A DNA stretch of 64,000 bases, taken from the NCBI GenBank assembly GCA_930991035.1, contig CAKNRV010000003.1, positions 1,097 through 65,096 on the forward strand. Reading direction: 5' to 3'. Within the stretch, counting starts at the first letter, position 1. Every line of letters begins with the position of its first letter. The notes below the pieces were generated by a model that was given only the letters and a program-made list of their open reading frames with translations, made no database searches and had not been told where the DNA came from. The position numbers were made by a program, and so were the translations under genes. Shown here one piece after another: positions 1-64,000 of this stretch. The stretch comes from an uncultured Clostridium sp. Its GTDB lineage: Bacteria > Bacillota > Clostridia > TANB77 > CAG-508.

Positions 1-1064
1 TAGTTACAAGTAATTGTACCACATCCTATATTACATTTTTCTCCTACTTCGCAATCTCCCAAGTATATAAAGTGTGGAACTTTTGTGCCTTCCCCTATTA
101 TAGCCTTTTTTATTTCTACAAAATTTCCTATTTTTACATTATTAGCTAATTTACATCCTTCACGAATATATGCATTTGGTCCTATTTCACAATCTTCTCC
201 TATTTGTACTCCAGACTTTATAGTTGTGTTTGGATGTATTACTGTATCCATTCCAATTTCTACATCGTCATAAATATATGTAGTATTTATATCTTCTATT
301 GTAACACCTTTTTTCATTTGCTCTGTATTTATTCTCATTTGTAATACTTTTGTTAACATTTCTAGTTGTACTCTATCATTTATTCCTAATATTTCTGTAT
401 TATCTTCTACTATTACTGCACCTGTTTTTAATCCCTTTTCGTTCATTATTTGAATAACATCTGTTAAATAGTATTCCCCTTGTGCATTATTTGGACTAAT
501 TTTATCTAATGCTGATAACAATTCCTCTATATCAAAGCAATAAATTCCAGCATTTATTTCTTTTATCTCTTTTTGTTCTTCTGTTGTGTCTTTTTCTTCT
601 ACTATTGCAGAAATATTTCCACCTTCGTCTCTTACAATTCTTCCATAACCTGTTGGATTATCATAAATTGCTGTTAAAAGTGTAGCATATTCTTTGTTTT
701 CTATACTTTTTTCTAATAGTTTGTTTAATGTTTCAGGTCTTATTAATGGTACGTCTCCATTAAGCACTAGAACTTTTCCTTTCTTTCCTTGTAAGTATTC
801 TTTTGCTTGCATTACTGCGTGACCTGTTCCAAGCATTTCTTCTTGATAAGCATATTTTACATCATCGCCAAGTACTGCCATAACTTCTTCTTTCATATAT
901 CCTACTACTGCTACTATTTCATTAACTCCTGCTTTTTTGGCATTTTCCACTGCTCTTTTTACAACTTCTTTTCCATAAATTTTTTGAACTAATTTAGATT
1001 TTTTTGATTTCATTCTTGTTCCTTTTCCAGCAGCCATAACAATTGCCATAATGTTATCTTCCAT
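1..1064 (-). CDS. glmU: Bifunctional UDP-N-acetylglucosamine pyrophosphorylase / GlcN-1-P acetyltransferase (GlmU); 3' end cut off by the window edge
   Basis: Absent from the ORF track because it runs off the window. Reverse-strand translation from ATG at 1064 (SD AGGAGAAG at 1073-1080) gives MEDNIMAIVMAAGKGTRMKSKKSKLVQKIYGKEVV..., which contains the sugar-nucleotidyltransferase G-loop (AAGKGTRM). The first ~330 nt encode imperfect hexapeptide (left-handed beta-helix) repeats. Confidence 0.8.
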   Translation of the reverse strand, partial: MEDNIMAIVMAAGKGTRMKSKKSKLVQKIYGKEVVKRAVENAKKAGVNEIVAVVGYMKEEVMAVLGDDVKYAYQEEMLGTGHAVMQAKEYLQGKKGKVLVLNGDVPLIRPETLNKLLEKSIENKEYATLLTAIYDNPTGYGRIVRDEGGNISAIVEEKDTTEEQKEIKEINAGIYCFDIEELLSALDKISPNNAQGEYYLTDVIQIMNEKGLKTGAVIVEDNTEILGINDRVQLEMLTKVLQMRINTEQMKKGVTIEDINTTYIYDDVEIGMDTVIHPNTTIKSGVQIGEDCEIGPNAYIREGCKLANNVKIGNFVEIKKAIIGEGTKVPHFIYLGDCEVGEKCNIGCGTITCN

Positions 1065-1249
1065 TAAACTCACTTCTCCTTTTTACTTTTCTTACTAAAT
1101 AATATGTAATTATTTAGCGAACGTCATTATTTTATCACAAAAAATCTAATTTAGCAAATTTTTTATATTTTAGTCATAACTTTGAAATTCACCTAATATA
1201 CATTAAATAAAGTTTAGTACAAACATTTTTTAAGGGGGTTATTTGATTA

Positions 1250-2731
1250 ATGGAAGAGAATTTAAAATTATATCAAGATATAGCTAATCGTACTCAAGGG
1301 GATATTTATGTAGGAGTTGTTGGACCTGTAAGAACTGGTAAATCTACCTTTATAAAAAGATTTATGGATTTATTGGTTATCCCTAATATTGACAATGAAT
1401 ATAAAAGAGAACGTGCCAGAGACGAACTACCACAAAGTGCTGGTGGCAGAACAATAATGACAACAGAGCCAAAATTTGTTCCAAATGAAGCTGTTGAGAT
1501 AACAATTGGAGACAATTTAAAATTAAAAACTCGTCTTGTAGACTGTGTTGGATATTTAGTAAACAATGCAATCGGTTATTTAGAGGACGATATGCCTAGA
1601 ATGGTTAAAACTCCTTGGTTTGACGAAGAAATACCTTTTGAGCAAGCAGCTGAAATTGGTACAAAAAAAGTTATTCAAGAACATTCTACCATTGGAATTT
1701 TAGTTACAACAGATGGAAGCATAACAGATATTCCTAGAGAGGATTATGTTTCTGCTGAAGAAAGGGTTGTAAAAGAATTAAAAGACCTTAACAAACCTTT
1801 TGTAATAGTTCTAAACTCTGACGATCCATTCTCTGATTACACTAAAAATTTGGCCGCTACATTGGAGGATAAATATCAAGCAGCTGTAATTCCTGTTGAT
1901 TGCTCTAGGTTAGATATGGAAGATATTGATAACATTTTTGGAAAAATTCTATATGAATTTCCTATTGAAAAAATGAATATTAACTTTCCTAAATGGGTTG
2001 ATGGTTTATCTGATTCGCATTGGCTAAAAGAAGAATTATATTCAGAGATTAAAGATGCTTTTTCAAATATACATATTCTAAAGCAAGTGGATAATAGTTT
2101 GACTAAATTACAAAGTACTCAAATAATTGAAAAAACTGTCATTGACGAAATCAAACTAGGAGAAGGAACTATAAATATTTCTATATCACTTTATGAGGAA
2201 TTGTTCTATAAGATTTTAACTGAAATCTCTGGCGTAGATATAAAAAATGAAGGAGACCTATTCTCTACTATTACTGAATTGGCAAATACTAAAAAGGCTT
2301 ATGACAAAGTAGCAAATGCATTGGATGAAGTAAAAGCTACTGGATATGGAATTGTTACTCCTTCAATAGACGAACTAATTTTGGAAGAGCCTGAGATTAT
2401 TAAGCAAGGTACCAGATTTGGCGTAAAATTGCGCGCGAAAGCCCCAAGCATACACTTGATAAAAGCAGAAATTGAAACAGAAGTATCTCCTATAGTTGGA
2501 AGTGAAAAACAATCTGAAGAATTAGTAAACTACTTACTTTCTAATTTTGAAGACGATCCTACAAAAATTTGGGAATCAAATATTTTTGGAAGAAGCTTGC
2601 ATGAACTTGTAAATGAAGGCTTACAAACTAAACTTGCTAAAATGCCAGTAGATGCACAAGCAAAATTACAAGAAACACTAGAAAGAATTGTAAACGAAGG
2701 CAGTGGTGGATTGATTTGCATTATATTATAA
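1250..2731 (+). CDS. spoIVA: Stage IV sporulation protein A (spore coat morphogenetic ATPase)
   Basis: 493 aa. The N-terminus DIANRTQGDIYVGVVGPVRTGKSTFIKRFMDLLVIPNI matches the SpoIVA Walker-A region, and the length matches the family (~492 aa). Confidence 0.93.
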   Translation: MEENLKLYQDIANRTQGDIYVGVVGPVRTGKSTFIKRFMDLLVIPNIDNEYKRERARDELPQSAGGRTIMTTEPKFVPNEAVEITIGDNLKLKTRLVDCVGYLVNNAIGYLEDDMPRMVKTPWFDEEIPFEQAAEIGTKKVIQEHSTIGILVTTDGSITDIPREDYVSAEERVVKELKDLNKPFVIVLNSDDPFSDYTKNLAATLEDKYQAAVIPVDCSRLDMEDIDNIFGKILYEFPIEKMNINFPKWVDGLSDSHWLKEELYSEIKDAFSNIHILKQVDNSLTKLQSTQIIEKTVIDEIKLGEGTINISISLYEELFYKILTEISGVDIKNEGDLFSTITELANTKKAYDKVANALDEVKATGYGIVTPSIDELILEEPEIIKQGTRFGVKLRAKAPSIHLIKAEIETEVSPIVGSEKQSEELVNYLLSNFEDDPTKIWESNIFGRSLHELVNEGLQTKLAKMPVDAQAKLQETLERIVNEGSGGLICIIL

Positions 2732-2740
2732 ATTATGGAA

Positions 2741-2780
2741 CTGATAAATTGGGGATTGTTCCCAATTTATCAGTATTGTA
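2741..2780 (+). terminator. Stem-loop after spoIVA (13-bp stem)
   Basis: ctgataaattggg (2741-2753) pairs with cccaatttatcag (2761-2773), followed by tattgtattt. The U-tract is weak. Confidence 0.55.
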
Positions 2781-2875
2781 TTTATGTTAATATTATGCAT
2801 ATATTTTGTTTAATACCAAAAGATTAATCCTAATGCTATTCTTTATACTTCTTTTATTATACTTTTTTTCGATAC

Positions 2876-3721
2876 CTAGTTACTTTTCAATTCAACAATC
2901 ATTAACTCTGGTCTGTTATTAACTCTAAAAGGAATTATGCTGTTTCCTATTCCTCTGCTTACTACCATTGTAGTATCTTTCTCTCTGTAAATTCCATCAG
3001 TATATTCAGGAAATGTTCCTTGGTTAGGTGCAATAATTCCGCCAATAAATGGCAGTCGAATCTGTCCTCCATGTGCATGTCCTGTAAATACTAAATCTAT
3101 GTTTTTCTCCACATAAATTTTAAATACCTCGGGTCTGTGTGATAATAATATCGTAAAATTATCTTCATTATATTGTATATTTTCCATATTGTTTTTTACT
3201 ATCTTACTATCAAGAATATCACTTTCTTTATAAAAGCTTGGATCATTTATTCCTAATATATTTATTGTTGAATTATTTAATTGTATCTCTTGTGCCTCAT
3301 TTTCTAGTATTTTTACACCTAATTCAATCATTTGACTTTTTAAATTGTCATATTCATTAGTTCTAGCTTCGTGATTTCCCGTAACATAATAAATTGGTGC
3401 AATTTCAATAATTTCTTTAATCATATCTATTGCAATGTCCACATTTGTTTTAGTAGAATCAATTAAATCTCCAGTTATCACAATAATATTAGGTTTCTGA
3501 TTTTTTATCTTCTCTACTATTTTTTTTGTAAGCTTACTTGAAGTATTATTATGAAAATCTGATATTTGTATTATTTTATAATTATTAAATTCATTTGGAA
3601 TTTTGTTACTTGCAATTTGATATGTACTTACTTCTAATGTAGTGTTTTCAAAGTAAAAATATATTCCACATAGTATTAGTAAAAGACATATAATTGAAAA
3701 TATTATAGTTATTTTTTTCAC
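2876..3721 (-). CDS. Membrane-anchored metallophosphoesterase (calcineurin-like, YkuE/YpbG-type)
   Basis: N-terminal TM helix followed by the phosphoesterase motifs SDFH, GDLID, GNHE and GHAHGGQ. Confidence 0.85.
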   Translation of the reverse strand: MKKITIIFSIICLLLILCGIYFYFENTTLEVSTYQIASNKIPNEFNNYKIIQISDFHNNTSSKLTKKIVEKIKNQKPNIIVITGDLIDSTKTNVDIAIDMIKEIIEIAPIYYVTGNHEARTNEYDNLKSQMIELGVKILENEAQEIQLNNSTINILGINDPSFYKESDILDSKIVKNNMENIQYNEDNFTILLSHRPEVFKIYVEKNIDLVFTGHAHGGQIRLPFIGGIIAPNQGTFPEYTDGIYREKDTTMVVSRGIGNSIIPFRVNNRPELMIVELKSN

Positions 3722-3806
3722 TTTATTGGCTCTCCTTTTATTTTAACTACATTAAAATATATAATATGCATATCCTATTTCTACCATATTGTGTTAACAT
3801 CAAAAA

Positions 3807-4268
3807 TCAAATTTTATTTATTATAATATAATTAATAAATCCGCTATTTTCATTATATTTTAGTTCAACAGAATAATTTTTAGCTTCTAATATCAAATCA
3901 CACAAAGTCTCATACTGTTCATTTTTGTTCACTTGATATTCATTGCTATTATAATAAACTGTAACATATAAATATTCATTATCCTTATTATATTCATTAA
4001 CATCCTGTAAAAAAGTTAATAATTTAATTATTTCTTCACTTGTATGTTTTCCTTCAAAGAAAGCCATATAAATACTATTATGATTAATCAAATCCAAATT
4101 TGTTATTTGTGATTCTCTATCTAGGTAATATCCAAATCTTGGTTCTTTTAAATCCTCATATATTTTTTTGTAACTAGCATTATATTTAATTATTATAACT
4201 GATAATACAATTATTATTAAAAACATTATTATAATTAGTATTCTGACTAATAATTTTTTTGTTTGCAT
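3807..4268 (-). CDS. Hypothetical protein with an N-terminal TM anchor
   Basis: 153-aa ORF with one N-terminal hydrophobic helix. No recognisable motif. Confidence 0.5.
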   Translation of the reverse strand: MQTKKLLVRILIIIMFLIIIVLSVIIIKYNASYKKIYEDLKEPRFGYYLDRESQITNLDLINHNSIYMAFFEGKHTSEEIIKLLTFLQDVNEYNKDNEYLYVTVYYNSNEYQVNKNEQYETLCDLILEAKNYSVELKYNENSGFINYIIINKI

Positions 4269-4383
4269 AACTTTCCCCTTTATTTGTTTATTTTATAAAA
4301 AGATAGAAAGCTTTTTTTACTTACTCATTTTGCTTTCTATCTTTTGCTTTATTTTTTAATTCAATTTATCGTTCTATTACCTA

Positions 4384-5094
4384 TTATTCCGCTCTTTTAT
4401 ATGAAAAAGTATATATTCCTTCTACTCCCCATAATGCGCCTTGTGCAGCACTTGTTGTTTCTAGTCTTAGCTCTATTTGATTGTCCTTTAAAGTTATAGT
4501 TCCGTTTCCACTTGTACCCCAGTTATCTGTATATGTGAATGTTCCTATATTATCTACAAGGTCTACTGTAATGTCTTCAATTTTTCCTTCTCTTTGAGTT
4601 GGCGCAGGACTTGTAAGTTCAAAGTCAAATTTTATTCTGTTTTGAAAATAATCGTCAATGTCCAATTCTGCAATGCTTGTGTTTGAAGCATCGCTCATTT
4701 CACGTTCAAACTCCTCGTCTGTAATAAGATTATCTTCTCTTCTATCAAGTATCTCATCTATTCTTTCTGCATTGCGGTAAGCTTCTTCGCTAATGTACCA
4801 ATGTCCTACATAATTTCTTAAATTTGTTGTATTATTTCCATTAGTATTATTATTAGTTGTTATTTCATTTGTTGTTGCATTATTTGTTGTTTCGTTTGCT
4901 GACACATTTGTATTTTGATTATTTACTATATTTGTATTATCATTTTGTTGCTCTGTATTTTCTGTGTTACTCTGCTGTCCTCCTAGAGCACCTTCATTTT
5001 CTAAAGAATTTCTACCTTGCCATATTGCAAAGCCAAATATTGCTATTATTACTATAACAACCAAAATAAAAATAATTAAATTACTTTTTTTCAT
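4384..5094 (-). CDS. Hypothetical membrane-anchored protein with an N/T-rich low-complexity linker
   Basis: 236 aa. SD AAAGGAGGAAATC precedes the ATG. It has an N-terminal TM helix, an N/T/Q-rich stretch, then a globular C-terminal domain. Confidence 0.6.
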   Translation of the reverse strand: MKKSNLIIFILVVIVIIAIFGFAIWQGRNSLENEGALGGQQSNTENTEQQNDNTNIVNNQNTNVSANETTNNATTNEITTNNNTNGNNTTNLRNYVGHWYISEEAYRNAERIDEILDRREDNLITDEEFEREMSDASNTSIAELDIDDYFQNRIKFDFELTSPAPTQREGKIEDITVDLVDNIGTFTYTDNWGTSGNGTITLKDNQIELRLETTSAAQGALWGVEGIYTFSYKRAE

Positions 5095-5312
5095 AAGATT
5101 TCCTCCTTTTTTATTTACAACTAGTATATCATAAATATAAATTGTTGCAAGATTTTTTTGTTACATTTCACAGTTTATTTTTATAGAAGAAGTATATACC
5201 TGTAAATTGTAACATTTTTTATTAAAACAAAAAATTTATACATAATTTCTTCATTTTAGGAAAATATATACTAAGATTACAAACATTTTCTAGAAAGGAC
5301 AGTGAATAAAGA

Positions 5313-7014
5313 TTGAAAATTGCAGATACTTTCAAAAAGTTTTTCTTTCCAGCAGAAGAAGAGCCATCACACGATTTTACTATGCCCAGCAGTAGCGAAG
5401 TAATTCCAAGTACGCCAGAAGAGATTGATAAACTTGATGATGTAAAAGATATTTTTCCCAGCTTGGACGTAAATATTGAGTACATCAAAGTTAAATACAA
5501 TTTACTTATAAACAGTGATATTATTCTTCGTGAATTTATTTTAACAGCCAGAAATAAGCAGTATAGAGCATTTTTATTTTTTATTGATGGTATGGTTAGC
5601 ACAGATTTAATAAATAATTATGTATTAAAACCTTTGATGCTAAAAAATCAAGCTAATTCTTTTGATGGAAATCAAAACCAAATAATTTCTGAGGCTGTGA
5701 CCAACAATATTACTGTAAGAAAGGTTAAAAAGTTTGATATTAAAGATTACATTTTAAATTCACTACTTCCACAGAATAATATTAAAATTCAAAAAGAGTT
5801 TAAAGATATTTTTGCTAGTGTAAACGCTGGTAACTGCGCTCTTTTTGTTGATACTCTAAATATTTCTTTTGATATTGATGTTAAGGGATTTCAATCAAGA
5901 AGTATTTCAAAGCCAGAAAACGAGGTTGTTCTTAGAGGCCCTCAAGAGGCTTTTATAGAAAATATACGTGTAAATACCTCTTTGCTAAGACGTATTATTA
6001 ATAATGAGAACTTGATAATTGAAAATATTAAAATTGGTAAAGTTAGCCAAACTAATTGTGCTTTATGTTATATGAAGAATATTGCTAATGACGATTTAGT
6101 AGCCGAAGCAAAGTACAGACTTAATAATATAAATATTGATTACCTTATTTCTTCTGGTCAGTTAGAGCAATTGTTTGAAGATAACAGCAAATATAGTCTG
6201 CCTCAAGTAATTGCAACAGAAAGGCCTGATAAAACCGCTACACATCTACTTGAAGGAAGAGTTGTTATTTTGGTAAATGGTAGCCCATATGCACTAATTG
6301 TTCCTGCTGTTTTTATAGATTTTTTGGAGTCTCCAGAGGACAATAATATTAAGTTTCAGTTTGCTAACTTATTAAAACTTATCAGAATTGCTTCCTTTTT
6401 AATTACTTTACTTTTGCCTGGAATATATGTTGCAATAACAAGTTTTCACCAAGAGTTTATACCAACAGAGCTATTGTTTGCAATAGTTGCATCTCGTGCT
6501 TCTGTTCCATTTTCTATTATTTTTGAAATTATTATTATGGAACTTTCTTTTGAACTTATTAGAGAAGCTGGGCTAAGGGTCCCTACTCCTATACGGTCCT
6601 ACAATTGGTATAATTGGTGCCCTGATAATAGGTCAAGCAGCGGTTGATGCTGGTATAGTTAGTCCTATCCTAATAATTATTGTTGCTCTAACTGGTATTA
6701 CTTCTTTTGCAATTCCAGATTACTATTTGGCGTTTCATTGCAGAGTAAGCCGCTTCACCTACATTATTCTAGGAGCTTTTGCAGGTCTTCTTGGCATTGC
6801 ATTTGGTGGTTTTATTCACTTACTTATTGCTACAAAAATAAAATCTTTTGGAGTTTCGTATTTAGATCCGTATATACCATCTAAAGGAAAGATTTTTAAT
6901 GGCATTTTTAATTCTCCTACTTGGAAAAAAGAAAAAAGGTCTGACTTTTTAGATACCAAAAGAGAAAACAGGCAAGAAAAAATTAGTATGAAATGGAAGT
7001 ATCCTAATCAATAA
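5313..7014 (+). pseudogene. Spore germination protein, GerA-family A subunit, interrupted by a +1 frameshift at 6594
   Basis: ORFs 5313-6647 and 6727-7014 are two halves of one GerAA/GerKA-like protein. Frame 0 reads ...EAGLRVPTPI up to 6593. The +1 frame from 6595 continues GPTIGIIGALIIGQAAVDAGIVSPILIIIVALTGITSFAIP..., the conserved GerA-A membrane segment. The extra base is C at 6594. The start is uncertain (TTG at 5313 or ATG at 5382). Confidence 0.85.
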
Positions 7015-7150
7015 AGTTTATATATTTTTCTACTAGAAAGTATGCAATTAAAAATTTATATATATACTATCTATTTTTGGTTTATAGGCACCCAACTAAA
7101 AACCTAAATATTATGTAAGGAGTATATGGTTTTATACAGCCATTAGTAAT

Positions 7151-8251
7151 ATGAACTACACAAAACTTGGTAATTTTGAAGCAATTTGCTTAATTGTAAT
7201 ATTGTTTATAAATCACATTGTATTAAATTTGCCACAAATGATTATTGATAATTCTGGTACTGCATCAATACTTAATTGTGTTTACATTTTGATTTTGGTT
7301 TTAATATTTGCAATACTTGTGGCAAAACTTTTAAAAAGGTTTACAGGACTTGATATAATTGATATTTCTGAATATTTAGGTGGTAAGTTTTTAAAAATCT
7401 TAATTGGAATTTTATGTATAGCATTCCTAGTAATTGAAACAGCTTTTTTAACCAGAATGTTTTCTAAAAATCTATTATTAGTTTATTTTGAAAATTATCC
7501 TATAACTTTTATAGTATTTTTGTTTTTATTTGTTGGAGTAGTAGCAAATTTAATTAGTAAAAAGTCCATCATAAAAACAAACACTATACTAGTCCCAATA
7601 GCCTTACTAAGTATACTTCTTACATCTATTTTTGTTATAGATTTATTTAGAGCAGAACGTTCTTTACCAATATTAGGAAATGGAGCTGATAAAATTTTTT
7701 TAACTGGTGCTAGTAATATTTTTGCATTTAATGGGTTATTCTTTTTATTTTTCATATCCCCTATGCTAAATAAAAAAGAATCTACTTCTAAAGTTGCTTT
7801 CTCTTCTATTTTAATATGTGGAATATTTTTAATTTTATCAATCTCAACATTAGTATATGCATTTTCTGATATTTACACTATTAATAGATTCTCACCAATG
7901 TATTTTATACTAATTAATAGTAGATTTAGTGTTTTTTTGGAAAGACCTGAAGCAATTTTTATATTTATTTGGACTCTGGCTCTTATGTCATTTATTAGTA
8001 TAGCAATAATGTTTTGTTTAAATATCTTTCAAAAGCTTTCTAATATGAAAGAAGTAAAGCCTTTATCAGCTGCTATTGCAACTATCATTTTTGTTCTGTC
8101 TATGCTTATTGATAATGTTTTTACTTTAGAAACATATGCTAATGCATTTTATAAATATAGCTCTCTGATACTAATTTTTGGAGTATTTACACTTGTGCTA
8201 ATATTCGCCAACATCAAAAAACGAGTTTTAGAGGGGAAAAGAAAAAGTTGA
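7151..8251 (+). CDS. Spore germination protein, GerA-family B subunit (APC-like permease)
   Basis: 366 aa with about 10 predicted TM helices. It sits between the A and C subunit genes. Confidence 0.8.
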   Translation: MNYTKLGNFEAICLIVILFINHIVLNLPQMIIDNSGTASILNCVYILILVLIFAILVAKLLKRFTGLDIIDISEYLGGKFLKILIGILCIAFLVIETAFLTRMFSKNLLLVYFENYPITFIVFLFLFVGVVANLISKKSIIKTNTILVPIALLSILLTSIFVIDLFRAERSLPILGNGADKIFLTGASNIFAFNGLFFLFFISPMLNKKESTSKVAFSSILICGIFLILSISTLVYAFSDIYTINRFSPMYFILINSRFSVFLERPEAIFIFIWTLALMSFISIAIMFCLNIFQKLSNMKEVKPLSAAIATIIFVLSMLIDNVFTLETYANAFYKYSSLILIFGVFTLVLIFANIKKRVLEGKRKS

Positions 8252-8259
8252 TAATACTC

Positions 8260-8324
8260 TTGAACGTTTTGGACACTCCTTTTCGTTCAAAAACTTGAAC
8301 ACTTGGGACACTCCTTTTTGTTCA
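8260..8324 (+). repeat. Dispersed palindromic repeat, locus A (2 tandem units)
   Basis: Units are ttgaacgttttggacactccttttcgttcaa (8260-8290) and ttgaacacttgggacactcctttttgttca (8295-8324). Consensus is TTGAACA-N17(TGGGACACTCC core)-TGTTCAA. Confidence 0.9.
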
Positions 8325-8382
8325 GATATAGCAATTCTATTTTAAAGATTCTTAAAAAAAATTTCATAAGAGGTGTAAAAAA

Positions 8383-9618
8383 ATGAACAATAAAGCAAGA
8401 AAAGTATTTGCAATCGTGATTTTAACAATACTAATTATAATTTCAAGTGCAAACTACTATGGTATTAAAGGAATTGATAACTTAGCTTATGTTGTAGCAA
8501 TAGGCATTGATAAAGGTGACAATGAACAGCTAAAGTTAAGCCTACAAATATCTCTTCCGGGAGGTAGTAATGGCGAAAGCTCAAGTAGCTCTTCTCAATC
8601 TTCTTCTATGGTAACTAACTCTATTGAATGTTCTTCTATAAATACTGGTATAAATTTATTCAATAGTCATTTAGGAAAAGAAGTCAATTTGTCACATTGC
8701 AAAGTATTAGTAATATCCGAAGAACTTGCTTCTGATGGTATAAGTGAATTTTTATATACTTTAATGAATAATATTCAATTTAGAACAGATTCAAATATAA
8801 TAATTAGCAAATGTGATGCTAATGTATTTCTTGAATCTTCTGCTCCTGTTTTAGATAAAGTTTCTGCTAGGTATTATGAAATTGCTCCAAGTTCAAGTGA
8901 ATATACAGGCTACACAGAGAGTATAACTTGTAATGAATTTCTTTCTGCAACAGTCGATTCTTTTGCACAGCCAATTGCAATTTTAGGCTCAGTAAATACT
9001 GAAAACACGCACAATTCGGATTCTGATTCTTCTAGTGATAGTAATTATTACACAGCTGGAGAAACTCCTATTTCTGGAGACGTTGGAGTAGAAACAATGG
9101 GACTTGCTGTATTTAATGGAGATACTCTAGTAGGTGAATTAAATGGAATTGAGTCTATATGTCATTTGATAGTGTCTAACAAACTTAAAAATGCACAAAT
9201 TAAAATTCCAAGCCCAATTGAAGAGCTGGAGCATATCGATTTGTATATAGAGTTAGAAAACTCGACAAAAAATTCTGTTTATCTAGTCAATGGCTCACCA
9301 TATATAACTTGCAGACCTAAAATATCTGCCAAAATGCTGTCTATGAATGGAAATATAGATTTAAGTGATGAAACCATAACAAGTAAAATTGAGCAAGCTA
9401 CAAAAGAATATTTGCAGGAACAGATTCTATCATATTTATACAAAACTTCTAAGGATTTATATGCAGATGTTGATAGCTTTGGGCTATATGCTTTAAAATA
9501 CTTTTCAACTACCGAAGAATGGGAAGAATATAACTGGCTTCACCGCTATAAAGATGCATTCTTCAATTTAGACATCAGTGTAAACTTAAGGTCAAGCTAT
9601 TTGCTAGTTGACACCTAG
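8383..9618 (+). CDS. Spore germination protein, Ger(x)C family (C subunit)
   Basis: 411 aa. It has an N-terminal signal/anchor, then GIDNLAYVVAIGIDKGDNEQLKLSLQI, typical of the Ger(x)C N-domain. SD GAGGTG lies upstream. Confidence 0.8.
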   Translation: MNNKARKVFAIVILTILIIISSANYYGIKGIDNLAYVVAIGIDKGDNEQLKLSLQISLPGGSNGESSSSSSQSSSMVTNSIECSSINTGINLFNSHLGKEVNLSHCKVLVISEELASDGISEFLYTLMNNIQFRTDSNIIISKCDANVFLESSAPVLDKVSARYYEIAPSSSEYTGYTESITCNEFLSATVDSFAQPIAILGSVNTENTHNSDSDSSSDSNYYTAGETPISGDVGVETMGLAVFNGDTLVGELNGIESICHLIVSNKLKNAQIKIPSPIEELEHIDLYIELENSTKNSVYLVNGSPYITCRPKISAKMLSMNGNIDLSDETITSKIEQATKEYLQEQILSYLYKTSKDLYADVDSFGLYALKYFSTTEEWEEYNWLHRYKDAFFNLDISVNLRSSYLLVDT

Positions 9619-9621
9619 GCC

Positions 9622-9687
9622 TTGAACATCTGGGACACTCCTTTTTGTTCAAGTTCTTGAACATTTGGGACACTCCTCTTTGTTCAA
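9622..9687 (+). repeat. Dispersed palindromic repeat, locus B (2 tandem units)
   Basis: Units are ttgaacatctgggacactcctttttgttcaa (9622-9652) and ttgaacatttgggacactcctctttgttcaa (9657-9687), directly after the gerC-type stop codon. Confidence 0.9.
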
Positions 9688-9844
9688 GTTCTTCACTACT
9701 TGCGACTTCAACTGATATTACCATCAAAATTCTTACGAATTTTGAGATGGCTTGAATTTAACCTCTACCCTTCTTACGAATTTTGATAGAGGTTACTAAA
9801 TAATAATTTTTTAAGAGTGTAAATTTGCTCTGATGGAGGTTTAA

Positions 9845-10000
9845 ATGGGAATTGTAATTTTCTTAGCTTCAATCTACGTTTTTTTAGAAACCGCTATAAC
9901 TGGATATGTTGAATATAAAGATAATAATAAAAAAGTTGGAATTATTTTATACATCTTAGCTATTTTTTGTTTAATAGTTCCAAATTTAATTCCAATTTAA
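9845..10000 (+). CDS. Possible small two-TM membrane protein (51 aa), not in the ORF track
   Basis: GGAGGT lies 4 nt before the ATG at 9845. Translation is MGIVIFLASIYVFLETAITGYVEYKDNNKKVGIILYILAIFCLIVPNLIPI, two hydrophobic helices with a KDNNKK loop. A stem-loop follows. Confidence 0.4.
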   Translation: MGIVIFLASIYVFLETAITGYVEYKDNNKKVGIILYILAIFCLIVPNLIPI

Positions 10001-10008
10001 CAATAAAA

Positions 10009-10043
10009 TCTAGGCAATATGTATGTTGTAAATATTGCCTAGA
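10009..10043 (-). terminator. Intrinsic terminator of rnr (also closes the convergent small ORF)
   Basis: 12-bp stem: tctaggcaatat (10009-10020) pairs with atattgcctaga (10032-10043). On the minus strand it is followed by TTTTATTG. Confidence 0.7.
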
Positions 10044-10057
10044 TAACAAATTAAAAA

Positions 10058-11947
10058 CTATTGTTCAGTAACTACCTTTTCAAAGTCAATCTGCCTACTT
10101 TGTTTATCTGCTCTAATAACTCTGATTTTCATTTTATCTCCAATATGATAAGTAACCTTTGTCTTTTCTCCCACTAAAGTTTTTCTGTCACCGTCGTAAA
10201 TAAAGTACTCGTCACCTAATTTATCAAATCTAATCATACCCTCTACTGTATTTTCCAATTCTACGAATATTCCAAAAGATGTGATGCTTGATATAATTCC
10301 GTCGTATTCTTCCCCAATATGTTGCTCCATATACTCTGCCATTTTTAGGTCTACACTCTCTCTTTCAACCTTTTGAGCTATTTTCTCTCTTTCAGAAGAA
10401 GTCTCTGCATATTTGGTTGTTTGAGAACCATATATAGCTTTTTCTTCTTCAGACAAATTATAGCCCTGACTTAAATATTTTGAAATTATTCTATGAATAA
10501 ACAAATCAGGATATCTTCTTATAGGAGATGTAAAATGGCAATAGTATTTGCTTGCAATTCCAAAATGTCCTTTATTTTCACTCTCATACCTTGCAACTTT
10601 TAATGTTCTTAAAACCAAATTTGATATAACCATTTCCTCTGGCTTTCCTTTTATTTTGTTTAGCACATCTGCAAAAGCTGTTGGATGCACCTCTTCTTTG
10701 CCACATTTTACTCTGTAGCCTAAATTAAATAAAAATTTATTAAGCTCAGTCACCTTCTCTATATCTGGAGCTTCGTGCACTCTATAAATAAATGGCGCTT
10801 CTAGCCAGAAAAATTTTTCTGCAACAGTTTCATTTGCTGTAAGCATAAATTGCTCTATTATTTCGTTAGAAAAATGCATCTCGTACTTTTGTATATCTAC
10901 TGCTACTCCATTTTTATCTAAAATAACTTTAGTTTCTGGAATATCCAAGTTTAAACTTCCTTCTTTTTCTCTCCTTGCCTTTAAAATATGTGCCAATTCT
11001 TCCATTCTTTTAAAATGTTCTACATATTTATCATATTTTTTAACTACTTCTTTATCTGAGTTGTCTAATATTTTTTGAACATCGTTATAATTCATTCTTT
11101 CTGTGACATTTATCACACTTTTAAAAATATCAGAAGATACAACTTGTCCTTTTGGATTAATTTCCATTATTACTGATATTGCAAGTCTGTCTTTACCAGC
11201 ATTTAAGCTACAAATTCCATTTGAAAGCTCTACTGGAAGCATTGGAATAACCCTATCTAGCATATACACACTCGTTCCTCTTAAAATAGCCTCTTGGTCT
11301 AAAAAAGTTCCTTCTTTTACATAATGGCTAACATCTGCAATATGAACACCTAAAATATAATTTCCATTATCTAGTTTTGTAACATTTACAGCATCGTCTA
11401 AATCCTTTGCATCTTCTCCATCTATTGTAAAAATCTCTTCATTTCGTAAATCTTTTCTATTTTTTATATCAGTGTCGTCAAGCTGTTGTTTTATACTTTT
11501 AGCTTGTTTTATTACAGGTTCTGGAAACTCATAAGGCAAATTGTATTCTTTGATTAGTGACATCATATCAACGCCTGCCTGATTAATGTTACCTATAATC
11601 TCTACAATCTTTCCTTCCATCTTCATTCCTTTTTGAGGCAATTTTGTAATTTGTACAACAACCTTTTGATTATTTTTTGCTTTCATAAAATGTTTCTTAG
11701 ACACAAATATATCCGTTCCTAGCTTTTTATTATCTGGTACTACAAAGCCAAAATTTCTGCTCTTTTTAAAAGTTCCAACAACAGTGTCTTTTAGTTTTAG
11801 AATGTTTTCACTTAATGTGTTTTCGTCTTTGCTTGTTTTATTAGGATTACTTGCTTTATTTTTTATTATGTCAATTTTTTGCTTATTCATATAAGCTTTT
11901 TTATTATTGTTTTTTGTATGAAAATATTTATGATTTTTATACTTCAA
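10058..11947 (-). CDS. rnr: Ribonuclease R
   Basis: 629 aa. It has a cold-shock-like N-domain (GFVVPDNKKLGTDIFV), an RNB catalytic region (IDGEDAKDLDDAV, HFTSPIRRYPDL) and a C-terminal S1 domain (ITSFGIFVELE). Confidence 0.9.
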   Translation of the reverse strand: MKYKNHKYFHTKNNNKKAYMNKQKIDIIKNKASNPNKTSKDENTLSENILKLKDTVVGTFKKSRNFGFVVPDNKKLGTDIFVSKKHFMKAKNNQKVVVQITKLPQKGMKMEGKIVEIIGNINQAGVDMMSLIKEYNLPYEFPEPVIKQAKSIKQQLDDTDIKNRKDLRNEEIFTIDGEDAKDLDDAVNVTKLDNGNYILGVHIADVSHYVKEGTFLDQEAILRGTSVYMLDRVIPMLPVELSNGICSLNAGKDRLAISVIMEINPKGQVVSSDIFKSVINVTERMNYNDVQKILDNSDKEVVKKYDKYVEHFKRMEELAHILKARREKEGSLNLDIPETKVILDKNGVAVDIQKYEMHFSNEIIEQFMLTANETVAEKFFWLEAPFIYRVHEAPDIEKVTELNKFLFNLGYRVKCGKEEVHPTAFADVLNKIKGKPEEMVISNLVLRTLKVARYESENKGHFGIASKYYCHFTSPIRRYPDLFIHRIISKYLSQGYNLSEEEKAIYGSQTTKYAETSSEREKIAQKVERESVDLKMAEYMEQHIGEEYDGIISSITSFGIFVELENTVEGMIRFDKLGDEYFIYDGDRKTLVGEKTKVTYHIGDKMKIRVIRADKQSRQIDFEKVVTEQ

Positions 11948-11994
11948 ATTTTTACCTTCTTTCTTTTTTGGTTATAACCCAAAAATCATGTCAA

Positions 11995-12033
11995 CAAAAA
12001 GAACATATACAAATTTTATATTTATATATGTTC
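11995..12033 (-). terminator. Intrinsic terminator of secG
   Basis: gaacatata (12001-12009) pairs with tatatgttc (12025-12033). On the minus strand it is followed by TTTTTGTTG. Confidence 0.7.
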
Positions 12034-12055
12034 CTTAATTTTATCTAATATAATA

Positions 12056-12307
12056 TTACATTACAAACAATATTGAAAGTGCAATTGCAAAAATTACAAA
12101 TAATACTCCAAAGATTACAGTAAATCTTTTTAGTCTTCCCTCTCTTGTTCTACCTTTGTTTTGCTCATAGAAATTATTTGCTCCTGCACCTGTAACTGTC
12201 TGAGATGCTCCACTATTTTCTCTTGTTTGGATAGTAGCAAGTACTATTAATATTATACAAACTAAAACATATATAACTAAAACTACATTTCTTATTATTT
12301 CAACCAT
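12056..12307 (-). CDS. secG: Preprotein translocase subunit SecG
   Basis: The ORF-track ORF is trimmed to the internal ATG at 12307, which is preceded by AGGAAGGA. Product MVEIIRNVVLVIYVLVCIILIVLATIQTRENSGAS...FGVLFVIFAIALSILFVM has two TM helices with a G/S/T-rich loop and typical SecG size. Confidence 0.85.
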   Translation of the reverse strand: MVEIIRNVVLVIYVLVCIILIVLATIQTRENSGASQTVTGAGANNFYEQNKGRTREGRLKRFTVIFGVLFVIFAIALSILFVM

Positions 12308-12422
12308 TTTATTCAATTCCTTCCTTTTATTTATCCGTTTCGTATATAACGTATTATATTGTATCATATAAAAATGTACTTTTCAAGAGATTTTATTACA
12401 TTTTTATGGTAAATTTTTGTTA

Positions 12423-12812
12423 TTAGAAAATATTTTTCACATTCAACTTTGTCTTATCTTGTATATGCTCCAAAATAAACATACATTTTTCCAATTCTGG
12501 TACCACTTCGTCATATTTTTCTATCTCACTAAAACCTTTCATTGCATATATTTGCGTTTCAACCTTTTCTAATTCGTCGTGTTCTATATAATATGCTAAT
12601 TTTTGTTGGAATTCATTCCAATTATCTTCTATCTTTTGTAATCTGTTAGATATCTTTTCTTTATCGACATCTTCTGATAAACTTGCTTCTTTTAAAACTT
12701 CTAAATTTTCGTTCATTGAAGCAACACATTGTTTTGTATAATTTTGTGTAATAACATTAGCTATTACTATAATTGAAATTATTAATATACAAATAATTAA
12801 TTCTTTTTTCAT
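12423..12812 (-). CDS. DUF4363 family protein
   Basis: N-terminal anchor. The C-terminal pattern IEDNWNEFQQKLAYYIEHDELEKVE...ILEHI...NIF is typical of DUF4363, and it has the usual partner position downstream of a DUF421 gene. Start is probably ATG at 12812 (TTG at 12821 in the track). Confidence 0.75.
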   Translation of the reverse strand: MKKELIICILIISIIVIANVITQNYTKQCVASMNENLEVLKEASLSEDVDKEKISNRLQKIEDNWNEFQQKLAYYIEHDELEKVETQIYAMKGFSEIEKYDEVVPELEKCMFILEHIQDKTKLNVKNIF

Positions 12813-12814
12813 TT

Positions 12815-13501
12815 TTAGCAATCCTTTCTTTTCTTCTGCTTTTCTTGGCAGAAAAAGTTTCCCTTTCCATCTATTGTTACAAGCAACGCCTGTTCAGGTT
12901 CTATTCCAAACTTGTTAACTTGTTTTTTTAACCAGTCATAATCCTTTTTTAATATTTTTAAATTATCAACCATAACTTTGCCATCTAAAACCAAGTCATA
13001 CGCCAATCCTTCGTAAGTTTCTTCTAATTTTAAGTCTTCTACTGTGACATTTTTCTTACCTGGCTTTAAAATTACCGTAATTTGTCCACTTGTTTCTAAT
13101 ATTGCATATTCCACATCTCCTATATTTACTACATTGTTTGCTCTTAATCTTTCCTCTAATTCATTTACAGTAAATCTTTCTTTTTTTAATGTTTTTTCGT
13201 CTATTTTTCCTCTATATATTAATATAGAGGGTTTTCCACAGAGTATTTGTCTTGCTTTAATACTTTTTATATTAAGTAGTGAAATTGTTAAATGCATTAC
13301 CAGTAATGCTAAGATTGGTATTATTCCATTTGTTATTGGTATTCCTGCATCTGCCATTGGTGTAGATGCCAAGTCCGCTATCATTATGGAGATTGCAAGT
13401 TCAAATGGTTGAAGCTGTCCAATTTCTCTTTTTCCCATTAATCTCATTACAATTAAAACAATTATATAGAGAAGGACTGATCTAATAAATGTAATAAGCA
13501 T
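12815..13501 (-). CDS. DUF421 (YetF-like) membrane protein
   Basis: The N-terminus LLYIIVLIVMRLMGKREIGQLQPFELAISIMIADLAS is the characteristic DUF421 opening. 228 aa. Confidence 0.85.
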   Translation of the reverse strand: MLITFIRSVLLYIIVLIVMRLMGKREIGQLQPFELAISIMIADLASTPMADAGIPITNGIIPILALLVMHLTISLLNIKSIKARQILCGKPSILIYRGKIDEKTLKKERFTVNELEERLRANNVVNIGDVEYAILETSGQITVILKPGKKNVTVEDLKLEETYEGLAYDLVLDGKVMVDNLKILKKDYDWLKKQVNKFGIEPEQALLVTIDGKGNFFCQEKQKKRKDC

Positions 13502-13619
13502 ATATTTTTTCCTTTCTAAATAAATTTGCTTTTTATCAATTTATTTTTAGTTTTTGCAAATTTTTTTTATTTATTCAAAAGAAATTGTATAAAAAATTTT
13601 TTTTCGTTCATAATACTAC

Positions 13620-13770
13620 TAATATCAAAGATTATTTTTAAATTTGTTTTTTTTACTAGAAAAACTGCGTTTTTATAAATTGTAATTCCGCTATTAAATA
13701 ATTAAATAAAAAGTTTTACCTTACTTTCGTTTTCTTTTGTTTTTTATAATAAAAATAATCTTTGATATTA
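13620..13770. repeat. 21-bp perfect inverted repeat flanking a 109-bp segment
   Basis: taatatcaaagattattttta (13620-13640) is the exact reverse complement of taaaaataatctttgatatta (13750-13770). Confidence 0.9.
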
Positions 13771-13837
13771 ATTTTTATAACCTATTACATTATATACATT
13801 TGCAATAATCTGTTTAAATGGATTAAAGGAGGTTTAT

Positions 13838-14203
13838 ATGGAAAATAATCAAGCTCAAGCAAGAGGCAACACCTCAACAGTTTGGCAAATTGTAGGAAGA
13901 CTTGTTACAGCTGCAATAGTTTTAGCAATAACAGCCTTTTTTACACCTGGTTTTCAAATAAGCAATATATGGGCTTTAGCCGCTGCTGCGGTAGTTCTTA
14001 CTGTTATAGATTTTCTAATTACTAAATTCACTGGTTTACATGCAAGTGCTTTTGGTAAAGGATTTGTAGGATTTGTTTTAGCAGCAGTTGTTCTATATGT
14101 TACTCAATATTTTGTTGCAGGATATACTATATCTTGGATAGCAGCAATAGTAGGTGCATTAATTTACGGTGTTGTAGATTACTTTTTACCAGGAGAAGCA
14201 TAG
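13838..14203 (+). CDS. Small 4-TM membrane protein (holin-superfamily-IV / YvlD-like or DUF2512-like)
   Basis: SD AAGGAGG lies 6 nt upstream. 121 aa with an internally duplicated pattern (FTPGFQISNIWALAAAAVVL / VAGYTISWIAAIVGALIYG). The family assignment is tentative. Confidence 0.6.
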   Translation: MENNQAQARGNTSTVWQIVGRLVTAAIVLAITAFFTPGFQISNIWALAAAAVVLTVIDFLITKFTGLHASAFGKGFVGFVLAAVVLYVTQYFVAGYTISWIAAIVGALIYGVVDYFLPGEA

Positions 14204-14236
14204 GAATTGATAAATTGGATGCTCCCCCATTTATCA

Positions 14237-14275
14237 CAAAAAGAAGAGTGACGAAATTCACTCTTCTTTTCTATT
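14237..14275. terminator. Bidirectional intrinsic terminator between convergent genes
   Basis: aagaagagtg (14241-14250) pairs with cactcttctt (14259-14268), flanked by AAAA on the left and TTCTATT on the right. Confidence 0.7.
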
Positions 14276-14357
14276 AATTATTCTATTAGCAAGATGTTCT
14301 TATATATTTTATTTTCGAAAATATAAATTATAAATAAGAATATCTTGCTTTTTAAAC

Positions 14358-14888
14358 TTATTCTGTAACAAGTGTATAAGTAATACTTGTAATCACATCA
14401 TTTTCCACTATAAATGCTAGCTCTACATTTCCACTAACATAAGTGTATTGATTTCCAACTTGCTCATAGTTTTCTCCATAAGCATTTGTCATTGCAGAAA
14501 TATTGTCAGCTATTTTTACACCTTCATTTGTTGTAATTTGGTCGTCTATAAAATATACTGAATAAATTCTTTCTTGGTCACCATCTTGATATGTTGTTAT
14601 CTCGTAAGAAGTATATGTATAAACTTTGTCTGTTCCTTCAAATGCACAACTTGGTATTTCAGAAAGTTGATTTGGCTCTCCAAATGTTTCTTGTGTAAAT
14701 ACTGTACTTGGAGTCATATCTTTTCCTTCAACTTCTAATTTGTATTGTGTCTCTTGCACACTGCTTTCTTGGTTTACAGCATTTTCTCCAGATGTAGGTT
14801 CTGCTTCTTTATTAACATTAAAATATATTACTACACCTACTGCAACAACTATTATTAATAAAATAACTACAATAACTGATTTTTTCAT
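14358..14888 (-). CDS. Hypothetical secreted or membrane-anchored protein
   Basis: 176 aa. SD AAAGGAGGAG upstream, N-terminal TM/signal helix, no motif recognised. Confidence 0.6.
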   Translation of the reverse strand: MKKSVIVVILLIIVVAVGVVIYFNVNKEAEPTSGENAVNQESSVQETQYKLEVEGKDMTPSTVFTQETFGEPNQLSEIPSCAFEGTDKVYTYTSYEITTYQDGDQERIYSVYFIDDQITTNEGVKIADNISAMTNAYGENYEQVGNQYTYVSGNVELAFIVENDVITSITYTLVTE

Positions 14889-14976
14889 TAAAACTCCTCC
14901 TTTTGTTTTTTCTTATAATATCAGAAGTTTCGCTATTGTTCAAGTGTAAAAAGCAATTTTTTCATTATTTTTGCAC

Positions 14977-15969
14977 TTACTCTGATACATATTCCTTATA
15001 TTCTTTTAATTTTTGTTCATACAATGGGTCGCCCTTGTAATTTGTTAAATCATAATTTTCCATTAATATATTTGCAAAAAATTCAGATAGCTTTGTTGCT
15101 CCAGTAAGGTTTAAATGTAAGCCTCCATCATAAGTATCTACTGAATAATCTATTCCTATTTCGTCCACATAATTTTTTAGGTTATAGTAATCTACATTGT
15201 TTTCTTCTGCGTATTTTTGCATTTGTTCGTCATATTCGTCATACCAGTATGGATATAAACTTGGTGCTTTTATTAGTACTAATTGTATTCCGTTGTCTTT
15301 ACATAATTTTGTTATTTTATCTAAATAATCATAACAGATATCTTCAAATTGATAACTTGCAAGTTTTCTTTGTACTGGTAAGTCACCTGCTGGTTTTATG
15401 TTTTTGTTTACTAAGAATCCATTAAATGTATTATCTTTTCTTTTAAACAAATATTCAAAATCTTCTTCTGTAAGTTTATCATATCTTGAGTGGTATCTAA
15501 GTATTGGAAATATGTAATACCAAATGTTTTCGTCTTCTGTCATAGAAGCTTTTATAATATCCATTTTTTGTTTTGACCATTTCATATAGTCTATTGTAAG
15601 TCTGTTGTATTCTTCACTAACCGGCTCTGAGTATCTTAAAGCATTTACATTAAATACTACAACTTTTGGTGTTTCGTATTTTAGTGTTTCTTCTAAAATT
15701 GAATATGACTGCCAAACTAGTTGTTGAGACGATCCTCTAACATACGCCTTTATTCCTTCTTCTTCGTACATTACCATTGGTGAAAAGTTTGCATATACTT
15801 CGCAGTCTCCTATAAATATTACTTCGTGGTCTTTTGATTCGTTATAATATTGCGAAATCATACTTCCTTCTACTAGGCTTGTGGCATATTTAGGGCTTAG
15901 TAATCTATTAAAAAATATAAATATTAGTACAAAAATTAATATTATTAGTATAATTCTTATTTTTCTCAT
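14977..15969 (-). CDS. SGNH/DltD-like partner protein of the upstream MBOAT acyltransferase
   Basis: 330 aa with an N-terminal anchor. It starts 20 bp downstream of the MBOAT gene. Block-I-like VIFIGDCEVY and C-terminal YDGGLHLNLTG resemble SGNH-type motifs. The assignment is by context and weak motifs only. Confidence 0.5.
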   Translation of the reverse strand: MRKIRIILIILIFVLIFIFFNRLLSPKYATSLVEGSMISQYYNESKDHEVIFIGDCEVYANFSPMVMYEEEGIKAYVRGSSQQLVWQSYSILEETLKYETPKVVVFNVNALRYSEPVSEEYNRLTIDYMKWSKQKMDIIKASMTEDENIWYYIFPILRYHSRYDKLTEEDFEYLFKRKDNTFNGFLVNKNIKPAGDLPVQRKLASYQFEDICYDYLDKITKLCKDNGIQLVLIKAPSLYPYWYDEYDEQMQKYAEENNVDYYNLKNYVDEIGIDYSVDTYDGGLHLNLTGATKLSEFFANILMENYDLTNYKGDPLYEQKLKEYKEYVSE

Positions 15970-15989
15970 TTTTCAATTTGTTCCTTCTT

Positions 15990-17249
15990 TTAAAATTTAC
16001 TATAAATAAAATTGTTTACATTAAATCCAATTCCGTATATTCCTAGAATTGCTACAATTAATATCATAACTCCTATAAGTATAGTTTTCGTCTCTAATTT
16101 TGAGTTTTGCAATTTAGGAATTAGCTTGTCTTTGTTTCCGTCAAATATGAACAATATTATTGTAAATACTGCTAAAACTATCCAATCTGCTAGAGTTAAT
16201 CCTAAGTTTAATATTTGAGCTGCAACTTCTGAGTAATTAAATGTTGTAAATACTGAACCCATCATTTTTAATGCAGTTAATTGGTCTTGCCAAATAAAGA
16301 ATGCCCATAAGAATGATATTATTATAAATGTCACTAATCTATTAAATATTTTAGATTTTGTTTTAAATTTTTCTCCAAACATCACAAATATTCCATTTAA
16401 AATGCCCCAAACTATATAGTTTACGCCGTGCCACAATCCAGATACCGTAAATGTTATAAGTAAATTAATATTTTTTCTAAGTGTTCCTTTTCTATTACCT
16501 TCAAGTGGAATATATACATAATCTTTTAACCACGAGCTTAAGCTAATATGCCATCTTCTCCAGAACTCTTTTATGCTTTGAGAAAAATATGGTGCATCAA
16601 AATTTTCTACTAAGTCTATTCCAAGCATTTTTGATACTCCAAGTACAATATCTATTCCTCCACTGAAGTCTGCATATAGATTTATAGAATAAATTATCAT
16701 TGCAAGTAAGGCATATCCACCGCTATATTCTGTGCTTCCAGATATAGTAGAAATAAGTATTGCTGTTCTTCCAGCAATTACAAATTTTTTAATAAGCCCC
16801 CAGCAGATTCTTAAAAGTCCATCAAAAATATTGTTAGCTGTAATTTTTCTTTTTGCTAATAAAGTTTTTTTCATATCGTCATATCTGCTTATAGGTCCTA
16901 TAAATAGATGTGGTATATACATAATGAATAACGTAAAATTATAGAAATTAGTTTCTGGCTCGTATTTTCCTTTATATACATCAACTAAATATGAAATAAT
17001 TTGTAGTGTGTAATATGAAATTCCAAGTGGTGCTAAGATTGAAAGGTTAGTATATGGTAAAAACTTCATAAACACTAAAATCGCCAAATTTACTATGATT
17101 GTTCCAGATAATATTAGTTTTTTGTGTTTTGTTTTTAGATATTTTGCTGCTATAAATGTTGTTATTATGCTAAAAAACACGTAAAGCAAGCTTTGAATTC
17201 CAAAGCTTGCATATATTATAATACTTGCTAGTAAGAGTAGTACGTTCAT
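15990..17249 (-). CDS. MBOAT family membrane-bound O-acyltransferase (AlgI/DltB-like)
   Basis: 419 aa, polytopic. Conserved region FWRRWHISLSSWLKDYVYIPLEGNRKG ... SGLWHG contains the MBOAT catalytic His context. Confidence 0.85.
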   Translation of the reverse strand: MNVLLLLASIIIYASFGIQSLLYVFFSIITTFIAAKYLKTKHKKLILSGTIIVNLAILVFMKFLPYTNLSILAPLGISYYTLQIISYLVDVYKGKYEPETNFYNFTLFIMYIPHLFIGPISRYDDMKKTLLAKRKITANNIFDGLLRICWGLIKKFVIAGRTAILISTISGSTEYSGGYALLAMIIYSINLYADFSGGIDIVLGVSKMLGIDLVENFDAPYFSQSIKEFWRRWHISLSSWLKDYVYIPLEGNRKGTLRKNINLLITFTVSGLWHGVNYIVWGILNGIFVMFGEKFKTKSKIFNRLVTFIIISFLWAFFIWQDQLTALKMMGSVFTTFNYSEVAAQILNLGLTLADWIVLAVFTIILFIFDGNKDKLIPKLQNSKLETKTILIGVMILIVAILGIYGIGFNVNNFIYSKF

Positions 17250-17292
17250 TGCTTCCTCCTAAGTTTGTTTTAGTTTGTTGTATCTTTTCTTA

Positions 17293-19215
17293 TTATTCAG
17301 CTTTTGGGAAAGAATCTGCCCAGGTTCTTCCGTGCATTGCAGAACTATTTAATTTTTGCTCGTCAGTTAATGGACCTGTTTCGTGTCCTCCTGCTGGAGT
17401 TGCATCATAATGTCTCCAAACTCCATTTTGATATACTAAGTTCCAGTAATGTGTTCTATCTGTTGTATATATTAATTGATTCCTTATTCCTGCTTTATTC
17501 AAAGCTTTTTGTACAAGTAATGCGTGTACATAACAGTTTCCAGAATAGTTTGTTAAGCCATACCAAACTGGGTCATCTCCACCCCAACTAGAGTTATATC
17601 CAATTTTATTTTTTATAGTTGATACCATTCCTTGAACACTTTGTCCTGCTAAATAGCTGTTATAGAACTCATTAAATTTGTTATTTGTATCTTCTTGGTT
17701 GTGGTTTACTGTAACTTTTCTATTTACAGTTGTAGTATTTCCCTTTTTATCTTTGGCAGTATATTTGGCATAATATGTACCTGCCTTAGATAAATTTACG
17801 TTGCTTGTATCAACTGTAAAACTACAAGAGCCATCTCGTGCATCTACTGCACTAACTCCCCTTTTAAAGTTCACACTCGAATTTTTAGTTACACTCATAC
17901 TGCTTACTCCATAAAAAACTGGACCATCTGTATCTTTTCTAATCGTAAGAGTAGTTGTTTTTTCAACTTTATTTCCGTATTTATCTTCTGCTTCTATTAC
18001 AATATCTTGTGTCCCTATTTTAGAATAATCGATTTCAGTTTTTAAAGTGGTCTTTACATCTCCTGACGCATCTTTTACAGATTCAATAAAATCATTTTTT
18101 CCATCCACTTTTTCGTCGTCATATATGGTAACTTTCTTTAGTTTTAAGTCTGGTGCTTTTGTATCTTTTATAACTATTGTTACAGTTTCTTTAGCACCAT
18201 TTATTTCAGATACAATTTCGTACTCTCCTACTTCTTCTTTATTTATTTTATCTATATCAGATTGCTTGATTGAATCTTTATCTTCTTTATAATTTAATAA
18301 AATATCCTTTTTTTCTAATTCGTCTCCAAGCTCTAATGTAACTGATTTTTTTACTCTTGAGACGTTTAAATCACATACGTTTGTTGTTGTGTTTCCTGAT
18401 GCATCTTTTACCTCTACTGTTATTTGATAAGTTCCTATTTCATTTATTTCTGGTGGATTTACTATGCTTGTTGTCATTTCTGCCAAATCTGTTTTAGACT
18501 TTATAAAATCGTCCGCATTTAATTCATAATCCACATATTTATCTAGGTTTTGGAATTCTACAACTGGTGCTACTGTGTCAACTATATTTAAGTTTACAGT
18601 TTGTGTTATTCCGTCCCACATTAATTCTACTGTATAGCTTCCAGCTTTTGAAAAGTCAATTGTAGAAATATCTGTCACAAAACTAGCTTTTTCTTTATAT
18701 TGACTATCTTTTAAGAATTGATCCAATGTTACGCTTTCTGTTCCCAATTCAATATTTACATCTTGAAATTTTGGACTAAATCTTAAATATGCCAAATATC
18801 CTGCAACACCAATAATGACTACTAGAAGCACAATTATAACAACGCAAATTGCTTTCTTCTTACCTTTTTTCTTGTTGTTCTCATTTTCCTCACTTCTAAG
18901 TTTGCGTGTTTTTCGCTCATTTTCTTCTATATATTCTATTGTTATATCTTCTTCTGCGTGTTTAGCCCTTTTCTTGTTTTTTTCATTCTTTTGAGTTTTT
19001 GCATTATTTTTTTGTTTACTGTCTATTTTAGCTTGCTTTTTTTCTATCTTATTTTCTTTAAAACGTTTGCCTTTTTTATCATTTATATTTACAGTTTCTT
19101 TTTTGCTATCACTTTGGTCTTTGCTAATATTGCCATTATTCTCAGCATTCTCATTGTTATTCTCAGTTTCTAATTTTACTGTGCCTTCTTCATTTTCTAC
19201 TTTTGTTTCATCCAT
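17293..19215 (-). CDS. Surface protein: K/E/N-rich cytoplasmic tail, TM helix, repeated Ig-like domains, C-terminal transglutaminase-like cysteine-protease-fold domain
   Basis: Repeated DT(V/K/D)(A/G)P domain starts (DTVAPVVEF, DTKAPDLKL, DTDGPVFYG). The C-terminus GNCYVHALLV...THYWNLVY...WRHYDAT fits a Cys-His-Asp transglutaminase-like core. Confidence 0.65.
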   Translation of the reverse strand: MDETKVENEEGTVKLETENNNENAENNGNISKDQSDSKKETVNINDKKGKRFKENKIEKKQAKIDSKQKNNAKTQKNEKNKKRAKHAEEDITIEYIEENERKTRKLRSEENENNKKKGKKKAICVVIIVLLVVIIGVAGYLAYLRFSPKFQDVNIELGTESVTLDQFLKDSQYKEKASFVTDISTIDFSKAGSYTVELMWDGITQTVNLNIVDTVAPVVEFQNLDKYVDYELNADDFIKSKTDLAEMTTSIVNPPEINEIGTYQITVEVKDASGNTTTNVCDLNVSRVKKSVTLELGDELEKKDILLNYKEDKDSIKQSDIDKINKEEVGEYEIVSEINGAKETVTIVIKDTKAPDLKLKKVTIYDDEKVDGKNDFIESVKDASGDVKTTLKTEIDYSKIGTQDIVIEAEDKYGNKVEKTTTLTIRKDTDGPVFYGVSSMSVTKNSSVNFKRGVSAVDARDGSCSFTVDTSNVNLSKAGTYYAKYTAKDKKGNTTTVNRKVTVNHNQEDTNNKFNEFYNSYLAGQSVQGMVSTIKNKIGYNSSWGGDDPVWYGLTNYSGNCYVHALLVQKALNKAGIRNQLIYTTDRTHYWNLVYQNGVWRHYDATPAGGHETGPLTDEQKLNSSAMHGRTWADSFPKAE

Positions 19216-19311
19216 TTGTTTTCCCCTCTTTATTACTTTCTACTAAATTGTTCGTTGATTAGATTTTAAGTGAAGTTTAACAATGCCCTCATTGTAATCC
19301 TTTTCAGCCTT

Positions 19312-20553
19312 TTACTCCGGAATAGCACTACAACACTCTGTAATATAGTATCTACCTGTACTATAATTGTTTCCAATTTCTTTTCTTGCATCTAAATCAT
19401 TAAAATGCCACCATTCAGAACATAGTGGAGTAAGTCCCGCTTCCACACAATAATTACGTAATCTTTTTGCTCCGTCTGTCATTCCACTTGCCATTGGTAC
19501 ATCTTCCCACGCTGTTTTAGAATTACTATCTACACCATATTTCATACTTATTGCTTTATTACTTAACTCGTGCATTTGTGTAGGCATTTGTTCTTCTGTA
19601 TAATCTGTAATAGACATATATTTATAATTTCCGCAAGTTTTTACTTTGTAATTATTTACTTTAACCAAACTTACATCCATAGCAATTCCTCTTTGATGGT
19701 TTGAAAGAACTTGTGCTATAAACCATCCTTCATTCCATCCGCCACCATTTATGCCATTATACACGGTTTTATTTTCATTCATTAATTTATTTAAGTTTGT
19801 AGAAACTGCAACTTGTGCTTCATAAGGTCTATATGTTTCATATATTTTTAAAGAATATCCTTCTTCTAAAGCTAATTCTTGAGCTTTCATTATTTTTTTA
19901 GCCATAGCATATATAACCGGCATCATATACTCGTTTTTTTCTAATCTTTCATTATACGCCTTATTATTGTATAACTGTTTTCCTGTAACATTTGGAATAT
20001 CTATTTCAGAAGATTTAAATAGCGAGCTATAACTATTTGTATCGTCATATACTATTGATGGTATAATATCTGGTAAATTTACCATACAATATAAAGTACT
20101 TATCCATCCAACTGTTCCATTTACATCAACTTTTAACCAATTTCCATTTTCTTCTAATATTTTAAATCCTGTACCTGCATTTATCTTTTTTACTATTGTA
20201 GACTCTGAACTATTACTTGCTCTAATATTAGAATTTATTGATGCATAACCAGTAGCACCATTTATAGGCAATTCAAAATAGAAATCGTAATCTGGAATAT
20301 ACGTCTTGTCCAATTCATTTAAATCTATAAGGCTACCACTTGCATTTGAATCTGTGGAATTATTTGATACGTTATTTTGCTGTTGTGAACCTATCTCTTG
20401 GTTCACATTTGTGTTATCTGCTACATTTTCAAAATCGTATCTATAACTATTTGATTGATTAGTTAGCAAAAACAAAAAGATAATACTTAATAGTCCTATA
20501 ATTATTAAGCACACTAAGAAAATTGCTACCCCTTTTAATTTTCTATAATTCAT
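19312..20553 (-). CDS. SH3b domain plus M15 family (VanX / D-Ala-D-Ala dipeptidase-like) zinc peptidase
   Basis: SH3b-like NGNWLKVDVNGTVGWIS. M15 motifs YRPYEAQ, SNHQRGIAMDVS and SEWWHFND. Confidence 0.8.
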   Translation of the reverse strand: MNYRKLKGVAIFLVCLIIIGLLSIIFLFLLTNQSNSYRYDFENVADNTNVNQEIGSQQQNNVSNNSTDSNASGSLIDLNELDKTYIPDYDFYFELPINGATGYASINSNIRASNSSESTIVKKINAGTGFKILEENGNWLKVDVNGTVGWISTLYCMVNLPDIIPSIVYDDTNSYSSLFKSSEIDIPNVTGKQLYNNKAYNERLEKNEYMMPVIYAMAKKIMKAQELALEEGYSLKIYETYRPYEAQVAVSTNLNKLMNENKTVYNGINGGGWNEGWFIAQVLSNHQRGIAMDVSLVKVNNYKVKTCGNYKYMSITDYTEEQMPTQMHELSNKAISMKYGVDSNSKTAWEDVPMASGMTDGAKRLRNYCVEAGLTPLCSEWWHFNDLDARKEIGNNYSTGRYYITECCSAIPE

Positions 20554-20625
20554 AAATCTCTCCTTTTCTACTATACCATTATATTACATTTATCGGTAAT
20601 TGTAAAGGATTTTAGACATTTAGCA

Positions 20626-21285
20626 CTACATTTGATTTCTTCTAGCAATCAAATTATTAATCTTACTTACTTGCTCTTCTGCCATATCATAATTTTTGCT
20701 TTGAACTGCTACTTCAAGCACTCCTATTGCTTGCATTATGTCATTATCAATTTGTGTTGAATCTTCTTGTAATGTTACATTTGCATTTTTTACAGAGTCA
20801 TAAGCTTTTTCTATTTTCTTATATACTTCTCTGTCGTCTACCGATTGCATAATTAATTCTATTCTCTTTGCCATATCAGTTACTTTGTTATAATTTGCTT
20901 TATCAATATTAGTTATATTTTTCGATGCGTTGTTAGCCATTGTATTAGTACACATAACTATTGCAAATGATCCTAGTAAGATTACTTGAACAATTACAGA
21001 TAATGTAACACTTTTTACATTGATTAGTATAAATAGTGCACTGATTATAAATGTTAGCACTGAATATACTGCTACTATTGGGAATCTTGCATATCCTAAA
21101 AATTTCTCACTTTTATCTCCTGTTATTATTCCAGCTCCCCAGAATACTATGATTGATAAATTTAATCCTGCAATATTTATCCATCTAGCTGTTGTGTATT
21201 CTTTTAAAGATAAAAATACTACTACATTAACTATTGCTAATGCAACAATTCCAATTATTCCATATAACACTTTATTATTTTTCAT
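20626..21285 (-). CDS. 4-TM membrane protein with a C-terminal helical cytoplasmic domain
   Basis: 219 aa. Its ATG at 21285 shares a base with the stop of the upstream SPFH gene, which suggests translational coupling. Confidence 0.65.
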   Translation of the reverse strand: MKNNKVLYGIIGIVALAIVNVVVFLSLKEYTTARWINIAGLNLSIIVFWGAGIITGDKSEKFLGYARFPIVAVYSVLTFIISALFILINVKSVTLSVIVQVILLGSFAIVMCTNTMANNASKNITNIDKANYNKVTDMAKRIELIMQSVDDREVYKKIEKAYDSVKNANVTLQEDSTQIDNDIMQAIGVLEVAVQSKNYDMAEEQVSKINNLIARRNQM

Positions 21286-22481
21286 TAATCTTCCCTCCTA
21301 GTTCCGCAATTTCCACAGAATTTAGCTCCTGATGCAAGTTTTTCTCCGCAGTTTTTGCATACACTTTCTTCTATTTTTGCTCCACAATTTCCACAGAATT
21401 TACTATTTGCAGGAATTTCACTTCCGCATTTTGGACATTTTATATTTTTACTTTCTTGTTCTGTTGTAGCTGATTTTGGTGCAAATCTAGATACTCTACT
21501 TGTTCCAGCATTTTGTTGAGTTTGTTGTTGACTTACTTGCTCATTTTGCATTGGAGTAAATAATTGGTTTGCTAAACTACTAAATACCCCTGCTGAAGCT
21601 GCTCCCATTCCTATACCTGCTCCCATAGCTGCCATTCCTCCAGCTCCAGGGTTATTAGCAACATCTTTTAACAATTCCTTTGCTGTTAATCTACCCCACT
21701 CATCGCCTTGAACATTTAACTCTATCTTTCCAGCATGGGCTCTTGCATACGCTTCATTAATTGTTCTATAATTTGGATCATCTTCTGGAATTGATATGTC
21801 TGATACATAGAAGTTTACAAGTCTTATTCCATATTCATCCAATATTTCTGCCAAATCATTTTCTACACTCTTTCCTATTGTCTCTAATTCTGTATTCATA
21901 TCTAGGATAGTGTACTTGCATTCTTTCATTGTTTTAGCTATTGTAACTTTTATTTTAGATTGAAATGCAGACCTAAATTGTTCTTGTATTTGCTCTTTTG
22001 TAAAGAATTCTGTATTTCCAACTAATTTTACAAAGAACTTTTTAGAATCTTTTATTTGAATTGCATAACTTCCTCTTGCTCTTACTCCAACAGCAAATCC
22101 ATATTCAGCATCTCTCATTTGAATTGGAGAATCCGTACCCCATAGCATTTCTAGTTTGTGTGCTTTATCAATAAAGTAAATCTTACAGCTAAATGGGCTT
22201 TCTCCTCCTGTAACCATTTTTCTTAAGCCATTAATAAAAGGAAAGTTCTGTGTGTTTAAAGTATGCTTACCTGCTGTAATTGTTCCTACTACTACTCCAT
22301 CTTTCACAAATAGTGCTTCTTCCGATTCCATAACAATTATTTGCGAATTAGTATTAAAATCTTCTTTTGTGTGTTTCCACACAAGTAAATCGTCAATAGG
22401 TCTGTCATTTTTTATTACACTATAAAGTTCCATACCTTTTTTCCCTTCTTCATTATTTTCTTTGTTTCCAAAACCAAACAT
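21285..22481 (-). CDS. SPFH-like (COG4260, YdjI-type) protein with a C-terminal double zinc ribbon
   Basis: LLVWKHTKEDFNTNSQIIVMESEEALFVKDGVVVGTITAGKHTLNTQNFPFI ... MLWGTDSPIQMRDAEYGFAVGVRARGSY follows the YdjI/COG4260 pattern. A Q/G/A-rich linker leads to CPKCG..CGNCG and CKNCG..CGNCG. Confidence 0.8.
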   Translation of the reverse strand: MFGFGNKENNEEGKKGMELYSVIKNDRPIDDLLVWKHTKEDFNTNSQIIVMESEEALFVKDGVVVGTITAGKHTLNTQNFPFINGLRKMVTGGESPFSCKIYFIDKAHKLEMLWGTDSPIQMRDAEYGFAVGVRARGSYAIQIKDSKKFFVKLVGNTEFFTKEQIQEQFRSAFQSKIKVTIAKTMKECKYTILDMNTELETIGKSVENDLAEILDEYGIRLVNFYVSDISIPEDDPNYRTINEAYARAHAGKIELNVQGDEWGRLTAKELLKDVANNPGAGGMAAMGAGIGMGAASAGVFSSLANQLFTPMQNEQVSQQQTQQNAGTSRVSRFAPKSATTEQESKNIKCPKCGSEIPANSKFCGNCGAKIEESVCKNCGEKLASGAKFCGNCGTRRED

Positions 22482-22515
22482 ATTGTACCTCCTACAAATT
22501 ATTTACTCTATTTTA

Positions 22516-23118
22516 TTACCTATATCTTCCTATTCTAAGGCTAGTACATTCCGTAAATCCAAATGCAAAATCTAAATCTACTAAGCCTTCTGATACGTCT
22601 TCTTCTATTTTTTTCTTATTAAATTCTTTTACTTTTGTTGTATCTTTTAATACATTTTTCAATTTATTATATAATTCTTCATCTGTTTGTATTTTTCCTT
22701 CTTTTATTCTTTCTTTTGCCATTTCTAAGGCAGTATTTGAAGCAGAAATTATGTTTTCTTTTGCTTCGTCCCTTAGTAATTCAGATTTTCTTTGCTCCAA
22801 AGATTTGTCTTTCCATAGGTTTGTCTGTTCTTCCATTATGTCATTTACTTTATCTTCCATTCCTGCTGCTACATAACTTTCAATGCTGTCTCTATACACA
22901 TAGTTTAATTGTTTTTCTAGTTTGCTTCGCATTTCTTCTTTTTCGTCTTGGCTTACATCTTTTGTTGCTTCTGAAGTTACTTTTTCAATTAATTCCGCCA
23001 TTTTTTTATTTACTTTTTCTTCGTCTACTTCTTTTTCATTCTCCATCGGTCCACTAGTTTCTAATAATTTATTAAGTTCTTCTATTTCAGCGTTTATATT
23101 TTCCATAGTTAATATCAC
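22516..23118 (-). CDS. E/K-rich coiled-coil protein, function unknown
   Basis: 200 aa (GTG at 23118). ATG at 23106 with AGGAG upstream is the more likely start. No motif recognised. Confidence 0.6.
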   Translation of the reverse strand: MILTMENINAEIEELNKLLETSGPMENEKEVDEEKVNKKMAELIEKVTSEATKDVSQDEKEEMRSKLEKQLNYVYRDSIESYVAAGMEDKVNDIMEEQTNLWKDKSLEQRKSELLRDEAKENIISASNTALEMAKERIKEGKIQTDEELYNKLKNVLKDTTKVKEFNKKKIEEDVSEGLVDLDFAFGFTECTSLRIGRYR

Positions 23119-23156
23119 TCCTTCCTTAAGGTATAAATCTGGTTAATTTTCAACCT

Positions 23157-25538
23157 TTAATGTATATTTTTATTTGCATTTACAATCTTTAATGTTTCTA
23201 ATTTTTGTAATATTTTGTCTGCTTCTTGATTTGCTACTGTTCTTACATATTCGTCATTAGACTCTACTGCCAAATCGCAAAATTTACTATACTTTTCCCA
23301 TATTTCTTTACCTGATGGTCCAAAATTTTGCTCAAATTCATTTATTATAATTCCTGGTTGATTTTCAAAATATGCTTTATATAAATTACCTTTTCCTACA
23401 ATTCTTTCTAATTGTTCTGTTCTTCTAACATTAGGAGAATATGCCACATTATCTTCTTGATATTCGTCTTTCATAGCTCTCTTTGCGTAAAATTCAGTTA
23501 TTCCTTCATTTACTTGAGTATCTTTTCCTTCTATTGAAATACCTCTTCTTGTTATAATATCATTTTCACCCAAATATACATCATTAGCTGACATTTGATG
23601 TATATTCTCGTGTATTGTAGTATGTTTTATTTCTCTTGCATCTTTTCCTTCTACTATAATATAGCTTTTCTTACCATTATTAAATCCCAATATGTTTCTA
23701 GAGTATTCATCCCTTGACATACTATTATATGTTTCCTCCGCTTCTTGGTATCCCATATTTTTAACAGTATCAGATAATGGCCTTTCCATTTTTTGTTTAA
23801 ACCTATCTGTATTACTTAAATAGTTCATAATGTTTTCTTCTTCAAAAAATTGATTTATAGTCTCTTGTGTATCTTTTAAATTTTCATTACTATCGTTAAT
23901 TTTTTCTTGCAATTCTTTTGCTTCTCTTTCTTCTTTACTTAAGAATATTCCTCCAAAGATACCTTCATTTACTTCTTGTGAAGCATCTGGTTGCACTATT
24001 TCCTGTTTTTCTGTAATAGTTTCTGCTCTATTTATATTATTTGCATTTATTTTAGTATTTGCATTTTCTGTATCACTGATTGCATCTTTCCATTTTGGAT
24101 CATCATTACCTATTTCCCTTTGACCGTGGTCCATAGGTTTTGGTTTTTTATTTGGGTCATAATTTATATCGTCTGGTTTTGGTGTAGTATCTCTCATTCC
24201 AGCTAGATAGTTTCTAAAGTTCTTAGGATCATCTTCTCCTACATCATTTTTTACGTTTATTGGAGCATCTTCTGGCTTTTCCTTTTTCTTTCCACCAAAA
24301 ATTCCTTTTATTCTATCCTTAAAGCCTTTTTTATTACTTGTTTCATTTGAATTCTTTATGTCAGTATTATTATTAACCTTGGCTTCACTCTTTACATCAT
24401 TACTCCTAAAACCTGTTACAAAAATAGGCGTATCATAAATAGGTGTATCAGACATTTGAGGCTTATCTATATTAATATCATTAATATTATCCCTTATTTC
24501 TGTATCATTGTATAATTCTTTGTCAGGGACTATCTCTCTATCTCTTTCTATTACTTTATCTGCATCGTCATAAACGTCATTGTCTGCCTCTAGATTCTCG
24601 TCTTTTTCTTCTGGTATCTCTCCAGTGTATTCTTCTGACGGACCATCTGCTCCTTCAGCATCATCTTCTTCTGGAGTCTCAGGTATATCTCCATTGCCTC
24701 CTTCGTCGTCTAAATTGCTGTCATCTCCATTTGCTACATCATCTGTGTCATTACTTTTTTCTGGTCCATCTAATTCGTCTTGTTCTGGTGTTTCACTCGT
24801 TTCACCATTTTCGTCTTCTGGCACTTCGTTCGTGTCTTCTTCTACTTCTTTATTTTCACTGTCTTCCTCTTCTGGCACCTCGTCCGTGTCTTCTTCTACT
24901 TCTTTATTCTCGCTGTCTTCCTCTTCTGGCACTTCGTCTGCATCTTCTTCTACTTCTTTGTTTTCGCTGTCTTCCTCTTCTGGCACTTCATTTGTATCAT
25001 TTTCTTCGTCCGCGTCTGCACCTGTATCAAGTGCCTCGTCTTCTTCAACATCTGGTTCCGTATCTGTTCCCACATCAGTATTTATTCCTTCATCTTCATT
25101 TATCTCTGTGCTAGTATCTGTTTCTGAACCTGTATCCAATCCTTCGTCCTCAGTTACATCTTCACCAGTGTCTGCATCCGGTTCTGTATCTAATCCTTCG
25201 TCTGCACCCTCGTCAGTTTCTGTGTCTACATCTGAACCGGCATCTAACTCTTCGTCAGTTTCTGTGTCTATATCCGAGCCAGTGTCTAGCCCTTCATCTG
25301 CTCCTTCGTCTACTTCTGTGTCCATATCCGAGCTAGTGTCTAGCCCTTCGTCTACACTTACGTCTGCTTCTGTATCCATTTCTGAGCTAGTATCTAGCCC
25401 TTCGTCTGCACTCACATCGGCTCCTGTATCTACATCTGAATTAGTATCCATTCCAACATCTGAACTCACATCAGAGCTTGTATCCATACTTGTATCAGAA
25501 CTCATATCTGTGCTTGTGTCTGAAAATTCATCCCCCAT
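23157..25538 (-). CDS. Very acidic repeat protein with a C-terminal HExxH / NEGxTE zincin-like domain
   Basis: Start moved to ATG 25538 (AGGAGA 6 nt upstream). The first ~330 aa are D/E/T/S-rich degenerate repeats (DTSSD, DTETDEG, 18-aa EVPEEEDSENKEVEED units). HENIH is encoded at 23598-23612 and NEGITE at 23493-23510, 30 residues downstream. No signal peptide or TM helix. Confidence 0.75.
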   Translation of the reverse strand: MGDEFSDTSTDMSSDTSMDTSSDVSSDVGMDTNSDVDTGADVSADEGLDTSSEMDTEADVSVDEGLDTSSDMDTEVDEGADEGLDTGSDIDTETDEELDAGSDVDTETDEGADEGLDTEPDADTGEDVTEDEGLDTGSETDTSTEINEDEGINTDVGTDTEPDVEEDEALDTGADADEENDTNEVPEEEDSENKEVEEDADEVPEEEDSENKEVEEDTDEVPEEEDSENKEVEEDTNEVPEDENGETSETPEQDELDGPEKSNDTDDVANGDDSNLDDEGGNGDIPETPEEDDAEGADGPSEEYTGEIPEEKDENLEADNDVYDDADKVIERDREIVPDKELYNDTEIRDNINDINIDKPQMSDTPIYDTPIFVTGFRSNDVKSEAKVNNNTDIKNSNETSNKKGFKDRIKGIFGGKKKEKPEDAPINVKNDVGEDDPKNFRNYLAGMRDTTPKPDDINYDPNKKPKPMDHGQREIGNDDPKWKDAISDTENANTKINANNINRAETITEKQEIVQPDASQEVNEGIFGGIFLSKEEREAKELQEKINDSNENLKDTQETINQFFEEENIMNYLSNTDRFKQKMERPLSDTVKNMGYQEAEETYNSMSRDEYSRNILGFNNGKKSYIIVEGKDAREIKHTTIHENIHQMSANDVYLGENDIITRRGISIEGKDTQVNEGITEFYAKRAMKDEYQEDNVAYSPNVRRTEQLERIVGKGNLYKAYFENQPGIIINEFEQNFGPSGKEIWEKYSKFCDLAVESNDEYVRTVANQEADKILQKLETLKIVNANKNIH
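24810..24992 (-). repeat. 54-bp in-frame tandem repeat (~3.3 copies) inside the acidic protein gene
   Basis: It encodes EVPEEEDSENKEVEED(A/T)(D/N) three times, then a partial copy. The DNA copies are near-identical (cttctggcacttcg..gtcttcttctacttctttatt..). Confidence 0.9.
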
Positions 25539-25646
25539 TATTTTCTCCTTTCCTTCTTGAGGCACTAAAGTAGAGCTACAAATAAATTACTTACAATCGT
25601 CACTCTACCTTTTCTGTACCTTTTATATTTTTTATATTATTCTATC

Positions 25647-28337
25647 TTATTTATTAAATTCTGCACTAATTGTTTTTTGTGCTGCTATTTTAGAAAATGG
25701 TATTTTTGTGTTATACATTATTCTTCTTAAGAAGTGTATTTTTGTACAGCACTCCAATTTAGTGCTTATTCTTTCTCCTGTATATTCTTTTATCATTTCA
25801 GGAATTTGTTTGTATATTTCATTTAATTTATTTCTATCATTACTATCTTCATTAAAAGCTGACACATAAATTCTTCTAGCATATTCTTCCGATTCTGCCT
25901 TTAATTTATAATCACATCCATCATTACAGCAACTTGCACATTTGCATTGTAAGTATGGTCTAAGCATATCTTTTTTGTCATTCCAATATGTTGATTTTTC
26001 TGCAATTTCTTCGTCACTAATTGTTGTTCTAATACTTACTTTCTTTCTATAATCTTCTGTAACTAATTCTTCTGGCTCTTCTAAACCATTCATATAGAAA
26101 AATGCTTCACCTGGTCTTAATTTAGCAAGCCTTTCAACTTGAACATCTTTCATATCTGTGCAGTTACCTAATATTGTTCTATCATTTTTCTCAACTAAGT
26201 TAAATGCTAATTTTATATTTGTAAGTTTTACAACATCGTTTGTAACTTTTTCAGGTGATTGGTCTGCAATTACTATTCCAACACCTAAAGACCTGATTTC
26301 TGCAAGCATTCTTGTTAACAATTTTTTAGCTACCGCACTTGGATTTGCTTGCCCTTCTACCATATCGCTAGAAGCTGCTAATAGTACGTGTGCTTCTTCT
26401 AATAACAATAGATTTTTTAGCTCACCTGTTCCAATGAAATTGCTATTTACATATGACTGAATACTTAACAACAATAATGCAATTATCAATGATTTTTGCT
26501 CTTCATTTTCTATTGCTGCAAGTTCTATAACTGTTGGCTTTTTTAGTAAATCTTCTATTGGTATTGTGTTATAATTTCCAAATAGTCGTACTAAACTTTT
26601 AAATCTGACATATCCAGCTTTACCAATATTTGCTGCATCCCCTCTATAACCAATCCTTTCAAATACTTCCATAAATGTTTTTAAAAAGTCTTCCATTGTA
26701 AAGATATCTGCTCCATCGTCCGTTGTATAATGTGGTAACCATCCAGCTTTTGCATAGCACTCGTCCAATGTATCTTCAAATATTTTATCCAGTGGTGTTA
26801 CCATCGACACTGCTGCAGAAAAAGCCGTTTTTAAAACAGTTTTATAACTTTGTAATTTAACATTTTTAGGTGGTATAAATGGGTTTAGTATGTAAGGAGA
26901 TATAAAATCTTTTCCTGGTGTAAATACTTGTAAGTCCGGTATACTATCAACCATAGCTCTATATTCATTTTTTGCTGGCTCTATTACCAAAAATGGAATA
27001 TGATGCTCTTTCCATATTCTATCTAATAAGCTTACAGAAAATGTTGTTTTACCACATCCAGGAGTACCTACAATTAACATATGTTTTGTTAAATCTCCTA
27101 GAGAAAATCCTATTTGGTCTCCATTAGAAGAACTTTTTAGAGTTCCTACCATTATATCTCCATTGTTTATCACTTTTTTATTGTATTTTTTTGCACCTTT
27201 GTCCGCTTTACTTATATTTACTCCAGCCGCAAGTTCATTATCTCCATAAGGGATTCTAAAAAATTCGCTTGCTTCTTCACTTGTTACTACAAATGGAAGT
27301 CTTCCAAGTGGTGAATTTGCAAAGACTGGGTTTTCTGCGTTTTTGTCCATTAAAATTTCATTTATTACCCAAGGTAATGAAGAAAAATATTCTTTTACAT
27401 CAAGTTCATAATTTCCAATCTCATAATTTCTTAACTTGGCATATTCTCTTTTTTCTTTATTTCCACCAATACTTAATTCTCCACTTATTCTGTTTGTAAT
27501 ATTATTTATGTTATTGTAGTCTGAGCATATTAAGATATTATACGCAAATAGCACACCATATTTATTTGACTCATAATATTGACATATAGCTGATGGCTTT
27601 TCTGCTAATACATTTGGAGGTGTTCCCTCTGGGCCTGGTACTCCTTTGCTGATTATATCTAACGTACTACTGTATTGTTCCAAATTATTAATTTCATTTT
27701 GACTAAATAAAGTTGGTATTAAATCAATTATGATTGCTGAATCTGGATATTGCATTAAAGTAGTTACTATTTTTGTAAAGTTACAATCCTGTACTGGTAA
27801 TTTATCAAATGTAAAGCATTGAGGTAAATAAGCACTTTGTATATTTTCCAATCTATAATCTTTGGTTATCACTCTTTTCTCTTTACACTCAATATTCATA
27901 ATGTCATTTAATAAATTTTCTTTATCTTCTACTTCTGCTAAAGTATATTTATTAATTGCTAGAACTGACTTAATAGCATTTTTTAATTCTTGTAATCTAG
28001 AGTTAAGATATTCCTTATCTCCAGAAATACCCCTTAATACAATATATATTTTTACGTTTGCTCTATATGTTTGATTTTTTACTTCTTCAGATTTAAATAC
28101 TAGTTCAATTGAATAGTCTTGATTCTGATATTGACTTACAAAATCCTGTTTACAACCGAAAAAAAATTCTGTTAGCAATGTTTCAAATTCTTTTTTATTT
28201 TTTTGAGAAAATTCTTTTTCTTCTGATGGCTCTTTTACAAGTATAGATATATCTGGAATTTCTTTTATTTCAAATATATCAATTCCATTAAATTCCCCAT
28301 CTGCTAATTCAGTTATTAGGCATCTATTGCTTTCCAT
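25647..28337 (-). CDS. HerA/FtsK-superfamily (DUF87-like) P-loop ATPase with a large unknown N-terminal region and a Cys-rich C-terminal tail
   Basis: 896 aa. Walker A is VGTPGCGKTT (aa 423-432, nt ~27042-27071) and Walker B is LLLLEEAH (aa 643-650). The HerA-type segment is GVGIVIADQSPEKVTNDVVKLTNIKLAFNLVEKNDR. C-terminal cluster CKCASCCNDGC lies at aa 798-808. Confidence 0.75.
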   Translation of the reverse strand: MESNRCLITELADGEFNGIDIFEIKEIPDISILVKEPSEEKEFSQKNKKEFETLLTEFFFGCKQDFVSQYQNQDYSIELVFKSEEVKNQTYRANVKIYIVLRGISGDKEYLNSRLQELKNAIKSVLAINKYTLAEVEDKENLLNDIMNIECKEKRVITKDYRLENIQSAYLPQCFTFDKLPVQDCNFTKIVTTLMQYPDSAIIIDLIPTLFSQNEINNLEQYSSTLDIISKGVPGPEGTPPNVLAEKPSAICQYYESNKYGVLFAYNILICSDYNNINNITNRISGELSIGGNKEKREYAKLRNYEIGNYELDVKEYFSSLPWVINEILMDKNAENPVFANSPLGRLPFVVTSEEASEFFRIPYGDNELAAGVNISKADKGAKKYNKKVINNGDIMVGTLKSSSNGDQIGFSLGDLTKHMLIVGTPGCGKTTFSVSLLDRIWKEHHIPFLVIEPAKNEYRAMVDSIPDLQVFTPGKDFISPYILNPFIPPKNVKLQSYKTVLKTAFSAAVSMVTPLDKIFEDTLDECYAKAGWLPHYTTDDGADIFTMEDFLKTFMEVFERIGYRGDAANIGKAGYVRFKSLVRLFGNYNTIPIEDLLKKPTVIELAAIENEEQKSLIIALLLLSIQSYVNSNFIGTGELKNLLLLEEAHVLLAASSDMVEGQANPSAVAKKLLTRMLAEIRSLGVGIVIADQSPEKVTNDVVKLTNIKLAFNLVEKNDRTILGNCTDMKDVQVERLAKLRPGEAFFYMNGLEEPEELVTEDYRKKVSIRTTISDEEIAEKSTYWNDKKDMLRPYLQCKCASCCNDGCDYKLKAESEEYARRIYVSAFNEDSNDRNKLNEIYKQIPEMIKEYTGERISTKLECCTKIHFLRRIMYNTKIPFSKIAAQKTISAEFNK

Positions 28338-28540
28338 TTCTTCTCCCCTTATTTTATATTATAATTTGTTTAAATTCTCAGTTTATTATATTTTGTACGC
28401 ATAAACAATATTCTCTCATTTAGTTCTATGTGAACGGATATTATTTAAATACTTATAAAACACAATAGAACGACTACACTTTTATTTTATCACTTTTTTG
28501 TTTTTTTGTGTAGTATTTTTAACTAATTTGTCATATTTTA

Positions 28541-28569
28541 TTGAAAATTAAAGTTCTCTATGTTATATT
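28541..28569 (+). promoter_or_regulatory. Sigma-A-type promoter for the 28632 gene
   Basis: TTGAAA (28541-28546), 17-nt spacer, then TGtTATATT, an extended -10 (28561-28569). Confidence 0.5.
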
Positions 28570-28631
28570 AAAATAGTAAAATAATTATTGTTGTTTTGCC
28601 AAATTCCATATCTAAGAAGGAGAGTATTATA

Positions 28632-29453
28632 ATGAAAAAATTTGTTTCAGGAAAATGCCCTAATTGTGGGGCTGCTTTACAACTTGATAGTGAACAAACA
28701 AGTGCATTTTGTTCATATTGTGGTAGTAAAATTAGTGTTGAAGAATCTGTTGAAAAATTAAAACTTGAACTTTCTGGAAGCGTAGAAGTAGATGGAATTA
28801 ATTCAGTTAGCAAACTATATAAAAATGCTGAAAGTTATATGAAATTACAAGATTTTGATAGTGCTTTTAATACTTATGTCTCAATTGTTGATAACAATCC
28901 AGAAGAAATTCCAGCATATAAAGGAGCTTTAATAGCTGTTTCTCACAATATGACTCGTCTTGGTGATCCTCAAGAGGCATATCCTAGCAATTATTCTGGT
29001 TTATTCAATACATACTTAGATTATATAAAAAAATTAGACACAAAATCTGAAAATATTGATTTTGTTACAACTTTTACGGCATATTTTGATAAGCAAGCAA
29101 GTTTAGAAAAAAACACAGCATTATATGATAATCTAATAAGTCATATAAAGACTTTAAAAGACAATACAAAAAATTTAAAAAAGCATAGTTTTTCTTCAAC
29201 AGATTATTATAGTTTTTATTCAGTTAACGAGGAATATCAAACTATTATGAATTTATATAATCAACTAGATGAAGAATATAAAGCACGCATAACAGATATC
29301 GAAGATATTAAAAATTATTACAAAAAAGCATCTAAAAACAAAGGCTTTTTTTCACACGGCATAGGTAGAGTGCTTAAATGGTACTTTTGGTTTTGGGTTG
29401 CTGGCGCAGTTATTGGTGTTATAGTTGGAATTATACGAGCTTTTACTAATTAA
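28632..29453 (+). CDS. Zinc-ribbon plus TPR-like helical protein with a C-terminal TM anchor
   Basis: Start set at ATG 28632 (AAGGAG upstream). CPNCGAALQLDSEQTSAFCSYCG zinc ribbon, helical repeats (YKNAESYMKLQDFDSAFNTYVSIVDNNPEEIPAYKGA), and a C-terminal WYFWFWVAGAVIGVIVGII helix. Confidence 0.7.
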   Translation: MKKFVSGKCPNCGAALQLDSEQTSAFCSYCGSKISVEESVEKLKLELSGSVEVDGINSVSKLYKNAESYMKLQDFDSAFNTYVSIVDNNPEEIPAYKGALIAVSHNMTRLGDPQEAYPSNYSGLFNTYLDYIKKLDTKSENIDFVTTFTAYFDKQASLEKNTALYDNLISHIKTLKDNTKNLKKHSFSSTDYYSFYSVNEEYQTIMNLYNQLDEEYKARITDIEDIKNYYKKASKNKGFFSHGIGRVLKWYFWFWVAGAVIGVIVGIIRAFTN

Positions 29454-29490
29454 TAAGTTTTCGTTACCATTCATAGCTAATTTTAATACT

Positions 29491-29542
29491 GAGAAAAAGT
29501 ATATATTTTTTCTTTTAAAGATAAAAATATATACTTTTTCTC
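29491..29542. terminator. Bidirectional stem-loop (20-bp perfect stem) between convergent genes
   Basis: gagaaaaagtatatattttt (29491-29510) is the exact reverse complement of aaaaatatatactttttctc (29523-29542). Confidence 0.7.
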
Positions 29543-29611
29543 TAAAACAATATATTTTATAATATTGGCAAATTTGTTTCCATTTTCTTTTTTAATATTT
29601 TGGCAAACATT

Positions 29612-30439
29612 TTATTGCATTTTTTTGTCTCTAATTAAATTACGCATTGCAAAAATTTGGTCAGCGATTTCTTTTTTATCAACAGAACCTTCTGTATAAG
29701 TTCTAAATGCTCCACTATAACGTGTTCCAGCTAAAATAACAGAAACATATTCATTAATGTATCTTACATATTTTTTCTTCTTTGGAGCAAATTGCTTATC
29801 ACATACTTGAGATGTTGATACAGCTTCTATATCTTTGTAGAAGTATTCACTTGTTCCAGATTCATATACTAATCCTGTTGCTATATCTACATTTTCCCAA
29901 TAAATATATAATTGAGAATCACTGAAATAATAAACAGTGTTATGTAATAATGTGTATCTTAATTTGTCGTCAGAGCCAACTTTTACAAAGTATTTTGGAT
30001 CATCATCATTTTCCATTAATTGTTTTTTAGTATTCTTTTTGTTTAGCAATTTACCAAATAATCCTTTAGTGTTTTGCTCAAATCGAATTTTATCTGATGC
30101 TGTTATAGTTCTTGGTGCCATACCAGATGTTGCTATTGGGTCTATTAAAGAAACTTGCTCTTTAACAATTCCTAATCTTTCTAATGCTCTTGTTTTTGCT
30201 TGCTCTGCTTCATAAGCCATTGCCTTATCAACATCTTCTTCATGTGTAAAATCACTAAAGAATTTGTTTTTTATCCATAAAACTATTGCAGCAATTACAG
30301 CTACAACTCCTAAAAATCTAAAGAAACCTAATGGTACAAAGAAACATACTATACCAATAATAAGTACTAGCAATGGTACTACTGATTTTTTACCTCCAAA
30401 GTATGGTCTAATGTTACTACGATTAAAATTTTCTTGCAT
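29612..30439 (-). CDS. Membrane protein (two N-terminal TM helices plus a soluble domain), function unknown
   Basis: 275 aa with hydrophobic segments VVPLLVLIIGIVCFFVPLGFF and LGVVAVIAAIVLWI. No motif recognised. Confidence 0.6.
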   Translation of the reverse strand: MQENFNRSNIRPYFGGKKSVVPLLVLIIGIVCFFVPLGFFRFLGVVAVIAAIVLWIKNKFFSDFTHEEDVDKAMAYEAEQAKTRALERLGIVKEQVSLIDPIATSGMAPRTITASDKIRFEQNTKGLFGKLLNKKNTKKQLMENDDDPKYFVKVGSDDKLRYTLLHNTVYYFSDSQLYIYWENVDIATGLVYESGTSEYFYKDIEAVSTSQVCDKQFAPKKKKYVRYINEYVSVILAGTRYSGAFRTYTEGSVDKKEIADQIFAMRNLIRDKKMQ

Positions 30440-30662
30440 TTTTATTACATCCTTCCTTTTATTTATTTTTTATATTACTTAAAATATTAATTTTAGTAAC
30501 TTAAATTAATATTTTAAATTAATATCTAGTTTAATTATTTAACTATTACAAATTATTAGTTTTTGTGTTTTTTAGGTAATGAATATTTCTAATTCAAAAA
30601 TTCTAATTTTTATTAAAAGTACTATGTTTTAGGTTTCAATACATTTAATCTTTAAGCATTAT

Positions 30663-31262
30663 CTAAATAGCTAAATTAGGGTCAAATCCATCTATTTTTA
30701 GAATTTCTGCAAGCATTCTAATATCTTCTTGTGTTACTGAGCTTGATGCTCTTTGTAGTTCCTCTTCATAACTTGGTTCTTGTTTTAATCTTTTTAATTG
30801 ATAGTAATCATATTTTAAATATGCAATAAAATAGCTAAATATTCCTCTATCTTCTAACATTCTAGCAGTATTAGTTAAATCTATTGCTTGGTCAACAATC
30901 TGCCTTGTTTGGATAAATGGTCTTTTACCTTTTAGCAGACATACTGCATCCCAGAAATAAGCTTCTGGATTATCTATACTTTCTTCAATAGCTTTATTGA
31001 ATTTTTCTTCTGCCTTATCGTATGCATTTAATTTTAATAAGCACATACCCATTGATAGATTAATTTCTGGATTATCAGGGTGTTCTTCAAGTGTTTTTTG
31101 ATATGTCCCTTTGTATTGATTAAGATCTTTCATATCCATACCATATACACTATTAAATGTAGTTATTACTACTGGTCTACCACATGATTTACAATTTTTA
31201 GCAGATGTATCGACTGGTGCACCACATCCTGGACAAGTAATGTTTATAACTTCTAATGCCAT
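30663..31262 (-). CDS. Zinc-ribbon plus TPR protein (architectural paralog of 28632-29453)
   Basis: Start set at ATG 31262 (GGAGAGGAAG upstream). MALEVINITCPGCGAPVDTSAKNCKSCG is followed by TPR-like repeats (NLSMGMCLLKLNAYDKAEEKFNKAIEESIDNPEAYF). Confidence 0.7.
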   Translation of the reverse strand: MALEVINITCPGCGAPVDTSAKNCKSCGRPVVITTFNSVYGMDMKDLNQYKGTYQKTLEEHPDNPEINLSMGMCLLKLNAYDKAEEKFNKAIEESIDNPEAYFWDAVCLLKGKRPFIQTRQIVDQAIDLTNTARMLEDRGIFSYFIAYLKYDYYQLKRLKQEPSYEEELQRASSSVTQEDIRMLAEILKIDGFDPNLAI

Positions 31263-31372
31263 TATATTCTTCCTCTCCGTTAGTTTTAACAAAAATATTG
31301 TAACATATTTCGACAAAGATTGCAATATGTAAATTTCATAAATCTTTTGTATTTATACATATATTTTTCAGC

Positions 31373-33202
31373 CTACTCTTCTTCCTCGTCAAATTGTGAA
31401 TTATACAAATCAGCATAGAATCCACCTTTTGCGAGTAACTCTTCGTGTGTTCCTTGCTCGACAATATCTCCCCCATTCATAACTAAAATCAAGTCAGAAT
31501 TTTTAATTGTAGATAATCTATGTGCTATAACAAAGCTTGTTCTACCTTTCATCAGGTTATCCATTGCAGCTTGTATTTGTATTTCTGTTCTTGTATCTAT
31601 TGAACTTGTTGCTTCATCAAGTATTAGTATTTTTGGATCTGCTAAAATTACCCTTGCAATTGTAAGTAATTGTTTCTGTCCTGCAGATATATTTGAAGAC
31701 TCCTCGTTTATCATTGAGTTATATCCTTTTGGCAATGTTTTAATGTAATGATGCACGTGTGCTGCCTTTGCAGCTTCTATTACTTCGTCGTCTGTTGCAT
31801 CTTCTTTGCTGTATTTTATATTATCTTTTACAGTTCCTCCAAATAGCCAAGTATCTTGAAGCACCATACCGAACATTTTACGAAGTTCGCCTCTATCAAA
31901 ATCTTTTATATTATGCCCATCCACTAATATTGCACCATCTGTTACATCGTAGAAACGCATTAAAAGTTTTACCATTGTTGTTTTACCAGCACCCGTTGGT
32001 CCAACAATTGCAATTTTTTGTCCTTCTTTAACTTTTGCACTAAAATCTTTTATAATTATTTTATCTGGATTATATCCAAATTTTACGTGATTAAATTCTA
32101 CATTTCCTTTTAATTTGCTTGTATCTATGTTTCCTTTTGCTGTAACCACCTCTTCTGGCTCTTCTAGGAATTCAAATACTCTTTCTGCTGCTGCTACCAT
32201 AGATTGTAATGTGCTTGAAATTTGAGCAATCTGATTTATTGGCTGAGTGAATTGTTTGTTATATTGTATAAAACTTTGTATATTACCAACTGTAATTGTT
32301 CCTCTAATTGCCAAATATCCACCTGCTACTGCAACTCCTACATATCCAATATTAGATATAAAGTTCATTACTGGATGCATTAAACCTGATAAGAATTGTG
32401 CTTTCCACGCTGAATGGTACAACTCGTCATTTGCTTTATCAAAAGTATTTACTACTTTATCTTCTGCATTAAAAGCTTTTACAACAGTAAGTCCTCCATA
32501 AATTTCCTCTACCTGACCATTTACGTGTCCTAAATATTCTTGTTGTCTTACAAAGTATTTTTGAGACTTTCCAACAATGTTTTTTACAACTATCCCTGCA
32601 ATAGGAAGTATTACAAGTGATATTAATGTCATTTGCCAACTAATTGAAAACATCATAATTAGTATTCCTATTATAGTACAAACCGAAGTTATAATTTGTG
32701 TAATGCTTTGGCTTATATTCATACTTAAAGTATCAATATCGTTTGTAATAATTGATAGAACTTCTCCATTTGTTCTTTTATCAAAATAGTTCATTGGAAG
32801 TTTATTAATCTTAGCAATAATATCATTACGTATTTTATATGTGAGTTTTTGGACTATACCAGTCATTGTAAAACCTTGAACGAAGGAAAATATTGCACTT
32901 AATAAATATAATCCCAATAGTAGAATTGCAATTTCTGCTATTTTTCCAAAATCTATTCCGCTTCCACCAGATAATTTGCTTATAATTCCATTATATATTT
33001 CTGTTGTAGCATTACCCAATATTTTTGGTCCTACAATAGTAAATATAGTACTACCGATTGCAAAGATAATAACTACTATTAACCCTATTTTATATTTTGA
33101 CAAATATGAATCTAGTAATTTTTTTGTAGTCTTTTTAAAATCTTTTGGTTTCTCTGTTGCTCTTTGACCTCTTCCCATAGGTCCTCCCATTGGTCCTGGC
33201 AT
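31373..33202 (-). CDS. ABC exporter, fused permease/ATPase subunit (heterodimer partner B)
   Basis: 609 aa with six TM helices, Walker A GPTGAGKTT, signature SAGQKQ and Walker B ILILDEATS. Its start abuts the stop of the upstream ABC gene. Confidence 0.9.
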   Translation of the reverse strand: MPGPMGGPMGRGQRATEKPKDFKKTTKKLLDSYLSKYKIGLIVVIIFAIGSTIFTIVGPKILGNATTEIYNGIISKLSGGSGIDFGKIAEIAILLLGLYLLSAIFSFVQGFTMTGIVQKLTYKIRNDIIAKINKLPMNYFDKRTNGEVLSIITNDIDTLSMNISQSITQIITSVCTIIGILIMMFSISWQMTLISLVILPIAGIVVKNIVGKSQKYFVRQQEYLGHVNGQVEEIYGGLTVVKAFNAEDKVVNTFDKANDELYHSAWKAQFLSGLMHPVMNFISNIGYVGVAVAGGYLAIRGTITVGNIQSFIQYNKQFTQPINQIAQISSTLQSMVAAAERVFEFLEEPEEVVTAKGNIDTSKLKGNVEFNHVKFGYNPDKIIIKDFSAKVKEGQKIAIVGPTGAGKTTMVKLLMRFYDVTDGAILVDGHNIKDFDRGELRKMFGMVLQDTWLFGGTVKDNIKYSKEDATDDEVIEAAKAAHVHHYIKTLPKGYNSMINEESSNISAGQKQLLTIARVILADPKILILDEATSSIDTRTEIQIQAAMDNLMKGRTSFVIAHRLSTIKNSDLILVMNGGDIVEQGTHEELLAKGGFYADLYNSQFDEEEE

Positions 33203-35533
33203 CTATTTTCCTCCTTTCCCATTCAATTCTTCTTCTGATAATTGTGATAGAGCTATTTGCTTATATGTTTCGTTGTTTTGTAATAGTTCTTCGTGTGTGC
33301 CTTGCCCCACTATTTTGCCTTCTTCTAATACAATTATCTTATCAGCGTTAAGTATTGTGCTAATTCTTTGTGCAACTATAATTACTGTCTTATTTTCTGT
33401 TTTTTCTGCTAAAGCTTCACGTAGTTTGCTATCTGTTTTAAAATCTAGCGCAGAAAAACTATCGTCAAATATAAATATTTCTGGGTCTTTTGCAATAGCT
33501 CTTGCAATAGATAAACGTTGTTTTTGTCCTCCAGACACATTGCTTCCACCTTGAGCTATTGGGTCTTTGTATTTTTCTGGCTTTGATTCAATAAATTCAG
33601 TTGCTTGTGCTATTTCAGCAGCTTTTACCATTTGCTCATCTGACATATTGTCGTCTGCATATTTAATATTTGACTCTATTGTTCCAGAGAAAAGAACACC
33701 CTTTTGAGGTACAAATCCTATAATATCTCTTAAGTCTTTTTGCGAAACATCCTTAACATTAACTCCATCTACCCAAAGTTCTCCTCCTGTAACATCATAA
33801 AACCTTGGAATTAAATTTACTACTGTGGATTTACCACTACCAGTGCTTCCTATTAAAGCTGTAGTCTTTCCTGGCTCTGCTGTAAAGTTAATGTCTTCTA
33901 GTATCTCTGTATCTGCATCTGGATATCTAAATGATACATTCTTAAATTCTACTAATCCCTTCTTTTCTGGATTGAATGGCTTTGTTTCTTTCTTATCTCT
34001 TATACTTGGTTCTGTATCAACTACCTCATTAATACGTTTTGCAGACACTGCAGCTCTTGGAAGTATTATTGAAATCATAGAAATCATTAAAAATGCCATA
34101 ACTATTTGCATTGTATATTGGATAAATGCCATCATATCTCCGACTTGTAAAATTCCACTATCTATATTATGTGCACCTACCCATACAATAAGAACTGTAA
34201 TAGAACTCATAATAAACATTAAAAGTGGCATCATCATTGACATTGCTCTATTTACAAATACATTTGTCTTCATTAAAACTTTATTTGACTCTTCAAAGCG
34301 TTCTTCTTCTTTCTTTTCTTTGTTGAATGCCCTAATAACAGGAAGTCCCGTTAAAATTTCTCTTGAAACTTGATTTAATTTATCTATTAAATCTTGCAAT
34401 TTCTTAAATTTAGGCATTGCAACTATAAATAGAGTTCCTACTACAAATAGAATTGCAAGTATTGCTACACCAATAATCCATGCCATTGCATTATCACTAG
34501 TTGTAAGTACTTTTACAAAACCTCCAATACCAATAATTGGTGCATACACTACTACTCTAAATAAAAATGTTATAAGTTGCTGTATTTGTTGTATATCGTT
34601 TGTGCTACGAGTAATAAGAGATGCTGTTGAAAATTCTCGAAGTTCCGCTGTTGAAAAGTTTAAAACTTTTTTGAATACTTTGTCTCTTAAAGTTTTTCCA
34701 AGTTTTGCTGCTACTCTTGATGACAATAGCATAATTGAAACTGCTGATACCATACTAACTAATGCAACACCTAACATTTGGAAACCGGATAAAAGAATGT
34801 AATCATTTTGTAGTTTATCTGTGTCAGCTCCTAAATTTGAATATATTGTTTTTACACTACTAATCGCTGCTTGTTCTTTAATAGAATCAGCCATCTGAGA
34901 TACATAACTTGTAAACTCTTCTAATACTGCTTCTCTTTGTGCTTCTGGCATTTGTTTTAACATATCCATTACACTTATAGATTCTAAATTTGCTTGATTC
35001 TCTAATGTAACATTATTATTAACATTTTGTGTTTGACCAATAGATTCTCCGTCATTTGCTACATTTTGAGTCATATTTTGCAATATTTGATCTTTAATTT
35101 GATTTTCTGTTTCTTCATTTGTAACTGCACTATACTCTACAAGTGGACCAGATATCAAATTAACCAAAGAACTTAGTTGCTCTTCTTCTAAGTCTTTAAT
35201 AACATAGAGTCTATTTTCTCCATTTTTAAGTTCTTCACTAACATACTTATTAATTTTTTTCTCTTGCTCTTTCGTTGGATTTTCCTCTACTATATCGTAG
35301 TTCTCTAGTATTTGTTCGTCTGCATCCGTGAAAAATAAAATATTTTCCATATCTTGTTCTGAAATAACTTCTGGTGCTGCTGCTTTAATTCCGCCATTTT
35401 GTATACCTACATTTACAATCCTAGAAGTATAATCTGGAAGAGCTAAATCTGCAGTTGCCTGAATACATAAAAGAATTACGATTATTAATACAGATACCCA
35501 AGAATTTTTTAGATTTTTTAATACTTTTAGCAT
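33203..35533 (-). CDS. ABC exporter, fused permease/ATPase subunit (heterodimer partner A) with a ~200-aa extracytoplasmic insert after TM1
   Basis: 776 aa with Walker A GSTGSGKST, signature SGGQKQR and Walker B IFIFDDSFS. Confidence 0.9.
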   Translation of the reverse strand: MLKVLKNLKNSWVSVLIIVILLCIQATADLALPDYTSRIVNVGIQNGGIKAAAPEVISEQDMENILFFTDADEQILENYDIVEENPTKEQEKKINKYVSEELKNGENRLYVIKDLEEEQLSSLVNLISGPLVEYSAVTNEETENQIKDQILQNMTQNVANDGESIGQTQNVNNNVTLENQANLESISVMDMLKQMPEAQREAVLEEFTSYVSQMADSIKEQAAISSVKTIYSNLGADTDKLQNDYILLSGFQMLGVALVSMVSAVSIMLLSSRVAAKLGKTLRDKVFKKVLNFSTAELREFSTASLITRSTNDIQQIQQLITFLFRVVVYAPIIGIGGFVKVLTTSDNAMAWIIGVAILAILFVVGTLFIVAMPKFKKLQDLIDKLNQVSREILTGLPVIRAFNKEKKEEERFEESNKVLMKTNVFVNRAMSMMMPLLMFIMSSITVLIVWVGAHNIDSGILQVGDMMAFIQYTMQIVMAFLMISMISIILPRAAVSAKRINEVVDTEPSIRDKKETKPFNPEKKGLVEFKNVSFRYPDADTEILEDINFTAEPGKTTALIGSTGSGKSTVVNLIPRFYDVTGGELWVDGVNVKDVSQKDLRDIIGFVPQKGVLFSGTIESNIKYADDNMSDEQMVKAAEIAQATEFIESKPEKYKDPIAQGGSNVSGGQKQRLSIARAIAKDPEIFIFDDSFSALDFKTDSKLREALAEKTENKTVIIVAQRISTILNADKIIVLEEGKIVGQGTHEELLQNNETYKQIALSQLSEEELNGKGGK

Positions 35534-35677
35534 ATTTTCTCCTTTTTAAATTTTATTTTCTGTTATTAATACTTATACTATTAAGTACTAGCTACTCTCG
35601 AGATATATATTATATGCTTTTTTTTGAGCATTGTAAATGCAAGTTCATAAAATTTTATGTGAATTCTATGTGAATTT

Positions 35678-36499
35678 TTATTGCAAATTACTTATATTGT
35701 GTCTTTCTGAATAAACTTTTAAAATATCTTTTGCGAAAGTATCAAAAGCTAGTGTAGCATATTCGATTGGGAACTGTTCTGAAATTAATCCATCTTTTTT
35801 TAATTCCTGACTATTTTTATATAGTTTTGGAATTTTTTTATTAAAATCAACAATTAATAACGTACATCTTTCATATAAGTAGCTTTCTTGTCCCAATTTT
35901 CTATTATTGATCGAATTAAAAAAGCTTATATATTTTTCTATATTAGTATGATGTGTTTTAAACCCAACTATGTTCTTTTTTGCTAAATCATTATCATACT
36001 CATAAGTTGGTATTAGATATACCTCACCTAAAACTATCTCATTATATCTTATATGTAAATTGTATGCTTCGGCAAATGTTCTTTCGAATAATGTATCTGC
36101 ATTTTTTGCTAAACTACTCATTTGACTACGAACATTTATCACTAATGAATTTTCTGAAAACTCATAACCATACTGGTCAATCTTATTTTCAAAAGCTAAA
36201 GGTCCCCAATTTATAATAATAGGTCTTTCTCGCATATTGGTTGGTAACACACAAATGTCTTGATTTTTTTGTTTTAAAAAACCTGCTAATTTTATTTCTG
36301 GGCTCTTTTTTCTAAATGGTGGAAAAATTTTATCTTTATTAACACCTTGCTTTATTAGTTCATACTTAACAGCATCATGTATCAAATTAATTAGAGCTGA
36401 TGATCTTATTACTGATGTTTTCCCTTTTGCTCCACCTGCTAAGATTGCATTTTCTATCATTTGTTTAAATTTAATTAATTGTTCTTCTATAAATTCCAT
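35678..36499 (-). CDS. Putative type II restriction endonuclease (partner of the upstream methyltransferase)
   Basis: 273 aa, 66 bp downstream of and co-oriented with an N6-adenine MTase. Extremely AT-rich. It has a possible PD-(D/E)xK-like arrangement (..NQDICVLP.. / ..LVINVRSQ..). The call rests mainly on context. Confidence 0.55.
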   Translation of the reverse strand: MEFIEEQLIKFKQMIENAILAGGAKGKTSVIRSSALINLIHDAVKYELIKQGVNKDKIFPPFRKKSPEIKLAGFLKQKNQDICVLPTNMRERPIIINWGPLAFENKIDQYGYEFSENSLVINVRSQMSSLAKNADTLFERTFAEAYNLHIRYNEIVLGEVYLIPTYEYDNDLAKKNIVGFKTHHTNIEKYISFFNSINNRKLGQESYLYERCTLLIVDFNKKIPKLYKNSQELKKDGLISEQFPIEYATLAFDTFAKDILKVYSERHNISNLQ

Positions 36500-36565
36500 T
36501 TATTACTCCAACTTTCTCTTTTATATTTTATTTTTGGTATTACAAAGTCTATGTACTATCAATTT

Positions 36566-38383
36566 TTATATATTTATATTATACTTATGAATCAACATTT
36601 TATTTATCTCTTGTTTATTATTACTCTCTAAAATTTTCAGTTCATTATTATTAAATTCTGGAATGGAAAATCTTTCTACATATTTTTTTTGATAGCAATA
36701 ATATCCTCCTTCTATTGTATAACTAGTATTTCTAATATAATACTTCATCAGATCTGAATTTAATATTTTTCCTAATACTTTTAGTGAAATTTTATCATTT
36801 TCAAAGATTGCATATCCATTACAAAATAATGCATTTTCATTTTCTATGTATTTAAACTTAGGATCTTTTGAAAAAGTTGGAAACAAGATCTTTTTACCAT
36901 ATTTATTTAATCCTTGCGTCCTACCATAAGCATACCATCCATAAGGATTTTTCTTTCCATTATCTCTCTTATCTAGTTTACTCTTCATATATTCTAAATA
37001 CTTATATGTGTCTGGATATTTGTTTTTTAATTCTTGTTCTTCTATCAATTTATACGTTCCTTTGCATTTGTAATATGGAAATATAATATATTGCATTGCA
37101 TCTTTTTCATTTTCACAATTTTTTAGTTCTGGAATCTTGTATATTGGCTTTACAATTTCTGGTTCAATATTAAATTTTATACCATCAACATTTTTATAAA
37201 ACTCATTTGCATTATTTTCAACTATATAAACCCCATCTTTTAATGTTGCAATACCTGTTCTAATAAATTCTTTTATTGGCATTTTTTGTCTCTCTATTTT
37301 TTTTATATTTTCAAGCGTAACTTTATTAACCAACTTCCACCCATTTTTATCTAATGCCGAGATGTCCATACTCTGATAATTTAGATTTTCTAGCTCTTTC
37401 TCAATATTATCACATTTATTCAAAACGACATACTTAAATTTTTTATTTATTTTTTTATTTAATTTTATTATGCAATTATATGTCCTAATCGGTTTAAATA
37501 TCATATTGTCTGCAAAATCAATTATAGATTCGATATTCTTTCCTGCTTGTAAAAGTTCTCTTAATCTATTTGCTGATTTTATAGTCAATACATTATTAGG
37601 AATAATATATTCAAGCGCTCCATTTTTATTTAAATATTTTAGTCCATTCTCTATAAATGCATAGCAAATATTAAATGTCCCTTTCTTAGTTGTTTCAAAA
37701 TTTTCTTTTAAGAATTTTACAGTATTCTTATCCATATTATGTGGATTTACATAAGGTGGATTTCCTATTATGTAATCAAACTTTTTTACGTTAAAAATAT
37801 TATTCCAGTTTTCTTTTAAACTGTCTGCAGTTACCAAATTAAGTTTGATGTCTTCTTTCAACTTTAGTTTATTGATTATACAATATAACTCTATTACATA
37901 TTTACATCTTCTGATATTATCTTCCATTATGTCAATACCATAAATATTCTCTTCTATTATTGTCTGTACATCAACTTTAAAGTGATTATGAATATATTCT
38001 ATTGCTGATATAAGAAATATTCCACAGCCACACCCTGGATCAATTATTCTTATATTTTTATCCCATACTTTTATGTTTTTGAAACAATCGTTAATAATAA
38101 AATCAGAAATATATTTTGGAGTAAAGACAATTCCATTTTCGTCCTTTTTTTCTTTATCTAATAAAAACTCAAAAAATTCTATTATATATTCTATATCTAT
38201 TGGAAATTTTTCTTCAATAAATATACTATATATTTTTTTATCTGTACTAGTATCTTCTAAAGTAATCATTCCTGCATTTACTTTTATATATTCAATTAGG
38301 CTTTCTTCTATTATTTCAACATCTGTTTTTACTAATTTCTTATATATTTTTTCAAAATAAGATATCCTTTTTTCTCTTTCCAT
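36566..38383 (-). CDS. Gamma-class N6-adenine DNA methyltransferase (Eco57I/TaqI-like, with C-terminal target-recognition domain)
   Basis: GIVFTPKYISDFI (motif X), IIDPGCGCGIFL (AdoMet motif I, aa 113-124), and IIGNPPYV (motif IV; NPPY encoded at 37751-37762). Confidence 0.88.
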   Translation of the reverse strand: MEREKRISYFEKIYKKLVKTDVEIIEESLIEYIKVNAGMITLEDTSTDKKIYSIFIEEKFPIDIEYIIEFFEFLLDKEKKDENGIVFTPKYISDFIINDCFKNIKVWDKNIRIIDPGCGCGIFLISAIEYIHNHFKVDVQTIIEENIYGIDIMEDNIRRCKYVIELYCIINKLKLKEDIKLNLVTADSLKENWNNIFNVKKFDYIIGNPPYVNPHNMDKNTVKFLKENFETTKKGTFNICYAFIENGLKYLNKNGALEYIIPNNVLTIKSANRLRELLQAGKNIESIIDFADNMIFKPIRTYNCIIKLNKKINKKFKYVVLNKCDNIEKELENLNYQSMDISALDKNGWKLVNKVTLENIKKIERQKMPIKEFIRTGIATLKDGVYIVENNANEFYKNVDGIKFNIEPEIVKPIYKIPELKNCENEKDAMQYIIFPYYKCKGTYKLIEEQELKNKYPDTYKYLEYMKSKLDKRDNGKKNPYGWYAYGRTQGLNKYGKKILFPTFSKDPKFKYIENENALFCNGYAIFENDKISLKVLGKILNSDLMKYYIRNTSYTIEGGYYCYQKKYVERFSIPEFNNNELKILESNNKQEINKMLIHKYNINI

Positions 38384-38619
38384 ATATACATATACTCCTT
38401 GTATTCAACAATAATTTTATATCATAAAAAAAGCAATTATTCAATTCTTTTTTATTTTTTGTTAATTTACCCATTAAGTATACAAAACATTTGTTTCTTT
38501 CGCAATACTTTATGATATTTTTTTTACAAAAAATTTTTAAATTATCTTGAAATGGATTTATTGCAATATTATCTAATTTATGCTATTATTGGCTCATATT
38601 AAAAAGGAATGTGATTAAA

Positions 38620-39525
38620 ATGCAAAAGCTTATAGTTGATAAAAAGTTTAATAATAAAAAAGTAAGTGAATTCCTTTTTTCTAAGTTCAACGGGCTTACA
38701 AAAAACACATTATATAAAGCTTTTCGAAAAAAGGATATTAGAATTAACAATGTAAAAATTAGTGAAGATATGGCTGTACACTTAAATGATGTAATAACTA
38801 TATATATAGTAGACGATTTATTATATAAAAATATAGAAATTCCAAAAGTTTATGAGGATGATAATATTTTAATTGTGGATAAACCAAGTGATATAGAAGT
38901 AGTTGGTTCAGATTCCGTAACTAGTATTTTTGAAAAAGAATATTCGTTTATTTCCCCTTGTCACAGATTAGATAGAAATACAACTGGCTTGCTTTTATTT
39001 GCAAAAAATAAAGAAACATTAAATATATTGCTTGATAAGTTTAGAAATAAAGAAATTGAAAAACATTATTTAGCTAAGATTTACAATGCTTATGAAAATC
39101 TTTCAAATACAAATGTAAATTTCAAGCAGTATAATACTCCTCCGCTCATAAAAGAAGGAGCTCCTCAAACATTAACAGCATATTTATTTAAAGATAATAA
39201 AAAATCCCTAGTATATATTTCTGATACGCCAAAAAAAGGTTATGTAAAAATTGTAACTTCTTTTACTGTATTAGAAAAACATAAGAAAGAAAATTATTAT
39301 TTACTAGATGTTGAGCTACATACAGGAAAAACGCATCAGATTAGAGCTCACTTAGCTCATATAGGCTTGCCAATAATCGGTGATGGAAAATATGGAATAA
39401 ATGAGATTAATAAAAAATTTGGTTGTAAAACACAACAGCTTCGTAGCTATAAGTTGAAATTTAATTTCATAACAGATGCTGGAATTTTGAATTACTTAAA
39501 TGGAAAAGAAGTTCAACTAAAATAA
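38620..39525 (+). CDS. RluA-family pseudouridine synthase with an S4-like N-terminal domain
   Basis: HRLDRNTTGLLLFAK catalytic motif and GKTHQIRAHLA. Start set to ATG 38620 (AAAGGAA upstream) rather than GTG 38611. Confidence 0.85.
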   Translation: MQKLIVDKKFNNKKVSEFLFSKFNGLTKNTLYKAFRKKDIRINNVKISEDMAVHLNDVITIYIVDDLLYKNIEIPKVYEDDNILIVDKPSDIEVVGSDSVTSIFEKEYSFISPCHRLDRNTTGLLLFAKNKETLNILLDKFRNKEIEKHYLAKIYNAYENLSNTNVNFKQYNTPPLIKEGAPQTLTAYLFKDNKKSLVYISDTPKKGYVKIVTSFTVLEKHKKENYYLLDVELHTGKTHQIRAHLAHIGLPIIGDGKYGINEINKKFGCKTQQLRSYKLKFNFITDAGILNYLNGKEVQLK

Positions 39526-39571
39526 TTGTTCACAAATGTGCTATTTTTCTACAATTGCAGTTATATTTTTA

Positions 39572-39657
39572 GCAAATAGATGTATAATTTTATTTTATTG
39601 TTTGAGCGCCCCAACTTAAGCTCTCAAACAGAAAATAAAAAATATACATCTATTTGC
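39572..39657. repeat. Long imperfect palindrome (~35-bp arms, ~14-nt GC-rich loop)
   Basis: gcaaatagatgtata (39572-39586) pairs with tatacatctatttgc (39643-39657). The inner arms attttattttattgtttgag and ctcaaacagaaaataaaaaa are mostly complementary. The loop is cgccccaacttaag. Confidence 0.8.
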
Positions 39658-39742
39658 ATTTTGTCAATTAATTATTAAAATTTTAATCTTTTATCATAAA
39701 AAATTTAAAGCTTACACAAACTTTTCAATATACTTTTTCAAC

Positions 39743-39773
39743 TTGAACAAAAAGGAGTGTCCCAAATGTTCAA
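39743..39773 (-). repeat. Dispersed palindromic repeat, locus C (1 unit, reverse orientation)
   Basis: ttgaacaaaaaggagtgtcccaaatgttcaa is the reverse complement of the locus B unit. It lies 15 nt after the ftsH stop, in the same sense relative to that gene as loci A and B. Confidence 0.9.
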
Positions 39774-39787
39774 GTTCTTACTTTTTC

Positions 39788-41588
39788 TTACTTAATTAAT
39801 TCTTGGAATTCTTCAGCAGAGATAACCTCTTTGTGCATTAAAGCTTCTGCTACTCTGTCTAGTTTGTCTCTGTTCTCTCTAATTAATTTTTGTGCTGTTG
39901 CATAAGCATTGTCTAAAAGTATTTTTACCTCTGCACCAATTGCATCACCAAATTTTTCTCCTAACATTTGTAATTCGTAAGGGTCTTTTTCTGTATCAAT
40001 TGATATTGGTCCGAAGCGTTTCGCTCATTCCGTATTTTGTAATCATATTTTTAGCGATATCTGTTGCAACTTCTATATCATTACTTGCTCCTGTTGAAAT
40101 ATCATTTAATACTATTTTTTCTGCTGCTCTACCACCCATAAGTGCTATCATTTTTTCTTCCATTTCTGTTTTTGAAATATAGTACTTATCCTCGTCAGAT
40201 TTATACATTGTGTATCCACCAGCTACACCTCTTGGTATAATTGATACTTCTTTTATGCCTTTTTGTGTTTCTAGTCTACTACTTACAATTGCATGTCCAG
40301 CTTCGTGATATGCAGTTAATTTTTTATCCTTCTCAGATATAACTCTACTATGTTTTTCAAGTCCTACTGTAACTTTCTTTACAGCCTCTTCTATATCTGA
40401 ATTGTTTATTGCATCGTGTTCATTTATTGTTGCTATAATTGCTGCTTCGTTTAAAATATTTGCAAGCTCTGCTCCAGTAAACCCTGCTGTATCTTCTGCA
40501 ATGCTTTTTAAGTTTACATCTTCTGCAAATTGTTTGCCTTTCGCGTGTATTTTTAATATTGCTTCTCTTCCTTTCATATCTGGAAGTCCAATTGTTATTC
40601 TTCTGTCAAATCTTCCTGGACGAAGTAATGCCTTGTCCAACATTTCTGGTCTATTAGTTGCAGCTAAAACAATTACAGTTTCGTCTGTGTCAAATCCATC
40701 CATTTCTACCAATAGCTGATTTAATGTTTGGTTGTTTTCTGACTCTGCTCCACCACTACTATTTCTTCTTGAACCTATTGCATCAATTTCGTCTATGAAT
40801 ACTATACAAGGAGAGATTTTTTTCGCTTTTTCAAATAGTTTTCTTACTCTTGAAGCACCTAGTCCTGCAAACATCTCTATAAATTCTGAACCACTCATAG
40901 AAATAAATGGAACATTTGCCTCTCCTGCTATTGCTTTTGCTATTAATGTTTTTCCAGTTCCTGGTTGTCCACAAAGTAGAACTCCTCTTGGAATTTTAGC
41001 ACCCATTTTATTAAATCTTTCTGGATTTTTTAAGAAATCCACGATTTCTATCATTTCATTTTTTTCTTCGTCTAATCCTGCTACATCGTCAAATTTTGTT
41101 TTAGATTTTGTAGTTTCACTATCATATACCTTGCCTTTATCTCCTAATCCTTGCATTTTAAAGAATAGTATGATAAGTACAACTAGCAATATAGTTGGCA
41201 ATACTGAGAAGAGTGCACTTGAAATTGATACAAAAACATTTGTCGGATTTTGGATTAACTCAAATTCAATTCCATCTTCCACTTTTTGATTAATAAGTTC
41301 CATAAATGCCTGTGTACTCGGAACTATTACATTTTTTTCCTCTTCTTCGTCACGTAGTTTTACTTTGATAGAAGAACTTCCAACAGTCATTTCTATTGAT
41401 TCTACATTGCCTTCATTTAATTGTGTTATTAATTCTGTATATGCTAGTTCTTTTTCTTCGGCACTTTCCCCATTTGCATATAAGAAATAGATAGCCACTG
41501 CAAGTATGATTATCAAAAAGACTAGAACTGCTAATAAAATATACTGTTTTTTGCTGTTCTTTTCGTTGTTTTTTTGTTTTTCGTCCAT
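39788..41588 (-). pseudogene. ftsH: ATP-dependent zinc metalloprotease FtsH, interrupted by a +1 frameshift near 40013
   Basis: The track ORF (39996-41588) contains Walker A GQPGTGKT, the SRH region and HEAGH, and ends ...KYGMSETLRTNIN*. Shifting one base after ETL gives GPISIDTEKDPYELQMLGEKFGDAIGAEVKILLDNAYATAQKLIRENRDKLDRVAEALMHKEVISAEEFQELIK* (stop at 39788-39790), the normal FtsH C-terminus. Confidence 0.88.
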
Positions 41589-41611
41589 TCGCTTTCTCCC
41601 TTCAATTCTAT

Positions 41612-42661
41612 TTAAGCATTATTGCCTTCAGGTTCACTACCTGTATTTTCTTCTTTTTCTTTCTCTTCTTTCTGTTTTTCTTTTTCTTTTCTTCTTTTTT
41701 CTCTTCTCTCTAGTTCTTCTTTCGCTTTACGTTCTTCTTCTTTTTGTTTTAATTCTTGTTTTACTCTTTCTTGTTCTTCTATTATTCTATTTAATTCCAT
41801 TTGTTTACGTATTACATCAGATTTTATCATTAAAATTGCTGTTATAATATAAATTGAAGCAATTGATGTGTACATAATTTGGAAATATTTCATTGTAAAT
41901 CCTGTTAATATGTTTGCTACAATGTAAAGCATATTTAGAATTACTGGCAATGTAATTGAATATGCTGCAATATTATAAATTGCACTATATTTTAATCTAA
42001 GTCTAGCTAATCTTGAAACTATATATGCTAGGACTGCAAAAAGTAATATATCCACTAATATACTAAAGAAATAAACCACAAAAATGTATATAGCTATTAT
42101 GCCAAAAAGCGTTAAAATAAACAATTTTAATTCATTGCTATTTAAAATGTTTATTACTTCGTCTTTGCTTAAATTATTTATATTATATTGTTTAGAAATA
42201 TCTTCTAATGAATATTGCATTGTATTGCTAGACAATACTGTTTTTATTATTATTCTATCTTTTAAAATTAATATACCATTTTCTTCGGATCTTATTTCAC
42301 TAATTGCATCATTTATCTCATTTTCGTCTAAGTCTTTAGTATTTACAATGACTCTATTTATTACAAAATTGTCTGTACTTACATCTATAATACCTTCGTT
42401 ATTGCTTGGAGTTACCGTTAATGTGTAATTGTCGAAAGTTATTTCTGATATATTATTATTAATAAATTTCTCCGCTTGATTTACAGTTTGAAACATCTTA
42501 CAAGTATACGCAAAAGAAATTACAACCGAAAAAATAATCATAAGCAACACTATGTATAAAATTGTTCTGATTATTTTTTCTGCTGCCAAATCTTGATATC
42601 CATCGAAATCAAATATACTTGTCTTTAGTTTTCTAAAAAATGAACGTTTTCCTTGTTCCAC
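41612..42661 (-). CDS. DUF1189-like polytopic membrane protein with a K/E-rich C-terminal tail
   Basis: The N-terminus SFFRKLKTSIFDFDGYQDLAAEKIIRTILYIVLLM and the later TM bundle resemble DUF1189. The C-terminus is a KEEERKAKEELERREKRRKEKEKQKEE low-complexity stretch. Confidence 0.55.
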   Translation of the reverse strand: MEQGKRSFFRKLKTSIFDFDGYQDLAAEKIIRTILYIVLLMIIFSVVISFAYTCKMFQTVNQAEKFINNNISEITFDNYTLTVTPSNNEGIIDVSTDNFVINRVIVNTKDLDENEINDAISEIRSEENGILILKDRIIIKTVLSSNTMQYSLEDISKQYNINNLSKDEVINILNSNELKLFILTLFGIIAIYIFVVYFFSILVDILLFAVLAYIVSRLARLRLKYSAIYNIAAYSITLPVILNMLYIVANILTGFTMKYFQIMYTSIASIYIITAILMIKSDVIRKQMELNRIIEEQERVKQELKQKEEERKAKEELERREKRRKEKEKQKEEKEKEENTGSEPEGNNA

Positions 42662-42676
42662 CTTCTGCTCCCCTCA

Positions 42677-44074
42677 CTATATTTTTTCAATAGTCATTCC
42701 TGTCTTTGTATCTTTTACAATATAACCTTTTTCATTTAATTCATCTCTTAATTTATCAGACAAGTCCCAGTTTTTTTCATTTCTTGCTTGTTTTCTTTTT
42801 TCTAGCAATTCTGTTATCTCTTCTGGTAAATCAATATTTTTTTGATTTTCTATATATTTTTCAGAATTTTTCAAATCCAATCCTAAAACTCTATCAAATT
42901 GTAGTAATAACTCAGCAATTTTATTAGATTGTTTCTCGTTTCTAGCAATCTCCCATATAATTGACATTGCTAGTGGAAAATTCAAATCGTCATTAATTGC
43001 TTCCAAAAATTTTTCTTTATATTCTTCGATTTTATATTCTTCTATATCTTCTTCACTATTTTTGTGTTTTATATAGCTTTCTCTTAATCTATTAAGTGCT
43101 TTTTGAGAAGCCATAGCACCTTCAAAGGTAAAGTTTAATTTTGTTCTATAATGTGCAGTATAGCAAAATAGTTTAAATGCCAATGGTTCTATACCTTTTT
43201 CTTGTAACTGATTTAAAGTATATACATTTCCTAAACTTTTAGACATTTTACCGCCATCAACTTGTAAAAATTCTACGTGCATCCATACCTTGGCAGGTAT
43301 TTTTCCAAATGCTCCTTTGCTTTGCGCTATTTCATTTTCGTGATGTGTTGGTATATGGTCAACGCCACCTGTATGAATATCAAATACTTCACCTAAATAT
43401 TTTCTAGACATAGCAGAACATTCCAAATGCCAACCCGGATATGATAAGCCCCAAGGACTATCCCATTTCATTATGTGATTTTCTGGTGCTTTAATCCAAA
43501 TAGCAAAATCATAAGGATTTCTCTTTTCTGGGTCTACATCTACTCTTGCACCTGCAATTTGGTCTTCTACATTTCTATTAGAAAGTACTGGATATTTATC
43601 TAATTTTGATATGTCAAAATAAATTCCTTTACTTGTTTCATAGCCATAACCATTTTTTACAATTTCTTTTGCAAATTCTAGCATATCTTCTATGTGGTCA
43701 GTTGCTTTTGCAATAATCTCTGGTCTTTCTATATTTAATCTGCCCATATCTTTAAAAAATGCATCTGTATAAAATTTTGCAATTTCATAAGGATCTTTAT
43801 TTTCTTTTTTAGCTGCCTTTTCCATTTTGTCTTCACCTTCGTCAGCATCCGATTCCAAATGTCCAACATCTGTTATATTCATAACGTGTTTTAAAGTATA
43901 ACCATTGTATTCTAAAGTTCTTCTTAGATTATCTACGAATGTGTATGCTCTAAAATTTCCAATATGAGCATAACCGTATACAGTTGGACCACAAGAATAT
44001 ATTCGTACTTCATTCCCATTTAAGGGAATGAAGTCACTTTTTTGTTTTGTTAAAGTATTATATAATTTAATCAT
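42677..44074 (-). CDS. cysS: Cysteine--tRNA ligase
   Basis: 465 aa with class I motifs CGPTVYGYAHIGN (HIGH region) and KMSKSLGN. Confidence 0.95.
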   Translation of the reverse strand: MIKLYNTLTKQKSDFIPLNGNEVRIYSCGPTVYGYAHIGNFRAYTFVDNLRRTLEYNGYTLKHVMNITDVGHLESDADEGEDKMEKAAKKENKDPYEIAKFYTDAFFKDMGRLNIERPEIIAKATDHIEDMLEFAKEIVKNGYGYETSKGIYFDISKLDKYPVLSNRNVEDQIAGARVDVDPEKRNPYDFAIWIKAPENHIMKWDSPWGLSYPGWHLECSAMSRKYLGEVFDIHTGGVDHIPTHHENEIAQSKGAFGKIPAKVWMHVEFLQVDGGKMSKSLGNVYTLNQLQEKGIEPLAFKLFCYTAHYRTKLNFTFEGAMASQKALNRLRESYIKHKNSEEDIEEYKIEEYKEKFLEAINDDLNFPLAMSIIWEIARNEKQSNKIAELLLQFDRVLGLDLKNSEKYIENQKNIDLPEEITELLEKRKQARNEKNWDLSDKLRDELNEKGYIVKDTKTGMTIEKI

Positions 44075-44086
44075 TTACGCCTCCAT

Positions 44087-46984
44087 TTAAACTGTTGTAT
44101 TCGTATCTGCTGGCGGATCAACTATTGTGTTTGTATCCGTAGTTTCATTTGTTCCTCCTGGATCAATTGGTGTTGGCGGTACTGTTGTATTTGTGTTTGG
44201 ATCTTCTGGAACAGTTGTTGATTGAATTTCATTTACTGTTATTGTAATATTATCTCCTCTTTTAGCTTGAGTGTTAGCCTCTATACTTTGTTTTAATACT
44301 GTGCCATTTGCAGAACTTGGATCACTTTCATAAACTACTTGTATAGTTAATCCACTTAAAGCTTCTCTTGCCTGTGCTTCTGTCATTCCTACTACATTTT
44401 GTACAGTTATTGCCATAGTTTCTGCTGTATGTACATCACAAGTTTCTGTTATTTCTTTATATTTATTACCTACGTTTGTTTTCCAATTTGGATTTACTTC
44501 TTTTTCAGGTGTTGATAAATATGTTTTTGTTTCTGTTTCTGGGCAATATTCTGTTGCAAGTTTTCCACTTTCAGAACAAATTTCTACTTTTTTATGTCCA
44601 TCACATTTTCCTGGTACTGTTCCTGATACAAATTCTTCTGTATATGTTCTAGTACATTCATCTGTTGCAGCTCTTCCTGAATCTAAACATATTGTTGCTT
44701 TCACTATATTATTTGGTTTGTCAAAACTTGCTGACTCTAAGTCCTCGTGTATGTCAGTCATAACTGCATCCCAAATTGTCATTGCAGGGTTTGACATATT
44801 TCTATTGTAAAAAGAGATTACTTCTGGTTGGTCATATCCAAACCAAGTTGCTGCTGCATAATATGGTGTAAATCCGCAAAGCCATCTATCATACATACTA
44901 TTTGTTGTTCCTGTTTTTGCAGCTACATCCATACCTGAAATAGCACATAAAGATGCTGTTCCACCACTTGTAACTGGTGCTTCTAATATACTTGTTAAAA
45001 TATATGCATTACCTTCTGTCATTACCCTTTTTGTTTCTTGCTCTGCTTCTAATATTACATTTCCATTTGCATCTTCTACTTTAGTATAGAATGTAGGCTC
45101 AATATATTCTCCGCCATTTGCAATCATTGCATAAGCTGCTGCCATTTGCAGTGGAGTAGTTCCATGACCCGTTCCTCCTAATGCTAATGTCAATTCATAA
45201 TCAGATTCGTCAAATTGAGTCATACCGACTTCATTTAAGAACTCTACACCATTACTTACACCAACATTTGATAATATTTTTATATTTACTATATTTGAAG
45301 AATGTTTAATAGCTTCTCTTACAGTAATTAATCCTCGATAACCAGTAGAGTTTTCTGGATCATAGTCGCCAAACACAGTCACTGAGTCATCATACACTGT
45401 TGCAGCTGTAATTATTCCTTGTTCTAACCCAGGTGCTACTGCTACCAATGGTTTTATTGAAGAACCTGCTTGCCTTCCGCCATTTGCCATTGATGTTGCT
45501 CTATTTGTTCCATAAGTTGGTGAATCGTCTCCAAGTCCACCTACTTCTGCAACTACCTGACCATTTGTGTGATCTATTATTACCATTCCTGATTGTGAAT
45601 GTGCTCCTTCTTCTGCATCTTCATCAGTTGCTTCTTTTATATACTTATCTTTTAAGTATTCTTCTTCCATTCTTTCTTGTATGTCACTATCTTGAGTTGT
45701 ATATATTCTGTATCCGTTATTATATACTCTATCCTCTGCTGCTTTTCTATCAATGTCATACTCTTCCATTAAATCTTCTACAACTTGATCAATAGCATCT
45801 ACTTCTAAGAAAGATAAATCTGATTGTGTTGAGAATTTACCTTGCTCGAATTTTAGGCCGTTATCAACCTCAGCTACTGCTTCTGCATATTCTTCTTCTG
45901 TAATAAATGTATTTCCATCTTCGTCCTTAACCTCTAGCATTTTACCTAAAACTAATTTAGTTTTGTCATTTATTATCTCTGTTTTATCTTCTTCTCCAAA
46001 TGGGTTATAATAGTTTGGTGAGTCATTTATACCTGCCATAAATGCAGCTTCTGCTAAGCTTAAATCTTTTGCAGATTTATTAAAATAGTATTTTGCACCA
46101 CTTTCTACGCCGTGTATATTGCTTCCACCAACAAAAATTTCATTTAAATATAATTCCAATATTTGAGTTTTAGATAACATTTGTTCAACTTTATATGCAC
46201 GAGACCACTCTCTTATTTTTCTCTCTACGGTATCTTCATCATCATCCATTAAGTTTTTGACCAATTGTTGTGTTATTGTGCTTCCTCCAAATGAAGAACT
46301 TCCGCCATTAAGCACATATGTAACTATGGCACCTGCAGTTCTGTATATATCAACTCCGCTATGTTTGTAAAATCTTTCGTCCTCAATTGCCACATATGCT
46401 TTTGGTATGTATTCACCCATTTCACTTAAAGGAATTATTTTACGGTTTTCTTCTCCTCTTATTTCATGTAAAACATTTCCTTCACTATCATAAGTAATAG
46501 AATTTTGCATTTTTATTACCAAGTCGTCTTCTGTCATATTCCAAGTATCACCAAAGAAAATTGCCGCAAATACTCCTGCACCTATTAAGCATAATAATAT
46601 AATAATTATTATAAATGCTATTATAAACTTTTTTAATTTTGAATGTTTTTTCTTTTGTTTTTTATCTTTCTTTTTACTATCTTCTACTTTTTTATTTTTT
46701 TTGGTTTTCTTTGAATCATCTACACTTTTCATTATTTTTGTTTCCTCTAAATTATCATTATTTATTATTTTTGTATCATCAATCGAACTATCATTACTTG
46801 TTCTAAGTATTTTTGTGTCTCTGTCATTGTCACTATGCTTTATTATTTTTGTTTCTCTTGAACTGTCATTTTCTTTTAGTACTTGCGTCTCTTGATTTTT
46901 CAGTTTATCTTCATTTTTTGTTTTATTTGTTTCATTAGAATTATTTATATTATAATTTTTAGTTTTATCATTTTCTTTTTCCAT
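44087..46984 (-). CDS. Class A penicillin-binding protein (glycosyltransferase + transpeptidase) with a C-terminal PASTA domain and T/P-rich tail
   Basis: GT51 motifs AIEDERFYKHSGVD and RKIREW. Transpeptidase motifs SSIKP, HSSN and KTGTT. PASTA-like VVGMTEAQAREALSGLTIQVVYE. Start set at ATG 46984 (AAGGAGG upstream). Confidence 0.9.
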   Translation of the reverse strand: MEKENDKTKNYNINNSNETNKTKNEDKLKNQETQVLKENDSSRETKIIKHSDNDRDTKILRTSNDSSIDDTKIINNDNLEETKIMKSVDDSKKTKKNKKVEDSKKKDKKQKKKHSKLKKFIIAFIIIIILLCLIGAGVFAAIFFGDTWNMTEDDLVIKMQNSITYDSEGNVLHEIRGEENRKIIPLSEMGEYIPKAYVAIEDERFYKHSGVDIYRTAGAIVTYVLNGGSSSFGGSTITQQLVKNLMDDDEDTVERKIREWSRAYKVEQMLSKTQILELYLNEIFVGGSNIHGVESGAKYYFNKSAKDLSLAEAAFMAGINDSPNYYNPFGEEDKTEIINDKTKLVLGKMLEVKDEDGNTFITEEEYAEAVAEVDNGLKFEQGKFSTQSDLSFLEVDAIDQVVEDLMEEYDIDRKAAEDRVYNNGYRIYTTQDSDIQERMEEEYLKDKYIKEATDEDAEEGAHSQSGMVIIDHTNGQVVAEVGGLGDDSPTYGTNRATSMANGGRQAGSSIKPLVAVAPGLEQGIITAATVYDDSVTVFGDYDPENSTGYRGLITVREAIKHSSNIVNIKILSNVGVSNGVEFLNEVGMTQFDESDYELTLALGGTGHGTTPLQMAAAYAMIANGGEYIEPTFYTKVEDANGNVILEAEQETKRVMTEGNAYILTSILEAPVTSGGTASLCAISGMDVAAKTGTTNSMYDRWLCGFTPYYAAATWFGYDQPEVISFYNRNMSNPAMTIWDAVMTDIHEDLESASFDKPNNIVKATICLDSGRAATDECTRTYTEEFVSGTVPGKCDGHKKVEICSESGKLATEYCPETETKTYLSTPEKEVNPNWKTNVGNKYKEITETCDVHTAETMAITVQNVVGMTEAQAREALSGLTIQVVYESDPSSANGTVLKQSIEANTQAKRGDNITITVNEIQSTTVPEDPNTNTTVPPTPIDPGGTNETTDTNTIVDPPADTNTTV

Positions 46985-47097
46985 TATAAACCTCCTTATC
47001 CGAAACATTAAGCCTTCCTTTTTAATTTACGCATTTATTATATACTATATTACAAAAAAATTAAAGCTTTACAAGAAAAATTAAGAATTTTCCTGTT

Positions 47098-47634
47098 TTA
47101 TAACACATCTTTCACATTTCTCATAAATATAAAGCTCTCAATTAAGTCCATAATAGCATATATTAGGATAATTACTCCTAGAGTAACAATTAATGCTCCT
47201 GGATAAAAAGTTACATATAGTCCACCAATAACCATTAATACTGCTAAAACCAAAACTATCATCCATAATTTTTCATTTACGTTTTTTAATCTATATGATA
47301 AAGTAAATCTAGTAAATCCACTATATATTATCCAAATACCAATCATTATTCTAAATATACTCTCTATTGTGCTACTATATACTATTGTTACTAAACCTAT
47401 TATTACCGCGATTAATCCCCAAGCTATATCATTGGTAAAAAATGTAGAATTTCCTTTTGAAATAAAATAATTTATTACTTTTATTACTCCAATTACTATA
47501 AAAAATATTCCTAATATAGTTGATATAAATTGCATTGTAGTGTCTGGATTGTATATCATTATTAATCCAATTATTCCAAATATAATAGATGTAATTACGC
47601 TTGTCCAGCCTGCTTTCTTTAAAAATTTATCCAT
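47098..47634 (-). CDS. HdeD/DUF308-family membrane protein
   Basis: Six hydrophobic helices. GIIGLIMIYNPDTTMQFISTILGIFFIVIGVIKV is typical of DUF308 repeats. Confidence 0.65.
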   Translation of the reverse strand: MDKFLKKAGWTSVITSIIFGIIGLIMIYNPDTTMQFISTILGIFFIVIGVIKVINYFISKGNSTFFTNDIAWGLIAVIIGLVTIVYSSTIESIFRIMIGIWIIYSGFTRFTLSYRLKNVNEKLWMIVLVLAVLMVIGGLYVTFYPGALIVTLGVIILIYAIMDLIESFIFMRNVKDVL

Positions 47635-47724
47635 TTTTATCACATTCCTTTCTGAAAAACAAAAGAATTATTACAAAGAATTAGTGCCCAAGTCTAGATT
47701 CTTTATAATAATTCTTTGATTAAT

Positions 47725-49038
47725 TTATGCTGTTGTCACATTATTTTTTGTTGTAACCCTTTTACTTTTATTTGCTTTTTTATGAACTTCCCTATTATTA
47801 TTTATTATAATTTTAGGTGGTTCTCCATTTAGTACTGTTTCTTTTGTAACAATACATTTTTCTATTTTTGGGTTTGATGGTATCTCAAACATAATATCTC
47901 TCATTATTTCTTCTATAATAGAACGAAGTCCTCTTGCTCCTGTTTTTCTTTCTATTGCCTTATCAACTATCAATCCCAGTGCTTCGTCTTCAAATTCAAG
48001 TTCTACATTATCCATTCTAAATAATTTTTGATATTGTTTCACTAAAGCATTTTTTGGTTTAGTTACTATATTTATCAATGCTTCTCTATCCAATTCTTCT
48101 AATGTTGCTATAATTGGTAAACGTCCTACAAATTCTGGTATTAAACCAAATTTTAATAAATCCTGTGGAAGTAACTGTTCAAATACTTTATATTTATCTA
48201 TATCTTTGTTGCTTTCAATTACAGCTCCAAATCCCATAGACTTTTTACCTATTCTATCTTTTACTATTTTTTCCAATCCTTCAAAAGCTCCACCACAAAT
48301 AAATAAAATATTTGATGTATCTATTTGTATAAATTCTTGATGTGGATGTTTTCTGCCTCCCTGTGGTGGTACTGAAGCTACGGTTCCCTCAACAATTTTT
48401 AGTAATGCTTGTTGTACACCTTCGCCACTAACATCTCTTGTAATAGATGGGTTTTCAGATTTTCTTGAAATTTTATCAATTTCGTCTATATAAATAATTC
48501 CTCGTTCTGCTTTTTCTATATCATAATCTGCTGCTTGTATTAGTTTAAGTAAGATATTTTCAACATCTTCTCCAACATATCCAGCTTCAGTTAATGTAGT
48601 CGCATCTGCTATTGCAAATGGCACTTTTAAAATTTTAGCTAAAGTTTGAGCAAGTAAAGTTTTTCCACAACCTGTTGGTCCAAGTAATAGAACATTACTT
48701 TTTTGAAGCTCTACATCATCTTTTTCGCCTTTTTCTTTGCTGTTTATTCTTTTATAATGATTATATACTGCAACAGCTAAAGTTTTTTTAGCCTCTTCTT
48801 GACCTATTACATACGAATCCAATACTTCTTTTATTTCTGCTGGGTTTGGTAATTCTTCTTGCTCATTTATTGTATAAGTCATTTCAGCTGCATCATACAA
48901 ATCATCTTCTACTATGTTAGAACATATTTTTACGCAATCACTACAAATATATACTCCTGGTCCAGCAATAATTCTTTCAACCTCATCCTGCGACTTTCCG
49001 CAGAAAGAACATCTAATACTTTTTTTGCTACTTGACAT
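47725..49038 (-). CDS. clpX: ATP-dependent Clp protease ATP-binding subunit ClpX
   Basis: Zinc-binding N-domain [15 protein letters not shown], Walker A GPTGCGKT, and IYIDEIDKI. Confidence 0.95.
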
Positions 49039-49065
49039 TTTTCTTTCCCTCTCTTATAAAGATTT

Positions 49066-49668
49066 TTATTGTCTCTTGTTCATTATTCCATCAATAAGTC
49101 CATATTGTAAAGCTTCTTCTGCTGTCATCCAGTGGTCCCTTTCTGTATCTTTTTCTATTGTTTCAATACTTTGACCTGTTCTATCACTTAATAATTTATT
49201 TAATTTTTCTCTTGTTTTAATCATATGCTCTGCCTGTATTTTTATTTCTGTTGTTTGTCCAGCAATACCATTTCCTCCAATTAATGGTTGGTGAATTAAT
49301 ATTTCTGCATTTGGTGTTGCAAATCTTTTGCCTTTTTCGCCATTTGCAAGTAACACTGCTCCAAAGCTTGCTGCCAATCCCACACATATTGTAGACACAG
49401 GACATTTTATATAATTCATAGTATCTACTATTCCCATTCCATCTGTAATAGAACCTCCTGGGCTATTAATATATAAGCTTATTTCTCTGTCTGGATCTTC
49501 TGATTCCAAAAATAGTAATTGAGCTATAACTAAACTTGCTGTTGTAGCATTTACATCTTCACCCAAAAATATAATTCTATCCTTTAATAATCTTGAGAAA
49601 ATATCATAAGATCTTTCTCCTTTAGCTGTTTGTTCTATAACATAAGGTACTAAACTGTTTCTTTCCAT
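49066..49668 (-). CDS. clpP: ATP-dependent Clp protease proteolytic subunit ClpP
   Basis: Start at ATG 49668 (AAGGAGGA upstream). [30 protein letters not shown], the catalytic Ser context GLAASFGA, and IHQP. Confidence 0.95.
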
Positions 49669-49710
49669 TAAAATTCCTCCTTTATGAATTTTCTTTAAAT
49701 TCACATTGCT

Positions 49711-49740
49711 ATTATATACATTTTAATTTCAACTTGTCAA
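49711..49740 (-). promoter_or_regulatory. Sigma-A-type promoter of clpP-clpX
   Basis: The minus strand reads TTGACA (49735-49740), an 18-nt spacer, then TATAAT (49711-49716). The -35 lies inside a direct heptad repeat AAGTTGA-C-AAGTTGA. Confidence 0.6.
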
Positions 49741-49828
49741 CTTCAATGAAGGTTATTAAAATTTTTAAACTCTAATAATATAATTAAAACTTAAAACACT
49801 ACTAAATTAAGCAATTCTTTTCTTAGTC

Positions 49829-49886
49829 AAAAAAGTTAGCGGCAAAATGTATTTTACTAAATCAACTTTTCCCCCTAACTTTTTTC
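49829..49886 (-). terminator. Probable tig terminator (stem with a large loop)
   Basis: aaaaaagttagcgg pairs with cccctaactttttt (one mismatch). A T-run follows on the minus strand. Confidence 0.45.
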
Positions 49887-49939
49887 ATTTTTAGCTTTCT
49901 TTTTTACTCTATTTTTTACTTTTTATTATTTTTTCAAAC

Positions 49940-51232
49940 TTATTTCTTTTTAGCATTTTTTACTATAAACTCAATTGCCTTTTCTGTCTTTAAGTTTTCT
50001 TCAATATATTCTTTTAATTGTTCATTATTTAATAAGTCTTCTTCTTTTCTTCCATATTGTTTTGCCATTTCTTTTATTTTGTCTGTTATCTCTTCTGGTG
50101 TCACTTCTATTTTTTCTGCCTTAACAACAGCTTCTAATACTAATCTAGATTTAACAGACTTTTCAGCTTGCTCTTTGTAATTATTTCTAATATTTTCTTC
50201 TGATGTTCCCATCATTTGAACATATTGATGTAAATTCAATCCTTGATATGATAATCTTGTTTCAAGATCTCTTATCATAGCATCTATTTCCATTTCTATC
50301 ATTCCGTTTGGAATATCTATTTTAGTATTATCGCAAACTGCTTTTATGGCTTCTTCCTCTGTCTCATATTTTGCTTTGTTTGAGTTTTCTGTATCAAGTT
50401 TTTCTTTTATACTATTCTTCAATTCGTCTAAAGTTTCGAATTCACTTACATCTTTTGCAAAATCATCATCTATTTTTGGTAATTCTTTTTTCTGTATTGC
50501 ATTTACTTTTACTTTAAATACAGCATCTTTTCCAGCTAAATCTTTAGAGAAATAATCATCAGGGAATTTTACTTTTATATCTTTTTCTTCTCCAATTTTT
50601 ATTCCTATAACTTGGTCTTCAAATCCTGGTATAAATGTATTGCTTCCTATTTCTAATTCGTGATTTTCTGCTTTTCCACCTTCAAACTCTACTCCATCAA
50701 CAGAGCCAACAAAATCTATTGTTGCAATATCTCCTTTTTCTACTGGTCTGTCTTCAACAGTAACTAATCTTGCATTTCTCTCTGCTAGGTGTCCTAACTC
50801 GTGTTCTATATCTTTGTCAGATGTAGTATATTCAATTTTCTTGATTTCTATACCTTTATATTTACCAAGTTCAACTTCTGGTTTTGTTTCTACTGTTGCA
50901 GTAAATATTAATTCTTTTCCTTTTTCCATTTGTACTATATCTATGTTTGGCTTACTTACTGCTTCTACTTTATTTTCTTTTATTGCTTCGTCGTATATAT
51001 CTGGTACTAATTCATTAAAAGCATCTTCGTAAAATATAGCTGAGCCATATTGTCTTTCTACCAATTGCATTGGTGCCTTTCCTTTTCTAAAACCAGGTAT
51101 GCTAAAGTATTTTGCAGTTTTTGCATATACCTTTTTCATAGCTTCTTCAAATTTTTCTGCTTCAATATTAAATGTTAATTTTACTTCGTTTTTGTTTTCT
51201 GTGTTTTCTACTTTTACGTTCATATTATTCAT
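49940..51232 (-). CDS. tig: Trigger factor
   Basis: 430 aa with the ribosome-binding motif GFRKGKAP and a central FKBP-type PPIase segment (DFVGSVDGVEFEGG). It has the conserved position upstream of clpP-clpX. Confidence 0.95.
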   Translation of the reverse strand: MNNMNVKVENTENKNEVKLTFNIEAEKFEEAMKKVYAKTAKYFSIPGFRKGKAPMQLVERQYGSAIFYEDAFNELVPDIYDEAIKENKVEAVSKPNIDIVQMEKGKELIFTATVETKPEVELGKYKGIEIKKIEYTTSDKDIEHELGHLAERNARLVTVEDRPVEKGDIATIDFVGSVDGVEFEGGKAENHELEIGSNTFIPGFEDQVIGIKIGEEKDIKVKFPDDYFSKDLAGKDAVFKVKVNAIQKKELPKIDDDFAKDVSEFETLDELKNSIKEKLDTENSNKAKYETEEEAIKAVCDNTKIDIPNGMIEMEIDAMIRDLETRLSYQGLNLHQYVQMMGTSEENIRNNYKEQAEKSVKSRLVLEAVVKAEKIEVTPEEITDKIKEMAKQYGRKEEDLLNNEQLKEYIEENLKTEKAIEFIVKNAKKK

Positions 51233-51278
51233 CCTTTCTGATAATTTTCTAAAAGCCTATTTATTATATCATATTTTT

Positions 51279-51524
51279 TTAATTTTGCAATAGGTTACTT
51301 GTATTTTCTTCCAGTATCTCATTTGTTTCATTAGTTTCGTCGAATCTATTAACAAAATAGTTTTCTACTCTTTCAAATTCTTGATCTAATTTTTGATTCT
51401 CCCTTAAGATTAATTCTTTTGTTTGCTCAACTCCATAAACTAAAAGCGTAGTAGCAATTGCAAATATTAATATTACTCCTAAAAACAAAGGTATATTTAA
51501 TTCTATCTCTTTTTTTAAGTTCAT
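51279..51524 (-). CDS. Small membrane-anchored hypothetical protein
   Basis: 81 aa with one N-terminal TM helix (IPLFLGVILIFAIATTLLVYGV). Confidence 0.5.
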   Translation of the reverse strand: MNLKKEIELNIPLFLGVILIFAIATTLLVYGVEQTKELILRENQKLDQEFERVENYFVNRFDETNETNEILEENTSNLLQN

Positions 51525-51547
51525 ATATCCCTATATCTCCTAACATT

Positions 51548-52252
51548 TTATACATTTATTAAATCAAATTTTAAATAATCTGCACTTATTAGTTTGTATT
51601 GTATTCCATCTATTCCGCCTTCTATCGCATCATTATGTGATGTTCCGTGTAAATGGCCATAATAGCACTTTGTTATATTATATTTTTGAAGTAATTTAAC
51701 AAATTCATTTTTGTTATTTGAAGCTACATCATTTTTATTTATTGGAGGATAATGCATAAAAGCTATTATTTCTTTATCATTACCGTATCTTTTTAAGCCG
51801 TCATTAATTGATAATTCTAATCTTGCGCATTCCCTTTTTATCATTTTGCTATCTTCTTCTGTATCAAGAATATTCCATCCTCTAGTTCCCACTATAATTT
51901 TGTCTTCCACTAAGTAGCTATTATTATACAGAAAATATATATTTGAAAACTTATTTTCTTCTATAAACTCCTGCATTTTTTTTAAAGTCGTCCACCAGTA
52001 GTCGTGATTGCCTTTAAGAAGTATTTTCTTACCTGGTAGAGAATTCAAATATTCAAAGTCCAGTTTTGTATCTTCCAAATACATAGCCCACGAAAAATCC
52101 CCTGGTAAAATTACTGTGTCACCATTTTTTACTTTTTTTATCCAATTATTTTTTATTTTTTCTGCGTGATTTTCCCAATTGCTTCCAAATATGTCCATAG
52201 GCTTATCATTCAGAAAAGATAAATGCAAATCAGCTATTACATAAATTGCCAT
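51548..52252 (-). CDS. Metallophosphoesterase family protein
   Basis: Motifs IADLHL, PGDFSW, KGNHDYWW and GHLHG. Confidence 0.85.
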   Translation of the reverse strand: MAIYVIADLHLSFLNDKPMDIFGSNWENHAEKIKNNWIKKVKNGDTVILPGDFSWAMYLEDTKLDFEYLNSLPGKKILLKGNHDYWWTTLKKMQEFIEENKFSNIYFLYNNSYLVEDKIIVGTRGWNILDTEEDSKMIKRECARLELSINDGLKRYGNDKEIIAFMHYPPINKNDVASNNKNEFVKLLQKYNITKCYYGHLHGTSHNDAIEGGIDGIQYKLISADYLKFDLINV

Positions 52253-52321
52253 TTTAACTATTCCTTTCTTGTCTAAGCAAATTTGATCAACCGTCTTTTG
52301 TACTTTTTTAATTTTATGAAG

Positions 52322-53329
52322 TTATTTTTGTTTACATTCATTACTAATTTTCAAGTTTGGAACAGCATTTAATTTTAAGTCTGAAATTATTCCTGATATG
52401 TATCTGTAATATCCTGCTGATGCAATCATTGCTGCATTATCTGTGCAAAGTATTGGATTTGGATAACAAATATTGTATCCTTCTTTTTTTAACTCTTCAA
52501 ATTTTGCTCTAATGTATGAATTTGCAGATACTCCACCAGCTAATGCGATTGTATGTATTTTTAATTCTTTTGCAGCTATCAAAGTTTTTTCTAATAAAAT
52601 ATCTGTTACATATTTTTCAAAGCTTGCACATAGATCTGCTTTATTTATATCTGGATTTTTATGGTGCAAATTTATTATAGCTGTTTTTACTCCACTAAAG
52701 CTAAAATCTAGACCATCTATATGAGTTTTTGGAAGTACAATATTTGCTTGTCCATCTTTTGCAAGTTTGTCTACTTTTGGTCCCCCTGGATACCCCAAGC
52801 CAATTACTCTTGCGACTTTATCAAAAGCTTCTCCTATTGCATCATCCCTTGTCTTTCCTAAAATTTCGAATTTATCATAATCCTCTATTTTTACTAAATG
52901 CGTGTGCCCCCCTGATATTATTAAACATAAAAATGGAGGCTTTAAATCTTTATGTGAAATATAATTTGCAGCAATATGTCCTTCAATATGGTTTGTTCCA
53001 GTTAAAGGCTTATTTAGTGCATAGCTTAAAGCCTTAGCATACGAAACTCCCACCAATAAAGCTCCTACTAGCCCAGGTCCATAAGTAACTGCTATATTAT
53101 CTATTTGTTCAAAAGTTATTTTAGCTTCTTCTAATGCCAATTTTGTCACATCAGAAATAGCTTCTATATGTCTTCTAGAAGCTATTTCTGGTACGACACC
53201 ACCAAATTTTTCGTGTATTTTTATTTGTGAATTTATTACGTTGGACAAAACTTCTCTTCCGTCTTTCACAACCGCAACAGAAGTTTCGTCACAACTTGAT
53301 TCAATTCCTAATGTAATTATTTGTTTCAT
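52322..53329 (-). CDS. tsaD: tRNA N6-adenosine threonylcarbamoyltransferase TsaD
   Basis: [16 protein letters not shown] at the N-terminus, NHIEGHI metal-binding motif, 335 aa. Confidence 0.93.
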
Positions 53330-53339
53330 TTCTGCTCCT

Positions 53340-54095
53340 TTACATTAACCCAAACATTGACAAGAATAAGTTCGTAATTCCGTTGTTTATTATAGAAATT
53401 AAAGGTGAGATTATTAAACTTAGTATTCCTACAATCCATAAAGCAATAAAAATAAGTTCAAATATTTGGCTATGTGAGTCAAGCCAGTTTCTTGCATTAT
53501 ATGGTAAAAAGCCACTTAATATTTTTGAGCCATCAAGTGGAGGTAATGGAATTAAGTTAAATACGCCAAGTCCTATATTTATTGAAATTATGCTCATAAC
53601 AATTTGAGCCACCACTCTCCACATCTCACTAGTTGCAAAAATATCTCCACCCACCACGTACAAATCTGGTACAAATTTTATCATTAAACATAGCACAATT
53701 TCAAACAAAATTGCTAAAATAAAATTCATTATTGGTCCAGCTGCTGCTACTATTGCTTCTGCTTTATTTAAAGAAATATCTCTATTAAAATTTCTTGGAT
53801 TTATTTCAACAGGTTTTCCCCATCCAAATCCAGCAAATACAAGCATTATAGTACCAAACAAATCTAAATGAGTAAATGGATTTAAACTAAGCCTGCCTTG
53901 TCTTCTAGGAGTATCGTCTCCCAATTTATCTGCCGCAAAAGCATGAGCAAACTCGTGAAATGTAATTGCAATCAGTATTCCTGGAATTGTAATTACAAAT
54001 GCTTTTAATGCTCCTTGTTGCGAGAATAGCGACATACCTGCACTAAATAGCATTAATGCTATAATTAAAAATATTAATCTTTTATCAATATACAT
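53340..54095 (-). CDS. Site-2 protease family (peptidase M50) membrane metalloprotease
   Basis: HEFAHAFAA (HExxH inside a TM helix) and the later [13 protein letters not shown] motif. Confidence 0.85.
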
Positions 54096-54149
54096 ACCAA
54101 AATCCTTTTCTAAATAAATTCAAGTACACTCCCCTTTATTTATATACTT

Positions 54150-55685
<1,536 letters not shown>

Positions 55686-55745
55686 TTACATTATTAATTT
55701 ACGTTTAATATTATATACTATTTTATTTTTTTTGTAAACCATTTT

Positions 55746-57374
55746 TTACGACGCCTTTCTTAATTCTTTTGCGTGAGCAATAGAAATATCTGTAACATCG
55801 CCTGAAGATATTCGTGCAATTTCTTTTATTGTCTCTTCCTCATTTAATTGTCTTATTTCTGTATATGTTTTATCTTGTTTTGTTGATTTGCTTATAAAAT
55901 AGTTGTATTTTCCTTTTGCTGCAATTGCTGCCGAATGAGTTACTACCATAACTTGGTGATTGTTCGAAATAGTTTTTAGCTTTTCTCCAACAGCTTTTGC
56001 TGCTTTTCCACTTATACCTGTGTCAATCTCGTCAAAGACTAATGTATGTACTTTATCAACATCAGCAAGTACTGTTTTTATTGCAAGCATTACTCTCGAC
56101 ATTTCTCCACCTGACGCAATTTTAGCTAGCTCTTTTTCTTCTTCTCCTCTATTTGTACAAATCATAAAATCTACTTTATCCAATCCATTGCTATTAAATT
56201 TTTCTTCAGATATTTTTTCCACATTTACACGTAATCTAGCATTGCTCATTTCTAAGTCTTTTAATTCTCTATTAATTTTGTCTGATAAAATAGTTGCATA
56301 TTCATTTCTGTACAAATTCATTTTTTGGCATAGTTCTAGCATTTGCTTTTTTACAGAGTCTTTTTCTTGTTTTAATCTATTATTAATTTCGTCTACATTT
56401 TCTATCTCTTCTATTTCTTTTTCTAGTTTCTCACTATAATCCAAAATTTCCTCTATGCTATTTCCATATTTTCTCTTTAAAGAAAATATTTCGTCCAATC
56501 TTTGCTCTATATTGTTTCTTTCTTGGTCGTCAAAATATATTTCTTCTTTCATATCTGCTATATCTCTAGCTATTTCCTGAATTTCATAATACGCACTTTT
56601 TAGTTCTGTAAGTTTTTCTTCATATTTTTCTCCATAGCTTGCAATTCTTTCTAGGCATCTAATTGAATTAGATATACTTTCTATTCCTTGATTATTTAAA
56701 CTATCGTCTATCTCTTGCAAATTTTCCTGCAACTTTTCAGAGTTTTTCATAAGGTTATGCTCTTCTTGCAGTTTTATGTCCTCTCCTATTTTTAGTTTAG
56801 CATTTTTTATTTCTTTTAGTTGATAGTTTAGCAAATCTAACCTTCTTTCTTTTTCCTTATCGTCTCCATAATTCTTTTTCAATTCAGCATTTATTTCATT
56901 ATATCTATTAAACAATTCTACATACTCAAACTTTAAATCTAATATTTTATTTCCTATAAAATCGTCTAAATAATATATATGTTTTGCTGGATTTAACAGA
57001 TTCTGATTATCTTGCTGTCCGTGAATGTTTATATTATCAGCCATAAACTCTTTTAGTTCATTTACTGTTACAAGTCTTCCATTAATTTTACACGAGTTTC
57101 TGCCATTTGAATAAATCTCTCTAGAAACTATTACACTTCCATCTATTGCTTGACTATTTTGAGGGCACCATAAGCTAGCTTCTACAAAAGAATATTTTTC
57201 TCCATTTCTAATCATATCTTTTGAAAATCTGCCTCCAGAAATTACACCAAGAGCCCCTATAATAAGAGTTTTACCTGCTCCTGTTTCACCAGTAAGTACA
57301 TTTAATCCTTCATTAAAATCTATTGTTAAATCTTCTATAATTCCTATATTTTTTATATGCAAAGTAGATATCAT
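55746..57374 (-). CDS. recN: DNA repair protein RecN
   Basis: MISTLHIKNIGIIEDLTIDFNEGLNVLTGETGAGKTLII (SMC-like Walker A), a long coiled coil, and C-terminal SGGEMSRVMLA / LVFDEIDTGISG. Confidence 0.9.
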   Translation of the reverse strand: MISTLHIKNIGIIEDLTIDFNEGLNVLTGETGAGKTLIIGALGVISGGRFSKDMIRNGEKYSFVEASLWCPQNSQAIDGSVIVSREIYSNGRNSCKINGRLVTVNELKEFMADNINIHGQQDNQNLLNPAKHIYYLDDFIGNKILDLKFEYVELFNRYNEINAELKKNYGDDKEKERRLDLLNYQLKEIKNAKLKIGEDIKLQEEHNLMKNSEKLQENLQEIDDSLNNQGIESISNSIRCLERIASYGEKYEEKLTELKSAYYEIQEIARDIADMKEEIYFDDQERNNIEQRLDEIFSLKRKYGNSIEEILDYSEKLEKEIEEIENVDEINNRLKQEKDSVKKQMLELCQKMNLYRNEYATILSDKINRELKDLEMSNARLRVNVEKISEEKFNSNGLDKVDFMICTNRGEEEKELAKIASGGEMSRVMLAIKTVLADVDKVHTLVFDEIDTGISGKAAKAVGEKLKTISNNHQVMVVTHSAAIAAKGKYNYFISKSTKQDKTYTEIRQLNEEETIKEIARISSGDVTDISIAHAKELRKAS

Positions 57375-57410
57375 AGCGAACCTCCATAAACCAAAATATT
57401 GTTCGCTATT

Positions 57411-57439
57411 ATTCTACAACCAGTTGTTCGTTTTGTCAA
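57411..57439 (-). promoter_or_regulatory. Near-consensus sigma-A promoter of recN
   Basis: The minus strand reads TTGACA (57434-57439), a 17-nt spacer, then TAGAAT (57411-57416). CGAAC half-sites (57426-57430 and 57401-05, minus sense) lie in the spacer and just downstream. Confidence 0.6.
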
Positions 57440-57442
57440 GAG

Positions 57443-57487
57443 TTTTTTTAAATTCAAGGAAATGCAATTTCCTTGAATTTAAAAAAC
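57443..57487. terminator. Perfect 21-bp-stem palindrome (bidirectional terminator geometry)
   Basis: TTTTTTTAAATTCAAGGAAAT gca ATTTCCTTGAATTTAAAAAA. Confidence 0.7.
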
Positions 57488-57585
57488 AGCTGAAATCGCT
57501 ATCGCCTTTGAGATTTCCTCCTTTTAGTCGGAAACTCAAATCGGCACGAACAAAGAGCGACTTCGTCGCTTTGTTCTTTGTAAAA

Positions 57586-57610
57586 GCGAAACAATGTTAT
57601 ATTGTTTCGC
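57586..57610 (-). terminator. Intrinsic terminator directly after the 784-aa gene
   Basis: gcgaaacaat (57586-57595) pairs with attgtttcgc (57601-57610). On the minus strand it is followed by TTTTAC. Confidence 0.6.
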
Positions 57611-57621
57611 AAAAAATATAC

Positions 57622-59976
57622 TTACTCGCACTCATTGTACTCGTAAATTCTAATTTCTTTAGTTGCATACTCAAACTCATCCACTTTATAATTTATGTAA
57701 AAGCTCTCTTCCTTTTCAAACTCAATTTTAATTTTATTCACATCCATCAACATTTCCGAAGATAAGTCCATACCAACAGGTAATGTTTTGTTGAAATTAT
57801 CATAAAATATTATATTTGTATAAAATACTGCTGGTGCATTTTCTTTTATATTTATCTTGCATAAAGTAATTTTGGTTTTTTTACTTGATAATTCCTTTTC
57901 TATTTCATTTCGTGGATTTATATTAAATATATTCAGTCCTTCTATACTTTTTTTGCTTGTTAGGCAATATACCGACATTTCCAATGGTGACTTTATTTTG
58001 TTAAGCGATTCTTTTATATAATTCATATAATTTTCTAGATTTTCTGTATATACTTTTATATCAGTATCCATATTAATATTTAATATTTTGTATTTGTCTT
58101 TCTCTACTTCTCTGTGCTTAGTATTATTTATAGCTTTTATTTTTGTGTGGTCATCCACCATTGCTCCAAATATGTCAAAGTCTTTAGCTTGAATTTCTTC
58201 GCTATTTTTTTCATATTCTTTTTTTAATCTTGCTAAATCCTTTTCCAAAGAAGTAACCTTGCCACCTTTTTTATTTTTTACTTCTTCCTCTTCTTTTTCC
58301 TCGTATACTTCAATTGCAGTATCGTTTTCCTTTTCTTTTTCTAATTCTTTAAAAGAATCTGGAACCTGCTTTATTGCAAATATTGCATCTGTTTCATTTT
58401 TCGACAATTTTCTTCTTTGCATCTCGTCCATTTTTTTGCCTAAATCTTCTAAATCGTCCTCAAAATCAAAGAATTTTTTCATTTTAACTTTTTCTTCTTG
58501 TTCTTGCTCTTCCGCTTCTTGCAATGTTTGAGTTTCGTCCTTGCTTGTAAATTTCCAGAACTCAAAAATACTCTTTTTGTGTTTGTCTATTTCTTTTATG
58601 TATAAATCTGCATTATCAATCTTTTTAGACAAAATATTACTTTTGGTTTCAATTGCTTTTATATCTAAATTTAGGTTTGTATTTTCCTTAACTACACTTT
58701 CTAACTTTGTACAAATATTTATTAAATCTTCTATTGTATATTGTTGTTTTAATTCATACAAAGCATCTAGTGACTCGTCTTTTTTCTCTTCTTCTACTCT
58801 TTCTTTTTTTATTGGTTTTGGAGCCACTTTTACATCCTTTTTCTTTTTAAAGAAATATTTTACCTTTCCAAAAAAGCTTTTTCTACATTCCAAAAAAGTG
58901 GCAATTTGTTTTTGCCTTAAAAGATAATCTTGTGTAAGGTCTTCTACAATTACTTTAAACTTATTTAATTTTCTTTTTAATTCCTTTTGCTCTTTTTCTT
59001 CGCACTTTAATCTATCTATTTTATCTAAATATTCTAATCTAATATATTCAGAAAGTCCGCTATACTCTATTTTTGTATTTTTATGCCAAAACTCTATATC
59101 TCCTCTTTTATTAATTGCTGTTGTAAACTGGTATTCTTCCTTTGCACCAGTAGATAATATAAACATTGCTTTTAAAGTTTTATATAATTCCATTGCCTCT
59201 GATTTACTGTCTAAACTTATAACATATGTGCTTTTTATTTTTTGATATACATTAGTTTTTCCAACAATTTTCATAAAAGGATTACCTTTTTTATCAAATA
59301 TTTCGTACACATTTGGCCAATCTTTTGTAAAATACCATAAATAATTTTCTATATCTGCAATTTCACTTTTTGTTAAAATTGCTCCTGAATACTCCTCACA
59401 ACTTACAGGTGCAAAAATAAATCTACCCTTTTTGGCTCTAGTATTTGCAATTTGTTCTTTTAACAAATAAAAAAGTGCATTATTATCTTGTTCATTTACT
59501 GTAACAAGCATAAAGTATTTTTTTGCCACATCTGAATAATATATTTGCCATATATAGTTATTTGGATATTTTACTTCATACGGAATTCTATCATTTAATT
59601 TATCTTGTTCCTTTGATATTTCCTCTATTCTATTTTTATCTAGCGTTGATAACATTTTTAAGAAATTTGCAAATTTTTCTATATTTTCTTCACTTTTTGA
59701 ATCTAAATATTCGCAAATAGGACTTGCTAATTTATATCTTTCTTTTAGTTCCATTAATCTATCTGACGGAGTTATTAATACTTCTATATCTTTGATATTT
59801 ATGTATTTATATACCTTATATACTGTATCGTCATACGATTTAGAAGGTCTAAAATTTAGGTTTTCATATTGTTTTAAAAAAGTTGGCAACTTATTTAATT
59901 TTAGCCCAATATATTCTAAATTTTTTTCGATTGTTTTTTCTGCTTCTTTTGTAGTTCTAGCCATACTTAATCTCAT
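57622..59976 (-). CDS. Large (784 aa) uncharacterised cytoplasmic protein with a central K/E-rich coiled-coil region
   Basis: Long uninterrupted ORF. No TM helix, signal peptide or catalytic motif recognised. The start is ambiguous (59976 or ATG 59964). Confidence 0.7.
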   Translation of the reverse strand: MRLSMARTTKEAEKTIEKNLEYIGLKLNKLPTFLKQYENLNFRPSKSYDDTVYKVYKYINIKDIEVLITPSDRLMELKERYKLASPICEYLDSKSEENIEKFANFLKMLSTLDKNRIEEISKEQDKLNDRIPYEVKYPNNYIWQIYYSDVAKKYFMLVTVNEQDNNALFYLLKEQIANTRAKKGRFIFAPVSCEEYSGAILTKSEIADIENYLWYFTKDWPNVYEIFDKKGNPFMKIVGKTNVYQKIKSTYVISLDSKSEAMELYKTLKAMFILSTGAKEEYQFTTAINKRGDIEFWHKNTKIEYSGLSEYIRLEYLDKIDRLKCEEKEQKELKRKLNKFKVIVEDLTQDYLLRQKQIATFLECRKSFFGKVKYFFKKKKDVKVAPKPIKKERVEEEKKDESLDALYELKQQYTIEDLINICTKLESVVKENTNLNLDIKAIETKSNILSKKIDNADLYIKEIDKHKKSIFEFWKFTSKDETQTLQEAEEQEQEEKVKMKKFFDFEDDLEDLGKKMDEMQRRKLSKNETDAIFAIKQVPDSFKELEKEKENDTAIEVYEEKEEEEVKNKKGGKVTSLEKDLARLKKEYEKNSEEIQAKDFDIFGAMVDDHTKIKAINNTKHREVEKDKYKILNINMDTDIKVYTENLENYMNYIKESLNKIKSPLEMSVYCLTSKKSIEGLNIFNINPRNEIEKELSSKKTKITLCKINIKENAPAVFYTNIIFYDNFNKTLPVGMDLSSEMLMDVNKIKIEFEKEESFYINYKVDEFEYATKEIRIYEYNECE

Positions 59977-60140
59977 TCCTTCCTACATTAAATGTCCTTA
60001 TATAATTGTAATTAATTTACTTTAACTTTTCTATTTCCTTATTTTTACATTTAGTATTATACCATAAGTTATGTTATTATTCTATACTTATTAAAAATAA
60101 ATTTAGACTATTTTTTGTGAAGCAATAACTTGAACAATTG

Positions 60141-60178
60141 CACAAAAACAAAACCCAAGAAAGTCTTCCCAGGTTTTG
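60141..60178 (-). terminator. Probable terminator of the RelA/SpoT-like gene
   Basis: The minus-strand RNA AAAACCUGGGAAGACUUUCUUGGGUUUU (with G-U pairs) is followed by GUUUUUGUG. Confidence 0.45.
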
Positions 60179-60209
60179 TACTTCTTTTTGATAACATTTT
60201 AGCTAAGTG

Positions 60210-61094
60210 TTATCTTAATAAATTCAAAGGATCAATTGCTTTTGCAAGGCCAACCTCGTCATAAATGTTGAGACTAGCTTCGTCCGCCAGTACTCTAAAT
60301 CCAATTATGTGTACTTTGGTTAAGTCCACAGGAATTTCAACACCTTCATAACGTATGCTCTTATGAACAAAGTGACTCGCTCTACCAGCCTCAGCTCTAA
60401 TGTCCATCTCCATTGTTCTAACTTGAATCTCAATAGTTTGTTTATTTTGATTCGTTGGAGCAGCGTGTAAACATTGGTAGCCTCTCTCTTTTGGACGCCA
60501 AATATAGTCTTTTACACAATTAGAGAACGTATCTCTTATTAGCGACTTTTCTGGTATAAGCAGTCCTTCTATTTTTCTCTCAGTTTTATCATAATATGCA
60601 AGATTAGCAAGTGTATTATTTTTCTTGACTGTTAAAAACTGAAGAATTTCATTCATAAGCTCATAGCAAATAGCTTGAGTTTCTTTTGTCTCTTCTGCCA
60701 TTACAATAATTCGAATGCCAAAGAAATCTCTTAGTCTCTTCAACACCTCAGAGCTCGGCTTACTGTCTGGCTTGTTCTTTAGCAAAAGCATCATTTTTGT
60801 TAAAACACCAAGCAGGTCTTTTTGCCTACGTTTAACAATTATTGATACATTGTGCTTTTTTGAAATTTTACGGATTAACCCTTTTATCTCTCTTACATCG
60901 TCGTCAAGAGCCCTAATCATTTCTGATGACCTCATATTATTGAGTTCTATCAGTTTATTTGCACAAGCAATTCTATCCAAGTCGTCTTCATCGCTCGAGA
61001 AATCTTCAATTAGCATTTCCCATACATCGTCTATGGTAAATGCCCTTTCAAGTATTCCTTGAACATCAGGAAACCGTACTTCTTTTCTTGCCAT
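60210..61094 (-). CDS. RelA/SpoT-homolog synthetase-domain protein (divergent small alarmone synthetase / toxSAS-like nucleotidyltransferase)
   Basis: 294 aa. Motifs are RRQKDLLGVLTK (RxKxxxSxxxK-like, aa 89-100), DFFGIRIIV (aa 123-131), RGYQCLH (aa 204-210) and IEIQVRT (aa 221-227), followed by HFVHKSIRY. It also has an 85-aa acidic N-terminal extension. Confidence 0.8.
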   Translation of the reverse strand: MARKEVRFPDVQGILERAFTIDDVWEMLIEDFSSDEDDLDRIACANKLIELNNMRSSEMIRALDDDVREIKGLIRKISKKHNVSIIVKRRQKDLLGVLTKMMLLLKNKPDSKPSSEVLKRLRDFFGIRIIVMAEETKETQAICYELMNEILQFLTVKKNNTLANLAYYDKTERKIEGLLIPEKSLIRDTFSNCVKDYIWRPKERGYQCLHAAPTNQNKQTIEIQVRTMEMDIRAEAGRASHFVHKSIRYEGVEIPVDLTKVHIIGFRVLADEASLNIYDEVGLAKAIDPLNLLR

Positions 61095-61312
61095 TCTTAT
61101 ATCACCCTTTCTTAAAGTACAGTTTAGTTAAAAAGCGTTTTACTTACTTTCCTCCTTTTTGAAGTTTTTAAATGTGTTACTAAAAAATTATATCACGGCT
61201 ATACACATTTCTCAATCAAAACTCGTAGACAAATTGTGACAAATTGTGAGCTTTTTATATCCATTTATTTGCGTTTTTTCACTTTCTATAAAAATTATAG
61301 ATTTTATGTATG

Positions 61313-61342
61313 TTGACAATTTTCTATATTCTATGCTATTAT
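61313..61342 (+). promoter_or_regulatory. Near-consensus extended -10 sigma-A promoter facing away from the RSH gene
   Basis: TTGACA (61313-61318), 18-nt spacer, then TGcTATTAT (61334-61342). Confidence 0.6.
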
Positions 61343-61452
61343 GGAAATGCACCGTCTTTCTTATTGAAAGGAGGGTAGCTCTCTATGAAAGACCTGTTAA
61401 AGTTATTACAACTCTATTTTTTGTATTTAATTATAAAACAGATGGGAAAGTA

Positions 61453-61490
61453 TAAAAAAAGACTAGGAATTGCACTCCTAGTCTTTTCTC
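61453..61490. terminator. Bidirectional intrinsic terminator (better U-tract on the minus strand)
   Basis: AAAAAAA gactagga attgcac tcctagtc TTTTCT, with the stem at 61461-61483. Confidence 0.7.
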
Positions 61491-61647
61491 TATGATTGAC
61501 CTGTTATTTTTGACGTCAAATATATTTTAACATCATTTTTATTATATGTCAAATTTTTTTATTCATTTATTTTTTCAAAAAGTATCATTTATTCTATCTT
61601 TTTTGTAATGCAAATATTCAAAAAACATAGTATTTTCAATTTACTCC

Positions 61648-63558
61648 CTATTTTGCATAAGTGTCAATTTCTTCAACTACTTTTGCAATGAACTCGTCAA
61701 TTGGCATTGCTCCAATGTCTCCGTCTTTTCTTGAACGAACTCCAACAGTTCCAGCTTCTTTTTCCTTGTCTCCAAGTACTAGCATATATGGAACTTTTTC
61801 AAGTTGTGCTTCTCTTATTTTGTATCCTATCTTTTCGTTTCTAGCGTCTACTTCTACTCTTATTCCAACTTCTTCTAGCTCTTCTTTTACTTTTTCTGCA
61901 TATTCTTTGTGCGCATCTGCAATTGGTAAAAGTTTTACTTGTACTGGTGCAAGCCAAGTTGGGAATGCTCCTGCATAATTTTCTATTAATACACCTATAA
62001 ATCTTTCTATACTTCCAAAAATAACTCTGTGAAGCATAACTGGTCTATGTTTTTCCCCATCTTCTCCAATGTATGTTAGGTCAAATCTTTCTGGCATTTG
62101 GAAATCTAGTTGTATTGTACCACATTGCCATTCACGTCCTAAAGAATCTTTAATATGGAAGTCTATTTTTGGTCCATAGAAAGCGCCGTCTCCTTCATTT
62201 AATTCATAAGGCATCTCTAGGTCTTTAAGGACTTTCTTTAAAGCATCTTCTGCCATATTCCATTGTTCGTCAGTTCCCATTGAATCCTCTGGTCTTGTAG
62301 ATAATTCTAATGTATATTCAAATCCAAATATTTTATATACTTTATCTACAAGTTTTATTATTCCTTCTATTTCAGATTCAATTTGTTCTGGCAAGCAGAA
62401 AATATGTGCATCGTCTTGTGTAAAGCATCTTACTCTAAATAGTCCATTTAATTCTCCAGATTTTTCGTGTCTATGAACTAATCCTAGCTCTCCAGCTCTT
62501 ATTGGTAAATCTTTATATGAACGCATTTTGCTTTTGTATACAATCATTCCACCTGGGCAGTTCATTGGTTTTATACCATAGTCAACACCATCAATTTTTG
62601 TTGTATACATATTTTCTTTGTAGTGGTCCCAGTGTCCTGAACGATGCCATAGTTCTTCGTTTAAAATCATAGGAGTTTTTATTTCTACATAACCATTTTT
62701 TCTATGAATATCTCTCCAGAAATCTTCTAGAACATTTCTTAACACCATTCCTTTTGGTAAGAAGAATGGAAAACCAGGTCCTTCTGGAGCAATCATAAAT
62801 AGCTCTAATTCTTTTCCTAATTTTTTGTGGTCACGTTTTTTTGCTTCTTCAAGCATATTTAGGTATTCTTCAAGCTGACTTGCCTTTGGATATGAGATGC
62901 CATAAAATCTTTGTAACATTTTATTATGCTCGTCACCTCTCCAGTAAGCACCTGAAGAAGAAAGTATTTTTACAGCTTTTACTTTGCCTGTGCTCATAAG
63001 GTGTGGTCCAGCACATAAATCTGTAAACTCGCCTTGTTTATAGAAAGAGATTTCTTCGCCTTCTGGAAGTTCTTCTATTAGCTCGACCTTGTAGTCCTCT
63101 CCTTGTTCTTTCATAAACTTTATTGCTTCTTCTCTTGGAAGAGTATATCTTTCAATTGGTAAATCTTCTTTTATAATCTTTTTCATTTCTGCTTCTATTT
63201 TTTCAAAATCATCAGAAGAAATGTTTTCCTTAACATCAAAATCATAATAGAAACCATTTGCAATTGCTGGGCCAATTGTAAGTTTTACATCATTTCCATA
63301 AATTCGTTTTATAGCTTGAGCCATAATGTGTGAAGTAGTATGCCAATAAGCCTTTTTACCATCTTCACTATTATCAAAAGTAAGAATTTCTACTTCTGAA
63401 TCTTCCTCTATATTGTATCTTAAATCCTTAACCTCTCCATTTACTTTAGCGCAAGTAGCATTTCTTGCTAGCCCTTCGCTTATTTCTTTTGCTAAATCCA
63501 ATACACTAATTCCTTTTTGAACCTCTTTAACAGAGCCATCTTTTAATGTAATTTTCAT
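61648..63558 (-). CDS. thrS: Threonine--tRNA ligase
   Basis: Start trimmed to ATG 63558 (GAAAGGAAG upstream), giving MKITLKDGSVKEV (TGS domain). It has the editing-domain HTTSHIMAQA and class II motifs (FRHE-like HRHEKSGEL, GAFYGPKID). The 25 upstream codons in the track ORF are repeat-element sequence. Confidence 0.95.
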   Translation of the reverse strand: MKITLKDGSVKEVQKGISVLDLAKEISEGLARNATCAKVNGEVKDLRYNIEEDSEVEILTFDNSEDGKKAYWHTTSHIMAQAIKRIYGNDVKLTIGPAIANGFYYDFDVKENISSDDFEKIEAEMKKIIKEDLPIERYTLPREEAIKFMKEQGEDYKVELIEELPEGEEISFYKQGEFTDLCAGPHLMSTGKVKAVKILSSSGAYWRGDEHNKMLQRFYGISYPKASQLEEYLNMLEEAKKRDHKKLGKELELFMIAPEGPGFPFFLPKGMVLRNVLEDFWRDIHRKNGYVEIKTPMILNEELWHRSGHWDHYKENMYTTKIDGVDYGIKPMNCPGGMIVYKSKMRSYKDLPIRAGELGLVHRHEKSGELNGLFRVRCFTQDDAHIFCLPEQIESEIEGIIKLVDKVYKIFGFEYTLELSTRPEDSMGTDEQWNMAEDALKKVLKDLEMPYELNEGDGAFYGPKIDFHIKDSLGREWQCGTIQLDFQMPERFDLTYIGEDGEKHRPVMLHRVIFGSIERFIGVLIENYAGAFPTWLAPVQVKLLPIADAHKEYAEKVKEELEEVGIRVEVDARNEKIGYKIREAQLEKVPYMLVLGDKEKEAGTVGVRSRKDGDIGAMPIDEFIAKVVEEIDTYAK

Positions 63559-63581
63559 AAAAATCAACTTCCTTTCTTTTT

Positions 63582-63647
63582 TTGAACGTTTGGGACACTC
63601 CTTTTTGTTCAAGTTCTTGAACATCTGGGACACTCCTCTTTGTTTAA
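63582..63647 (+). repeat. Dispersed palindromic repeat, locus D (2 tandem units) inside the thrS 5' leader
   Basis: Units are ttgaacgtttgggacactcctttttgttcaa (63582-63612) and ttgaacatctgggacactcctctttgtttaa (63617-63647). They are antisense relative to thrS. Confidence 0.9.
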
Positions 63648-63775
63648 ATCCTAAACAAAGATTTTTTGTTGTTTTAACTTTTCTACATAATGAGATTTTT
63701 CTTAAACTACACCGTGTTTAAATGGTTAACATTTTATTAAAATTGTTACTTCATACCTTTATTACAAACAAATTT

Positions 63776-63990
63776 AGCACCCCTCTAGCAATTACAATAA
63801 CTGCCAGAGGGGTGCTTTTATATAACACGGTTCCACCCTTTGTTTTACTTAATTTACTTTTAACGCAAGCTTACGTCTAGTTTCCTTCGAATTTAAGTTC
63901 AGTCACATTCTAAACAAATAAATATTTAGTGCAGTTTTGCTTAATTTTTCGAAATTTGCCAGAAACAATGAGGTAGTTTTTCAAATACGT
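63776..63990 (-). promoter_or_regulatory. T-box riboswitch leader of thrS (terminator/antiterminator plus T-box sequence); the 5' part may extend beyond the window
   Basis: The minus strand reads AAGGGTGGAACCGTG (63826-63840), matching the T-box core GGGTGGnACCGCG. Next comes terminator AGCACCCCTCTGGC (63803-63816) / GCTAGAGGGGTGCT (63776-63789). Its 5' arm can instead pair with the T-box GGGTG. Confidence 0.75.
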
Positions 63991-64000
63991 TTATTTAGAA

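Follow-up and report, generated by a model that had tools for sequence, protein, structure and literature searches.

The window, by which we mean the whole stretch of 64,000 nucleotides that was analysed, holds eight adjoining genes between positions 20626 and 31262. The original prediction had counted nine, and the gaps contain no credible ORF for a ninth; the gene lengths, motifs and ORF coordinates that it gave were borne out. Five of the genes run on the minus strand from 28337 down to 20626 and encode, in order, a HerA-clade ATPase, a 793-aa acidic protein, a 200-aa helical protein, an SPFH protein and a protein with four transmembrane segments (4-TM). As had been described, they are spaced by gaps of 81, 38 and 34 bp and a 1-nt overlap, and no minus-strand terminator-like site lies between them. 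The long transcript proposed for the region is possible from the ATPase gene to the 4-TM gene but cannot include two further minus-strand genes, one for a zinc-ribbon/TPR protein (ZnR-TPR) and one for a 2-TM protein, because a gene on the opposite strand (ZnR-TM, for its zinc ribbon and TM helix) parts these from the five-gene block.

In 80 genome loci, drawn from many phyla, ATPases 43-91% identical to that of the window are again accompanied by genes of this neighbourhood. The conserved set comprises the ZnR-TPR and 2-TM proteins, a HerA-clade ATPase of ~890 aa, a large poly-acidic protein, a small ORF, a YdjI-like SPFH/zinc-ribbon protein and the 4-TM protein, and it is found in at least seven phyla at an ATPase identity of only 43-50%. 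The association is far beyond chance. The set is horizontally mobile, the ZnR-TM member being optional, and diderm hosts (Bacteroidota, Kiritimatiellia, Planctomycetota, Spirochaetota and Synergistota) carry the same compact cassette. A collection of viral contigs yielded only one full-length relative. The original prediction had set against itself the loss of these neighbours in other genomes; ATPase homologs keep them there, and since a conserved, co-occurring set surrounds a HerA-clade ATPase, none of the observations that were to count against it was made.

The ATPase and its membrane-associated partners

The 896-aa ATPase (25647..28337, minus strand) matches DUF87 with 39.7 bits (cut-off 23.2) and carries a HerA-like translocase core. 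An N-terminal domain of ~390 aa, of unknown fold family, is followed by the RecA-like core, in which Walker A (GTPGCGKTT) and Walker B (LLLEEAH) are intact, and by a helical C-terminal region in which four Cys residues are near-invariant. When the ATPase profile was compared with the PDB the best match was HerA (5.9e-19), FtsK followed at 3e-3, and neither VirB4 nor EssC/EccC was among the matches. Foldseek with the AF2 model (pLDDT 87.6) likewise returned HerA (1e-14), together with DndH-C and the VirB4 C-terminal domain, to which the core aligns with a target-normalised TM score of 0.72-0.75. The family is large, with 1684 clusters at 50% identity and E<1e-30. The ATPase scores 25-34 bits with the NCBIfam HerA equivalogs (cut-offs 800-970), its FtsK_SpoIIIE Pfam score falls under the cut-off, and PADLOC gave weak mad8 and HerA matches. 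Membership of VirB4/TraC, which was to count against the original prediction, does not hold for this ATPase: its best profile match is HerA, and Pfam gave no CagE or AAA_10 match. The HerA partner domains Sir2, DUF4297 and NurA, which had been said to be missing, gave zero matches in Pfam, NCBIfam and PADLOC.

A near-constant partner is a YdjI-like soluble SPFH protein of 398 aa (21285..22481, minus strand; Pfam Band_7_1 1.5e-42) with a C-terminal double zinc ribbon (DZR 1.3e-12). Of the 38 loci whose sequence extends 8 kb or more past the ATPase, 37 encode SPFH no further than 10.5 kb downstream, and in 30 a 4-TM homolog comes after SPFH; the SPFH link is still present for ATPase homologs of 28-30% identity. 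In the window the 4-TM gene (20626..21285, minus strand; 219 aa) starts within the SPFH stop, with 1 nt in common, and the protein ends in a helical tail of ~95 aa that is predicted to be cytosolic. A distant locus (L090) has a counterpart that is similar in its 4-TM-plus-helical-tail layout. It is likely that the 4-TM protein is the membrane anchor of the SPFH protein.

The 2-TM hairpin protein (29612..30439, minus strand), a conserved membrane component with a C-terminal domain of ~200 aa predicted to be cytosolic, has no Pfam match. Its family numbers 61 members by iterated search, and in 43 of 88 loci a homolog immediately precedes the ATPase gene (16 of the 34 with complete context, by single-sequence phmmer). 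Homologs of the ZnR-TPR protein (30663..31262, minus strand; E 1e-40 to 1e-120) adjoin the ATPase more often, in 21 of the 34 complete-context loci and 55/88 overall, and the protein is a candidate accessory or adaptor. Counted from ATG 31262 it has 199 aa, the longest ORF reaching back to TTG 31325, and it matches TPR_17 (7e-9), TPR_19 and Zn_ribbon_3. The ZnR-TM protein (28596..29453, plus strand; probable start ATG 28632), with a Pfam zinc ribbon at residues 20-48 and a C-terminal TM helix, is a recurrent accessory present in 20/88 loci, mostly behind the 4-TM gene; two loci (L011 and L012) arrange it as in the window. These last two had been called zinc-ribbon/TPR paralogs, which is too strong, since TPR repeats are backed in the 199-aa protein and not in the 285-aa ZnR-TM protein and only the zinc ribbon is common to both. 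Read from their sequences, the TM partners are all predicted to face the cytosol. The ZnR-TM protein has a YdjG-like layout; the N-terminus of YdjG, taken from a primer sequence, reads MIISYKCPNC (PMC8581546).

A polymorphic toxin and its cognate immunity protein

The 793-aa acidic protein (23157..25538, minus strand) is a polymorphic toxin, made up of a constant N-terminus, an acidic region and an exchangeable C-terminal domain, an architecture kept in 71 of 88 loci. Its gene starts at ATG 25538, preceded by a AAAGGAGA ribosome-binding site, and encodes in order the N-terminal motif MGDEFSDTS, acidic disordered repeats, a linker and the C-terminal toxin domain; its sequence shows neither a signal peptide nor a TM segment. 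The motif and the poly-acidic (D/E/T/S-rich) repeats occupy 24531..25538, where 54-bp tandem DNA repeats are located at 24810-24989 and 25241-25488, and D/E content reaches 60% per 60-aa window, which no other ORF in the whole stretch does. A 326-aa plus-strand ORF at 24580-25560 was rejected, being an artefact of the acidic repeats read in antisense. The motif M-x-[DE]-[DEG]-[FY] is present in 39/71 toxin homologs, and many of those without it begin with similar acidic sequence.

The C-terminal domain (23160..23804) contains HExxH followed by NE(G/A)xTE. The HExxH and NEGxTE elements that had been reported are present (the latter as NEGITE) and invariant among homologs (H65, E66, H69, N99, E100, T103 and E104 in alignment A2), and the domain is accordingly described as zincin-like, or gluzincin-like, by motif only; it has no Pfam match, and its AF2 model (pLDDT 72.5) has no PDB fold match. 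The original prediction of an acidic zincin stands for the acidic repeats and the HExxH motif but not for a fixed protease partner, since the C-terminal domain swaps among loci. Behind the conserved N-terminus and acidic region, other loci carry a WHH/Colicin-DNase nuclease (Pfam 5e-13), an ADP-ribosyltransferase (ADPrib_exo_Tox, 2e-32), an NADase (TNT, 7e-10), Endonuclea_NS_2 (2e-21), a glutamine deamidase (Gln_amidase or Tox-PL1, 4e-10), a C39-like peptidase (Peptidase_C39_2, 3e-10) or another zincin, the DUF6782 metallopeptidase recognised by Pfam. On a mobilizable Priestia plasmid an ATPase homolog of 31% identity is still linked to a poly-acidic protein.

The 200-aa product of the next gene (22516..23118, minus strand; 200 aa from GTG, probably 196 aa from ATG 23106) had been described simply as a coiled-coil protein and is in fact the specific immunity protein of the window's toxin. 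It is helical, has no family match and ends in the motif SE.LVDLDF..G....SLR. Our evidence for its role is that: (i) its homologs were found only downstream of the window's toxin type; (ii) from locus to locus the family of the small downstream ORF changes with the type of toxin, however closely or distantly the ATPases are related; (iii) in an unrelated PAAR-like locus (L089), where the window's toxin domain is C-terminal on a PG_binding_1 + DUF4280 protein beside VgrG-like genes, a homolog directly follows that domain (BLASTP 2e-12). In another locus a SUKH-1/SMI1_KNR4 protein comes after a WHH toxin. A point on the other side is that in several loci, especially those of the PVC group, no ORF lies between toxin and SPFH.

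The toxin gene past approximately codon 29 and the immunity gene together form an exchangeable cassette (22485..25451, minus strand). By blastn the window and L011, whose ATPases are 87% identical, share 72-85% identity on either side of this segment and no similarity across it, and similarity picks up again at the SPFH start codon; precisely the toxin-immunity segment has been replaced. The locus is thus a polymorphic toxin-immunity system whose cassette sits inside the conserved gene set.

A possible export machine and its alternatives

On balance we favor the possibility that the conserved set around this toxin-immunity system serves as a dedicated trafficking or export apparatus for poly-acidic toxins. 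The ATPase, as a cytosolic hexamer, would recognise the toxin by its free N-terminal motif, thread the polyanionic, DNA-like unfolded region through the pore and pass the toxin to a membrane platform built from the small TM proteins. The SPFH protein might arrange this platform at the inner face of the membrane, with zinc-ribbon and TPR proteins as adaptors, and the immunity protein would neutralise the toxin domain in the producer cytosol before export and shield sibling cells. Counting against export, no member of the apparatus has a large extracellular domain or is an outer-membrane protein, and the ATPase is nearest in sequence and structure to DNA-handling or defence HerA proteins rather than to secretion ATPases. 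As the hosts include diderms, delivery into a target cell is a difficulty for this reading, and distant subfamilies that hold ATPase and SPFH without an obvious toxin suggest that toxin handling may be a derived use. Bearing on the export reading are the links of divergent ATPases to a poly-acidic protein and to SPFH, the intact Walker motifs in a HerA-like translocase core, the predicted cytosolic facing of the TM partners and the single full-length relative among viral contigs; in addition, most toxin-carrying gut Bacillota are reported to be without a known dedicated toxin secretion system (PMC13556189). Many gut bacteria may use this widely shared and apparently undescribed gene set to handle or export such toxins; no description of the ATPase/SPFH apparatus was found in the family libraries or literature searched, in keeping with the original proposal of an undescribed conflict system.

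The main rival, which we consider unlikely, is intracellular abortive-infection or anti-mobile-element defence. Here the ATPase would sense or translocate invading DNA, the poly-acidic tail would mimic DNA and, as a pseudo-substrate, keep the toxin parked on the ATPase, and infection would free the toxin from its inhibitor (the immunity protein acting as antitoxin), so that the cell is killed or arrested, while the SPFH and TM proteins would position the complex at the membrane, the entry site of phage DNA, or control it there. Consistent with this idea, the closest PDB relatives of the ATPase are HerA proteins, several of them from defence complexes (Sir2-HerA, DUF4297-HerA, TdpAB and DptH). 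The weak PADLOC matches, the overlap of the effectors (NADase, nucleases, ADP-ribosyltransferase, peptidases) with the defence repertoire, cross-phylum transfer and island-like contexts typical of defence systems (Cas9 near L001; integrase and conjugative-element genes with L004) point the same way, as does the fact that one cassette, which has no envelope-spanning parts, serves monoderm and diderm hosts alike. However, there is no system-level PADLOC match, and PADLOC has no family for the SPFH, toxin, immunity or TPR protein. Like Sir2-HerA/Nezha, DUF4297-HerA and archaeal HerA-NurA, the cluster pairs a HerA-clade core with an adjacent enzymatic effector; unlike these HerA systems, it lacks their partner domains, its ATPase has the extra N-terminal domain and Cys-rich C-terminal region, its effector is polymorphic and comes with an immunity protein, and its membrane and SPFH partners are obligatory. 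The toxin-immunity cassette logic speaks against the anti-phage analogy; immunity genes that travel with a toxin domain, as in the PAAR/VgrG context and the WHH-SUKH pair, are a signature of interbacterial toxins, and the conserved motif at the extreme N-terminus looks like an export signal.

It is very unlikely, in our view, that the cluster is a Psp-like membrane-stress or remodelling module analogous to PspA-YdjGHI (SamGHI) of Bacillus subtilis, with ATPase and acidic protein devoted to maintenance and the toxin domains secondary. PspA, ESCRT-III, YdjH and the TPM domain were all undetected among the cluster proteins, a toxin-specific immunity protein sits where PspA might have been, and cassette polymorphism and cross-phylum transfer would be unexpected of a housekeeping stress system. 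What the two share is the YdjI architecture (a soluble Band_7_1 SPFH protein with a C-terminal zinc ribbon) beside potentially anchoring small membrane proteins, one of which, ZnR-TM, recalls YdjG; the distant subfamilies also keep ATPase, SPFH and 4-TM without a recognisable toxin. In the cluster, however, this module is tied to the ATPase and a toxin-immunity pair. The membrane-stress reading first entertained can hold at most for the SPFH, 4-TM and ZnR-TM module. Least probable of all is a mobile-element function in which the ATPase is a conjugation-like DNA pump and the acidic toxin a co-transferred 'polyvalent' protein acting in the recipient. The core resembles the C-terminal ATPase domain of VirB4, a protein of similar overall size (~800-900 aa), L004 lies beside conjugative-element genes and the Priestia plasmid is mobilizable. 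Against this, the ATPase is no VirB4 member at the sequence level (Pfam VirB4 and AAA_10 matches are absent), the conserved set has no relaxase, coupling protein, VirB6/VirB8-like or other T4SS gene, and ordinary chromosomal genes flank most loci.

There is precedent for several features of the preferred reading, that of a toxin trafficking or export machine. The polymorphic toxin systems described by Zhang et al. (2012, PMC3482391) have a trafficking region, an optional conserved pre-toxin element, a variable toxin domain and an immunity gene immediately downstream, exchange cassettes from strain to strain and share toxin-immunity pairs among delivery systems; in the parts of that survey that we consulted, trafficking by a HerA-clade ATPase, SPFH and a poly-acidic N-terminus was not found listed. 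The Type VIIb system (EssC, LXG toxins) also encodes a P-loop ATPase of the FtsK/HerA superfamily beside polymorphic toxins, which have a conserved N-terminal targeting region, variable C-termini (nucleases, NADases and others) and downstream immunity genes. A flotillin (SPFH) scaffold reportedly helps T7SS assembly in S. aureus. In contrast to Type VIIb, the cluster gave no Pfam WXG100, LXG, EsaA, EssA or EssB match among the eight proteins scanned, its ATPase has a single HerA-clade domain without a TM or FHA segment, the targeting region of its toxin is disordered and poly-acidic where LXG toxins have the helical LXG domain, and the system is found in diderm phyla too.

An exchangeable toxin-immunity cassette

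ORF calling in window 20626-31325 (window G+C content is approximately 29%) yielded eight genes rather than the nine of the original prediction; the ninth is absent. The gene lengths and intergenic gaps given there were borne out, as was the lack of an intervening terminator-like site among the five minus-strand genes. Pfam recognizes Band_7_1 and a double zinc ribbon in the 398-aa protein (SPFH), DUF87 in the 896-aa protein (the ATPase), a zinc ribbon plus TPR in the 199-aa protein (ZnR-TPR) and a zinc ribbon and nothing else in the 285-aa protein (ZnR-TM); the last two had been called paralogs and turn out to be alike in the zinc ribbon alone. There was no Pfam match above cut-offs for the 219-aa protein (4-TM), and zero matches for the 200-aa, 275-aa (2-TM) and 793-aa (acidic) proteins. 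Searching the cluster proteins against NCBIfam and PADLOC returned superfamily-level ATPase matches alone (CedD, HerA and mad8), all far under cut-offs. The start codon of the acidic protein is ATG 25538, preceded by the ribosome-binding site AAAGGAGA; a 326-aa Ser-rich ORF on the plus strand (window 24580-25560) is antisense to the acidic repeats and was dismissed as a mirror-image artefact. Elsewhere in the window, just past two ABC exporter genes, a gene for a 273-aa protein without assignment (35678-36499, minus strand) adjoins one for an Eco57I/MmeI-type DNA methyltransferase with a TaqI_C specificity domain (36566-38383, minus strand), and the two may form a small restriction-modification island.

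The sequence identifies the acidic protein as a polymorphic toxin. Its N-terminus is acidic in every version, reading M-x-[DE]-[DEG]-[FY] in 39 of 71 (often then S-V-D-T-S-D), followed by a D/E-rich repeat tract whose length is highly variable among homologs. In the 48 complete acidic proteins with both the N-terminal motif and the acidic region, the last ~230 residues form 22 clusters unrelated to one another; those C-termini that were scanned against Pfam include WHH/Colicin-DNase, ADP-ribosyltransferase exoenzyme (ADPrib_exo_Tox), TNT NADase, Endonuclea_NS_2, papain-fold glutamine deamidase (Gln_amidase), Peptidase_C39_2 and DUF6782 metallopeptidase. At the sequence level a polymorphic toxin system is defined by a common N-terminal region, differing C-terminal toxin domains and a downstream immunity gene that co-varies with them, and all three are present here. 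The original prediction had made the acidic, protease-like protein the immediate partner of the ATPase; we rejected the idea of a fixed zincin partner because the C-terminus is swapped in close relatives.

The toxin C-terminus found in the window is common to five other loci of ATPase homologs (L001, L004, L006, L024 and L083), and its HExxH and NE(G/A)xTE motifs are invariant. It belongs to no Pfam family, and a medium-confidence model gave no significant Foldseek match; the sole Pfam signal for this domain is a weak DUF1570 match in P0123, a protein that carries it in an unrelated setting. The predicted order of elements (small sheet, HExxH helix, NEGxTE helix) is compatible with a gluzincin of the MA clan, and the domain may be described as zincin-like by motif only.

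Just upstream of the variable part, six loci with six toxin types (L026, L044, L061, L068, L077 and L083) share a pre-toxin element of ~50 aa that opens SE.EI., continues ...DRLAADKW.FQKEFL.DAFPGQD[IV]SPNVFNGF... and lies 210-310 aa before the C-terminus. This element may mark a recombination junction or a processing site; its window counterpart (ASQEVNEGIFGGIF) is weakly similar at best. The acidic tract is encoded by 54-bp tandem DNA repeats (window 24810-24989 and 25241-25488). At this tract the toxin gene is split or truncated in four relatives (L002, L003, L008 and L013), probably through assembly breaks at the repeats. The same repeats may also account for the scarcity of homologs (3 and 6 matches) in word-indexed protein searches started from the toxin domain, an evident under-sampling of low-complexity proteins. 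Another protein (P0122, 323 aa, from an ENA contig of 1913 bp) combines a UvrA N-terminal fragment with the last ~80 residues of the window toxin through the peptide ...SYTHLDVYKRQ..., which we take to be a translated Illumina Nextera adapter; the contig would therefore be an adapter-mediated chimera and not a real fusion. We also considered double-glycine leader/C39 processing through the adjacent ABC exporters and rejected it: F-G-G motifs occur in 14 of 48 proteins and are heterogeneous, and the ABC exporter genes are lineage-specific neighbours.

The 200-aa protein encoded next to the toxin is, by its distribution, the cognate immunity protein. Its homologs are confined to loci with the same toxin domain, and the diverged versions in L004 and L024 retain the C-terminal motif SE.L.D.DF..G....S.R. 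The small ORF that follows other toxin types, where called, belongs to a family of its own for each type, such that family follows toxin type; after the WHH nuclease it is a SUKH-1/SMI1_KNR4 protein, and SUKH-1/SMI1_KNR4 is a standard immunity family of nuclease toxins. Furthermore, P0123 is a PG_binding_1 plus DUF4280 (PAAR-like) protein with the window's toxin domain as its C-terminus, encoded amid VgrG-like (Phage_GPD) genes at locus L089, and the gene overlapping its stop codon encodes a homolog of the window's 200-aa protein (E 2e-12). The position of the 200-aa gene, which is that of pspA relative to ydjGHI, raised the possibility of a PspA/ESCRT-III-like protein; we discarded this, as there is no Pfam match even at E<=10 and the protein behaves as a toxin-specific immunity protein.

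Comparison of the window with a close relative (L011, ATPase 87% identical) shows exchange of the toxin-immunity module as a cassette. The two align at 72-85% DNA identity over the genes for ZnR-TPR, 2-TM, ZnR-TM and the ATPase, and on into the toxin gene for ~90 nt. Window 22485-25451 then has zero similarity to L011, whose own segment encodes a toxin of the C39-like type and a small, unrelated ORF, and alignment restarts at the SPFH start. At the level of sequence, then, a toxin-immunity cassette is shown to be embedded in a conserved ATPase/SPFH/TM/TPR set in which the ATPase is coupled to a poly-acidic protein.

The ATPase and its conserved neighbours

The ATPase is a member of the FtsK/HerA superfamily, HerA clade (P-loop RecA-like core, Walker A/B, DUF87), with a DUF87 score of 39.7 bits against a Pfam cut-off of 23.2. 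The Walker motifs are intact, and GTPGCGKTT and LLEEAH are conserved in the family alignment. A family profile run against the PDB matched HerA-clade structures best (HerA, 5.9e-19) and FtsK marginally, with VirB4, EssC and EccC absent from the matches. The AF2 model is confident (pLDDT 87.6); its C-terminal half matched HerA (1e-14), DndH-C and the VirB4 C-terminal domain in Foldseek, and the ~390-aa N-terminal domain was unmatched among the Foldseek matches listed. Family length is uniform at about 890 aa, and there are 4809 clusters at 50% identity with E<=1e-3, or 1684 with E<=1e-30. Four cysteines (C798, C804, C808 and C864) are near-invariant in a helical C-terminal region (residues 794-864, window ~25746-25958), and putative metal-binding Cys clusters occur in nearly all soluble components, namely the ATPase, SPFH, ZnR-TPR, ZnR-TM and a Cys-rich YidD-like domain.

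Scanning one genome per species for the ATPase gave 80 loci, with hosts in Bacillota, Acholeplasmataceae, Bacteroidota, Kiritimatiellia, Victivallales, Opitutaceae, Planctomycetaceae, Treponema, Coriobacteriales and Fretibacterium. Away from the lineage of the window, ATPase identity is just 43-50% in each phylum, with other Bacillota no exception, and this points to horizontal spread. The recurrent gene order (ORF calling and phmmer) is ZnR-TPR (~197 aa), 2-TM (~210-280 aa), often a 2-TM protein with a YidD-like end, ATPase, 0-5 multi-TM proteins, large acidic protein (300-1270 aa), small ORF, SPFH (~390 aa) and 4-TM (~226 aa). Of the 38 loci that extend at least 8 kb downstream, 37 have SPFH and 30 have 4-TM; the neighbours of the ATPase are thus kept across taxa, and their loss in other genomes, which would have told against the original prediction, is not what is seen. 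ZnR-TPR is present in 21 of 34 complete-context loci and 2-TM in at least 16 of the 34, the latter a lower bound from a single-sequence search; iterated HMM counts for ZnR-TPR and ZnR-TM drifted onto generic zinc ribbons and were discarded in favor of single-sequence phmmer counts. The genes flanking the cassette vary between loci.

With regard to the membrane partners, SPFH has the YdjI architecture; YdjI of B. subtilis is a soluble protein that YdjG and YdjH bring to the membrane (PMC8581546, PMC11237479). The 4-TM gene and the SPFH stop codon overlap, and a helical tail of the 4-TM protein is predicted to lie in the cytosol, making this protein the obvious candidate anchor for SPFH. By inspection, the soluble parts of all TM partners are predicted to be cytosolic, and large extracellular domains are absent from them. 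In diderm hosts the cassette is just as compact and includes no outer-membrane gene. At L004 (9416-9952) and about 26-34 other loci (e.g. L023, L026, L033 and L083), a 2-TM protein directly upstream of the ATPase ends in a YidD-like domain (...RLRCxxxPSCSEY...RCHPPGGxDYP; precomputed Pfam PF01809 YidD). This protein is absent from the window; the annotation of YidD as a membrane-protein insertion efficiency factor hints at membrane insertion within the mechanism. One ATPase subclade has 1-5 tandem paralogous 4-6-TM proteins of 170-215 aa between ATPase and toxin (L068:12721-15834, L004:12683-13779, L032, L055, L023 and L074), with the N-terminal motif Y-E-N-G-K-x-L-x-x-L-G-F. A role for these in immunity was rejected, as one family is seen with differing toxin types; they are probably parts of the apparatus.

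Some loci lie in settings consistent with island-like, mobile contexts. At L001 (21055-22691) a type II Cas9 gene is about 8 kb from the cassette, with transposase genes on the other side, and at L004 (1-7539) the cassette adjoins an integrase, a group II intron reverse transcriptase and conjugative-element genes. A phage origin was rejected, the viral contig collection yielding one full-length relative only.

Known systems and a possible role for the module

The locus belongs to none of HerA-NurA, Sir2-HerA, DUF4297-HerA, VirB4 or PspA-YdjGHI. With the NCBIfam HerA models the ATPase scores 25-34 bits, where the cut-offs are 800-970. Sir2-HerA and DUF4297-HerA differ in having an effector that is absent from the window cluster; consistent with the original prediction, Pfam finds neither Sir2 nor DUF4297, and there is no NurA in the window or related loci. 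The PADLOC HerA and mad8 matches to the ATPase are weak, and its partners matched no PADLOC family. T7SSb with LXG toxins is the nearest analogue in logic, yet membership fails on each defining feature tested: EssC/EccC is a membrane-anchored, multi-domain FtsK-like ATPase, whereas the window ATPase has one domain and no TM segment, FtsK_SpoIIIE scores 15.3 bits on it (cut-off 24), and Pfam detects no WXG/LXG in the eight cluster proteins. No account of an ATPase/SPFH/poly-acidic arrangement turned up in the full-text literature, where coverage is incomplete and an earlier description possible, or in the accessible portion of a 2012 survey of toxin trafficking modes (PMC3482391). We rate the locus as a polymorphic toxin system with a trafficking or control module for which we found no description.

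We give about an even chance to a scenario in which the conserved ATPase/SPFH/TM/TPR set is a trafficking or export machine. A hexameric HerA-type motor would engage the free N-terminal motif of the toxin, thread its unfolded, DNA-like polyanionic tract and deliver the toxin to a platform at the membrane for which SPFH would serve as scaffold. The chance that the module represents an export system of a categorically new kind is substantial. Somewhat short of even, in our estimation, is the broader proposal of an unrecognised type of protein export in which a HerA-clade motor, ordinarily a pump for DNA, grips a DNA-like, disordered poly-acidic tract with an N-terminal M-D-E-E-F signal, and which would be a main release route for polymorphic antibacterial toxins in gut Clostridia and, by transfer, in Bacteroidota, PVC bacteria, spirochaetes and Synergistota.

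As the main rival, the cassette could serve intracellular abortive infection, in which HerA would sense DNA, the acidic tract would be its pseudo-substrate and the immunity protein would work as an antitoxin. The affinity of the ATPase to the HerA clade, the lack of envelope-spanning parts and the occurrence in both monoderm and diderm hosts would all fit; we nevertheless consider this unlikely, as the toxin and immunity cassette is shared with PAAR/VgrG-type and SUKH-type interbacterial systems. Weaker still is a Psp-like module: the YdjI-like architecture is present and ZnR-TM is YdjG-like in layout, but Pfam finds no PspA_IM30, Snf7 or TPM in any of the eight proteins. A conjugation-like module is likewise a weaker explanation. 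The likeness to VirB4/TraC is limited to the fold of the ATPase domain; CagE_TrbE_VirB, AAA_10 and TraC matches are absent from Pfam results, an NCBIfam TrbC match covers the Walker A region only (17.8 bits against 800) and the conserved set contains no T4SS genes. Assignment of the ATPase to the conjugative VirB4/TraC group, which would have told against the original prediction, therefore finds no backing.

Polymorphic toxins are a force in competition among gut strains. According to a 2026 paper, most toxin-carrying gut Bacillota have no known dedicated secretion system, a gap that takes in most gut Clostridia (Ruminococcus, Lachnospiraceae and Oscillospiraceae) (PMC13556189). Here a diverse toxin-immunity repertoire is tied to a single gene set that is conserved and very widespread (at least seven phyla, 1684 ATPase clusters at E<1e-30), and this tie makes the set a concrete, testable candidate for the missing delivery machinery. 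If the export scenario is true, a HerA-type DNA translocase acting on a poly-anionic protein would represent a new mode of substrate recognition, and bacterial SPFH proteins would, through the obligatory SPFH partner, gain a defined client. Alternatively, if the function is intracellular defence, the locus would represent a new system built on HerA, with effectors that are interchangeable and that each come with an inhibitor of their own. The N-terminal motif and acidic tract can be used for mining new toxin/immunity families.

Distant relatives of the ATPase locus

ATPase homologs at 28-30% identity (L090 and L091) keep SPFH with its double zinc ribbon and a 229-241-aa protein in the 4-TM position, which in L090 has the 4-TM-plus-helical-tail layout. 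These loci (L090:7494-17790 and L091:3936-17252) form a second architecture with no obvious toxin. It also includes a ~660-aa protein (with an N-terminal zinc ribbon seen in L090), more large proteins of 380-604 aa (both of those read in L090 being coiled-coil/TM) and a ~60-aa ORF that in L090 is acidic and starts MANDE.... A further relative is on the Priestia megaterium plasmid pN447-3.1 (L099; NZ_CP064271.1, 106849-113322), where the gene for an ATPase homolog of 963 aa (31% identity) precedes one for an acidic tandem-repeat protein of 1135 aa, with no SPFH nearby. The plasmid is mobilizable and the host species cultivable and genetically tractable, such that this locus could serve as an experimental entry point.

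Follow-up and report, generated by a model that had tools for sequence, protein, structure and literature searches.

The gene at 23157-25538 of the window (the whole stretch of 64,000 nucleotides analysed here, from an uncultured Clostridium sp.) probably, on balance, encodes a polymorphic-toxin-type effector that is the partner of a HerA/VirB4-clade ATPase and is carried with a cognate immunity gene on a mobile cassette. The parts of this reading differ in firmness. It is very likely that the C-terminal head of the effector and the product of the next gene form a toxin and immunity pair, and likely that the acidic leader makes the effector a functional partner or a substrate of the ATPase. 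Actual export of the effector from the cell is a tentative proposal, which we draw solely from the architecture and from analogy with the toxins of T7SS, T4SS and T6SS. The effector would consist of three parts, namely a short conserved acidic leader continued by an intrinsically disordered polyacidic array of variable length, a lineage-specific linker, and a C-terminal zincin-like head of roughly 240 aa. The features are collected in Table 1.

Table 1. Position and basis of the features in and around the acidic-leader gene
Feature	Coordinates	Strand	Basis
Four-TM membrane protein, about 220 aa, start overlapping the SPFH stop	20626..21285	(-)	Hydropathy; in 58/87 loci
SPFH (Band_7_1) protein with double zinc ribbon	21285..22481	(-)	Pfam E 1.5e-42; in 66/87 ATPase loci
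Immunity-like gene, 200 aa from GTG (196 aa from ATG 23106)	22516..23118	(-)	Homologs directly 3' of the zincin domain in every delivery context
Acidic-leader zincin-type effector gene, 793 aa	23157..25538, stop codon included	(-)	ORF, translation, RBS
Zincin-like toxin domain, residues 551-793	23160..23888	(-)	86 homologs; AF2 pLDDT 94.2, pTM 0.91
NEGITE, presumed to hold the third zinc ligand	23493..23510	(-)	N, E, T invariant, second E nearly so; on model helix 124-142
HENIH (HExxH), predicted active-site helix	23598..23612	(-)	Invariant H, E, H; on model helix 84-100
Linker, residues 336-550, N/K/D-rich, basic patch KKGFKDRIKGIFGGKKKEK	23889..24533	(-)	Conserved in close relatives only
Polyacidic low-complexity array, residues 1-335	24534..25538	(-)	Composition
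54-bp (18-aa) in-frame tandem repeat, 3.3 copies, EVPEEEDSENKEVEED units	24810..24989	(-)	Tandem Repeats Finder score 297, 91% matches
Degenerate 54-bp repeats, D-T-x-x-D-E-G-L-D-T units	25241..25488	(-)	Tandem Repeats Finder, 79-82% matches
N-terminal leader MGDEFSDTSTDMS	25500..25538	(-)	Fits family consensus M-[DGS]-[DE]-[DE]-[FYLM]-x-x-S-[VST]-D-T-S-D
HerA/VirB4-clade ATPase, 896 aa	25647..28337	(-)	Pfam DUF87; AF2 pLDDT 87.9; Foldseek; hydropathy
Paralogous zinc-ribbon/TPR-like protein, C-terminal TM helix	28596..29453	(+)	Pfam, hydropathy; jackhmmer matches in 63 loci, overlapping those of the paralog
Membrane protein, 275 aa, N-terminal TM region, cassette member	29612..30439	(-)	Hydropathy; in 48/87 loci
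Zinc-ribbon and TPR protein, cassette member	30663..31325	(-)	Pfam; in 45-63 of 87 loci

The open reading frame that contains the gene spans 23157..25565 on the (-) strand and has 802 codons, opening with GTG. An AAGGAG ribosome binding site lies 6-7 nt 5' of an ATG at 25538, and this ATG, as read from the sequence, is the true start of the acidic-leader zincin gene. It gives the N-terminus MGDEFSD, which is common to the homologs, and the coordinates given in the preliminary description are therefore exact. The identical 793-aa protein is recorded in the protein collection (P0002), on 6 contigs, and its full-length homologs (78-88% identity) have the same two ends. The preliminary description had allowed for a pseudogene or a repeat artefact. 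The alternative considered here is a pseudogene, or an assembly artefact of a repeat region, with an HExxH motif of chance origin. The sequence is indeed repetitive and of low complexity, three homologs (P0003, P0004 and P0007) are truncated inside the repeats, and the acidic array of one locus (L003) is broken by an assembly gap. However, the intact frame with its good ribosome binding site, the identical and full-length relatives, the high-confidence model and the catalytic-motif residues of the zincin domain, invariant down to 20% identity, leave this explanation with a negligible probability, and it is refuted for practical purposes. The gene is confirmed as real, with its frame intact over 793 codons. 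The 326-aa ORF at 24580-25560 on the + strand was judged not to be a gene because it lies wholly within the conserved (-) strand gene, and is taken as a probable antisense shadow of the repeat array. No family in Pfam, NCBIfam or PADLOC covers the whole length of the protein, the only match being compositional, to the Ser-Asp repeats of SdrD. A search of the genome of the window for orphan toxin/immunity cassettes and additional acidic-leader genes returned none; the cassette is single-copy.

The acidic character of the N-terminal part is pronounced, with 149 D+E (44%) and 8 K+R among residues 1-335 and a net charge of -141. The earlier description of this region as an acidic array holds, but its wording that the residues are almost entirely D/E/T/S does not, since these make up 63%, and G, V, N and A most of the remainder. 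The length of the array differs between close homologs that share both ends. DNA mimics of the Ocr/ArdA type are folded scaffolds that present carboxylates in B-DNA geometry. The array here is of low complexity and variable length, and no observation favours a rigid mimic of this kind. Among the three roles first considered (nucleic-acid mimic or decoy, polymorphic-toxin-like effector, substrate or adaptor of the ATPase), the comparative data favour the second and third. The highest 19-residue Kyte-Doolittle mean in the protein is 0.25, so that it has no signal peptide or TM helix, as had been noted. This was the sole ground for the label "cytoplasmic", and toxins exported independently of Sec would be expected to look the same. 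The basic patch of the linker (FKDR) was considered as a general post-array motif and rejected, as a motif search found it confined to close relatives and to a short toxin-less class.

The C-terminal module, first put at about 170 aa, is a folded domain of about 240 aa (551-793). Its two motifs lie where they had been placed, and the Glu of NEG comes 31 residues after the second His of HENIH. Across 54 aligned remote homologs, only the columns for H, E, H, N, E and T are invariant, and the same six are again the sole invariant ones in a second alignment of 23 sequences, taken mainly from separately fetched loci. This is the conservation on which the preliminary reading of the module had been made to depend and, judging by these alignments, the HExxH and NE..T motifs are not chance occurrences. 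The domain has 86 homologs among 1.84 billion representatives, in host proteins of 100-1236 aa and nearly always at the C-terminus.

In the AF2 model, a backing helix and a small sheet are followed by the HExxH helix (84-100), a hairpin and the helix that opens with the NE..TE motif (124-142). This is the predicted order of elements that is also found in the gluzincins (clan MA(E): thermolysin M4, aminopeptidase M1 and DUF1570-type), in which the helix after the HExxH helix likewise bears N-E-x-x-[ST]-[DE]. The motif reads NEAISD in thermolysin and NEGFA in M1. By analogy with these enzymes, the NE Glu is presumably the third zinc ligand. This family differs from the gluzincins in its motif spacing of 21-31 residues, which varies because of the hairpin insert, in its small size (about 200 aa) and in its helical C-terminal bundle. 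The proposal of a gluzincin-like module thus holds for the order of elements and not for membership of a catalogued gluzincin or M1 family. The GxMEN motif of peptidase family M1 is not in the printed sequence, and the domain has no family in Pfam, NCBIfam or PADLOC at threshold. Below threshold, DUF1570 (E 0.014) and Peptidase_M1 (E 0.019, the latter from one remote homolog) give hints. Single-sequence and profile searches against PDB sequences returned nothing meaningful. Foldseek with the model found nothing below E 0.98 in the PDB (short local adamalysin matches only, at E about 3-5) and no significant match in BFVD, where an IrrE-like peptidase was best (E 0.13). The domain therefore stands outside the catalogued families searched, and appears to be an uncatalogued zincin-like family, a new kind of toxin head with a predicted peptidase function.

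The gene directly downstream of the zincin domain encodes a soluble, charged, helical protein of 200 aa with the C-terminal motif LVDLDFAFGFTECTSLRI and, by hydropathy, no hydrophobic segment. It matches the gene directly 3' of the head in a PAAR-type locus (BLASTP E 9e-13). A profile built from 10 members detects 15 of the 17 genes downstream of a head (E 3e-3 to 5e-65) and hardly anything else among 10,691 ORFs, and ATPase loci that lack the zincin domain also lack a homolog of this gene. Its product is presumed to be the cognate immunity protein of the zincin head.

The head is found on several kinds of N-terminus that are unrelated to one another. At one locus (L001) it follows PG_binding_1 and DUF4280 (PAAR-like) domains, next to two Phage_GPD/VgrG-like genes. 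At another (L091) its N-terminus is helical and the gene comes immediately after that of a 1459-aa FtsK_SpoIIIE (EssC-like) protein; a further toxin with this N-terminal type is encoded behind it. Heads with other N-termini follow DUF87 ATPases of 741, 832 and 1324 aa. Membership of the helical N-termini in the LXG/T7SS class was considered, and Pfam gives it no support. Conversely, the acidic N-terminus is found with many heads. An acidic-start protein is encoded right 3' of the ATPase in 62 of 80 kept loci (plus L003-L007), with a shared leader, M-D-E-E-F-x-x-S-V-D-T-S-D, and 33 of the 62 fit the strict start pattern. Besides zincin, their C-termini are WHH, Colicin-DNase, Endonuclea_NS_2, TNT, Gln_amidase, DUF6782, SprT-like and C39-like (C39_2) domains, which are, by family assignment, classic interbacterial toxin domains. 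The N-terminal type tracks the ATPase subfamily, while the head and its immunity gene are common to the subfamilies. The features of polymorphic toxins are thus present: a common N-terminal region with differing C-terminal toxin domains, an immunity gene that accompanies the head and adjoins it on the downstream side, and one head on several trafficking domains (PAAR-like DUF4280; EssC-like neighbour). The zincin domain would, on these comparisons, act as a polymorphic-toxin head.

The ATPase encoded upstream carries a single Walker A motif (residue 424) and a Cys-rich C-terminal region, and lacks TM segments. Its best neighbours among solved structures fall into two groups, one of DNA translocases and anti-phage HerA complexes, the other represented by the secretion ATPase VirB4 (Foldseek, HerA 4d2i E 1e-14; TrwK/VirB4 7o43 E 6e-13). 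In a one-genome-per-species collection, 599 places matched the pattern and 578 of them were confirmed as relatives, in about nine phyla. Cultured strains with the cassette include Ruminococcus albus AR67, Faecalicatena contorta ET55 and Bengtsoniella intestinalis BP47G. The cassette also occurs in diderms (Bacteroidales, Planctomycetes, Spirochaetes, Verrucomicrobia), where no outer-membrane component is visible, a point against the export reading. At E <= 1e-10 none of the 60 relatives searched, 36 of them congeneric, has a match to the ATPase, an indication that it was acquired as an island, and the cassette appears to be horizontally mobile and sporadic. A phage origin was rejected, as none of 50,697 phage records has a homolog. 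Matches were found in 12 of 72,556 plasmid records, 5 of which are typed conjugative. Only one match is full-length, at 31% identity, and the plasmid that carries it is mobilizable; the others are partial, so that a conjugative-plasmid origin, with no full-length match on any plasmid typed conjugative, is unlikely.

The structural neighbours raise the alternative of an intracellular conflict of the abortive-infection type. The HerA-like ATPase would sense or pump invading DNA, the array, possibly as a nucleic-acid mimic, would occupy or regulate it, and a head held by its antitoxin would be freed inside the producer and stop the spread of phage. The ATPase core does resemble those of the SIR2-HerA, DUF4297-HerA and TdpAB anti-phage complexes (Foldseek E 1e-9 to 1e-11), and in the SIR2-HerA/Nezha and DUF4297-HerA systems, as here, a HerA-like ring ATPase is found beside a swappable toxic effector. 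Nucleases and an NADase-type domain are among the effectors, as in HerA defence systems, and the sporadic, island-like occurrence would also fit. PADLOC models for HerA and mad8 match the ATPase weakly, the HerA model over its C-terminal third only. Within a few kb of the cassette there is a type II R-M pair. Nevertheless, the known HerA defence systems have neither a dedicated immunity gene nor a polymorphic N-terminal leader, whereas the window effectors have acidic leaders, immunity genes, and membrane and SPFH partners, and the 896-aa ATPase has its own 390-aa N-terminal domain in addition to the Cys-rich tail. The head and immunity cassette also occurs in export contexts, next to PAAR/VgrG-like genes and to an EssC-like ATPase. 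The NCBIfam model HerA_antiphage (NF042943) reaches 30.8 bits where its cut-off is 800, PADLOC assigns no system to the other cassette genes and finds no SIR2 or DUF4297 partner, and homologs are missing from the phage records. We consider this alternative unlikely, and ATPase-driven export, doubtful as it is, to be the best reading of the cassette.

The order of the cassette is Zn-ribbon/TPR protein, 2-TM protein, ATPase, acidic effector, immunity gene, SPFH-zinc-ribbon protein and 4-TM protein, and the SPFH, 4-TM, 2-TM and Zn-ribbon/TPR genes are kept around the ATPase-effector pair. From the ATPase gene to the 4-TM gene, the (-) strand has no terminator-like site. As the preliminary description had supposed for an acidic array next to a HerA-type motor, no published description of such a cassette was found in the literature searched.

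These partners recall the PspA-YdjGHI (SamGHI) system of Bacillus subtilis, in which PspA is linked to the membrane by YdjG/H/I (PMC8581546). As in the window, the genes of that system lie together and specify an SPFH protein (Band_7_1), one or more zinc-ribbon proteins and a small polytopic membrane protein (PMC8581546). The acidic protein could accordingly be a structural or regulatory partner of a membrane module (for example as a polyanionic brush, or as an adaptor of the ATPase that binds cations or mimics nucleic acid) that serves membrane maintenance in the manner of Psp/YdjGHI and is not a weapon. The heads would then be accessory and act on the envelope or proteins of the producer itself. 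Many ATPase loci carry only a short acidic protein (67-320 aa) with no toxin head, so that the acidic protein has a role independent of the toxin, which counts against the preferred reading and would suit this explanation. It is nonetheless quite improbable, as heads such as DNases, TNT and glutamine deamidase typically serve for killing and are followed by small matched genes, and the cassette is missing from close relatives and thus not housekeeping. The window module also has no PspA gene (Pfam, locus comparison), and differs from PspA-YdjGHI in being coupled to an ATPase and polymorphic toxins and in being mobile across phyla.

For the preferred reading, that of a toxin effector handled by the ATPase, the closest parallel is T7SSb. 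Polymorphic toxins are exported with ATPases of the FtsK/HerA superfamily, one example being T7SSb with EssC, LXG toxins and immunity proteins (Zhang et al. 2012, PMC3482391). Both systems have a conserved N-terminal targeting region, swappable C-terminal heads and an immunity gene directly downstream, and in both the toxin gene adjoins a P-loop ATPase of the FtsK/HerA/VirB4 superfamily. The occurrence of the same zincin head and immunity pair behind the EssC-like gene at L091 links them further. The window cassette differs in having no LXG, WXG100, YukD, EsaA or EssB genes (Pfam), and, where EssC has FHA and TM regions and multiple FtsK domains, its ATPase (for which Pfam gives DUF87 alone) consists of one HerA/VirB4-type P-loop domain in which Walker A occurs once, and lacks both TM and FHA regions. 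Its leader is a disordered polyacidic chain where T7SSb has a helical hairpin, its partners are SPFH, Zn-ribbon/TPR and small membrane proteins, and it occurs in diderm phyla as well. For T4SS, the ATPase resembles TrwK/VirB4, yet no VirB3/6/8/10-type or VirD4 family is present in the window cassette. RTX toxins, which use type I secretion, offer an analogy only: they too would be Sec-independent toxins with a long acidic repeat region that is unfolded in the cytosol. Their repeats are near the C-terminal signal whereas the window array is N-terminal, and the window has no GGxGxD nonapeptides and no dedicated ABC, MFP or TolC genes.

HerA/VirB4-clade ring ATPases are a type of motor otherwise known for pumping DNA. 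In the mechanism we envisage, the ATPase would recognise the acidic leader and use ATP to thread the polyanionic, unfolded chain, or to pass it on, at a site in the membrane that the SPFH scaffold and the small membrane proteins may organise. The toxin head would leave the producer and act in the cytoplasm of a competitor bacterium, most likely by cleaving a conserved protein, and sister cells would be shielded by the immunity protein. More tentative still is the generalisation that this constitutes an unrecognised export pathway of monoderms and diderms alike, in which the ring ATPase threads polyanionic leaders and toxin heads leave at an SPFH-organised site.

If true, the reading would define a new trafficking class of polymorphic toxins, characterised by an acidic disordered leader, a HerA/VirB4-type ATPase and an SPFH scaffold. 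The cassette class is frequent among gut and rumen anaerobes and present in about nine phyla, so that it could shape competition there. It would also add a new family of zincin-like toxins, with a matched immunity family, common to T6SS/eCIS-like, T7SS-like and the present systems, and the pair would offer a tractable way to a new intracellular protease target. The question would then be raised of whether a ring motor of the DNA-translocase type handles a polyanionic peptide instead of a nucleic acid. Even with the export reading wrong, the strict pairing of this ATPase with a hyper-acidic protein is a conserved, unexplained association.

The effector is encoded in a minus-strand open frame whose start was placed at an ATG preceded, 6–7 nt upstream, by AAGGAG. 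The N-terminus read from this codon (MGDEFSD) is common to the full-length homologs, and the 793-aa product has been recorded with identical sequence from 6 contigs (P0002). Residues 1–335 carry a net charge of −141, with 149 D+E (44%) against 8 K+R. The four residues D, E, T and S account for 63% of this region, so that “almost entirely D/E/T/S”, as the preliminary description put it, was too strong. That description located the HENIH and NEGITE motifs correctly, and the effector indeed has neither a Sec signal nor a TM helix, since none of its 19-residue windows is hydrophobic (maximum 0.25). The acidic array is built from an 18-aa (54-bp) unit, present as one near-identical and one older, degenerate set of repeats. 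A 326-aa antisense ORF lies entirely within the array and is most likely a repeat shadow frame rather than a gene. The coordinates of all features are collected in the table.

Features of the effector locus and its surroundings (window coordinates)
Feature	Position	Strand	Remarks
SH3 + M15 (VanY-like) peptidoglycan peptidase; surface Ig-like + transglutaminase-core protein	17293-20553	-	directly downstream of cassette
4-TM protein	20626-21285	-	
SPFH-double zinc ribbon	21285-22481	-	
Immunity-like gene	22516-23118	-	200-aa ORF, homologs directly after head
Effector open frame	23157-25565	-	start ATG at 25538
NEGITE motif	23493-23510	-	
HENIH motif	23598-23612	-	
Near-identical 54-bp repeat type	24810-24989	-	3.3 copies, 91% matches at DNA level
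Antisense ORF	24580-25560	+	
Older, degenerate 54-bp repeat set	25241-25488	-	
ATPase	25647-28337	-	896 aa; DUF87/HerA domain, one Walker A, no TM segment
Paralogous Zn-ribbon/TPR gene	28596-29453	+	
2-TM protein	29612-30439	-	
Zn-ribbon/TPR gene	30663-31325	-	
FtsH-like gene	39996-41588	-	

The array is kept while its length varies among close relatives with N- and C-termini of identical type: the MKEEETQETSSE unit occurs 1, 3, 3 and 10 times in proteins of 614, 614, 686 and 758 aa, respectively, and window-type effectors measure 693, 709 and 793 aa. Repeats may collapse in metagenome assemblies (the array of one homologous locus, L003, contains an assembly gap), and while the direction of this variation is safe, the exact copy numbers are not.

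The C-terminal domain has no model match in Pfam, NCBIfam or PADLOC, and sub-threshold Pfam hints were obtained from remote homologs only (DUF1570, E 0.014; Peptidase_M1, E 0.019, both gluzincin families). When residues 545–802 of the GTG-ORF were searched against 1.84 billion representative proteins, 86 relatives (44 below 1e-10) were found in proteins of 100–1236 aa, and in nearly all of them the head forms the extreme C-terminus. The only invariant columns in an alignment of 54 homologs are H643, E644, H647, N677, E678 and T681 (793-aa numbering), and the same six are the sole invariants among 23 sequences taken mostly from separately fetched loci, which bears out the predicted conservation of HExxH and NEGxTE. 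The folded part spans about 240 aa, and not the ~170 aa first assumed. The AlphaFold2 model of the head, made with the 23-sequence alignment (pLDDT 94.2, pTM 0.91), opens with a short strand and a backing helix; two further short strands lead to the HExxH helix (84–100), which is followed by a variable hairpin, a helix (124–142) that starts with NEGITE, and a helical bundle, an order of elements which we take to be that of gluzincins, as in thermolysin-like enzymes. In this model the Glu of NE is the likely third zinc ligand. Foldseek returned no significant neighbour for the model in the PDB (best E 0.98, short local matches to adamalysins) or in BFVD (best hit an IrrE-like peptidase, E 0.13). 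We read the head as a new zincin-like family, an assignment grounded in motif and topology and not in a significant structural match. Membership in M1 was rejected because the GxMEN motif is absent.

Wherever downstream DNA is available, the head is followed by the gene for a soluble relative of the window's 200-aa protein (156–200 aa, and 355 aa once). Ten such genes downstream of heads were found with phmmer, and the window protein matches the one at the PAAR-type locus at E 9e-13 (BLASTP). Of 17 downstream genes, 15 are detected by a profile of the ten members (E 3e-3 to 5e-65), as is a fragment in locus L093; the 10,691 ORFs of the window's own genome and of all loci otherwise gave essentially no match. 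The C-terminal motif of these proteins is [ILV]-S-E-x-[ILV]-[ILV]-D-[LFI]-[DN]-[FY] followed, after 8–9 residues, by S-[FLM]-R. As the head is the sole common feature of the loci, the small downstream protein must belong with it, a pattern that, judged from sequence, is the hallmark of immunity proteins; we consider the toxin–immunity reading very probable. The window's immunity-like protein has no hydrophobic segment by hydropathy, which suggests that the toxin acts in the cytoplasm.

The head is also found on other N-termini. In P0012, where it is 41% identical to that of the window, it follows PG_binding_1 and DUF4280 (PAAR-like) domains, and the gene adjoins two Phage_GPD/VgrG-like genes. 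In locus L091, a head protein with a helical N-terminus comes directly after a 1459-aa FtsK_SpoIIIE (EssC-like) protein, with a second toxin of the same N-terminal type behind it. Other versions come after DUF87 ATPases of 741, 832 and 1324 aa; non-acidic N-termini in these DUF87/HerA-like contexts were seen at L099 and L109–L111, L100–L106, L113–L114 and L094. Comparison of the loci indicates that the head and its immunity gene form one unit moving among delivery contexts, and that the protein is a modular effector. The range of ATPase-linked toxin modules may be wider still, given that the head occurs behind several ATPase subfamilies.

The gene directly after the ATPase has an acidic-leader start in 62 loci, 33 of which fit M-[DGSNEA]-[DE]-[DEG]-[FYLMI] with the consensus then continuing x-x-S-V-D-T-S-D. 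The proteins range from 67 to 1374 aa. Among 40 complete ones, Pfam assigns C-terminal DUF6782 metallopeptidase (4), Gln_amidase, a papain-fold toxin (3), Endonuclea_NS_2, WHH, Colicin-DNase and SprT-like (2 each), and TNT and Peptidase_C39_2 domains (1 each). The zincin head is present in the window, L005, L080, L089, L090 and L096. The N-terminal type tracks the ATPase subfamily: the acidic leader goes with the ~893-aa family, other N-termini are found alongside the EssC-like protein or DUF87 families of 741, 832 and 1324 aa, and head and immunity gene are common to all of them. This co-variation is, at the level of sequence comparison, the logic of a trafficking domain; by this comparison the leader is specific to one ATPase family, and the effector is probably a partner of the ATPase.

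Some cassettes (e.g. L006, L011–L015) carry a short acidic protein alone, without the small downstream gene. In L011–L015, whose ATPases are 60–73% identical to the window's, the ATPase gene is separated from the SPFH gene by nothing more than an acidic mini-protein of 67–175 aa, so the system can do without a toxin head. A second short class (215–320 aa) has a conserved ...YDFEGYENQMVEAEARDYAQGFKDRL tail and no toxin, and occupies the position after the ATPase in L016, L021, L030, L038, L039, L044, L048 and L068, often followed by a gene of ~98–105 aa; in L068 a member of this class occurs together with a 1144-aa acidic protein.

On the minus strand the order is Zn-ribbon/TPR, 2-TM, ATPase, effector, immunity gene, SPFH and 4-TM, with no terminator-like site from the ATPase gene through the 4-TM gene. 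Of 87 ATPase loci searched with the window proteins (jackhmmer), 66 have the SPFH (Band_7_1) protein, 58 the 4-TM protein, 48 the 2-TM protein and 45–63 Zn-ribbon/TPR proteins; many of the loci that miss cassette genes are short contigs. By this comparison, the ATPase–effector pair is part of a conserved membrane-associated cassette. The M15 and transglutaminase-core genes next to it may be wall-remodelling accessories or coincidental neighbours; L052 and L068 have M15 homologs close to the cassette, and in L098 the ATPase and the toxin are separated by a transglutaminase-core protein and a Big_2 protein. The FtsH-like gene product ends at 530 aa and matches positions 1–111 of the 191 of Peptidase_M41; its protease domain looks truncated, perhaps owing to a frameshift, a genuine truncation or a fault in the assembly.

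The protein collection holds more than 2,590 ATPase relatives (orthologs ~893 aa, 48–91% identity), and a relative is encoded at 578 of 599 pattern-matched places in a one-genome-per-species collection. The 80 loci kept include Clostridia, Bacilli, Bacteroidales, Spirochaetes, Kiritimatiellia, Planctomycetes, Opitutaceae, Akkermansiaceae, Actinomycetota, Synergistota and Fibrobacteria. At E <= 1e-10 no ATPase match turned up in 60 relatives of the window's genome (36 of them congeneric), and the genome itself has one cassette copy, which is why we regard the cassette as an acquired island.

The core of the ATPase model (AlphaFold2, pLDDT 87.9) matches archaeal HerA (4d2i, E 1e-14), TrwK/VirB4 of the R388 T4SS (7o43, E 6e-13) and the VirB4 C-terminal domain (4ag6, TM 0.74 on target) in Foldseek, and is also near DndH and the SIR2-HerA, DUF4297-HerA and TdpAB defence complexes. 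Being equally close to several groups, the fold does not tell whether the motor serves secretion or, alternatively, DNA handling or defence. In our proposed mechanism, the ATPase would engage the acidic leader and move or present the unfolded polyanionic chain at a membrane site formed by the SPFH and small membrane proteins, and the toxin would leave the cell and cut a target in the cytoplasm of competing bacteria. Repulsion between its charges might keep the array unfolded and translocation-competent, and a D/E-rich chain could plausibly offer a hold to a ring motor that is built for phosphate backbones. Export from the cell is put forward tentatively: counted against it are the presence of the cassette, which has no outer-membrane part, in diderm hosts, the acidic proteins that carry no toxin, and the close relatives of the ATPase in defence systems. 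The main rival, an intracellular system of the abortive-infection type, is in our estimate unlikely.

Zhang et al. 2012 (PMC3482391) name T2SS, T5SS, T6SS, T7SS, PVC, TcdB/TcaC and other routes; term searches of that paper turned up no acidic-leader or single-domain HerA/VirB4 route, and neither did further full-text literature searches. Added here are a zincin toxin family with its immunity family, the sharing of this pair with PAAR/VgrG-like and EssC-like contexts, and an N-terminal type that co-varies with the ATPase subfamily.

The ATPase family has no matches in 50,697 phage records and 12 in 72,556 plasmid records, 5 of the 12 being typed conjugative; the sole full-length plasmid match (31% identity) lies on a mobilizable plasmid. 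The C-terminal part of NCBIfam NF033849 (“ser_rich_anae_1, serine-rich protein”, 1163 positions) matches the ATPase core at residues 583–722 (E 3.5e-10), which suggests a family fusing a low-complexity region to a related ATPase. The mobilizable plasmid with the full-length match is pN447-3.1 of Priestia megaterium (L118, 6599-13072), a species that is in culture and open to genetic work. Its distant ATPase relative (31% identity) bears the annotation hypothetical, and the next gene again encodes an acidic repeat protein, here of 1135 aa, that contains SEKLDDLEQKETDQLTDTDTELQDD units and has a helical C-terminus.

What the first reader, a model, noticed from the sequence alone, without database searches (positions are those of the whole stretch)
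60210..61094. Solitary, divergent RelA/SpoT-type synthetase (toxSAS-like) wedged between thrS and an orphan gene
The protein has the RSH synthetase motif set: RxKxxx(G)xxxK, DFFGIRII, GYQCLH and EIQVRT. It diverges from housekeeping RelQ/RelP-type SAS at HFVHKSIRY (normally H..YK) and in the E-A-G-R region replacing the W-A-E pattern. It also has an 85-aa acidic N-terminal extension. It stands alone with its own 5' and 3' intergenic regions, an extended -10 element (TGATATAAT, 61187-61195, minus strand) and a terminator. Hand-counted 60-nt samples give 35-45% GC, against 23-33% in the adjacent 784-aa gene. One thrS sample is also about 38%, so composition alone is weak evidence of transfer. 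Established knowledge: several small RSH enzymes (FaRel, PhRel, CapRel, Tas1) are toxins or anti-phage effectors that pyrophosphorylate tRNA or make (pp)pApp. They are neutralised by an adjacent antitoxin or by a fused domain. No conventional protein antitoxin gene is adjacent here.
Basis: partly seen in the sequence, partly recalled or inferred. Interest (0 to 1): 0.62.

Follow-up and report, generated by a model that had tools for sequence, protein, structure and literature searches.

The report
Odd stand-alone alarmone synthetase gene
This is an intact small alarmone (ppGpp-type) synthetase of an uncharacterised family from chicken-gut Clostridia. It sits in the same chromosomal slot in all relatives and does not look like a mobile toxin, but the gene is unusually GC-rich, its mRNA is unusually structured, and its alleles are far older than its neighbours.

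Summary
The ORF at 60210-61094 (-) is real. It encodes a 294-aa single-domain RelA/SpoT synthetase with every catalytic motif in place, its own extended -10 promoter and its own terminator.

The toxSAS reading is not supported:
- A family profile matches long Rel/RelA (1e-23), RelP (1e-16) and RelQ (6e-11), but FaRel2 only at 1e-3. CapRel and Tas1 are not hit.
- No full-length relative was found on phages, plasmids or viral contigs.
- The order thrS-RSH-~780-aa gene holds in every relative, down to 39% RSH identity. The neighbour is therefore not an orphan, and no conserved partner gene exists.

Three unexpected features appeared:
- **Divergence island.** RSH is 45-58% identical between genomes whose flanking proteins are 70-95% identical, and its synonymous sites are saturated. 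Within one allele class dN/dS is 0.05-0.07.
- **GC3 outlier.** RSH GC3 is 0.30 against 0.18 ± 0.03 in the window, and 0.27-0.61 against 0.11-0.22 in relatives.
- **Structured mRNA.** The coding mRNA folds much better than synonymous-codon shuffles: z = -5 here and -3 to -14 in 11 of 12 relatives. Control genes are near 0.

My best reading is a chromosomal (p)ppGpp-type small alarmone synthetase (SAS) whose expression is throttled by mRNA structure. A self-contained toxic SAS remains possible (about 25%).

The parts
60210..61094 (-). RSH (small alarmone synthetase) coding sequence, 294 aa plus stop
   Evidence: ORF. PF04607 at 7.6e-15. 17 full-length homologues at 48-99% identity, plus one truncated. 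AF2 model with pLDDT 81.
60840..61094 (-). Codons 1-85: acidic N-terminal extension of four helices. It is family-specific and carries the motifs FPD, ILE and ACANKLxELNxMR.
   Evidence: AF2 helices at residues 11-17, 21-32, 39-53 and 57-81, with pLDDT about 90. The region is conserved across a 38-member family alignment. It has no Pfam match. An hhalign comparison with the long-RSH hydrolase region gave probability 0.1.
60345..60839 (-). Codons 86-250: synthetase core. Invariant residues are R90, K92, K100, D123, R128, K195, Y197, K202, Y206, H210, E222, Q224 and H241.
   Evidence: Invariant columns in A2. HMM alignment to the B. subtilis and M. tuberculosis Rel synthetase motifs.
60213..60344 (-). 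Codons 251-294: conserved C-terminal tail (DLxKVxIxGF ... IYDxVGLxKSIDPLNLL)
   Evidence: Conserved in A1 and A2. Predicted as short beta strands, but with low confidence (pLDDT 40-68).
61187..61215 (-). Promoter: TTGAGA, 17-nt spacer, TG-extended TATAAT
   Evidence: 11 of 12 matches to the consensus. The same TTGAGA ... TGnTATAAT arrangement lies upstream of the RSH gene in L001, L007, L013, L015 and L108; L016 has only the extended -10.
61095..61186 (-). 5' leader. It contains the SD (AAGAAAGGGUGAU), an upstream SD-like AAGGAGG with no start codon, and a 12-bp helix that pairs the leader with codons 5-9 and encloses the SD and AUG.
   Evidence: Sequence and fold. The MFE of the -40..+60 region is -21 kcal/mol, against a mean of -10.0 (sd 4.4) for 43 genes, rank 2.
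60148..60179 (-). Intrinsic terminator of the RSH gene
   Evidence: A 14-bp stem followed by a T run.

Best explanation
The gene encodes a catalytically competent small alarmone synthetase (SAS). It belongs to an uncharacterised subfamily of about 290 aa found in uncultured, AT-rich gut Clostridia.

**Domain layout**
- An N-terminal four-helix extension.
- An RSH synthetase core.
- A conserved C-terminal tail.

**Inferred activity**
The enzyme most likely transfers pyrophosphate from ATP to the 3'-OH of GTP, GDP or GMP, making (p)ppGpp or pGpp. This step is inferred from sequence, not shown.

**Genomic status**
It is a resident chromosomal gene, not a toxin-antitoxin cassette. It is transcribed on its own from a near-consensus extended -10 promoter and ends at its own terminator.

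**Inferred control of expression**
- Output is probably limited after transcription. The translation initiation region and the first ~500 nt of the coding sequence are locked in far more secondary structure than codon choice alone would give.
- Selection on synonymous sites for base pairing would explain why the gene is a GC3 island in every host genome.

**Allele history**
The slot between thrS and the ~780-aa gene holds deeply diverged alleles. Each is under purifying selection. Their history implies replacement by recombination, or long-maintained polymorphism.
For: **Shown: enzyme identity**
- The domain and motifs are present.
- The family profile matches Rel/RelA at 1e-23 to 6e-20, RelP at 1e-16 and RelQ at 6e-11.
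- Foldseek top hits are the Rel N-terminal domain and RelP.

**Shown: chromosomal residency**
- The order thrS-RSH-p784(-recN) holds in L001, L004, L007, L009, L013-L016, L107 and L108.
- A second lineage has a fixed U32 peptidase | RSH | methyltransferase | BipA context.
- No full-length copies were found in phages, plasmids or IMG/VR.

**Shown: selection and divergence**
- dN/dS is 0.05-0.07 within one allele class.
- Divergence drops sharply exactly at the gene borders.
- Four-fold-site differences are 0.64-0.77 for RSH against 0.23-0.59 for flanking genes between classes. Within a class they are equal.

**Shown: composition**
- RSH GC3 is 0.303 against 0.179 ± 0.032 in the window.
- In relatives it is 0.27-0.61 against 0.11-0.22 for flanking genes.

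**Shown: mRNA structure**
- The window allele gives z = -5.2 against synonymous-codon shuffles and -4.9 against dinucleotide shuffles.
- Twelve relatives were tested; 11 give z from -2.9 to -14.4.
- Flanking genes give -1.5 to +0.65, and 12 unrelated RSH genes give -2.1 to +1.3.
- The excess structure lies in the 5' ~500 nt.
- The translation initiation region is the second most structured of 43 genes.

**Inferred**
- The reaction product.
- That the structure throttles translation.
- That selection for pairing causes the GC3 excess.
Against: - No biochemical or expression data exist. All sequencing runs found were DNA.
- I could not check whether the genome also has a long Rel or a small alarmone hydrolase (SAH), because whole-genome search was shut. 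The gene's place in alarmone metabolism is therefore unknown.
- Deep allele turnover is unusual for a housekeeping enzyme.
- In L015 an intact HD-domain SAH sits directly upstream. That arrangement recalls toxSAS-SAH pairs.
- No consensus RNA structure is shared between alleles (alifold -8 kcal/mol). Whatever the structure does, it is not one conserved fold.
- With a stricter 30-codon block shuffle, the window allele gives only z = -2.3.
Confidence: 0.55

Rival explanations
1. It is a self-contained toxic SAS, acting in abortive infection or defence. No protein antitoxin is needed because the toxin is held in check in cis. The lock would be its own highly structured mRNA, as in hok-type control, or its N- or C-terminal extension, as in the fused CapRel arrangement. 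Allele diversity would reflect conflict with phages.
For: - There is no partner gene, yet a near-consensus promoter.
- The translation initiation region and 5' coding sequence are strongly structured across the family. This is what one expects for a product that is dangerous to make.
- The alleles are far older than the flanking genes.
- In L015 an intact SAH, the class that neutralises toxSAS products (PMC11782079), is inserted directly upstream. It is GC-rich too.
- Jimmy et al. state that SASs lie on a continuum of toxicity (PMC7229694).
Against: - The profile is 13-20 orders of magnitude closer to Rel and RelP than to FaRel2, and CapRel and Tas1 are not detected.
- The chromosomal context is fixed and made of housekeeping genes, in two separate lineages. 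There is no defence island and no phage or plasmid copy.
- Divergence is even along the protein, with no hypervariable sensor domain.
- Purifying selection is strong.
- No YXXY or zinc-finger-like antitoxin motif is visible in either extension (sequence).
- The SAH is present in only 1 of more than 12 loci.
Confidence: 0.25
2. It is simply a foreign gene. RSH alleles were imported repeatedly from higher-GC donors into a recombination-prone slot. The GC excess is unameliorated donor composition, and the extra mRNA structure is a by-product.
For: - GC3 is an outlier in every host.
- Divergence has sharp borders at the gene ends.
- The same slot also holds other inserts: an SAH in L015 and a 400-nt small-ORF module in the window.
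Against: - All 18 close homologues with readable context are thrS-linked. No donor context was found.
- Within one allele class RSH has accumulated as much synonymous change as its flanking genes, yet keeps GC3 of 0.55-0.61 in every member. That argues for maintenance, not decay.
- Folding excess is measured against shuffles with identical composition, so composition cannot explain it.
- Distant family members in other contexts show the same two properties: L020 has GC3 of 0.46 and z = -14.
Confidence: 0.1
3. The coding region doubles as a functional structured RNA, sense or antisense. The protein-coding reading is only half the story.
For: - Strong folding excess appears on both strands.
- GC enrichment in an AT-rich genome is typical of structured RNAs.
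Against: - No Rfam match lies in the gene. The only nearby hit is a sub-threshold greA-leader match over the terminator.
- No structure is conserved between alleles.
- dN/dS is well below 1 and the catalytic motifs are invariant, so protein function dominates.
Confidence: 0.05

Closest known systems
RelP / RelQ (SAS2 / SAS1) small alarmone synthetases of Firmicutes
   Same: - Both are single-domain RSH synthetases with no hydrolase, TGS or ACT domain.
- All donor- and acceptor-site motifs are conserved.
- Both are stand-alone chromosomal genes with their own promoter.
- The profile matches RelP at 1e-16 and RelQ at 6e-11, and RelP is among the top Foldseek hits.
   Different: - This protein is about 70 aa longer.
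- It has a four-helix acidic N-terminal extension.
- Its C-terminal tail is predicted as beta strands ending in a DPLN motif. RelP and RelQ instead have a helical bundle that forms the tetramer (as described in PMC11782079).
- It has a ~35-aa insertion between the DxxGxR strand and the KDY strand.
- The profile scores higher against long Rel than against RelP or RelQ.
- The GC3 island, structured mRNA and allele turnover are not known features of relP or relQ, as far as I know.
Synthetase domain of long RSH enzymes (Rel, RelA)
   Same: These give the best sequence matches (1e-23 to 6e-20) and the best fold matches. The motif blocks RxKxxxxxxxK, DxxGxR, KDYIxxPKxNGYQSLH and EIQIRTxxMxxxAExGxAxHxxYK align residue for residue.
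   Different: - It has no hydrolase domain and no TGS, helical, ZFD or RRM regulatory C-terminal region.
- The idea that the N-terminal extension is a remnant of the hydrolase domain was tested and not supported.
toxSAS toxin-antitoxin and defence effectors (FaRel, FaRel2, PhRel, PhRel2, CapRel; Tas1)
   Same: - Both are small RSH synthetases with extra terminal segments.
- This one has no obvious housekeeping regulator.
- An SAH lies next to the gene in one relative, as in faRel and phRel operons.
   Different: - There is no conserved adjacent antitoxin gene.
- It is not found on phages or plasmids, and its housekeeping synteny is fixed.
- The profile barely detects FaRel2 (1.4e-3) and does not detect CapRel or Tas1.
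- It has no hypervariable sensor domain.
cloRel, a Firmicute SAS subgroup listed by Atkinson et al. 2011 (PMC3153485)
   Same: The taxon (Clostridia/Firmicutes) and the class (SAS) fit.
   Different: Membership could not be tested. The subgroup HMMs and member lists were not available. Nothing about its function is described in the text I could read.

Membership tests
RSH superfamily, small alarmone synthetase (SAS) class | RelA_SpoT synthetase domain above the Pfam gathering score | tested here: met
   PF04607 scores 55.6 bits against a cut-off of 27. All 38 family members match.
RSH superfamily, small alarmone synthetase (SAS) class | Catalytic residues: the ATP-phosphate-binding R/K/K, the Mg2+ Asp, the G-loop Tyr, and the catalytic Glu/Gln of ExQxRT | tested here: met
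   R90, K92, K100, D123, R128, Y206, H210, E222 and Q224 are invariant in A2. They align to the Rel motifs.
RSH superfamily, small alarmone synthetase (SAS) class | Single-domain protein with no HD, TGS or ACT domain | tested here: met
   No other Pfam or NCBIfam domain was found.
RSH superfamily, small alarmone synthetase (SAS) class | Synthesis of (p)ppGpp or a related alarmone | not testable with these tools
   This needs an enzyme assay.
RelP / RelQ subfamilies | Closest sequence relationship to RelP or RelQ, about 210-230 aa long, with a C-terminal helical tetramerisation bundle | tested here: not met
   The protein is 294 aa. The profile scores higher against long Rel (1e-23) than against RelP (1e-16) or RelQ (6e-11). 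The AF2 C-terminus is beta strand and low confidence, not a helical bundle.
toxSAS toxin-antitoxin modules (Jimmy et al. 2020) | A conserved adjacent antitoxin gene in the same operon | tested here: not met
   No conserved small neighbour was found in more than 12 loci. RSH has its own promoter and terminator. The ~780-aa neighbour has its own promoter, does not co-diverge with RSH (70-87% against 45-91%) and is absent from the second lineage.
toxSAS toxin-antitoxin modules (Jimmy et al. 2020) | Membership of a validated toxic subfamily (FaRel, FaRel2, PhRel, PhRel2, CapRel) | tested here: inconclusive
   Only the solved representatives could be compared. FaRel2 scores 1.4e-3, and CapRel and Tas1 have no hit at E <= 10. 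The subfamily HMMs were not available.
toxSAS toxin-antitoxin modules (Jimmy et al. 2020) | Growth arrest on expression that is neutralised by the cognate antitoxin | not testable with these tools
   This needs expression tests in laboratory strains.
CapRel-type fused toxin-antitoxin defence proteins | A C-terminal pseudo-zinc-finger antitoxin or sensor domain (YXXY motif) that varies between homologues, often carried on prophages | tested here: not met
   The C-terminal 44 aa have no YXXY or Cys/His pattern. Divergence is uniform along the protein. No phage, plasmid or viral-contig copies were found.

The most novel reading that the evidence does not exclude
The family may be a new kind of partner-less, RNA-gated alarmone synthetase. 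The product would be dangerous enough that selection has written a translational lock into the synonymous sites of the first ~500 nt of its own mRNA. That lock would create a GC3 island in every AT-rich host genome. Balancing or conflict-driven selection, for example by phages or competitors, would keep very old alleles circulating in one fixed chromosomal slot. In effect this would be a cis-encoded RNA 'antitoxin' for a SAS.
Probability: 0.13. Interest if true: 0.8.

Novelty: new variant of a known kind. Interest (0 to 1): 0.55.

Why it matters
- **Open question on SAS function.** Small alarmone synthetases range from housekeeping enzymes to lethal toxins, and what sets the level of control is not settled. 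This family has no protein partner. Its gene nevertheless carries three independent marks of unusual selection: deep allele turnover, a GC3 island and pervasive mRNA structure.
- **A testable control mechanism.** If the structure limits translation, this would be a simple way for bacteria with small genomes to keep a constitutively active alarmone synthetase safe. Native and synonymously recoded genes would test it directly.
- **A caution for annotation.** A divergent RSH with no neighbour is not automatically a toxSAS.
- **A screening idea.** The same signature, a GC3 outlier combined with folding excess, could be used to look for other genes under RNA-level control in AT-rich genomes.

Tried and rejected
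1. **N-terminal extension as a hydrolase-domain remnant.** The ACANKLIELNNMR motif resembles the hydrolase motif ADRLHNMR. However, no family member hits the HD_4 Pfam family and hhalign gave probability 0.1. Rejected.
2. **The 784-aa neighbour as partner or antitoxin.** It has no match in Pfam, NCBIfam, PADLOC or PHROGs. It is conserved but does not co-diverge with RSH, and it is absent beside distant family members. The AF2 model was unusable (pLDDT 36), so no fold search was run.
3. **Broad context survey in JGI metagenomes.** The scan was swamped by generic long RSH genes and returned no full-length family member.
4. **Whole-genome search for a long Rel or SAH.** The 64-kb window itself holds no other RSH or SAH.
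5. **Polarised GC-to-AT versus AT-to-GC counts, to test amelioration.** The control gene gave impossible values, a parsimony artefact at this divergence. Not used.
6. **A consensus RNA structure across alleles.** Essentially none was found (alifold -8 kcal/mol, 35 pairs).
7. **Subfamily naming (for example cloRel).** No HMMs or supplementary lists were available.
8. **Expression evidence.** Only DNA metagenome runs hold the locus.
9. **A link between thrS adjacency and the tRNA-Thr specificity of FaRel2.** I treat this as coincidence. Distant family members are not next to thrS.

Full report
**1. Observation**

The ORF at 60210-61094 on the minus strand encodes 294 aa.
- It carries a RelA_SpoT synthetase domain (PF04607, 55.6 bits against a cut-off of 27, residues 90-245). 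No other domain was found.
- The gene has a TG-extended near-consensus promoter at 61215-61187 and a 14-bp terminator hairpin at 60179-60148.
- The first 85 residues are acidic, with pI 4.8.

**2. What the protein is**

*Close family.* A search of 5.8 billion proteins found only 18 relatives. All come from metagenomes, and the 16 closest full-length ones are 48-56% identical, apart from one 99% copy.

*Wider family.* An exhaustive HMMER search of 1.84 billion cluster representatives found a wider family.
- Members are about 280-320 aa and align end to end down to about 28% identity.
- About 100 clusters score E <= 1e-10.
- In a 38-member alignment the invariant residues are R90, K92, K100, D123, R128, K195, Y197, K202, Y206, H210, E222, Q224 and H241.
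- These residues align to the ATP-binding, Mg2+, G-loop and ExQxRT motifs of B. subtilis and M. tuberculosis Rel.
- The family consensus at the last motif is H..YK..RY. The window's HFVHK is therefore a lineage variant and not a hallmark.

*Family-specific extensions.* The N-terminal extension (FPD ... ANKLxE) and the C-terminal tail (K..I.GF ... D..GL.KS.DPFN) are both conserved across the family.

*Structure prediction.* AlphaFold2 (pLDDT 81) predicts four N-terminal helices, the RSH alpha/beta core and a poorly resolved beta-strand tail.

**3. toxSAS or ordinary synthetase?**

*Similarity.* A profile of the family matches solved structures in this order:
- long Rel/RelA, 1e-23 to 6e-20
- RelP, 1e-16
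- RelQ, 6e-11
- FaRel2, 1.4e-3
- an exported Streptomyces SAS, 0.04
- CapRel and Tas1, no hit at E <= 10

Foldseek on the model gives the same ranking, with Tas1 at rank 38.

*Mobility.* No full-length relative occurs in 50,697 phage records, 72,556 plasmids or 2.9 million viral contigs. Only motif-length hits to generic RSH genes were found. PADLOC and PHROGs give only motif-level hits.

*Context.*
- Every relative on a long enough contig has thrS, then RSH, then a 773-841-aa protein, usually followed by recN. This holds down to 39% RSH identity.
- A more distant branch, at 34-36% identity, has a different but equally fixed housekeeping context: U32 peptidase | RSH | methyltransferase | BipA.
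- Another branch sits among unrelated chromosomal genes.
- No small partner gene is conserved.
- The 784-aa neighbour has its own promoter. It is 66-74% identical to its counterparts in relatives, so it is not an orphan. It does not co-diverge with RSH and is absent beside distant family members.

The defining toxSAS feature, a conserved cognate antitoxin, was therefore tested and not met.

**4. Three unexpected properties of the gene**

*(a) Divergence island.*

| Pair | thrS | recN | p784 | RSH |
|---|---|---|---|---|
| L001 vs L013 (protein identity) | 95% | 86% | 81% | 58% |
| L013 vs L015 (protein identity) | 95% | 88% | 85% | 91% |

- Nucleotide identity falls from about 90% to 52-66% exactly between the thrS stop codon and the start of the next gene.
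- At four-fold sites in identical codons, RSH differs at 0.64-0.77 between allele classes. Flanking genes differ at 0.23-0.59.
- Within a class, RSH (0.38-0.42) equals its flanking genes (0.29-0.44). Its intrinsic rate is therefore not higher.
- Within a class dN/dS is 0.05-0.07.
- Divergence is spread evenly along the protein.

The alleles are much older than the genomes they sit in. This implies allele replacement by recombination, or a long-maintained polymorphism.

*(b) GC3 island.*
- RSH has the highest GC3 of 43 genes in the window: 0.303 against 0.179 ± 0.032.
- In relatives RSH GC3 is 0.27-0.61, while their thrS, p784 and recN are 0.11-0.22.
- A distant member, L020, shows 0.46 in a 27% GC contig.
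- The L013/L015/L007 class has accumulated as much synonymous change as its flanking genes, yet all members keep GC3 of 0.55-0.61. This argues that the bias is maintained and is not decaying foreign composition.

*(c) Structured mRNA.* The window's coding sequence folds at -220 kcal/mol.
- Against 24 synonymous-codon shuffles that keep the protein and the codon usage (-187 ± 6.4), z = -5.2.
- Against the tool's own dinucleotide shuffles, z = -4.9.
- Against a conservative 30-codon block shuffle, z = -2.3.

Relatives give the following z-scores:

| Locus | z | Locus | z |
|---|---|---|---|
| L001 | -7.7 | L107 | -3.1 |
| L009 | -8.5 | L016 | -2.9 |
| L013 | -5.9 | L020 | -14.4 |
| L015 | -7.2 | L017 | -3.6 |
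| L011 | -4.6 | L110 | -3.9 |
| L108 | -5.6 | L012 | -0.7 (the only one without the effect) |

Controls:
- thrS, p784 and recN from four of the same genomes give -1.5 to +0.65.
- A p784 segment in the tool gives -0.3.
- Twelve unrelated RSH genes give -2.1 to +1.3.

Further detail:
- The excess lies in the first ~500 nt.
- The translation initiation region (-40..+60) folds at -21 kcal/mol against -10.0 ± 4.4 for the window's genes, rank 2 of 43. A 12-bp helix joins the leader to codons 5-9 around the SD and AUG.
- There is no consensus structure across alleles. What is conserved is being structured, not a particular fold.

**5. The slot upstream of RSH is variable**

- Relatives have 105-176 nt between thrS and RSH, holding the RSH promoter and usually a thrS terminator.
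- L015, a 1.7-Mb complete MAG chromosome, has an intact 143-aa HD-domain small alarmone hydrolase there. It has its own promoter and terminator and is also GC-rich (GC3 0.45).
- The window has a 553-nt spacer instead. It contains a 36-codon hydrophobic ORF on the other strand, with a convergent promoter and a shared hairpin.

**6. Interpretation**

*Best reading (0.55).* This is a resident, catalytically intact SAS of an uncharacterised Clostridial subfamily. It most likely makes (p)ppGpp or pGpp, and its output is throttled by mRNA structure that is kept up by selection on synonymous sites.

*Minority reading (0.25).* It is a self-contained toxic SAS. Several features keep this alive:
- allele turnover
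- the structured translation initiation region
- the SAH neighbour in one genome
- the published view that SAS toxicity is a continuum (PMC7229694)

Similarity, context and the lack of any mobile copy argue against it.

*Less likely readings.* Plain foreign origin (0.10) does not explain the maintained GC3 or the composition-controlled folding excess. A dual-function structured RNA (0.05) lacks any conserved fold.

**7. Limits**

I cannot say whether a long Rel or an SAH exists elsewhere in this genome.
I did not test it.
- Only DNA runs from chicken-gut metagenomes hold the locus. They carry it nearly unchanged across several studies.
- The reaction product, the toxicity and the role of the mRNA structure are all inferences.

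**8. Verdict**

The toxSAS interpretation is only partly supported. The gene is a new variant of a known kind. Its evolutionary and RNA-level signature is unusual and worth an experiment.

Noticed in passing
window 61313-61552 (ORF 61385-61495 +; promoter 61313-61342 +; convergent promoter 61552-61524 -; hairpin 61457-61487): The extra ~400 nt between thrS and RSH is absent from relatives more distant than the near-identical L004 strain. It holds a 36-aa hydrophobic ORF (MKDLLKLLQLYFLYLIIKQMGKYKKRLGIALLVFSL) with a strong SD and promoter. A convergent promoter would give a transcript antisense to the ORF's 3' end. The two units share a bidirectional terminator hairpin. A 20-nt direct repeat (TCTCTATGAWWGACCTGTTA) sits at the ORF start and again at its stop. 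The layout resembles a type I toxin-antitoxin module.
   Followed up: partly
L015 5412-5843 (complete MAG chromosome OZ006978): An intact 143-aa HD_4 small alarmone hydrolase is inserted between thrS and the RSH gene in one relative only. It has its own promoter and terminator. It is GC-rich (GC3 0.45) in a genome whose flanking genes have GC3 of about 0.13.
   Followed up: partly
window 57622-59976 (-): The 784-aa 'orphan' is conserved at 66-74% identity in all relatives, always downstream of the RSH gene. Its N-terminus is a variable low-complexity stretch and its centre is a K/E-rich coiled coil. No Pfam, NCBIfam, PADLOC or PHROG family matches it. AlphaFold2 with 9 sequences failed (pLDDT 36).
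   Followed up: partly
window 61228-61250 (-): A tandem 10-bp repeat (TCACAATTTG x2) lies just upstream of the -35 element of the RSH promoter. It may be an operator for a regulator.
   Followed up: no
window 61148-61161 (-), RSH 5' leader: A strong SD-like AAGGAGG in the leader has no start codon after it. It lies about 55 nt upstream of the real SD. It could be a decoy or standby site, or part of the leader structure.
   Followed up: no
L108 vs window (thrS, p784): The history of the region is mosaic. L108 has a thrS only 68% identical to the window's, but a p784 that is 74% identical, as close as in genomes whose thrS is 92% identical. Recombination in this neighbourhood is therefore not limited to the RSH gene.
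   Followed up: no
L004 1630-3520 (same species, upstream of thrS, beyond the window end): A Fic-domain gene with a small upstream ORF, and a DUF3800 gene, lie just upstream of thrS in the near-identical contig.
   Followed up: no
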